Shown one piece after another: positions 1 through 22,938 of a stretch of DNA of 22,938 nucleotides. Made by a program: the position numbers and the translations under genes. Positions within the stretch are counted from its first letter, which is position 1. Each line of letters opens with the position of its first letter. Source of the DNA: Promethearchaeota archaeon (GTDB lineage: Archaea; Asgardarchaeota; Lokiarchaeia; Sigyniarchaeales; SOKP01); assembly GCA_008080735.1 (NCBI GenBank), contig SHMW01000070.1, positions 1 to 22,938 of the forward strand, read 5' to 3'. The notes under the pieces are model-generated. The model was not told the origin of the DNA. It saw only the letters and a program-made list of their open reading frames with translations, and did not search any database.

Positions 1-60
1 TATAATTAAAGATTGTATAATTTATTTGAAAATATTTAGGAATTTTAACACACTTTCATC

Positions 61-1035
61 ATGACGGAACAAGAGAAGGAATATAAGAAAAAGTATAAAC
101 GAAGTATTATAAAGTTGGGAAATAGTAAAGCAATAACATTTCCCCAAGAATGGACCAATAAAGCAAAATTACAAGAGAAATCGGAAATCACACTTTTTCC
201 CATGGATGACAACACACTAATTGTTCGCGCGCAAGATAAAGGTGCTTCTAAGACCGTATATAATCTTGACGGAACAAAAATGCCACTTAAATTGGTGAGA
301 CAAGCGATAATCTCTGCCTTTAAATTGGATGTAGATGATATTTATTTGAAATATACGTCTTCCAACAAAGAAGAGTTGTACGAGCTTCTTATTGAGCTCC
401 GAAGGGAAATTATCGGAATTGATTTTAAAGATGTGCAAAACCGCAATGAATTCTATGTAAATTTCCTTTTAGATGCTTCTAAAATTGACCTGCATGAAGT
501 GCTTGTCGATCTCGTGAATGTTTTCGGTACAATTATGGAAAATATTGTGGAAGGCAACCCAGATCAAATCAGTGATTTATTGTTAGATGAGATAGATAGG
601 AAATATTCTTTAGGTACAAGGATCTTAATTACCGGACTTGCTGAATATCCCGTCTCAAGAACGAGATTTCCCGTTATTCGTTTTCTTGGAGACCGTGTAG
701 TACTTCTCTATATAAGGGACTTTATTAACGAGGCACTCATTAATCTTCAAGGGATTCCATATGAAGTGGTCGCAAAGTACTCCAAACTTCTACTGAAAAT
801 TCCTAATCTCTTAAATGATTTGATTGAAAATTACGAAAATATTAATTTAGACTCAATTTCAGAATTTCAGAACTATTTGATAAAACTTCAAGAAGAGGTA
901 GAAAACACTGAATTTGGGACGGATCAGACTCGATGTCATGTAAAAAACGTGATAGAATATTATTTACATAGTTTCAAAAACTTCTTTGATATCGCAATTA
1001 CAAGAATGATAGAAGCTGATATCGGGATGTCATAA
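61..1035 (+). CDS. AbrB/SpoVT-domain, PhoU-like archaeal phosphate uptake regulator-family protein
   Basis: N-terminal RSIIKLGNSKAITFPQEW...EITL is an AbrB/SpoVT swapped-hairpin signature. It is followed by IISAFKLDVDDI and helical repeats (DEIDRKY), the architecture of archaeal AbrB-PhoU proteins. Confidence 0.75.
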   Translation: MTEQEKEYKKKYKRSIIKLGNSKAITFPQEWTNKAKLQEKSEITLFPMDDNTLIVRAQDKGASKTVYNLDGTKMPLKLVRQAIISAFKLDVDDIYLKYTSSNKEELYELLIELRREIIGIDFKDVQNRNEFYVNFLLDASKIDLHEVLVDLVNVFGTIMENIVEGNPDQISDLLLDEIDRKYSLGTRILITGLAEYPVSRTRFPVIRFLGDRVVLLYIRDFINEALINLQGIPYEVVAKYSKLLLKIPNLLNDLIENYENINLDSISEFQNYLIKLQEEVENTEFGTDQTRCHVKNVIEYYLHSFKNFFDIAITRMIEADIGMS

Positions 1036-1062
1036 AAAACCTATATTTCAAAGGTTTTTTAT
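1032..1062. promoter_or_regulatory. Perfect 11-bp inverted repeat (operator or hairpin) overlapping a putative TATA box
   Basis: ATAAAAAACCT (1032-1042), 9-nt spacer, AGGTTTTTTAT (1052-1062). TTTTATAT ends about 20 nt upstream of the ATG at 1085. Confidence 0.5.
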
Positions 1063-1084
1063 ATCTAAGTAAATTCTCTCATCT

Positions 1085-2371
1085 ATGACACGAGAAGAAC
1101 CTCTTCTTTTTACGACCTATCCCGAGCTTAAGGAAACTGTTCCATGGATTCCCTTGTTAACGGGTATTCCCACTCCAATTGATAGACTAGAAAATCTTGA
1201 AATTAACTTGGAATTAAACTCGGAAGGGCGTATTTATATTAAACGAGACGATATCGCACATCATATCTATGGTGGAAATAAACTTCGTAAGTTTGAATTC
1301 ATTTTCGGAAAGGCCATCGATAATAAAAAAACGGGAATGATCACCATTGGCGGCATTGGTTCAAATCACTGCTTGGCTTGCGCGATCGTTGCTAAGGAAC
1401 TAAACATGCGATGTGATCTTTTTTTATTTCCACAACCGCTTACGTGGCATGTACAGCGTTCTCTGTTACTTTACAACCATTTTGGGGCTAACCTACATTT
1501 TAGCAATTCCTTTATAACTTTAGCACTTAAAGTTTTAGGATTCAGACTTACCCATCCAAAATCTCATCTGATGTTCCCTGGAGGAAGTCTCTTGTTTGGT
1601 TTAGGCTCTCCAATCGGAACATTGGGATTTGTAAATGCGGTTTTTGAACTTAAAACTCAAATTGACGCGGGGGTAATAGATGAACCTGATGCGATATTCG
1701 TTGCTGGTGGTTCGGGAGGGACTGCAGCTGGTTTGGTTCTGGGTTGTAAGCTCTTAGGATTAATAACTAAGGTGCATATAACCGCAGTAAGTATGGATTG
1801 GATCATAAATAAGTCTAACGTTATAAAAAACGCCTCGAAAGCGCTTAAATATCTGAGAGAACACAACGACTTCGTGCCGGATATCGCTATTCAAGAAAAT
1901 GATTTTGAAATTATTGAAGGCTATCTTGGTTCAGACTATGGAGTGAAAACCGAACGAGGGCAGAGAGCGATAGATCTAGTGATGGAATTAGAAGGGAATT
2001 CTTCAGGGTTTATCTTGGAAACTACTTATACTGGCAAAGCTATGGCCGCAATGATTGATTATTGTAGCCAAGGAGAGAATAAGTCTAAAAAAGTTCTCTT
2101 CTGGAACACTTATAACTCAAATGATTTGGATCAATATTTAAACCAAACCGATTTGAATTATAAATCACTCCCCAAACGATTTCATAGGTTTTACGAAAAT
2201 AATACCTTTCAATGCTGGCAAATAAAGGATTGTCCAGAAAAAGAACAATGTCCCGCATACCTAAATCATGAGTACCGATGTTGGAGAGTAAAGAACTGTT
2301 CCGAGCAAGATCGCAAGAATTGTAAAGCTTATCGGGAATTAAGACATAATATTCATCTAGAAAACGCCTAA
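1085..2371 (+). CDS. PLP-dependent D-cysteine desulfhydrase/ACC deaminase-family enzyme with C-terminal Cys-rich two-CW domain
   Basis: PTPI...IYIKRDD...GGNKLRK (PLP Lys), SNH, GSGGTAAG phosphate loop, LETTYTGKA. C-terminal CWQIKDC...CPAY...CWRVKNC...CKAY extension. Confidence 0.88.
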   Translation: MTREEPLLFTTYPELKETVPWIPLLTGIPTPIDRLENLEINLELNSEGRIYIKRDDIAHHIYGGNKLRKFEFIFGKAIDNKKTGMITIGGIGSNHCLACAIVAKELNMRCDLFLFPQPLTWHVQRSLLLYNHFGANLHFSNSFITLALKVLGFRLTHPKSHLMFPGGSLLFGLGSPIGTLGFVNAVFELKTQIDAGVIDEPDAIFVAGGSGGTAAGLVLGCKLLGLITKVHITAVSMDWIINKSNVIKNASKALKYLREHNDFVPDIAIQENDFEIIEGYLGSDYGVKTERGQRAIDLVMELEGNSSGFILETTYTGKAMAAMIDYCSQGENKSKKVLFWNTYNSNDLDQYLNQTDLNYKSLPKRFHRFYENNTFQCWQIKDCPEKEQCPAYLNHEYRCWRVKNCSEQDRKNCKAYRELRHNIHLENA

Positions 2372-2390
2372 ACCATTTTTAAATCGAGTG

Positions 2391-2441
2391 CCTTAATTAT
2401 TAAGGTTTTGTTTTCCATTGATCGAATATTAATTATTCGAT
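2391..2441. promoter_or_regulatory. Two perfect palindromes in the intergenic region upstream of the acidic protein gene
   Basis: CCTTAAT-T-ATTAAGG (2391-2405) and ATCGAATA-TTAAT-TATTCGAT (2421-2441). Confidence 0.35.
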
Positions 2442-2511
2442 AATATCTAAATTTTAAAAATCATTTTTACCATCTAATATTAACAAATAAAAAATATAGT
2501 GGAATAATTCT

Positions 2512-2817
2512 ATGGCAAAAAAAAAGAAAGCAGATGAAGAGGAGGACCTCCCAAAAGGTAAAGTGGATGAGGAAGGCGACGAAATTATTGATTTAGATGA
2601 GTGGGATGACAACCTCGATGAAGATGTGTATGAAGACTTGAGCGAGATCGAGGATGATATGCTTACCGATGAGACCGAAGATGAGGAATTCGGTCCCGAA
2701 GTTGACGAGGTCGAAAAAATGCTGCGAAAAATTAAATGTGATCCGTGCCCCGGATTATCGAGTAAGCCTGGATGTCAAGTTGCAAAAGATTTTGGCTGTC
2801 CCAAACCCAATAAATAA
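2512..2817 (+). CDS. Small highly acidic, probably disordered protein with C-terminal CX2CX8CX7C metal-binding motif
   Basis: ATG start. Basic MAKKKK head, long Asp/Glu tract, C-terminal CDPCPGLSSKPGCQVAKDFGC. Purine-rich coding-like composition. Confidence 0.75.
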   Translation: MAKKKKADEEEDLPKGKVDEEGDEIIDLDEWDDNLDEDVYEDLSEIEDDMLTDETEDEEFGPEVDEVEKMLRKIKCDPCPGLSSKPGCQVAKDFGCPKPNK

Positions 2818-2967
2818 ATGGAATACTATTTTCGAATCATTCTTCTCCCCGAGGGACATCATATTTGGAGACCGTATATACGAATAAAAGATTCTTTTTA
2901 TTCATCTTTTTTATAGAATTACTTACCCATCAGAATCAAATACTATAATATAATAAATAGATCAGCC

Positions 2968-3975
2968 TTGCTAAAAGATATTTTAAAGCGATTTTTAGTT
3001 ATAGTTGTTGGAATTTCCATAAGTGCTTATATTTGGCACATCAATAGAAATATTTTTGGAAACACTATTGATACTTGTCTTATCCTTTCAACGATGGTAT
3101 TTCTGATTACCTATATCCCCTTTGAGGCTTATTTTTCAGTACGAAAAATTTGGTATGATAGATGGAGTAAATTGGATGTAGAAAATGTAAGGAGAGAAAA
3201 AATAAAAATTCCAATAGATAAAGAATCGAAGGTTGGAAATCATACACAATTAATAGCAAATATTGTTCAGAGCTCTGATAAATCAAGAGTCAAACAGAAA
3301 AAAGCGATGATTATTATAAACCACGGCTATTCTGATACCAAGGAAACATTGGAATATATCTATCTTCCTTTGGCGATTCAAGGATACGTGATTCTGGCTT
3401 ATGATGCACGTGGTACTGGCGAGTCCAAGAAAGTGGGAAGGCGGAATCAATTAAAAAAGAGGATAGACGATTATCAGAAGATAATACAATGGATAAAACA
3501 ACAAAATGAGTTTCAGACATATAAAATAATCTCTCTTGGATTCAGTATTGGAGCAATTATTTCCCTTTCTGCCAGTTTTGATGATCATACCATTGAGAAA
3601 ATAATCGCAATTTCGTGCATCTCCCACTATAAAGAAAATGTAATGCGCTTTAATCCCCTTGTTCTTTTGAGTTATATAATACGAGGAATTCCATTATTTC
3701 CCGATCAAGCCACAGTGAGGAACCTTTCTCCCTATCTTATTTTTAAAAAACAAAAAGAGAACTTAGAGGCAAAAAATTATGAGAAATTATGCGAAAGGAT
3801 CTATATAATCCATGCAGAGAATGATAAGGTCATAAAATTTAGGAATTTCAGAGAAAATCGCTCTATCTTAAACTTGCCTAAAAAAAATCAATTAGTCTTT
3901 AAAAAAGGCGGACATACAATGAAAAAGAATGAATTGGCGCTGGTCGCGGGTATTATCCGATTCTTGGAGGACTAA
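2968..3975 (+). CDS. Membrane-anchored alpha/beta hydrolase (serine hydrolase)
   Basis: Two N-terminal hydrophobic helices. HGY oxyanion motif, YDARGTGES, GFSIG nucleophile elbow, HAENDKVI acid residue, GGH catalytic His. TTG start. Confidence 0.85.
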   Translation: MLKDILKRFLVIVVGISISAYIWHINRNIFGNTIDTCLILSTMVFLITYIPFEAYFSVRKIWYDRWSKLDVENVRREKIKIPIDKESKVGNHTQLIANIVQSSDKSRVKQKKAMIIINHGYSDTKETLEYIYLPLAIQGYVILAYDARGTGESKKVGRRNQLKKRIDDYQKIIQWIKQQNEFQTYKIISLGFSIGAIISLSASFDDHTIEKIIAISCISHYKENVMRFNPLVLLSYIIRGIPLFPDQATVRNLSPYLIFKKQKENLEAKNYEKLCERIYIIHAENDKVIKFRNFRENRSILNLPKKNQLVFKKGGHTMKKNELALVAGIIRFLED

Positions 3976-5135
3976 ATCATTGTTAACATTTCTTTAATGG
4001 ATTCTTTTGCTAGTGTTATATTTTTATTCATATCATCGAGCTTGGTTTTAAAATAGTCAGGTTGGGATTGAGATTTCCTGATCTCTTTAAAAATGTTAAA
4101 AAATTGTTTTTTAGACTCGAGCTCCATCGAATATACACGCTTACGAGAGGTTGCGTCACTCATTATAACAAAACATCCATGTTGGACAAAACTATGATCA
4201 AATGATGGGAAGTAGGTTTCCCATACAGTATCAGAAAGATTTTCATATACCTTTTGAGCTAGATTTTCACAGAATTCCTTGCTCTTTGTGCTATAACAAA
4301 AATAGAAGGGCAGTCTATCTTGATTTTCGTTAAGATATTGCTCCAATTTCTCGTATATTAAATCGACCTGCCGTATTGTCATATTTATATGATCATGATC
4401 GGCCGAAGGATTACATTTCGTAAATAAGGGTCTTCGATAATAGGGAATATCATAAAGTTTCATTATGTTTAGAATAATACCTTCTTTTAGCCAATGATCA
4501 AATTTATACGTGATTGATTTTTTCTTGAAATTCTTAACAAGATCGCGTGGAAAACGTTCAAGCAGTGAAGTTTCATGAAAATCCAACAAATAGATTGAAA
4601 TATCTGGATTATCCCAATATGGTTGCAAAACTTCTTTTACATATTTCGCATGATCCGGCAGAGGATTTCCATTAGCATCTCCCTTACTAAAGGGCGATTC
4701 GGGCGCAAATGTCCTTCTCCAATATCGATTTAAATTTGTACCATTTTTTAGATAATACCCTGATTTGTTTTCTTTCTTTGGATGGATAAAGCCATACGGA
4801 TTCATTAGCGGGAAAAAAATAATCTCCTGATCTAATTTCATAATGCCCTTCGAGTTGGTTCCATCCTTAGTTATTTGGTCTAAATACTCTAATATTCCAA
4901 AGAGACCATTATATTCATTATGTTGAGCAGCGATGAATACCTTAAGATATTTTACATCATTTACATTACCATTATAACTCACTTTCAGACTCGGGACTAT
5001 TCCTTCACTAGTTTTACATTGATCGTATTCAATAAAATCCCATTCAGCAAACTCCTTCAAGTTTGAGAGAATTTGATTGAAGAGTTCTTGCCTGTGAGAT
5101 ATATCTAATAATAATTTTAAAGTTTCATGATCCAT
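3972..5135 (-). CDS. M14-family zinc carboxypeptidase / AstE-AspA-like amidohydrolase
   Basis: FIAAQHNE (first Zn ligands), FPLMNPYG, NGTNLNRYW, LLDFHET (third Zn ligand), and YSMELES (candidate catalytic Glu). Confidence 0.8.
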   Translation of the reverse strand: MDHETLKLLLDISHRQELFNQILSNLKEFAEWDFIEYDQCKTSEGIVPSLKVSYNGNVNDVKYLKVFIAAQHNEYNGLFGILEYLDQITKDGTNSKGIMKLDQEIIFFPLMNPYGFIHPKKENKSGYYLKNGTNLNRYWRRTFAPESPFSKGDANGNPLPDHAKYVKEVLQPYWDNPDISIYLLDFHETSLLERFPRDLVKNFKKKSITYKFDHWLKEGIILNIMKLYDIPYYRRPLFTKCNPSADHDHINMTIRQVDLIYEKLEQYLNENQDRLPFYFCYSTKSKEFCENLAQKVYENLSDTVWETYFPSFDHSFVQHGCFVIMSDATSRKRVYSMELESKKQFFNIFKEIRKSQSQPDYFKTKLDDMNKNITLAKESIKEMLTMI

Positions 5136-6594
5136 TTTTTTCAGGCCCTATAATTTTTTCCCAATTCGCGAAATCTACTATCTTTTGATAATTTTCAGCG
5201 ATACTTTTAAAAATAATACATGAATTACAAAACAGCTCAATAAAATGATCTAAATTCAACCCTAAAAGTCTTGCGGCTTTAGGAGAAAAACCTAAGCCTC
5301 TATCGACCTCAATACGGCCATCAAAACCACTTAGGTTGACTACAAATTCCTCTTTGTTTAATCCACTAATAAAACTTCCACGAGCTATTCGTGCCAAACC
5401 TCCTACAGGTATCAGCTTTCCATCGATTTGAGATAAATATATACGTATATCAAAGGTGTGCTTTCCCTCCCTCCAATCTATTAGAGAGAATTTGGCCATT
5501 TCCTGAATTGTATATGGATATGGATTTCTGGTTTTCATGAATTTTGCATAATATTCTTTTTTACTCTCTTCAATAATCTTTTTAATTTTTTTCTCATCCT
5601 TTTTAACATCTTCAGGAAATATCGACATCACCCCAGCACCTCCAGATCCTCCATGGGGTTTAATGATAAATGGCCTATTGTAGGTATTCACAGCTAGCTT
5701 CATTTTCTCCGCCAGCTCTTCATCATTAGATGCCTTCGTAAATAGAAAGGTCGCATTTTGGTATTTTTCTAACTTATCATTCACCAAATGCTTTGCAAGG
5801 TAAGAGAGAGATTTATCATCCGTAATTAAGTATACTGGATTTACGATTATTGTATTTAATTTCTCAAAATTTTCGGTAATGATATACTGGAAATCATCAT
5901 CGCGTAATCGTCGAGCAATTCCATCTCCAATCAATACCTGGACGTTGATGTTATTGAATTTAACCCAATAGTTATTATATGACACCCTGTCCGATAACTG
6001 CTTATAATCTGCAATAATAAACCTAACATCATCCGATGTTTCTTTGGAAAAATCAGCAACACTATAAATGCCTACTTTAAAATTCTTTTTCTGAAGATTC
6101 TCTCTTAAGTATGAAATTAATATCGCTTTCTCGTGGATTAGTCCGTCATTAACGGGTACTCCAACTAAGATTGTAATCGTGGAATCTTTATTGTATTCTT
6201 TTTTTAAGGCTAAATTAATCGCTTCCATATATCCGTTGTAAATTAGCTTCTGTTGTTTTGGGGTTAATATCGAAAGTCCTCTTGAACTCCCTCCATTTGC
6301 TTCTAACAAAAAATAGGTGGGTTTCCCTTCATTATTCTCCGCAATCATAAAATCAATACTTCCAACGAAAAATACCTCTTTATGTTGGATCTTGTGTTCA
6401 TTATATTGATTTAATAAATTCAGCGATTTTTTACGTGCTTCATCAGTAAATCCATCATCTTGAGATTCTCTCAATCTTTTAAAAGAGACTAAATCTAATC
6501 CTAATGATTTACCTAATTTAACAAGTTCCATATCTGATGCGCTTCCAGACTTTCGCAAAAAATCCACGAATTTTACTAGATTTTGCTCGCTCAT
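5125..6594 (-). CDS. Circularly permuted ATP-grasp amide/peptide ligase
   Basis: The metal-binding segment IDFMI...FLLEANG is N-terminal. VNP...DDKSL, FIIKPHGGSGGAGV, YTIQE, FDIRIY, VGGLARIA and FVVNLS follow, which is the permuted motif order. Confidence 0.8.
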   Translation of the reverse strand: MSEQNLVKFVDFLRKSGSASDMELVKLGKSLGLDLVSFKRLRESQDDGFTDEARKKSLNLLNQYNEHKIQHKEVFFVGSIDFMIAENNEGKPTYFLLEANGGSSRGLSILTPKQQKLIYNGYMEAINLALKKEYNKDSTITILVGVPVNDGLIHEKAILISYLRENLQKKNFKVGIYSVADFSKETSDDVRFIIADYKQLSDRVSYNNYWVKFNNINVQVLIGDGIARRLRDDDFQYIITENFEKLNTIIVNPVYLITDDKSLSYLAKHLVNDKLEKYQNATFLFTKASNDEELAEKMKLAVNTYNRPFIIKPHGGSGGAGVMSIFPEDVKKDEKKIKKIIEESKKEYYAKFMKTRNPYPYTIQEMAKFSLIDWREGKHTFDIRIYLSQIDGKLIPVGGLARIARGSFISGLNKEEFVVNLSGFDGRIEVDRGLGFSPKAARLLGLNLDHFIELFCNSCIIFKSIAENYQKIVDFANWEKIIGPEKNGS

Positions 6595-6706
6595 CCTAAT
6601 ATTAAAAATCGGTTTGTATTAATATCAATCAATATTTGACTTTTTAATTAAATGCTTCGGATTTAGGATATAAAACATTAAAGAAAGGTATCAGAATGAA
6701 AAAGGG

Positions 6707-7939
6707 TTATAGATACAAATAACCTTGGTGATTTCCTTTCGTACTTAGCCGGAGACTCCCTACCAAAACCTTATCTATTTTCAATTGTTCTTTATAGCTT
6801 AAGTCAGAAAATAGTAATATGTAGTCCTTCTCTATATTTATCGAAAATAGTAGCCCAATCTTAATGATTTTAGAATTCTCGTCTAAAAGGGCAATAAGGA
6901 CATAATGATAGGGAAGCTTTATCAATTCTTCAGTATTTAGTACTTCCTCCTCGATTCTATTTTCCTCCTTGTTAAATTGATATTTAAGAAATTCGATGTC
7001 GTCAAGATCGATAGTTATTTTCCTATAGTCTTGAAGAACCTTAGAAAATTGGCTCTGACGAAGAAACCTCCGTTCATCCTTACTTTTTTCATAATAAAAT
7101 TCGTTTTCTTTCTCTATAAGATGTAATTTGGACTTTTTTTTCGCATCTTTTTCGATTTCTTTGAGTTCGTCTATTTCTTTATCATGGAAGATAACAATTG
7201 TGTCTGGCTTAACCGTTTCAATAAAAAACTTTTTATAAATAACGCCTGCTTCCGTTTTTATCCATCCGTCAGTATCTATCAGAATAAAATCAGTATCTTC
7301 GAACTTTTCAATGTAATTATTTATCATATTTCTGCACGCATGGGACACTATAAATTTGAGGTTACCTTTCGGAAAAGTCGCTCCGATGAATGTAGTATAA
7401 TCTGGGGATATGTCTTCCCCGGAAATGATAGATTTTTCAATTTCTCCAATACTTATTGTAGTTGGGAGATACATTATTTGCTGTCCTAAATCAGAATCCA
7501 AATATCCTCCTTTATAACCCGCATGAAGGAGTTTATTAGCGAGATATTTAATGAGCGTGGTTTTTCCTCGACTCAATCCTAATACCATTATTTTTAAATA
7601 TTCGCCCTCTTTCTTTTTCTTGATTTGGTTCAAAATAGAATCCTTGATATCTCTCCATTCTTCTGGAATGGAATTCTCTTCAATTTCCTCCAGATTCTCA
7701 TCCGGGTTATTGGTATAGATCTCCAATTCTACATCTTCAGTCCCATAGAGCGGGTATTGCTTGGCATCAGGAACTATCAGAACATTTTCCTCTTCTAATT
7801 TATCCAAGTCGGTTATAGATTCGCTTTGATCTCCGGAGATTGTTTTTCCGAAGATTTCTATTGTTCCTTTCACAATATTTACTCTGGTGGGACCTTTAAC
7901 TAAGAGAGTGTGTCCCTCTTTCAATTCTTTATTAATCAT
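6707..7939 (-). CDS. Clp1/Nol9/Grc3-family polynucleotide 5'-hydroxyl kinase
   Basis: N-terminal beta domain (TLLVKGP...GTIEIFG), P-loop GLSRGKTT, DSDLGQ, IDTDGW, and RRFLR lid. Confidence 0.85.
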   Translation of the reverse strand: MINKELKEGHTLLVKGPTRVNIVKGTIEIFGKTISGDQSESITDLDKLEEENVLIVPDAKQYPLYGTEDVELEIYTNNPDENLEEIEENSIPEEWRDIKDSILNQIKKKKEGEYLKIMVLGLSRGKTTLIKYLANKLLHAGYKGGYLDSDLGQQIMYLPTTISIGEIEKSIISGEDISPDYTTFIGATFPKGNLKFIVSHACRNMINNYIEKFEDTDFILIDTDGWIKTEAGVIYKKFFIETVKPDTIVIFHDKEIDELKEIEKDAKKKSKLHLIEKENEFYYEKSKDERRFLRQSQFSKVLQDYRKITIDLDDIEFLKYQFNKEENRIEEEVLNTEELIKLPYHYVLIALLDENSKIIKIGLLFSINIEKDYILLFSDLSYKEQLKIDKVLVGSLRLSTKGNHQGYLYL

Positions 7940-8016
7940 ACAAAATCAACTTATCACTTTCTAAGGTATATAAATAATAATTTAAAATGATTGGTAAAAT
8001 TTTTGTCATTTTGACA

Positions 8017-8460
8017 TTAGATTGTTAATTCATATATTTCGAATAGTTTTTGGAAGCCTAATTTCAAGAATAATTCTTCAGCTGCTCTGTTTAAGTGGGG
8101 TTTTAATGCCAATCTAATCGATTCTATGTGATGTCGTTTAAAATAGTCGATAATATGATGCATTATTTTTTCACCAATTCCCGCTCTCCGCTTTTCTTCT
8201 TTCACTATCAAATTAGACATATATCCGAATCGAAATCCTTTATCAGATTTCTTAATAGAACAATGAGCCATCCCTAACACTTGATTTGTCTCCTCATCAA
8301 ATGCCACAATGACCTCACTGCTAGTATCTTGTCGCATTTGCTCCTCTAAGTTGGTTCTCCATCTTTCCTCCTCGAATTCTTGGTTTTTAATCGCACAGAG
8401 ATTCTTCATAAGACTCGTAATCTCGTTTATATCGCGTTCAGTGAATTCCCGTAGAATCAT
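8017..8460 (-). CDS. GNAT family N-acetyltransferase
   Basis: ILREFT..D start, NLIVKEEKRRAGIGEKIM acetyl-CoA motif A, AEELFLKLGF motif B. Confidence 0.9.
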   Translation of the reverse strand: MILREFTERDINEITSLMKNLCAIKNQEFEEERWRTNLEEQMRQDTSSEVIVAFDEETNQVLGMAHCSIKKSDKGFRFGYMSNLIVKEEKRRAGIGEKIMHHIIDYFKRHHIESIRLALKPHLNRAAEELFLKLGFQKLFEIYELTI

Positions 8461-8599
8461 ATAGAGGTAAAATTATAGTTATAATTTTTAGTAATTTTTA
8501 GTAATTAAAGAATTTTATTTGAGATTATTAGCATTTTCTTGAAATATATATAAATTAGATAGAATAATAAGAGATTCAAGAAGAGAAAAACTAATTTTT

Positions 8600-8898
8600 T
8601 TAAATTTTCCTTTTTGCACTTTTAGATAAAAATGTAGCGGTTACAGAAGCTGCTATAAATAATGGAAGATAAAGAAATAGGTACCTGAATAGTTGTATTC
8701 CATTATTGCATTATCCCAACTCTGATTTATCCAGTGATCGAACAAATATTGACTCCAATCATATTCTACACCAGATGGAATTGCCGAATATTTAATATAT
8801 GAGTTGTTACTTGTTGCAAAATTAGAACTGATTCAAAATGTAGCAAGAAGGAATAGGGCTACAAATGAAATAGCAGTTTTTTTATTAAATTTCACCAT
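8600..8898 (-). pseudogene. Decayed remnant of a secreted, C-terminally anchored surface protein gene
   Basis: ATG at 8898 gives the signal peptide-like MVKFNKKTAISFVALFLLATF, then TGA (8833-8835), then an aromatic/Asn-rich stretch. A different frame ends in YLFLYLPLFIAASVTATFLSKSAKRKI* (TM helix plus basic tail, stop 8600-8602). Confidence 0.55.
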
Positions 8899-9021
8899 AA
8901 GCCAAAAGATGATACGATCCAATTTAAGCTATTTTGTGAAAATTTTGGAGAGAAATTAAGTGTTGAATTTTAAAATGAAAGAGATTGAAAATCTTAGTTT
9001 TTGATTGGTTACAATTTGTGT

Positions 9022-9555
9022 CTAATTTTTTGTGAGTTTTTGATAACACGGAATACATATTTGCATTCCTTTAAATTCTCGAACTCGAGTAGACATTGTG
9101 GGATCTCCACACTCATCACATATTATTGATTCATGTATCTTTGCGTGTTCTGGAGGATCAAATGCTACCTCTTTAATATTAAAAATTTCATTTGGATCGG
9201 ATTCTAAAAGCATTTTTAAGCGTTCTTCTCTGGTATATTCCTCATGACTATATGGTTCTCCTTTTAGGGAGATTTTTACTGCTTTTTTTTTATCACGGTT
9301 ATAGAAAGTATAATTATTTTTTCCATAATCTCTGTAGATTAGATTACCTTTGCCGAATGTGGTTCCTAAAAGAGCTTGGAGAGCATCGACACTACAATTA
9401 TCATTTTCTACTACAGCAACGAGTTCCTCATCAATAGAGAAATCATGACCATGTTCTAAGATATATTTTGAAACGAGGACGCCTAATGCAAGCCCAGGAC
9501 ATGTGTGTCCATGAAATTTAACCGCCTCTTCCATCAATTCTTTTGTTTCAACCAT
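9022..9555 (-). CDS. FmdE/FwdE family protein with C-terminal zinc finger
   Basis: FHGHTCPGLALG, ENDNCSVDALQ..GTTFGKGNL, and C-terminal CDECG...CIPC. Confidence 0.9.
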   Translation of the reverse strand: MVETKELMEEAVKFHGHTCPGLALGVLVSKYILEHGHDFSIDEELVAVVENDNCSVDALQALLGTTFGKGNLIYRDYGKNNYTFYNRDKKKAVKISLKGEPYSHEEYTREERLKMLLESDPNEIFNIKEVAFDPPEHAKIHESIICDECGDPTMSTRVREFKGMQICIPCYQKLTKN

Positions 9556-9666
9556 ATTATCAAAAGATGGGAATGAATACTATTAATATTTTTTCCCTTT
9601 AATTATTAGATTTAAATAATGGGATTTATATTTTAAAATCATGAGAATTATACGGGCGTTGATATA

Positions 9667-10170
9667 ATGAAATTTCTTACGGATTCTATGTTCGGTAAGC
9701 TCACTAGATTTCTAAGGATATTTTCGTATGACACAGTTTATGCAAATGACCTTATTGATGTTTATGAATTGGATCCCATTCCGGATGATATTTTGAGAGA
9801 ATTTGCCGAGAAGACGAATAGAATTGTCATCACTCGAGATTATCCGTTCCACAATAAAATTCCAGATAAAAGTATCTATTTAGAAGGTGAAGGGGTGTAC
9901 AATTTCTTAAAACAGCTTAAAGAAAAATTAGATTTAGAATATAATATTGATATGCAGCACGCACGATGCTCTTTGTGTAATTCAGAACTAAAAAAGATTG
10001 AAAATAAAAATGAAATCAAAGATGAGCTTAATGAATCAACATATTTATATTACGATACTTTTTATCAGTGTGTGAACCCCGAATGTCAAAAAATCTTCTG
10101 GAATGGTCCACATATCGAAGAAATAAAAAGAAGATTAAAGAGTAAACTAATATCGGGCTCAGATATTTAA
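9667..10170 (+). CDS. Mut7-C RNase domain protein (PIN-like, with zinc ribbon)
   Basis: MKFLTDSMFGKLTRFLR..YDT, RIVITRD, and RCSLCN...C..PECQKIFWNGPH. Confidence 0.9.
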   Translation: MKFLTDSMFGKLTRFLRIFSYDTVYANDLIDVYELDPIPDDILREFAEKTNRIVITRDYPFHNKIPDKSIYLEGEGVYNFLKQLKEKLDLEYNIDMQHARCSLCNSELKKIENKNEIKDELNESTYLYYDTFYQCVNPECQKIFWNGPHIEEIKRRLKSKLISGSDI

Positions 10171-10237
10171 GATTATTAAATCGTTGCTTATAAGATATGC
10201 TATTAAATTAGGAGGAGAGAATTCATTCATGTGAAGT

Positions 10238-10471
10238 CTATTCTTTCTTTTTGAAGTGCTCTTGCTTTAGTTCATCGAATTTTTGTTTTGTTTTTTCTGC
10301 ATCATCTGCACAATTTCCTTTTTTGTACATATTATAAGCTTGACTTAGCAACTCTAAAGCTTTTCGATATTCTTTATTTGAAATATGATTTTTTGAGAGC
10401 TCCACTAAGTTATCCCCCTTTTTTTTATAAAATTCAATCCATTGCCCACTTGTATCACTATCTTTACTCAT
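10238..10471 (-). CDS. Small helical (TPR-like) hypothetical protein
   Basis: KGDNL...EYRKALELLSQAYNMYKK resembles a single TPR. ATG start. Confidence 0.6.
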   Translation of the reverse strand: MSKDSDTSGQWIEFYKKKGDNLVELSKNHISNKEYRKALELLSQAYNMYKKGNCADDAEKTKQKFDELKQEHFKKKE

Positions 10472-10509
10472 TTCCCAATTTCCTCAACATTTAATTTAAT
10501 TCGATAAAA

Positions 10510-10524
10510 TTATCATTATGATAA
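10510..10524. promoter_or_regulatory. Perfect 7-1-7 palindrome, putative transcription-factor site
   Basis: TTATCAT-T-ATGATAA, 39-53 nt upstream of the start at 10471 on the minus strand. Confidence 0.35.
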
Positions 10525-10556
10525 ATAATCATATAAAACTAATTAAATGTATTTTT

Positions 10557-11975
10557 TCAAATATCGTTTAATTTCTTATGATAAATATCCATATTTACCA
10601 TTTTTTGTTGCAATCGAGCTTCATCAACCGCAAAAGCCATTATATGACTTTCAATTGCTTCTCTCGCATTAGTCAAGGAAGCCGTCTCCCTAGTCGTGAG
10701 CGTCTTTATGAAAGCATCTAATAATTTATAATCTCCCCCTCCATGTTGGGCACCGCTTACATCTAATTCTTTTTGAAATACTATTTCCTCTTTTCCAGTA
10801 TAATGATCAAAAATAGTTATGTTTTCCCCATAACTCATAAATTCCCCTTTAAGAGTACCTTTTGTCCCATCAATCCGTAATGTTCTGCCCTCACTCTCGC
10901 TAAATCCGTGCATAGTCAAGTTAGCTGTTAATCCGTTGGAGAATTCTATTTGGACTAGCTGGTGATCAACTACGTTATTGTCCGATTGATAAACACACTT
11001 TCCATAGGGACTGCTTTTGAGGATTCTTCTCTTTATCTCATCTGAGTAATCCTCTTCCTCATCTTCATAGAGGTAATTGACTGGCCAGTCTCTCCAATAT
11101 CGCAATCTCTTTAAGGGAGGAATTATCTTTGAGAGATAGGTCAGAAATTTGACGTGATCTTTTCTTAATTTCATAAGAAATTTGTAAAATCTCTTATTGC
11201 TCCTTTGGACAATTTGGATAATAGGCTCTATATCTATATAAATTCGGGGGGCATAATATAGACAAGACTCCTCAATCGGACATCCTTCTACACAGTATTT
11301 TGGAGCGCCTTCTGGAGCATTCTCCTCAATAAAGTATGAAAGACTTCCGGTTGAACATATTTTTGCGGGGAGGTCTTTCACAAACCAATATAATAAATCC
11401 AAATCGTGACAGCATTTGGCGAGAATCATTGGAGAAGATTTTTCTCTATTTGCCCATTCCCCTCTTACATAGGAATGTGAATAATGATACCATGCAACAT
11501 TTTCTCTATGAGTGATGTTCATTATTTTACCCAATCTCCCACTCTCTATGATTTCATTAACCTTATTGAAAAAATCGGTATATCGCAGGACATGACACAC
11601 ACCCAAAATTCGCCCAGTTTCTTCCACCTTTTTTACAATTTTCAGACAATCCTCAAGGGTATGTGCCATAGGTTTCTCCAACAAGATCTCATATCCTTTT
11701 TCTAATGCACTTAATGTTGGTCTTGTATGCATTTGGTCTTGAGTACATATCACCGCAACATCTGCCAGTTTGTTTTGAGCCAATAATTCTTCCCAATCAT
11801 CAAAGATATTATCTTTGGAAATGTGGTGCAATTGAGCAAATTTTTCTCGTCTTCGTTTAATAGGTTCCGCAACCGCTACAAATTTCAATTTATTAGGATA
11901 TTCTAAAGCATAACTTCCATATGTCATCCCTCGATTTCCCGCACCCATTAAAACAGCTTTTATTGGAGTATTCAT
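10557..11975 (-). CDS. Gfo/Idh/MocA family NAD(P)-dependent oxidoreductase
   Basis: GAGNRG Rossmann motif, LLEKPMA, HVLRY, HSYVRG, LAKCCHDLD, HGGGD. Confidence 0.92.
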   Translation of the reverse strand: MNTPIKAVLMGAGNRGMTYGSYALEYPNKLKFVAVAEPIKRRREKFAQLHHISKDNIFDDWEELLAQNKLADVAVICTQDQMHTRPTLSALEKGYEILLEKPMAHTLEDCLKIVKKVEETGRILGVCHVLRYTDFFNKVNEIIESGRLGKIMNITHRENVAWYHYSHSYVRGEWANREKSSPMILAKCCHDLDLLYWFVKDLPAKICSTGSLSYFIEENAPEGAPKYCVEGCPIEESCLYYAPRIYIDIEPIIQIVQRSNKRFYKFLMKLRKDHVKFLTYLSKIIPPLKRLRYWRDWPVNYLYEDEEEDYSDEIKRRILKSSPYGKCVYQSDNNVVDHQLVQIEFSNGLTANLTMHGFSESEGRTLRIDGTKGTLKGEFMSYGENITIFDHYTGKEEIVFQKELDVSGAQHGGGDYKLLDAFIKTLTTRETASLTNAREAIESHIMAFAVDEARLQQKMVNMDIYHKKLNDI

Positions 11976-11993
11976 AAATTTACACCATATATT

Positions 11994-13115
11994 CTAATTG
12001 AACACTTTCGGAATCTTTCCTTCAACTAATAAATAATCGACTAAGGAGATCGCAGTCATAGCCTCCACTACCACAATAACTCGAGGAACTATACAAGGAT
12101 CATGCCTTCCCGTTAATTTAAAAGTAGTATTCTCCATTTTTTTGATATTTACCGTATTTTGTTCTATCCCTATAGACGCAGTCGGTTTAATGGCAAGCAT
12201 AAATTCAATGGGCATTCCCGTTGACATACCTCCAATAATGCCTCCTGCATCATTTTTCATGGGTCTTACTTTTCCATCAATCACCCTCCATGGGTCATTA
12301 TGTTCGGAACCCCGCATTCTGCCAGCTTTGAATCCCGCCCCGAATTCAATTGCCTTTACTGCTGGAATCGAAAACATAGCATGACTTATATCTGATTCAA
12401 GACTATGAAACACAGGCCCTCCTACTCCAGCGGGAAAATTCTTGACGATACATTTTATGATTCCCCCAATTGAATCATTCTCGTTTTTAATTTCCTCAAT
12501 TAATTTGATCATTTTCTCAGATATGTTTTTATTCATACATCTTACAATAGATTTTTCTCTACGTGCTCTTAGATGATCTATTTCATCAAAATTATATTCT
12601 TGTTCATCCTCAATATCACCTATACTCTTTGTATAGGCAAACACGTTAATTTCACACTTTCTGAGGATCAGTTTTGCTACAGCCCCAGCCATTACGAATC
12701 CAGCCGTGATTCTTCCAGAAAATCTTCCTGATCCTCGGTAATCTGCGAAACCTCCATATTTTTTTAATGCGGTATAATCTATATGTGATGGTCGCAAAAA
12801 ATCTTTTAAATCTTCATATTTTGATGAGTCCACATCTTTATTTTTGATAATCATACAAATAGGTGCTCCAGTGGTTCTATTCTTAAATATTCCCGATAAG
12901 AATTTAACCTTGTCTGCTTCCTTTCTTTGAGAAGATACTTTTGATTGTCCTGGTTTACGCTTTTCCATTTCATTCTGGATAAACTGCCTATCGAACTCCA
13001 ATCCTGCGGGAACACCATCAATAAGTATCCCTACCACTTTTCCATGACTTTCTCCGAATGAAGTTATTTTAAACGCTCTTCCTAAAGAATTATCATCCAT
13101 ATATATTGGCACCAA
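11994..13115 (-). CDS. aroC: Chorismate synthase (true start probably ATG at 13100)
   Basis: SFGESHG, RPSHIDY, GRFSGR, NDSIGG, KPTASI, GRHDPCIVPR. Confidence 0.97.
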   Translation of the reverse strand: MVPIYMDDNSLGRAFKITSFGESHGKVVGILIDGVPAGLEFDRQFIQNEMEKRKPGQSKVSSQRKEADKVKFLSGIFKNRTTGAPICMIIKNKDVDSSKYEDLKDFLRPSHIDYTALKKYGGFADYRGSGRFSGRITAGFVMAGAVAKLILRKCEINVFAYTKSIGDIEDEQEYNFDEIDHLRARREKSIVRCMNKNISEKMIKLIEEIKNENDSIGGIIKCIVKNFPAGVGGPVFHSLESDISHAMFSIPAVKAIEFGAGFKAGRMRGSEHNDPWRVIDGKVRPMKNDAGGIIGGMSTGMPIEFMLAIKPTASIGIEQNTVNIKKMENTTFKLTGRHDPCIVPRVIVVVEAMTAISLVDYLLVEGKIPKVFN

Positions 13116-13282
13116 TTTATCATATCTGAATCATATTGAAACCTTAATCGATAAATATTTATTATAACTTGAAGGATATACCTTTTTAAACACAACAAAA
13201 AGACACACCTTCCAAATTTTATTTCTATTGTGAAAAGTACACAATTAAAATTAAATCTATCAAAATCCTATGTATTATTAAA

Positions 13283-14611
13283 ATGGATTTAAAAATAATT
13301 GCACCCACAGACAGCTTAAATGGTCAAATAACACCACCGGGCTCGAAAAGCTATTCCCATAGAGCATTCATATTGGCAGCGCTTGCTCCCGGTGTGTCCA
13401 TAATTAAAAATCCATTGGTTTCTGGGGATGTTGAGGTTACTATAAATATTTTAAAACAATTAGGAATCAAAATTTTGCCCCAGGAACAGAATATGTACAT
13501 AATTACTGGAAGAGAGCATTTTTCCACATCCGAAATTACAGCAATAGATTGCTACAATTCGGGTACGAGTGTGCGTATTTTTAGCGCATTGGCACTATTA
13601 GTTGAGGGTGGATTGAAGTTAACTGGTGAATTTTTTAGGAGAAATCGTCCCATCAAGCCTTTATTGGAAGCTCTTAGAAAGTTGGGGGCGCAATACTCCC
13701 TTCAAGAAGATGGGGTGATTATAACTCGGAAGGACGTTTTTTGTAAAACTATTGCCATTAGAGGAGATATTAGCTCTCAATTTATTACCGCTTTATTAAT
13801 TCTCCTGCCATTATTAGATTGTTCTAAAAAGGGACTTATGGAAATTAATATAACGACTAAATTAGTATCATATCCCTATGTAAAAATTAGTCTAGATGTT
13901 CTTAGAAATTTCGGCATAAGTATAATCGAAGAAACCAATAATAATGGGTTATTGAGATACATAATTGAGACAGGTCAGAAGATTCGGACTCAAGAATATG
14001 AGATCCCCGTAGATTTTTCATCTGCCTCATTCATTATTGCGGCGGCAGCGCTCTCAAAAGGAGATTCCCATGTTTTAGTTAAAAATCTTGATTTTCAAAA
14101 TCCTCAAGGTGACAAAAGGATTATTGAAATACTAAAACAGATGGGTGCAAAGATTCAAATTAACTTAGCTGAAAGAAGCGTCTTAGTATATGGAAATATT
14201 TCTAAATATCCCTTAAAAGGAAGGAAAATCGATTGTAAAAATATTCCCGACCTTTTTCCAATATTATCCGTGGTTGGAGCATTCGCTCAAGGAACCACGC
14301 ATCTTTATAATGCGAAAAGTTTGCGGTTTAAGGAAAGCGATAGAATCTCCGCGATGGCATCTGAGTTAAAAAAAATGGGAGTGTCTACAGAAGAACAAGA
14401 AGATGGACTCTTAATCCATCACACCGAAGAGCTCTCTGGATGTAACATCGATCATAGAAAAGACCATCGGATCGCAATGGCTTGCGCAGTCGCGGCATTA
14501 TATGCCAGTTCAGAATCAACAATTAAAAATATAGAAATAGTAAAGGATTCATATCCTCAATTTGTAGAAGATTTAGAATCATTAGGCGTTCATATTGAAA
14601 GAAAAACTTAA
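13283..14611 (+). CDS. aroA: 3-phosphoshikimate 1-carboxyvinyltransferase (EPSP synthase)
   Basis: PGSKSYSHRA, NSGTSVR, SSQFITAL, DFSSAS, LRFKESDRI, DHRIAMA, SYPQF. Confidence 0.97.
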   Translation: MDLKIIAPTDSLNGQITPPGSKSYSHRAFILAALAPGVSIIKNPLVSGDVEVTINILKQLGIKILPQEQNMYIITGREHFSTSEITAIDCYNSGTSVRIFSALALLVEGGLKLTGEFFRRNRPIKPLLEALRKLGAQYSLQEDGVIITRKDVFCKTIAIRGDISSQFITALLILLPLLDCSKKGLMEINITTKLVSYPYVKISLDVLRNFGISIIEETNNNGLLRYIIETGQKIRTQEYEIPVDFSSASFIIAAAALSKGDSHVLVKNLDFQNPQGDKRIIEILKQMGAKIQINLAERSVLVYGNISKYPLKGRKIDCKNIPDLFPILSVVGAFAQGTTHLYNAKSLRFKESDRISAMASELKKMGVSTEEQEDGLLIHHTEELSGCNIDHRKDHRIAMACAVAALYASSESTIKNIEIVKDSYPQFVEDLESLGVHIERKT

Positions 14612-14631
14612 AATACAAATCGTGCGTAAAA

Positions 14632-15051
14632 TTAACGGAATGATTTTTGTCTGCGAGCTCGTGCCTTTTTTCCACCAAATTTCTTGGGTTCAGTTCTTCG
14701 CTCATCACCGCTTAATAATGCATCATCATAATCTCTCAAGATATTTTCAACTTTCTTCGTACCAATAAATTTATTTAATGCTCTTGCGATAGCAAAACGA
14801 ATGGCGTCAGATTGTGATGAAACTCCCCCGCCTTGAACCTTCACATCAATATCGCATTTCTCGATTTTTGGATTATTGATAATTTCTAAGACTTCTTGAA
14901 TCCGCATCCGCTCTATTTCGGGTTCATATATTTCTAAGGGGACACGATTAATACGAATACGACCTTTAGAGGGATGTCGCAATACCGCCCTCGCAATCGC
15001 AGTCTTTCTCTTCCCAGATGATTGGATTACTTTCATAGACATTTTTCTCAT
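14632..15051 (-). CDS. rps9: 30S ribosomal protein uS9
   Basis: GKRKTAIARA, VQGGGVSSQ, RRTEPKKFGG..AR.R.QKSFR (archaeal/eukaryotic C-terminus). Confidence 0.97.
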   Translation of the reverse strand: MRKMSMKVIQSSGKRKTAIARAVLRHPSKGRIRINRVPLEIYEPEIERMRIQEVLEIINNPKIEKCDIDVKVQGGGVSSQSDAIRFAIARALNKFIGTKKVENILRDYDDALLSGDERRTEPKKFGGKKARARRQKSFR

Positions 15052-15524
15052 ACCTCAATCTTTTGCATTTTCCATTGACCGATTTGGTCGCATAATTCTT
15101 CTAATGTTACAAATTTGTTATAATAGAATAAGCGCTGTTTTTCACATTTCGGTATTTCTTGTGGTTTTAGATTCGGATATCTCTTTTTAAAGCGTTCAGG
15201 GATTTGTCCGATAAATACATGTACTCGTTTTACCGCCTCTTTTCCTCGGACAGTTTTCCTCGGAAGCATTTGTTTTATTACACGCTTCATGAAAGTATCA
15301 GGTCGTCTCTTATGGAAAGGTCCACGCGTCGGATTTGTGGATGTGCGTATATTTAGTTTTGCTAAATATTTATTGAATACGTCCTTTTTATTTCCACTAA
15401 TAATCGCATCTTTCGCGTTTATAATTACAATATACTCTCCTAAGAGGGCTTTTTTTGCAATTTGAGAACAAAAACGCCCGAGAATTTTGTCTGTTGCGTC
15501 AAATAATAGATGATATTTTGGCAT
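15048..15524 (-). CDS. rpl13: 50S ribosomal protein uL13
   Basis: DATDKILGR..S.IAK, GPFH.RRPD, MLPRK..RG. ATGA overlap with rps9. Confidence 0.96.
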   Translation of the reverse strand: MPKYHLLFDATDKILGRFCSQIAKKALLGEYIVIINAKDAIISGNKKDVFNKYLAKLNIRTSTNPTRGPFHKRRPDTFMKRVIKQMLPRKTVRGKEAVKRVHVFIGQIPERFKKRYPNLKPQEIPKCEKQRLFYYNKFVTLEELCDQIGQWKMQKIEV

Positions 15525-15547
15525 AATGATTCACTTTCTTGAGTTTT

Positions 15548-15913
15548 CTAATAAAAGATTTTTACACCTGAGCCTTCTGGGTTTTCAGCCAGTAATTCTT
15601 CAATAGATAATAATGTGCTTCCAGAATTCGTGATTTTTTCACGTGCGTTTCTCGAACAGTCTAAACACGCGATAGTCACTCTATGATCCAATGTACCATT
15701 TCCTAATACTTTACCTGGGATCACTATTACATCTCCTTCTTGCGTTTTATTGTTGATCCGCTTTAAGTTTGCCTCTACTCTATTTTTTCTGGACCCACTT
15801 AGTTTCTTGGAAATTTGTCTCCAGATATTTCTTTTAGTTTTCCACAAATCCCGAATCAATTTTCTCACGTAAAAATTGGACGGACCAGTTATTTTATGAC
15901 TCAATGTAACCAC
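15548..15913 (-). CDS. rpl18e: 50S ribosomal protein eL18
   Basis: N.KRIN, VIPGKVLGNG, S..AREKI, NPEGSGVKI. Located between rpoD and rpl13. Start is GTG at 15913 or TTG at 15904. Confidence 0.95.
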   Translation of the reverse strand: MVTLSHKITGPSNFYVRKLIRDLWKTKRNIWRQISKKLSGSRKNRVEANLKRINNKTQEGDVIVIPGKVLGNGTLDHRVTIACLDCSRNAREKITNSGSTLLSIEELLAENPEGSGVKIFY

Positions 15914-15961
15914 TTTTTTAGTTTTTTTAGTGTAGAATAATTTAATAATTTTTTGATAGAA

Positions 15962-16798
15962 TTATTCTTGGATCTCAGCGCTTTCCAGCTTTTCAAATGC
16001 CTCGTCAATTTTCGCGAGGAAAATATCAAAAGTCTTTCTTAGAATTACGTCAAATGGCAATACTCCGTCGCTTTCGATGGTAAAAATAAATGCTTTATCT
16101 TCGTAATCCACTTTAATCGCAGTTTCAGGACAATTACTTTCACAAGAACGACAAAGTGTGCATGTTTTCCAATACTCTTCCACTAATTCGGGTGATTTCT
16201 TCCCATCTGTGTATTCATAAAGATTTTCTGGACACATGCGTGAGACAATACATTTATCGGGACAATTTTTACATTTACTACTGTCAAATTCGATAATCGG
16301 TAGATATCTATAAAACGCATTAGAGACAGACTGCCATTTCACATGTTCATTAGGACGACCCAGAACCGCATAAGCTTCAAAAATTAAGCTCTCTCCACTC
16401 CCGATCTTGACAATGGGGATATTTGGATTTACTGGAACGATCTTTGGATCATTAGTTTTCAAATCTCCTGAATAAATTACCAGATTGTTCTTAGAATCGT
16501 TCATTACTTCACAAGTGGTGGAAACTTGGCAAAGAGGGCAGCCAAATCCACCGCATTCACAATCCTCTGGAAGATTATAGGCATCTAGATCAGTTGTGAA
16601 TGGAATGAGCCCTATCCGATGAGCTAGAATCTCATCATAAAGTGGAGAGTCATTTTTTAAAATTATAACCTCATCTACTGCCATACTTGGTACCCACCCA
16701 ACCATAATTCGACGGAGAGCATTAACCATTTCAATTGAGATATCTTTAACGATAAATTGCAATGTCTGGTCGGTTTGTTCAATAATCTCGAGTTCCAT
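15962..16798 (-). CDS. rpoD: DNA-directed RNA polymerase subunit D (Rpo3) with ferredoxin-like domain
   Basis: NALRR, NDSPLYDEILAHRIGLIP, CECGGFGCPLC, H.KWQ, Cys clusters CKNC...C...CP and CTLCRSCESNCP, FTIESDG. Confidence 0.97.
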   Translation of the reverse strand: MELEIIEQTDQTLQFIVKDISIEMVNALRRIMVGWVPSMAVDEVIILKNDSPLYDEILAHRIGLIPFTTDLDAYNLPEDCECGGFGCPLCQVSTTCEVMNDSKNNLVIYSGDLKTNDPKIVPVNPNIPIVKIGSGESLIFEAYAVLGRPNEHVKWQSVSNAFYRYLPIIEFDSSKCKNCPDKCIVSRMCPENLYEYTDGKKSPELVEEYWKTCTLCRSCESNCPETAIKVDYEDKAFIFTIESDGVLPFDVILRKTFDIFLAKIDEAFEKLESAEIQE

Positions 16799-16915
16799 AG
16801 TTATTCAATTAGAAAAATAATTAGAAAATATAATACAATTATTTTATAAAAAGCAGCATAAAAGATAAATTTTAGTGATAGGGGGAATAATAACGAAAAA
16901 TGAAAGGGATATCTC

Positions 16916-18244
16916 TCAATAAAATTTCAAATACTCGTATGCTTGGGTATCCTTTTGAAAGCAATATTCGATCGATTGAAATCGTTTTCTGAAATCCGCG
17001 ACATCCTTTTTTATTTTTTTAGGATCTTTTTGCTCAATGATTAATTTTTTGAAGAAATCCGCGATATCGACCATTTCACCTTTTCCCATCCCCAGCCTTG
17101 TAACTTCAGAGGTGCCTATCCGGAGTCCACCAGGATTCATATAATGCCGTCCTTCTCGAATATCCCATGGAAGTAAATTACGGTTAATGATTATATTTGC
17201 CTCTTCTAATATCCGTTCAATATCCCCTCCCAGTCCTACAGAATTTTCAAAATTGGTGATATCGATGACTAGTTGATGAGATTCAGTAAATCCTAAATGC
17301 TCGCATAATACATTAAAACCTCGTTCATGAAGGGCTTCTGCGAGAGCTTTTGCGTTTTCTATTACCCTTTTATGATATATATTTCCGAATTCCAACATCT
17401 CTTCTAGGGCCACCGCTAATCCAGCAACATTGTGCAAATGATGATTTGAGAAGAGCGCTGGAAAGGCTGATGATTTTAATAGTTCAACTAAATCTTCTCG
17501 ATTTGATAAAACTGCCCCGTGTTGAGGTCCTGGAAGTGTTTTATGAGTGCTTAATGCCATCGCGTCTGCTCCTTCTCTAAGTGGATCCTGAAAATATCCT
17601 GAGCCAATTAATCCCGCCACATGGGCTGCGTCATAGCCAACATATGCCCCGACCTCTTTTGCGACATCACTTAATTCTTTTACGGGATGTGGAAAAAGAA
17701 ATACTGAGGCACCAAATAACACCATTTCGGGCTCAAATTCTCTGATTATCTTTGCAGATTTCTCAGGATCAATATTCATGTTCTTTTCATCAAATCCGAG
17801 ATATTTAATATCAAGTCCTCTGACTGTACCCGCGGTGCCAAATATCGGCTTTCCAGAGCTTGTATACTTGGGAGCATGGCTGATATGGCCTCCCTTAGGT
17901 ATAGGCATCGCACACATCTTCCCATTATTCTCTGATGTAAACGCATTATATAGAACCAAGTTTGCCATTACTCCTGACACCGGGCGAACATCGGCATGGA
18001 TACAACTGTAATATTTCTTTGCCAGATCCATACATTTCCGTTCGATTTGGTCAATATATTTACAGCCCGCATAAACACGCTGTCCTACCCATCCTTCAGC
18101 ATATCGATGACTAAAATCAGAAGCACAAGCTTCATCGACAGCGGGACTAGTTACATTCTCAGAAGCAATGAGAGGTACCGCATTTCTTAGCATCTGTGAG
18201 TGTTCTTGTAAGATAGAACGAATCTCAGTTATTTTTTTACTCAA
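16916..18244 (-). CDS. glyA: Serine hydroxymethyltransferase (archaeal type)
   Basis: LIASEN, RYAEG, GGHISH, YDAAHVAGL, STHKTLPGPQ, GLRIGT. TTG start. Confidence 0.97.
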   Translation of the reverse strand: MSKKITEIRSILQEHSQMLRNAVPLIASENVTSPAVDEACASDFSHRYAEGWVGQRVYAGCKYIDQIERKCMDLAKKYYSCIHADVRPVSGVMANLVLYNAFTSENNGKMCAMPIPKGGHISHAPKYTSSGKPIFGTAGTVRGLDIKYLGFDEKNMNIDPEKSAKIIREFEPEMVLFGASVFLFPHPVKELSDVAKEVGAYVGYDAAHVAGLIGSGYFQDPLREGADAMALSTHKTLPGPQHGAVLSNREDLVELLKSSAFPALFSNHHLHNVAGLAVALEEMLEFGNIYHKRVIENAKALAEALHERGFNVLCEHLGFTESHQLVIDITNFENSVGLGGDIERILEEANIIINRNLLPWDIREGRHYMNPGGLRIGTSEVTRLGMGKGEMVDIADFFKKLIIEQKDPKKIKKDVADFRKRFQSIEYCFQKDTQAYEYLKFY

Positions 18245-18401
18245 TTTAGATCAATACTAATTATTGTTTTACTTTAGACAATGATATTTGCTAAAAGAAG
18301 AGATAAAATTAAAAATTTGTTAACGATGGAATTTCCAGATAAATAAAATAATTATTTCTAGACTAAATATTGCTTTTCCTTACCAAATCTATTCAAATTT
18401 G

Positions 18402-18707
18402 TTAAGCTCTTTTCTGTAAAGTCATTTTAATAAAATCTTCTGGCATCATACTTGCTTTCTTGATTTCATCAATAGTCCACCCTTGATTATGCAATCGTAA
18501 TATCACCGCCTCCATTGTTTCACTAATTTCGATTATATGATCATCTGGGTCATAAATCCGAAATCCTCGTTGTCCCCAGGCGTGCTCAATAATAGGATGG
18601 ATTATTTTAACCTCTCTCTCAGTAATGGTTTCAAATAATTTATCTAAATTATCAAATTCAAAATATAGAGAGACATGTAATAATTGGTGAGGTTGATCCA
18701 GTATCAA
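18402..18707 (-). pseudogene. N-terminally truncated glyoxalase/VOC family gene
   Basis: C-terminal half is recognisable (LYFE..., HPIIEHAWGQRGFRIYDPDDHIIEISE, plus helical tail). The first beta-alpha-beta3 module is absent and there is an in-frame stop shortly upstream. Confidence 0.65.
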
Positions 18708-18962
18708 TAAAAACTCACTGTATAGAATTTCTTCTTAAAGATCCAACTAAATATGATACTACTCCATATATAATGGTTGGTTCAAGACTAATTTTAGGGA
18801 AGCCAACCCTTTTTGGAAGGATAATTAGAGATTTTTGCAGTGATATGATCTCATCTTAGATGCTTTTGAATAAATTGAGTTCACTTCATAAACAAAAAAA
18901 AAAATTCTTAAATTAGGTAATAATACAAAAATTACTTCTTATCTTCCAAAATCAGTCGCGCT

Positions 18963-19820
18963 TCATAAAATATTTAACTTCTTACCAGCTTTTTGTTTTT
19001 CCAAGGCAGTTGCTAGTTTATCCCGTTTTATTTTTTCTAATCTTTCGTCCTTTCTACTACGTCGTCGACTATATTTCTTTTGTTTATATGAACGCCCGCG
19101 CCCTCGCCCCTTTTTCTTTTTTAGTAAACTAAGGTATTGTTCATGGTATTTATCCGCTTGTTTTTTGTTTTCAATTAATCTCTCCTCTACTCCTTTCTTT
19201 TTTTCTTTTAAGGCATTGGCTTTATCATAGGCGTTTAGCATCTTATTGTGGTACTCTTGGCTTTTGTTAGACCATTTTTCAAGCTGTTCATAAATTTTAT
19301 CTAAATTAATTTTAACGATTTCAATCTGTTTCTCTTTTTTTAAAAGCTCACTGCTTTTATCCTCACCCAATTGTTCGTGTTTTTGCATCGCAAGGTGGCT
19401 TATTTGGTCAATAATAGCATTCTCCTCTTGAAGAGATAAATTCTCTGTCTCGATTCTTCTCTCCATATTTTCAATCTTGCGTTCAATCTTTTTTGTAGGG
19501 ATAAATTCTCCCGAATTCTGCTTCATATGGCGTTCTAAATTGCGCTTTTCTACTATTAAATCATGCAATAAGTTTTTATATTCAATCTTTTTATCTTTTA
19601 ATCTTGCAACTTTATTATTCCAATGATCTCGCTTTTTTTTTAACTTGTTCCGCGCAAGGGAGATCATATCTTCAATTTTGGATTCTATGTCTTGAAGTCT
19701 ATTGATGTAATCCTTGGTTTTTTGATTTAATTCGTCCCGTTTATCTCTGGCTGCATCTATTGCAGATTGGAGATCCCGGAAAGAAGTTTGTGATTTATGA
19801 TTGGTGTTATTATGACTCAT
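18963..19820 (-). CDS. Archaeal long coiled-coil protein (COG1340-like); probably extends to 18932 after a 1-nt frameshift
   Basis: KRDELN and KRD..N repeats, ET..LS..EE..II..I, ADKYHEQY, and C-terminal EKQKAGKKL. Confidence 0.75.
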   Translation of the reverse strand: MSHNNTNHKSQTSFRDLQSAIDAARDKRDELNQKTKDYINRLQDIESKIEDMISLARNKLKKKRDHWNNKVARLKDKKIEYKNLLHDLIVEKRNLERHMKQNSGEFIPTKKIERKIENMERRIETENLSLQEENAIIDQISHLAMQKHEQLGEDKSSELLKKEKQIEIVKINLDKIYEQLEKWSNKSQEYHNKMLNAYDKANALKEKKKGVEERLIENKKQADKYHEQYLSLLKKKKGRGRGRSYKQKKYSRRRSRKDERLEKIKRDKLATALEKQKAGKKLNIL

Positions 19821-20081
19821 AAAAAATTCAATTAAAAAGTACTAAATACTTGGCTATTCAGCTGTTGAATATACTAAAGGTTAATTATTTTTATTTTTTA
19901 TGCTTAGTTTCTCTATAAACAATTCTAAAATGATATTTATTTCTTTAATTTTAGGGCTCATATCAATCTAACATCATTTAATGCCTTTGTGGAAATTTGA
20001 CAATTTTTATTCAATTTTGTTTCTTTTATATTATAACTAATCTTACTATCAATAAATAATTCGAATATACAAATAGAGAAT

Positions 20082-20960
20082 ATGGATGAAAATATAATTC
20101 AGAACGGAGATTTCGTATTTATTGTCTTAGATCCTAAAAGAAGATGGCTAGCTCAAGCGAAATCGGGGGAGGAGTTCCATACACATCGAGGTATTATACA
20201 TTTTGATGATATCATAGGAAAATCCTATGGGATTTGTACCTTTTCCCATCCACATGATTCACAAGGGTACAAATTCTACATATTGAAACCAATACCCTCT
20301 GATTTTATTCTACATATGAGCAGAAAAACCCAAATAATATATCCGCACGATGCGGGACTAATTTTAGTATATGGGGGGTTAAGACCGGGGAGTAAGATAA
20401 TCGAAGCTGGAACTGGCTCTGGAGCTCTCACTTGCATTCTCGGCAGCTATGTGCGCCCTAATGGTCATGTTTATTCATATGATATACGAGCCAAATCCTT
20501 AAAACAAGCACGTCGTAATATTAAAAATGCTGGTTTGGACGATGTTATTACGATTAGAGAAGGTAATATTGTAGATGATGCGCTCGATCATAAGGATATT
20601 GACGCTGTGGTGTTGGATATGCCTATTCCTTGGGCCGCGGTCAAAAAAGTCAAAAAATATTTAAAATTGAGTGGATCTATCGTCTCTTTCTCACCGACTA
20701 TAGAACAAGTGAAAAAAACTACCTTTGCGTTAGAGGAACATGAATTTTTTGAAATAAAGACAGTTGAGTTGTTATTGAGAGACATGCAAATTAAACGGAA
20801 TGCAACTCGTCCCGACAGCAGGATGGTTGGTCATTCGGGATATCTCACATTCGCAAGAAAAATCAAGAATCGAGAAAATCCCTATAGAGGGATAAAACCC
20901 CAGAAACCAGAATTCGTAGAAATGGATGGAATGCCACTGAGGAGAGATTCAGATGATTAA
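20082..20960 (+). CDS. trmI: tRNA (adenine-57/58 N1)-methyltransferase TrmI/Trm61
   Basis: FHTHRG, RKTQIIYPHD, IIEAGTGSGALT, LDMPIPW, FSPTIEQV, TRP...MVGHSGYL. Confidence 0.95.
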   Translation: MDENIIQNGDFVFIVLDPKRRWLAQAKSGEEFHTHRGIIHFDDIIGKSYGICTFSHPHDSQGYKFYILKPIPSDFILHMSRKTQIIYPHDAGLILVYGGLRPGSKIIEAGTGSGALTCILGSYVRPNGHVYSYDIRAKSLKQARRNIKNAGLDDVITIREGNIVDDALDHKDIDAVVLDMPIPWAAVKKVKKYLKLSGSIVSFSPTIEQVKKTTFALEEHEFFEIKTVELLLRDMQIKRNATRPDSRMVGHSGYLTFARKIKNRENPYRGIKPQKPEFVEMDGMPLRRDSDD

Positions 20961-21288
20961 GTATGAAGTCTTTAAGAAACTGGATATGAGAATCGGTTTA
21001 GTCAAATCTTGTGAGGATATCCCAGAATCCAAAAACTTATATAAATTAATAGTAGATTGTGGAGAACCTCAGACAAGACAAATCATTACCGGTATTAAAA
21101 ATTTCTATTCAGCAGATGAATTGGTTGATCAGAAAATAATAATACTTGCCAATTTAGAACCAAAAAAGATAATGGGATATAGAAGTGAGGGAATGTTGCT
21201 GGCTGCAGATGTTGAAGGTATACCGGTTTTATTAAAATTGGATGAAAGTAAGAGAAAAATAGTTCCGCCAGGTGCGAAAATAAAATAA
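20953..21288 (+). CDS. Stand-alone tRNA-binding OB-fold protein (Trbp111/MetRS C-terminal/CsaA-like)
   Basis: FKKLDMRIG, LYKLIVD.G...RQIITG, ANLEPKKIMG.RSEGMLLAA, PGAKIK. Overlaps trmI by 8 nt. Confidence 0.92.
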   Translation: MIKYEVFKKLDMRIGLVKSCEDIPESKNLYKLIVDCGEPQTRQIITGIKNFYSADELVDQKIIILANLEPKKIMGYRSEGMLLAADVEGIPVLLKLDESKRKIVPPGAKIK

Positions 21289-21291
21289 GAA

Positions 21292-21720
21292 TTAGAAACC
21301 CTTTTTCTTCGCCCCAATACTGAAATCTTTTTTTACTTTGAATCGTTCAGTTCGGAAAAAATGTTTTTTCCGTTCAGCGTGTATTTCAATGTATTTTTGA
21401 AGAATTTCTTCAACCAAATCTTTGGTATATTTATCAGCCATTATTCTATAGGGCTCATTCAAATAGGGAAGAATCTCTTTGTTTTTTGCATCCTCCGGTA
21501 AGCCTAAATTTTTCAATGGGATATGATATGAATGTAAATACCACCCCTTCTGCTCAGCTTCATGAGCCATGATTTTTAGAATATTGGATCTTTCTTTTCT
21601 AATCTTAATATCGATTAGGTCTTTTTTCTTTCCCGTACGTATAGTTATGGTTATATACATCGGGATCTTCCCTTTTTTATCGTGGATTTTATCTAAAAGT
21701 TCTTCGTATTTCTCACTCAT
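21292..21720 (-). CDS. Hypothetical basic protein
   Basis: 142-aa ATG-initiated ORF filling the gap between neighbours. No recognised motif. Confidence 0.7.
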   Translation of the reverse strand: MSEKYEELLDKIHDKKGKIPMYITITIRTGKKKDLIDIKIRKERSNILKIMAHEAEQKGWYLHSYHIPLKNLGLPEDAKNKEILPYLNEPYRIMADKYTKDLVEEILQKYIEIHAERKKHFFRTERFKVKKDFSIGAKKKGF

Positions 21721-21759
21721 TCTCGTATCAAAATTTTTTATAAGCTTTGATTATTTAAA

Positions 21760-22476
21760 TCAATAAGAACAAATATTAATTTGGATTTTAAAACTCGGAT
21801 CATGATAAATCCCATTTCCCGACCATTTTGGATAATTCTTTGTCTCGATGGTAAACAATTTCGAGGGAGTCGCTGCTTGTCCGATAAGCGGATCATTTTT
21901 GACTTCATCTTCTATGGTAAACACAAGATTGCAGAAAGGGTCTCCAGGCACAGCACTTAAAGGGGTTATGGCATCTTCCATCGCCGAGGTGATAAATTTA
22001 CTGACAGTTGCTCCAACCGAATCGAAAGAGACAGGGGTGTAATTATCACTACGGTTATACAATATATATGGCTTTTTTTCGTTACCCATTTCGATCTCGG
22101 CTATTTTTTCTCCGGCACTTTCAAATGTAAATGTATCTTGTCCTAGACTCATTACGGTAGGAAAGCTCTCTTCAATCTTTTCGGAAGAAATAAGGTATGT
22201 AAAATGTGGTAGACATAACTCCATCTCCTCCATAAACGAATAGTATTCCTCCTCATCATTGTATTCTAGGTCACTCATTCCCGATGAGAAATCCAGTTGC
22301 GAGCCCGTTTTGTCTGCAAGAAAACTAAAATCGAACGTATAATTTGCCTTGGAAACATCTTCATGACTAATATTAAATGGAGTATAGAAATATGGTCCGC
22401 TTACGTAGGTTGGAAAATTAGTATATGAAAGATCCCACATTAATTTCCCATCCTCTAAAGTAGGCTCTGAAAATCC
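21760..22476 (-). pseudogene. Internal fragment of a secreted/surface-type beta-rich protein
   Basis: Ser/Thr/Phe/Tyr-rich with NYPKWSG..IYHDP near the end. No signal peptide or anchor. The frame continues upstream (GFSEPTLEDGKL) to a TAG at 22477-22479. Confidence 0.5.
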
Positions 22477-22627
22477 CTATAATCAAAAGAATTGTATATG
22501 AGGTTGTTCTGGTAATTTGATTAGTTATAAGACCCACAACAGCTATAAACAAGATAAATATACCGGAGATACAAAACAGCGTTGTTAGAAGTTTTAAGAT
22601 CTGTTGCCAATTCTGCCATGTTTGCAT
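22418..22627 (-). CDS. Possible small two-TM membrane protein or gene fragment
   Basis: Two hydrophobic stretches. Overlaps both neighbouring ORFs. Confidence 0.3.
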   Translation of the reverse strand: MQTWQNWQQILKLLTTLFCISGIFILFIAVVGLITNQITRTTSYTILLIIGIFRAYFRGWEINVGSFIY

Positions 22628-22896
22628 ATTCCATCACAGAGCAATTTACTTTCACATTTTACCACGTTAAAAAAATCTCTTGCCGATATCTCCTCTTCAT
22701 TTCCAAGGAGTATTGCCGTTCCTTTTAACGTGCTTACATAAGAGTATAATTTCTCTAATTTAGGATCGTCTATATCATCAAAACGCACGATATAATGCTT
22801 TCCTTCTTGCTCATACTCCAAGCTTTCAGAGAGCTTATTTGCTTGCGGGACGTATTGTCCTGAAGATTTTGAATTATATTTTAATGACACTTTCAT
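22594..22896 (-). CDS. Hypothetical protein, possibly C-terminally truncated
   Basis: ATG-initiated 100-aa ORF that ends just after CESKLLCDGICKH. Confidence 0.55.
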   Translation of the reverse strand: MKVSLKYNSKSSGQYVPQANKLSESLEYEQEGKHYIVRFDDIDDPKLEKLYSYVSTLKGTAILLGNEEEISARDFFNVVKCESKLLCDGICKHGRIGNRS

Positions 22897-22938
22897 TTAT
22901 TATTTCACGTTCTTTTCGGTTTTTATCTAATAAAACCT

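Follow-up and report, generated by a model that had tools for sequence, protein, structure and literature searches.

Do two overlapping genes of a Loki-type Asgard archaeon, one for an ATP-grasp ligase and one for a putative hydrolase, encode a writer and an eraser of peptide tags, or do they make and break a small metabolite? The former had been proposed from the letters of the DNA (hereafter, the sequence-only reading), by analogy with the TTLL ligases and CCP carboxypeptidases that modify tubulin. We analysed the whole stretch of 22,938 nucleotides (the window) together with related loci. Both minus-strand open reading frames were read directly, and they overlap by 11 nt as claimed (Table 1). 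A Clp1 P-loop kinase (Pfam, E 4e-30) is encoded directly upstream of the ligase, here and throughout family f1, and the gene for a very acidic Cys4 protein is syntenic throughout the same family. In three of 20 related loci, 1–2.5 kb of extra DNA separates the Clp1 gene from the ligase. Thus, the ligase/hydrolase pair likely has its own transcription start.

Table 1. Features at and near the ligase/hydrolase locus (positions refer to the window).
Feature	Positions	Strand	Remarks
Predicted permuted ATP-grasp amide ligase gene	5125..6594	(-)	489-aa ORF; stop codon TGA at 5127-5125; no Pfam model covers the family
Putative zinc amidohydrolase gene, M14 fold, AstE/AspA-related	3972..5135	(-)	387-aa ORF; start codon ATG at 5135-5133
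Overlap of ligase stop and hydrolase start, ATGGATCATGA	5125..5135	(-)	11 nt, read directly
AT-rich spacer from the upstream Clp1-like kinase gene to the ligase	6595..6706	(-)	112 nt; probable promoter region of the pair
Gene for the very acidic Cys4 protein	2512..2817		~1.2 kb from the pair

The ligase motifs named in the sequence-only reading were all present, namely D81...E98-A-N100, T258-D-D-K261, K312-P-H-G-G-S-G-G-A-G321, D382-I-R384, G398-G-L-A-R-I-A404, and V418-V-N420. Nearly all of their residues are invariant in 41 homologues (52–91% identity), which share about 100 invariant residues in total. D81, E98, N100, and the K312-P...G321 segment belong to this invariant set and are conserved down to 15% identity; the catalytic residues are unchanged from the Asgard proteins to bacterial relatives at 15–21% identity.

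The AF2 model of the ligase (pLDDT 84.5, pTM 0.90) found its best Foldseek matches among glutathione synthetases, 3k1t, 3n6x, YjfC/YgiC, GspS, and Cp1B, and was superimposed on 3k1t with a Z score of 15.0 over model residues 55–473. Permuted enzymes align with the model from residue 20 or 55 to residue 440 or 473, that is, end to end, whereas the unpermuted TTL, LysX, and Ddl align only with residues ~140–470. The fold comparison agrees with the order of the motifs, in which E98-x-N100 precedes K312, and both point to the circular permutation that had been claimed. The predicted fold, the lysine with its Gly-rich loop, and the Mg-binding D/E-x-N residues are those of the ATP-grasp superfamily. 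The suggested membership in the type 2 CP_ATPgrasp proteins, however, was not borne out. The Pfam threshold was not reached: the ligase gave no match at E ≤ 0.1 to PF14403, CP_ATPgrasp_1, GshA (PF08886), or GSH_synth_ATP, and only two of 39 family members matched PF14403, weakly and below threshold (best E 0.0018). The TTL/TTLL model PF03133 likewise remained below its threshold, with sub-threshold matches in four of the 39 members, and the topology of the ligase is permuted. A profile search of the PDB returned chance-level matches only. We conclude that the circular permutation of the ligase, as modelled, is genuine and that the protein is a predicted ATP-grasp amide ligase outside any Pfam family. 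The family is small, comprising 107 clusters among 1.84 billion representative proteins, none of which is a fused ligase-hydrolase form, and it is without a characterised member.

The M14 fold ascribed to the second protein was recovered in its AF2 model (pLDDT 89.8). The model, of the carboxypeptidase A-type alpha/beta fold, matched carboxypeptidase A4 with a Z score of 21.8 and an rmsd of 3.0 Å over 253 residues, spanning CPA residues 9–306. The bacterial CCP-like M14D structures 3l2n, 4a37, and 4b6z (Z 20.5–20.7) were tied with those of M14A/B (Z 20.4–21.8). The hydrolase lies below the Pfam gathering thresholds for PF00246 (14.3 bits vs 21.6) and PF24827 (13.5 bits vs 25), and a PDB profile search gave no match even at E 10. 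When the family alignment was compared with 15 PF24827-positive partners of distant ligases, hhalign yielded a probability of 93% (E 3.3e-7, 124 columns). Judged from this alignment, the hydrolase is homologous to AstE/AspA-type deacylases, its nearest sequence relatives. Its first zinc motif, Q71-H72-N73-E74, reads H-x-E rather than H-x-x-E and is one residue short; in the hhalign alignment, it pairs with GQHGNE in the AstE-type partners once a gap of one residue is introduced. Q71 was considered as a substitute for the zinc His and rejected, because the alignment matches H72 to the canonical His, with one residue deleted. Invariant in the family are N134-L-N-R137, D185-F-H-E188, and E340. 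N134-L-N-R137 and D185-F-H187 align with the NR and DLH motifs of the AstE type. E340, which is kept in the homologue from a second Lokiarchaeial family (f2), is a candidate for the catalytic Glu, an equivalence that we infer rather than read from the alignment. The protein further contains an insertion of ~140 residues and a long C-terminal helix. The insertion and the shortened zinc motif were counted against the make-and-break reading set out below.

To what extent do the two genes belong together? In a survey of gene neighbourhoods, the hydrolase lay immediately downstream of the ligase and on the same strand in all ~40 genomes of the phylum sample that carry both genes on one contig, indicating that the pairing exceeds chance. 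The spacing varies from about -11 to +20 nt, and the exact overlap is not conserved. The ligase is nearly universal in one Lokiarchaeia family (120 of 134 genomes). Family f2 keeps the pair next to other neighbours (arginine decarboxylase, deoxyhypusine synthase, and DNA ligase), and the remaining Asgard families of the sample did not yield the pair. Among 27 more distant ligase homologues, 20 are flanked by an AstE/AspA gene, in either gene order and often overlapping; these partners are PF24827 proteins (E 1e-17 to 1e-28). Persistence of the pair in f2 and the AstE/AspA genes beside distant ligases indicate that the functional coupling, already proposed in the sequence-only reading, is old. 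A literature search for Asgard ATP-grasp enzymes with M14 proteins and for permuted ATP-grasp enzymes with carboxypeptidases found no report of such a pair.

In bacteria, 26 of the 34 far-relative loci with enough downstream DNA have a gene for an MFS_3 or polytopic membrane protein behind the ligase, and AstE/AspA is present in three loci. A protein of Tetrabaena socialis, considered as a eukaryotic link, falls into this bacterial far group (39% identity to a member) and does not connect Asgard archaea with eukaryotes.

We count at least five losses of the hydrolase, with remnants in genomes G195, G177, and G132. The ligases of hydrolase-less genomes retain 96–100 of 100 family-invariant residues. 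Repeated loss of the hydrolase beside a conserved ligase fits an optional recycling enzyme and, taken as a natural experiment, suggests that selection keeps the product itself.

Starting from these observations (the folds, the conserved catalytic residues, the conserved coupling, and a hydrolase that was lost repeatedly while the ligase stayed), we propose that the two enzymes make and break one amide bond and that they most likely act on a small metabolite rather than on a protein, a reading to which we give somewhat better than an even chance. In the chemistry common to all ATP-grasp enzymes, a carboxylate is activated to an acyl-phosphate and then joined to an amine. The ligase would use ATP in this way, most likely yielding a product whose terminal amino acid has its alpha-carboxylate free. 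The hydrolase encoded downstream, acting on the same bond, would remove this residue again for turnover or recycling; it retains the predicted carboxylate-binding N-x-N-R, the putative second zinc His, and the candidate catalytic E340. N-acyl amino acids, short gamma-glutamyl-type peptides, or a cofactor tail may serve as small substrates. On balance, a small amide metabolite is somewhat favoured as the product. Every characterised neighbour of the permuted topology is a small-molecule ligase, including the fungal Cp1B, which acts in E-64 biosynthesis (PMC12568646). Counted against the make-and-break reading was also that similarity of fold does not give the substrate and that both families are without a characterised member. 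A glutathione-type product is unlikely, because a gamma-glutamylcysteine ligase was not found in the host genome, which is 93% complete; PF04107 gave only partial matches of ~50 residues in frames of 490–570 aa.

The pair was compared with the closest known systems. The best structural match, 3k1t from Methylobacillus flagellatus ('putative gamma-glutamylcysteine synthetase'), shares the permuted segment order over 330 aligned residues. Its identity to the ligase is, however, 14%, the gene contexts differ, and 3k1t, which we take to be a member of PF08886 (GshA), a model that the ligase does not match, is itself uncharacterised. Eukaryotic-type glutathione and homoglutathione synthetases (2hgs, 8fbz, 1m0w, 3kal, 5oes) are permuted as well, with E-x-N near the N-terminus, and match with a Foldseek E of 1.6e-12 and Z scores of 12.5–13.5 over residues 20–440. 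They differ from the ligase in sequence (12–15% identity, no Pfam GSH_synth match for the ligase, no gamma-glutamylcysteine ligase found in its host) and in having no hydrolase partner. GspS, which has, like E. coli YgiC/YjfC, the permuted ligase fold (Z 11–13), follows the logic that we propose here, in that one and the same amide bond is formed by its synthetase and split by its hydrolase; this hydrolase is a fused CHAP cysteine amidase, whereas the present one is a separate, putative zinc enzyme of the M14/AstE clan. With AstE/AspA (succinylglutamate desuccinylase and aspartoacylase, PF24827) and the M14 carboxypeptidases, the hydrolase has the M14 fold and, as far as the motifs can be matched, N-R, a putative second zinc His, and a candidate Glu in common, but it differs in its sub-threshold Pfam scores, H-N-E in place of H-x-x-E, the insertion, and the C-terminal helix. 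Bacterial CP_ATPgrasp_1/2 systems, which Iyer and colleagues reportedly associated in 2009 with alpha-E, transglutaminase, and Anbu, contain permuted ATP-grasp proteins too, and 3n6x matches the ligase with a Z score of 10.9. Unlike in those systems, PF14403 is barely detectable in the ligase family, and genes for alpha-E, transglutaminase, or a proteasome-like peptidase, already noted as missing from the window, were found neither there nor in related loci.

The tagging proposed in the sequence-only reading would have the ligase add, for example, Glu to the C-terminus or side chains of a protein and the M14-fold enzyme trim it, as an analogue of TTLL/CCP or RimK/RimB, in which an ATP-grasp ligase likewise meets a hydrolase that undoes its addition. 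ATP-grasp ligases and M14 carboxypeptidases are indeed used in this manner elsewhere: RimK, LysX, TTL, and the CCPs act on proteins, which was counted against a small metabolite. TTL and TTLL6 match the core of the ligase model (Z 10–10.7), PF03133 surfaces below threshold in the few family members mentioned above, the large insertion of the hydrolase could recognise a macromolecule, and the syntenic acidic Cys4 protein is encoded close by. Nevertheless, we consider protein tagging unlikely. TTL, TTLL, and RimK are unpermuted, and they match the ligase model only in part and at lower Z scores (TTL 10.7); the closest folds are those of small-molecule ligases. The nearest sequence relatives of the hydrolase are AstE/AspA deacylases, and the fold comparison shows no particular closeness to M14D, whose CCP-like structures are no nearer to the enzyme than other M14 subfamilies. 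Furthermore, the bacterial relatives of the ligase are tied to transporters, and no tubulin-related or carrier-protein gene is linked to the pair. The Cys4 protein was rejected as a substrate or carrier, as its gene was not found beside the f2 pair and its synteny in f1 is common to the whole ~15-kb region. For eukaryogenesis, the result is negative: the pair is no forerunner of the enzymes of the tubulin code, and nothing links it to tubulin-style protein tagging. Its old and repeatedly re-shuffled coupling to a hydrolase of the AstE/M14 clan provides a testable hypothesis for an archaeal metabolite or modification.

Two further explanations depart from the making and breaking of one bond. 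The enzymes might catalyse sequential steps of a pathway: the ligase would put on a carrier or protecting group, or form an intermediate, and after further steps the hydrolase would free the final product, the role that AstE and LysK (the latter with LysX) play in their own pathways. Family f33 lacks the M14-like gene and has an M20 peptidase gene convergent to the ligase, which could represent a non-homologous replacement, but this neighbour was seen in one genome only. Moreover, no conserved intervening pathway enzymes adjoin the pair, and we would not expect an essential releasing step to disappear five or more times from lineages that conserve the ligase. We regard sequential action as quite improbable. 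The other explanation starts from the neighbours. HD-domain and other phosphoesterase genes recur beside the ligase in relatives, and the A8 family (~400 aa, RtcB-like) adjoins it in 12 of 27 distant loci as well as in f2 and f33. Together with the Clp1-type kinase, these genes might indicate that the substrate is phosphorylated or linked to a nucleic acid, and they were counted against the small-amide reading. A module of this type, to which an RtcB-like ligase and HD or other phosphoesterases would belong, joined in f1 by the Clp1-type polynucleotide kinase, appears very unlikely to us. A8 is colinear with the hallmark motifs of RtcB (hhalign E 0.0048, 247 columns), and three of ten members give weak Pfam RtcB matches, but the assignment is statistically weak (probability 7–11%). 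A8 was also rejected as a dedicated partner because of its distribution: with members in 141 of 301 Asgard genomes, it is much more widespread than the ligase. In the host genome, it lies on another contig. The Clp1 linkage is confined to f1, within the ~15-kb syntenic region, and is interrupted by the insertions described above. In a speculative and rather improbable extension, the pair would be half of an ancient three- to four-gene module of archaea and bacteria, in which an HD phosphohydrolase and a divergent RtcB-like enzyme join the permuted ligase and the AstE/M14 hydrolase. Such a module would build and remodel a phosphodiester-containing, amino-acid-capped molecule, e.g., a cofactor tail, or an amino-acid modification of RNA ends, and in this Lokiarchaeial family it would have been split and re-associated with the Clp1-type polynucleotide kinase.

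The window has a GC content of ~33% and consists of archaeal DNA, and nearly all homologues of its genes originate from Promethearchaeota (Asgard, Loki-type) MAGs. The genes for the ligase (P0002, an ATP-grasp protein) and the hydrolase (P0001, an M14-fold protein) are each present in one copy in the window's genome. The start of the hydrolase gene overlaps the stop of the ligase gene by 11 nt (ATGGATCATGA), and a convergent alpha/beta-hydrolase gene overlaps the 3' end of the hydrolase gene by 4 nt. All ligase motifs listed in the sequence-only reading were found in the ORF, and across the 41 ligase homologues of alignment A1 (52-91% identity) almost every motif residue is invariant.

Locations of the features discussed (coordinates without prefix refer to the window; L, related locus; G, genome; C, contig)
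Feature	Location	Strand	Description
Ligase ORF	5125-6594	(-)	489 aa
Hydrolase ORF	3972-5135	(-)	387 aa
Clp1-type P-loop polynucleotide kinase	6707-7939	(-)	PF16575, E 4e-30; directly upstream of ligase
Acidic protein	2512-2817	(+)	101 aa; MAKKKK head, ~60 mostly Asp/Glu residues, C-terminal CxxC...C...C cluster
PLP-dependent (PALP) enzyme	1085-2371	(+)	428 aa; exceeds Pfam domain match (residues 27-341)
Glyoxalase_2-like ORF	18402-18707	(-)	101 aa; matches just the C-terminal half, profile positions 60-118 of 118
M20/M25/M40 peptidase	L103:7189-8643	(+)	convergent to ligase 3' end
A8 family member	G000:C96:3050-4267 (L107:1468-2712)		
A8 family member	L103:10098-11306		
A8 family member	L051:1013-2230		
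A8 family member	L166:3097-4344		
Tandem paralogous ligases	L055:5970-9470		bacterial far group
Tandem paralogous ligases	L093:7767-10803		bacterial far group
Tandem paralogous ligases	L095:3168-5971		bacterial far group
Unpermuted ATP-grasp and FGase-like genes	L105:2261-4356	(-)	
Unpermuted ATP-grasp and FGase-like genes	L106:6004-9620	(+)	GCS2-like ligase comes next

In searches against Pfam and NCBIfam, all ATP-grasp matches of the ligase stayed below threshold; the sub-threshold matches included YheCD (residues 297-420, E 2.5e-5) and the Cj0069-family C-terminal model (residues 68-106). Likewise, none of 39 family members matched a Pfam model above threshold, the weak matches being ATPgrasp_ST, YheCD, GSH-S_ATP, TTL (four members) and CP_ATPgrasp_2 (two members). 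The AF2 model was confident (pLDDT 84.5, pTM 0.90). Foldseek ranked eukaryotic glutathione synthetases first (E 1.6e-12), followed by 3k1t, 3n6x, YjfC/YgiC, glutathionylspermidine and trypanothione synthetases, and Cp1B, a fungal E-64 ligase (PMC12568646). With VIA-align, the model was superimposed on 3k1t over 330 residues (Z 15.0, model 55-473) and on glutathione synthetases over residues 20-440 (Z 12.5-13.5), whereas the unpermuted LysX/ArgX, Ddl, TTL and TTLL6 aligned only over residues ~140-470 (Z 10-12.3). This wider coverage indicates that the circular permutation proposed earlier is real. Judged by the model, the folds closest to the ligase are small-molecule amide ligases.

For the hydrolase, both Peptidase_M14 (E 0.03) and AstE_AspA_cat (E 0.05) remained under the Pfam threshold. 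Its AF2 model (pLDDT 89.8) aligned with carboxypeptidase A-type structures over 253 residues (Z 21.8, rmsd 3.0 A), and all M14 subfamilies were tied as structural matches (Z 20.4-21.8). The invariant residues in its alignment (A2) include Q71, N73, E74, N134-L-N-R137, D185, H187, E188 and E340, and H72 is nearly invariant (≥90% of sequences). A 26%-identical homologue from f2, another Lokiarchaeial family, retains all of these, including H72, but not E338. Profile-profile alignment placed AQH-NEYNG opposite GQHGNEWNG of AstE/AspA-type partners (prob 93%, E 3.3e-7). The predicted first zinc motif is thus unusual, being the canonical H-x-x-E minus one residue. The same alignment ruled out a His-to-Gln change.

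Among 301 Asgard genomes, the ligase occurred in 64 of 68 genomes of f1, the Lokiarchaeial family of the window's genome, and in 1 of 7 from f2, and was essentially not found elsewhere; the corresponding hydrolase counts were 43/68 and 1/7. A broader profile applied to a 400-genome sample detected the ligase in f1 (120/134), f2 (2/14) and a further Asgard family, f33 (1/2). Whenever the two genes share a contig, the hydrolase immediately follows the ligase in the same orientation. Within f1 alone this adjacency proves little, because a ~15-kb region (L13-S9-AroA-AroC-GFO-Mut7C-FmdE-(GNAT)-Clp1-ligase-(hydrolase)-alpha/beta-hydrolase-acidic ORF) is syntenic throughout the family. However, the pair is intact in the different context of f2 (unknown 405 aa, pyruvoyl arginine decarboxylase, deoxyhypusine synthase, ligase, hydrolase, convergent DNA ligase). 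Moreover, an AstE_AspA_cat gene (E 1e-17 to 1e-28) occupies position -1 or +1 in 20 of 27 metagenomic loci with distant ligase homologues (150-450 bits), in either order and frequently overlapping. These findings uphold the proposed coupling and show that the association with a predicted zinc hydrolase is ancient. By its sequence, the 'M14-like' hydrolase of f1 is a divergent descendant of the AstE/AspA-type partner.

Regarding other neighbours, the Clp1 and ligase genes are linked in f1, except that insertions of 1-2.5 kb separate them at 3 of 20 loci; they are not linked in the f2 and f33 loci. The acidic protein gene adjoins the alpha/beta-hydrolase gene throughout f1; no counterpart was detected at the locus of the f2 pair. 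The Glyoxalase_2-like ORF could represent a truncated gene or one with a wrongly assigned start.

About one third of the ligase-bearing f1 genomes lack the hydrolase. At these loci an alpha/beta-hydrolase gene follows the ligase after 90-310 nt, and three genomes (G195, G177, G132) retain short hydrolase remnants with stop codons. At least five changes are needed to explain the absences on a quickly built maximum-likelihood tree of 46 ligases. Ligases of hydrolase-less genomes keep 96-100 of 100 family-invariant residues. The repeated loss points to an accessory, recycling role for the hydrolase. The sole ligase-bearing f33 genome has no M14-like partner, and its convergent M20/M25/M40 peptidase gene may be a non-homologous substitute or a chance neighbour.

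Only 107 clusters of the ligase family were recovered when 1.84 billion representatives were searched with a profile. The far group (E 1e-19 to 1e-4) is bacterial (Planctomycetota, Methylocapsa/Methylocella/Methylocystis, Melainabacteria, Myxococcota), and its members have the catalytic residues conserved. No A2-type hydrolase was found beside these ligases, and three loci carry an AstE/AspA gene. In 26 of 34 loci with sufficient downstream DNA, the ligase is followed by a polytopic membrane protein gene, recognisable as MFS_3 in one cluster. The group also contains a 674-aa GPP34-fusion protein (P0318), tandem paralogous copies at three loci, and a 602-aa protein of the green alga Tetrabaena socialis (P0322), which may reflect gene transfer or contamination.

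The best-supported reading is that the pair makes and breaks one amide bond. The ligase would form an acyl-phosphate and join this to an amine that is probably an amino acid; the predicted zinc hydrolase would recognise the free carboxylate and take the same residue off again. Four observations favour a small substrate: the nearest ligase folds, the AstE/AspA ancestry of the hydrolase, the linkage of bacterial ligases to transporters, and the fact that no co-varying protein substrate was found. The pair may still be a protein-tag system, one form of the amino-acid tagging in the sequence-only reading, which drew the analogy with the TTLL/CCP tubulin-code enzymes; no evidence connects it to tubulin-type tail editing, and the same folds and ancestry speak against that analogy. 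The two enzymes may instead serve pathway 'deprotection' or act on a phosphorylated or RNA-linked substrate.

A candidate third partner is A8, a highly conserved family of ~400 aa without a Pfam match. Its gene adjoins the ligase in 12 of the 27 distant loci and in f33, and lies two genes upstream of it in f2. The invariant Cys, His and PHGGGY motifs are colinear with RtcB hallmarks, with weak statistics (hhalign E 0.003-0.005, probability 7-11%; weak Pfam RtcB match in 3/10 members, E 0.036). Members of A8 are present in 141 of the 301 Asgard genomes, including that of the window, where the gene resides on a contig other than the pair's. We regard A8 as a lead, not as a dedicated partner of the ligase. 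A8 genes often neighbour an HD-domain gene as well as distant ligase homologues. In the Asgard families f22 and f19, an unpermuted YheCD/TTL/RimK-like ATP-grasp gene is overlapped by an N-formylglutamate amidohydrolase-like (FGase-like) gene, forming a second ligase-plus-amidohydrolase module unrelated to the pair.
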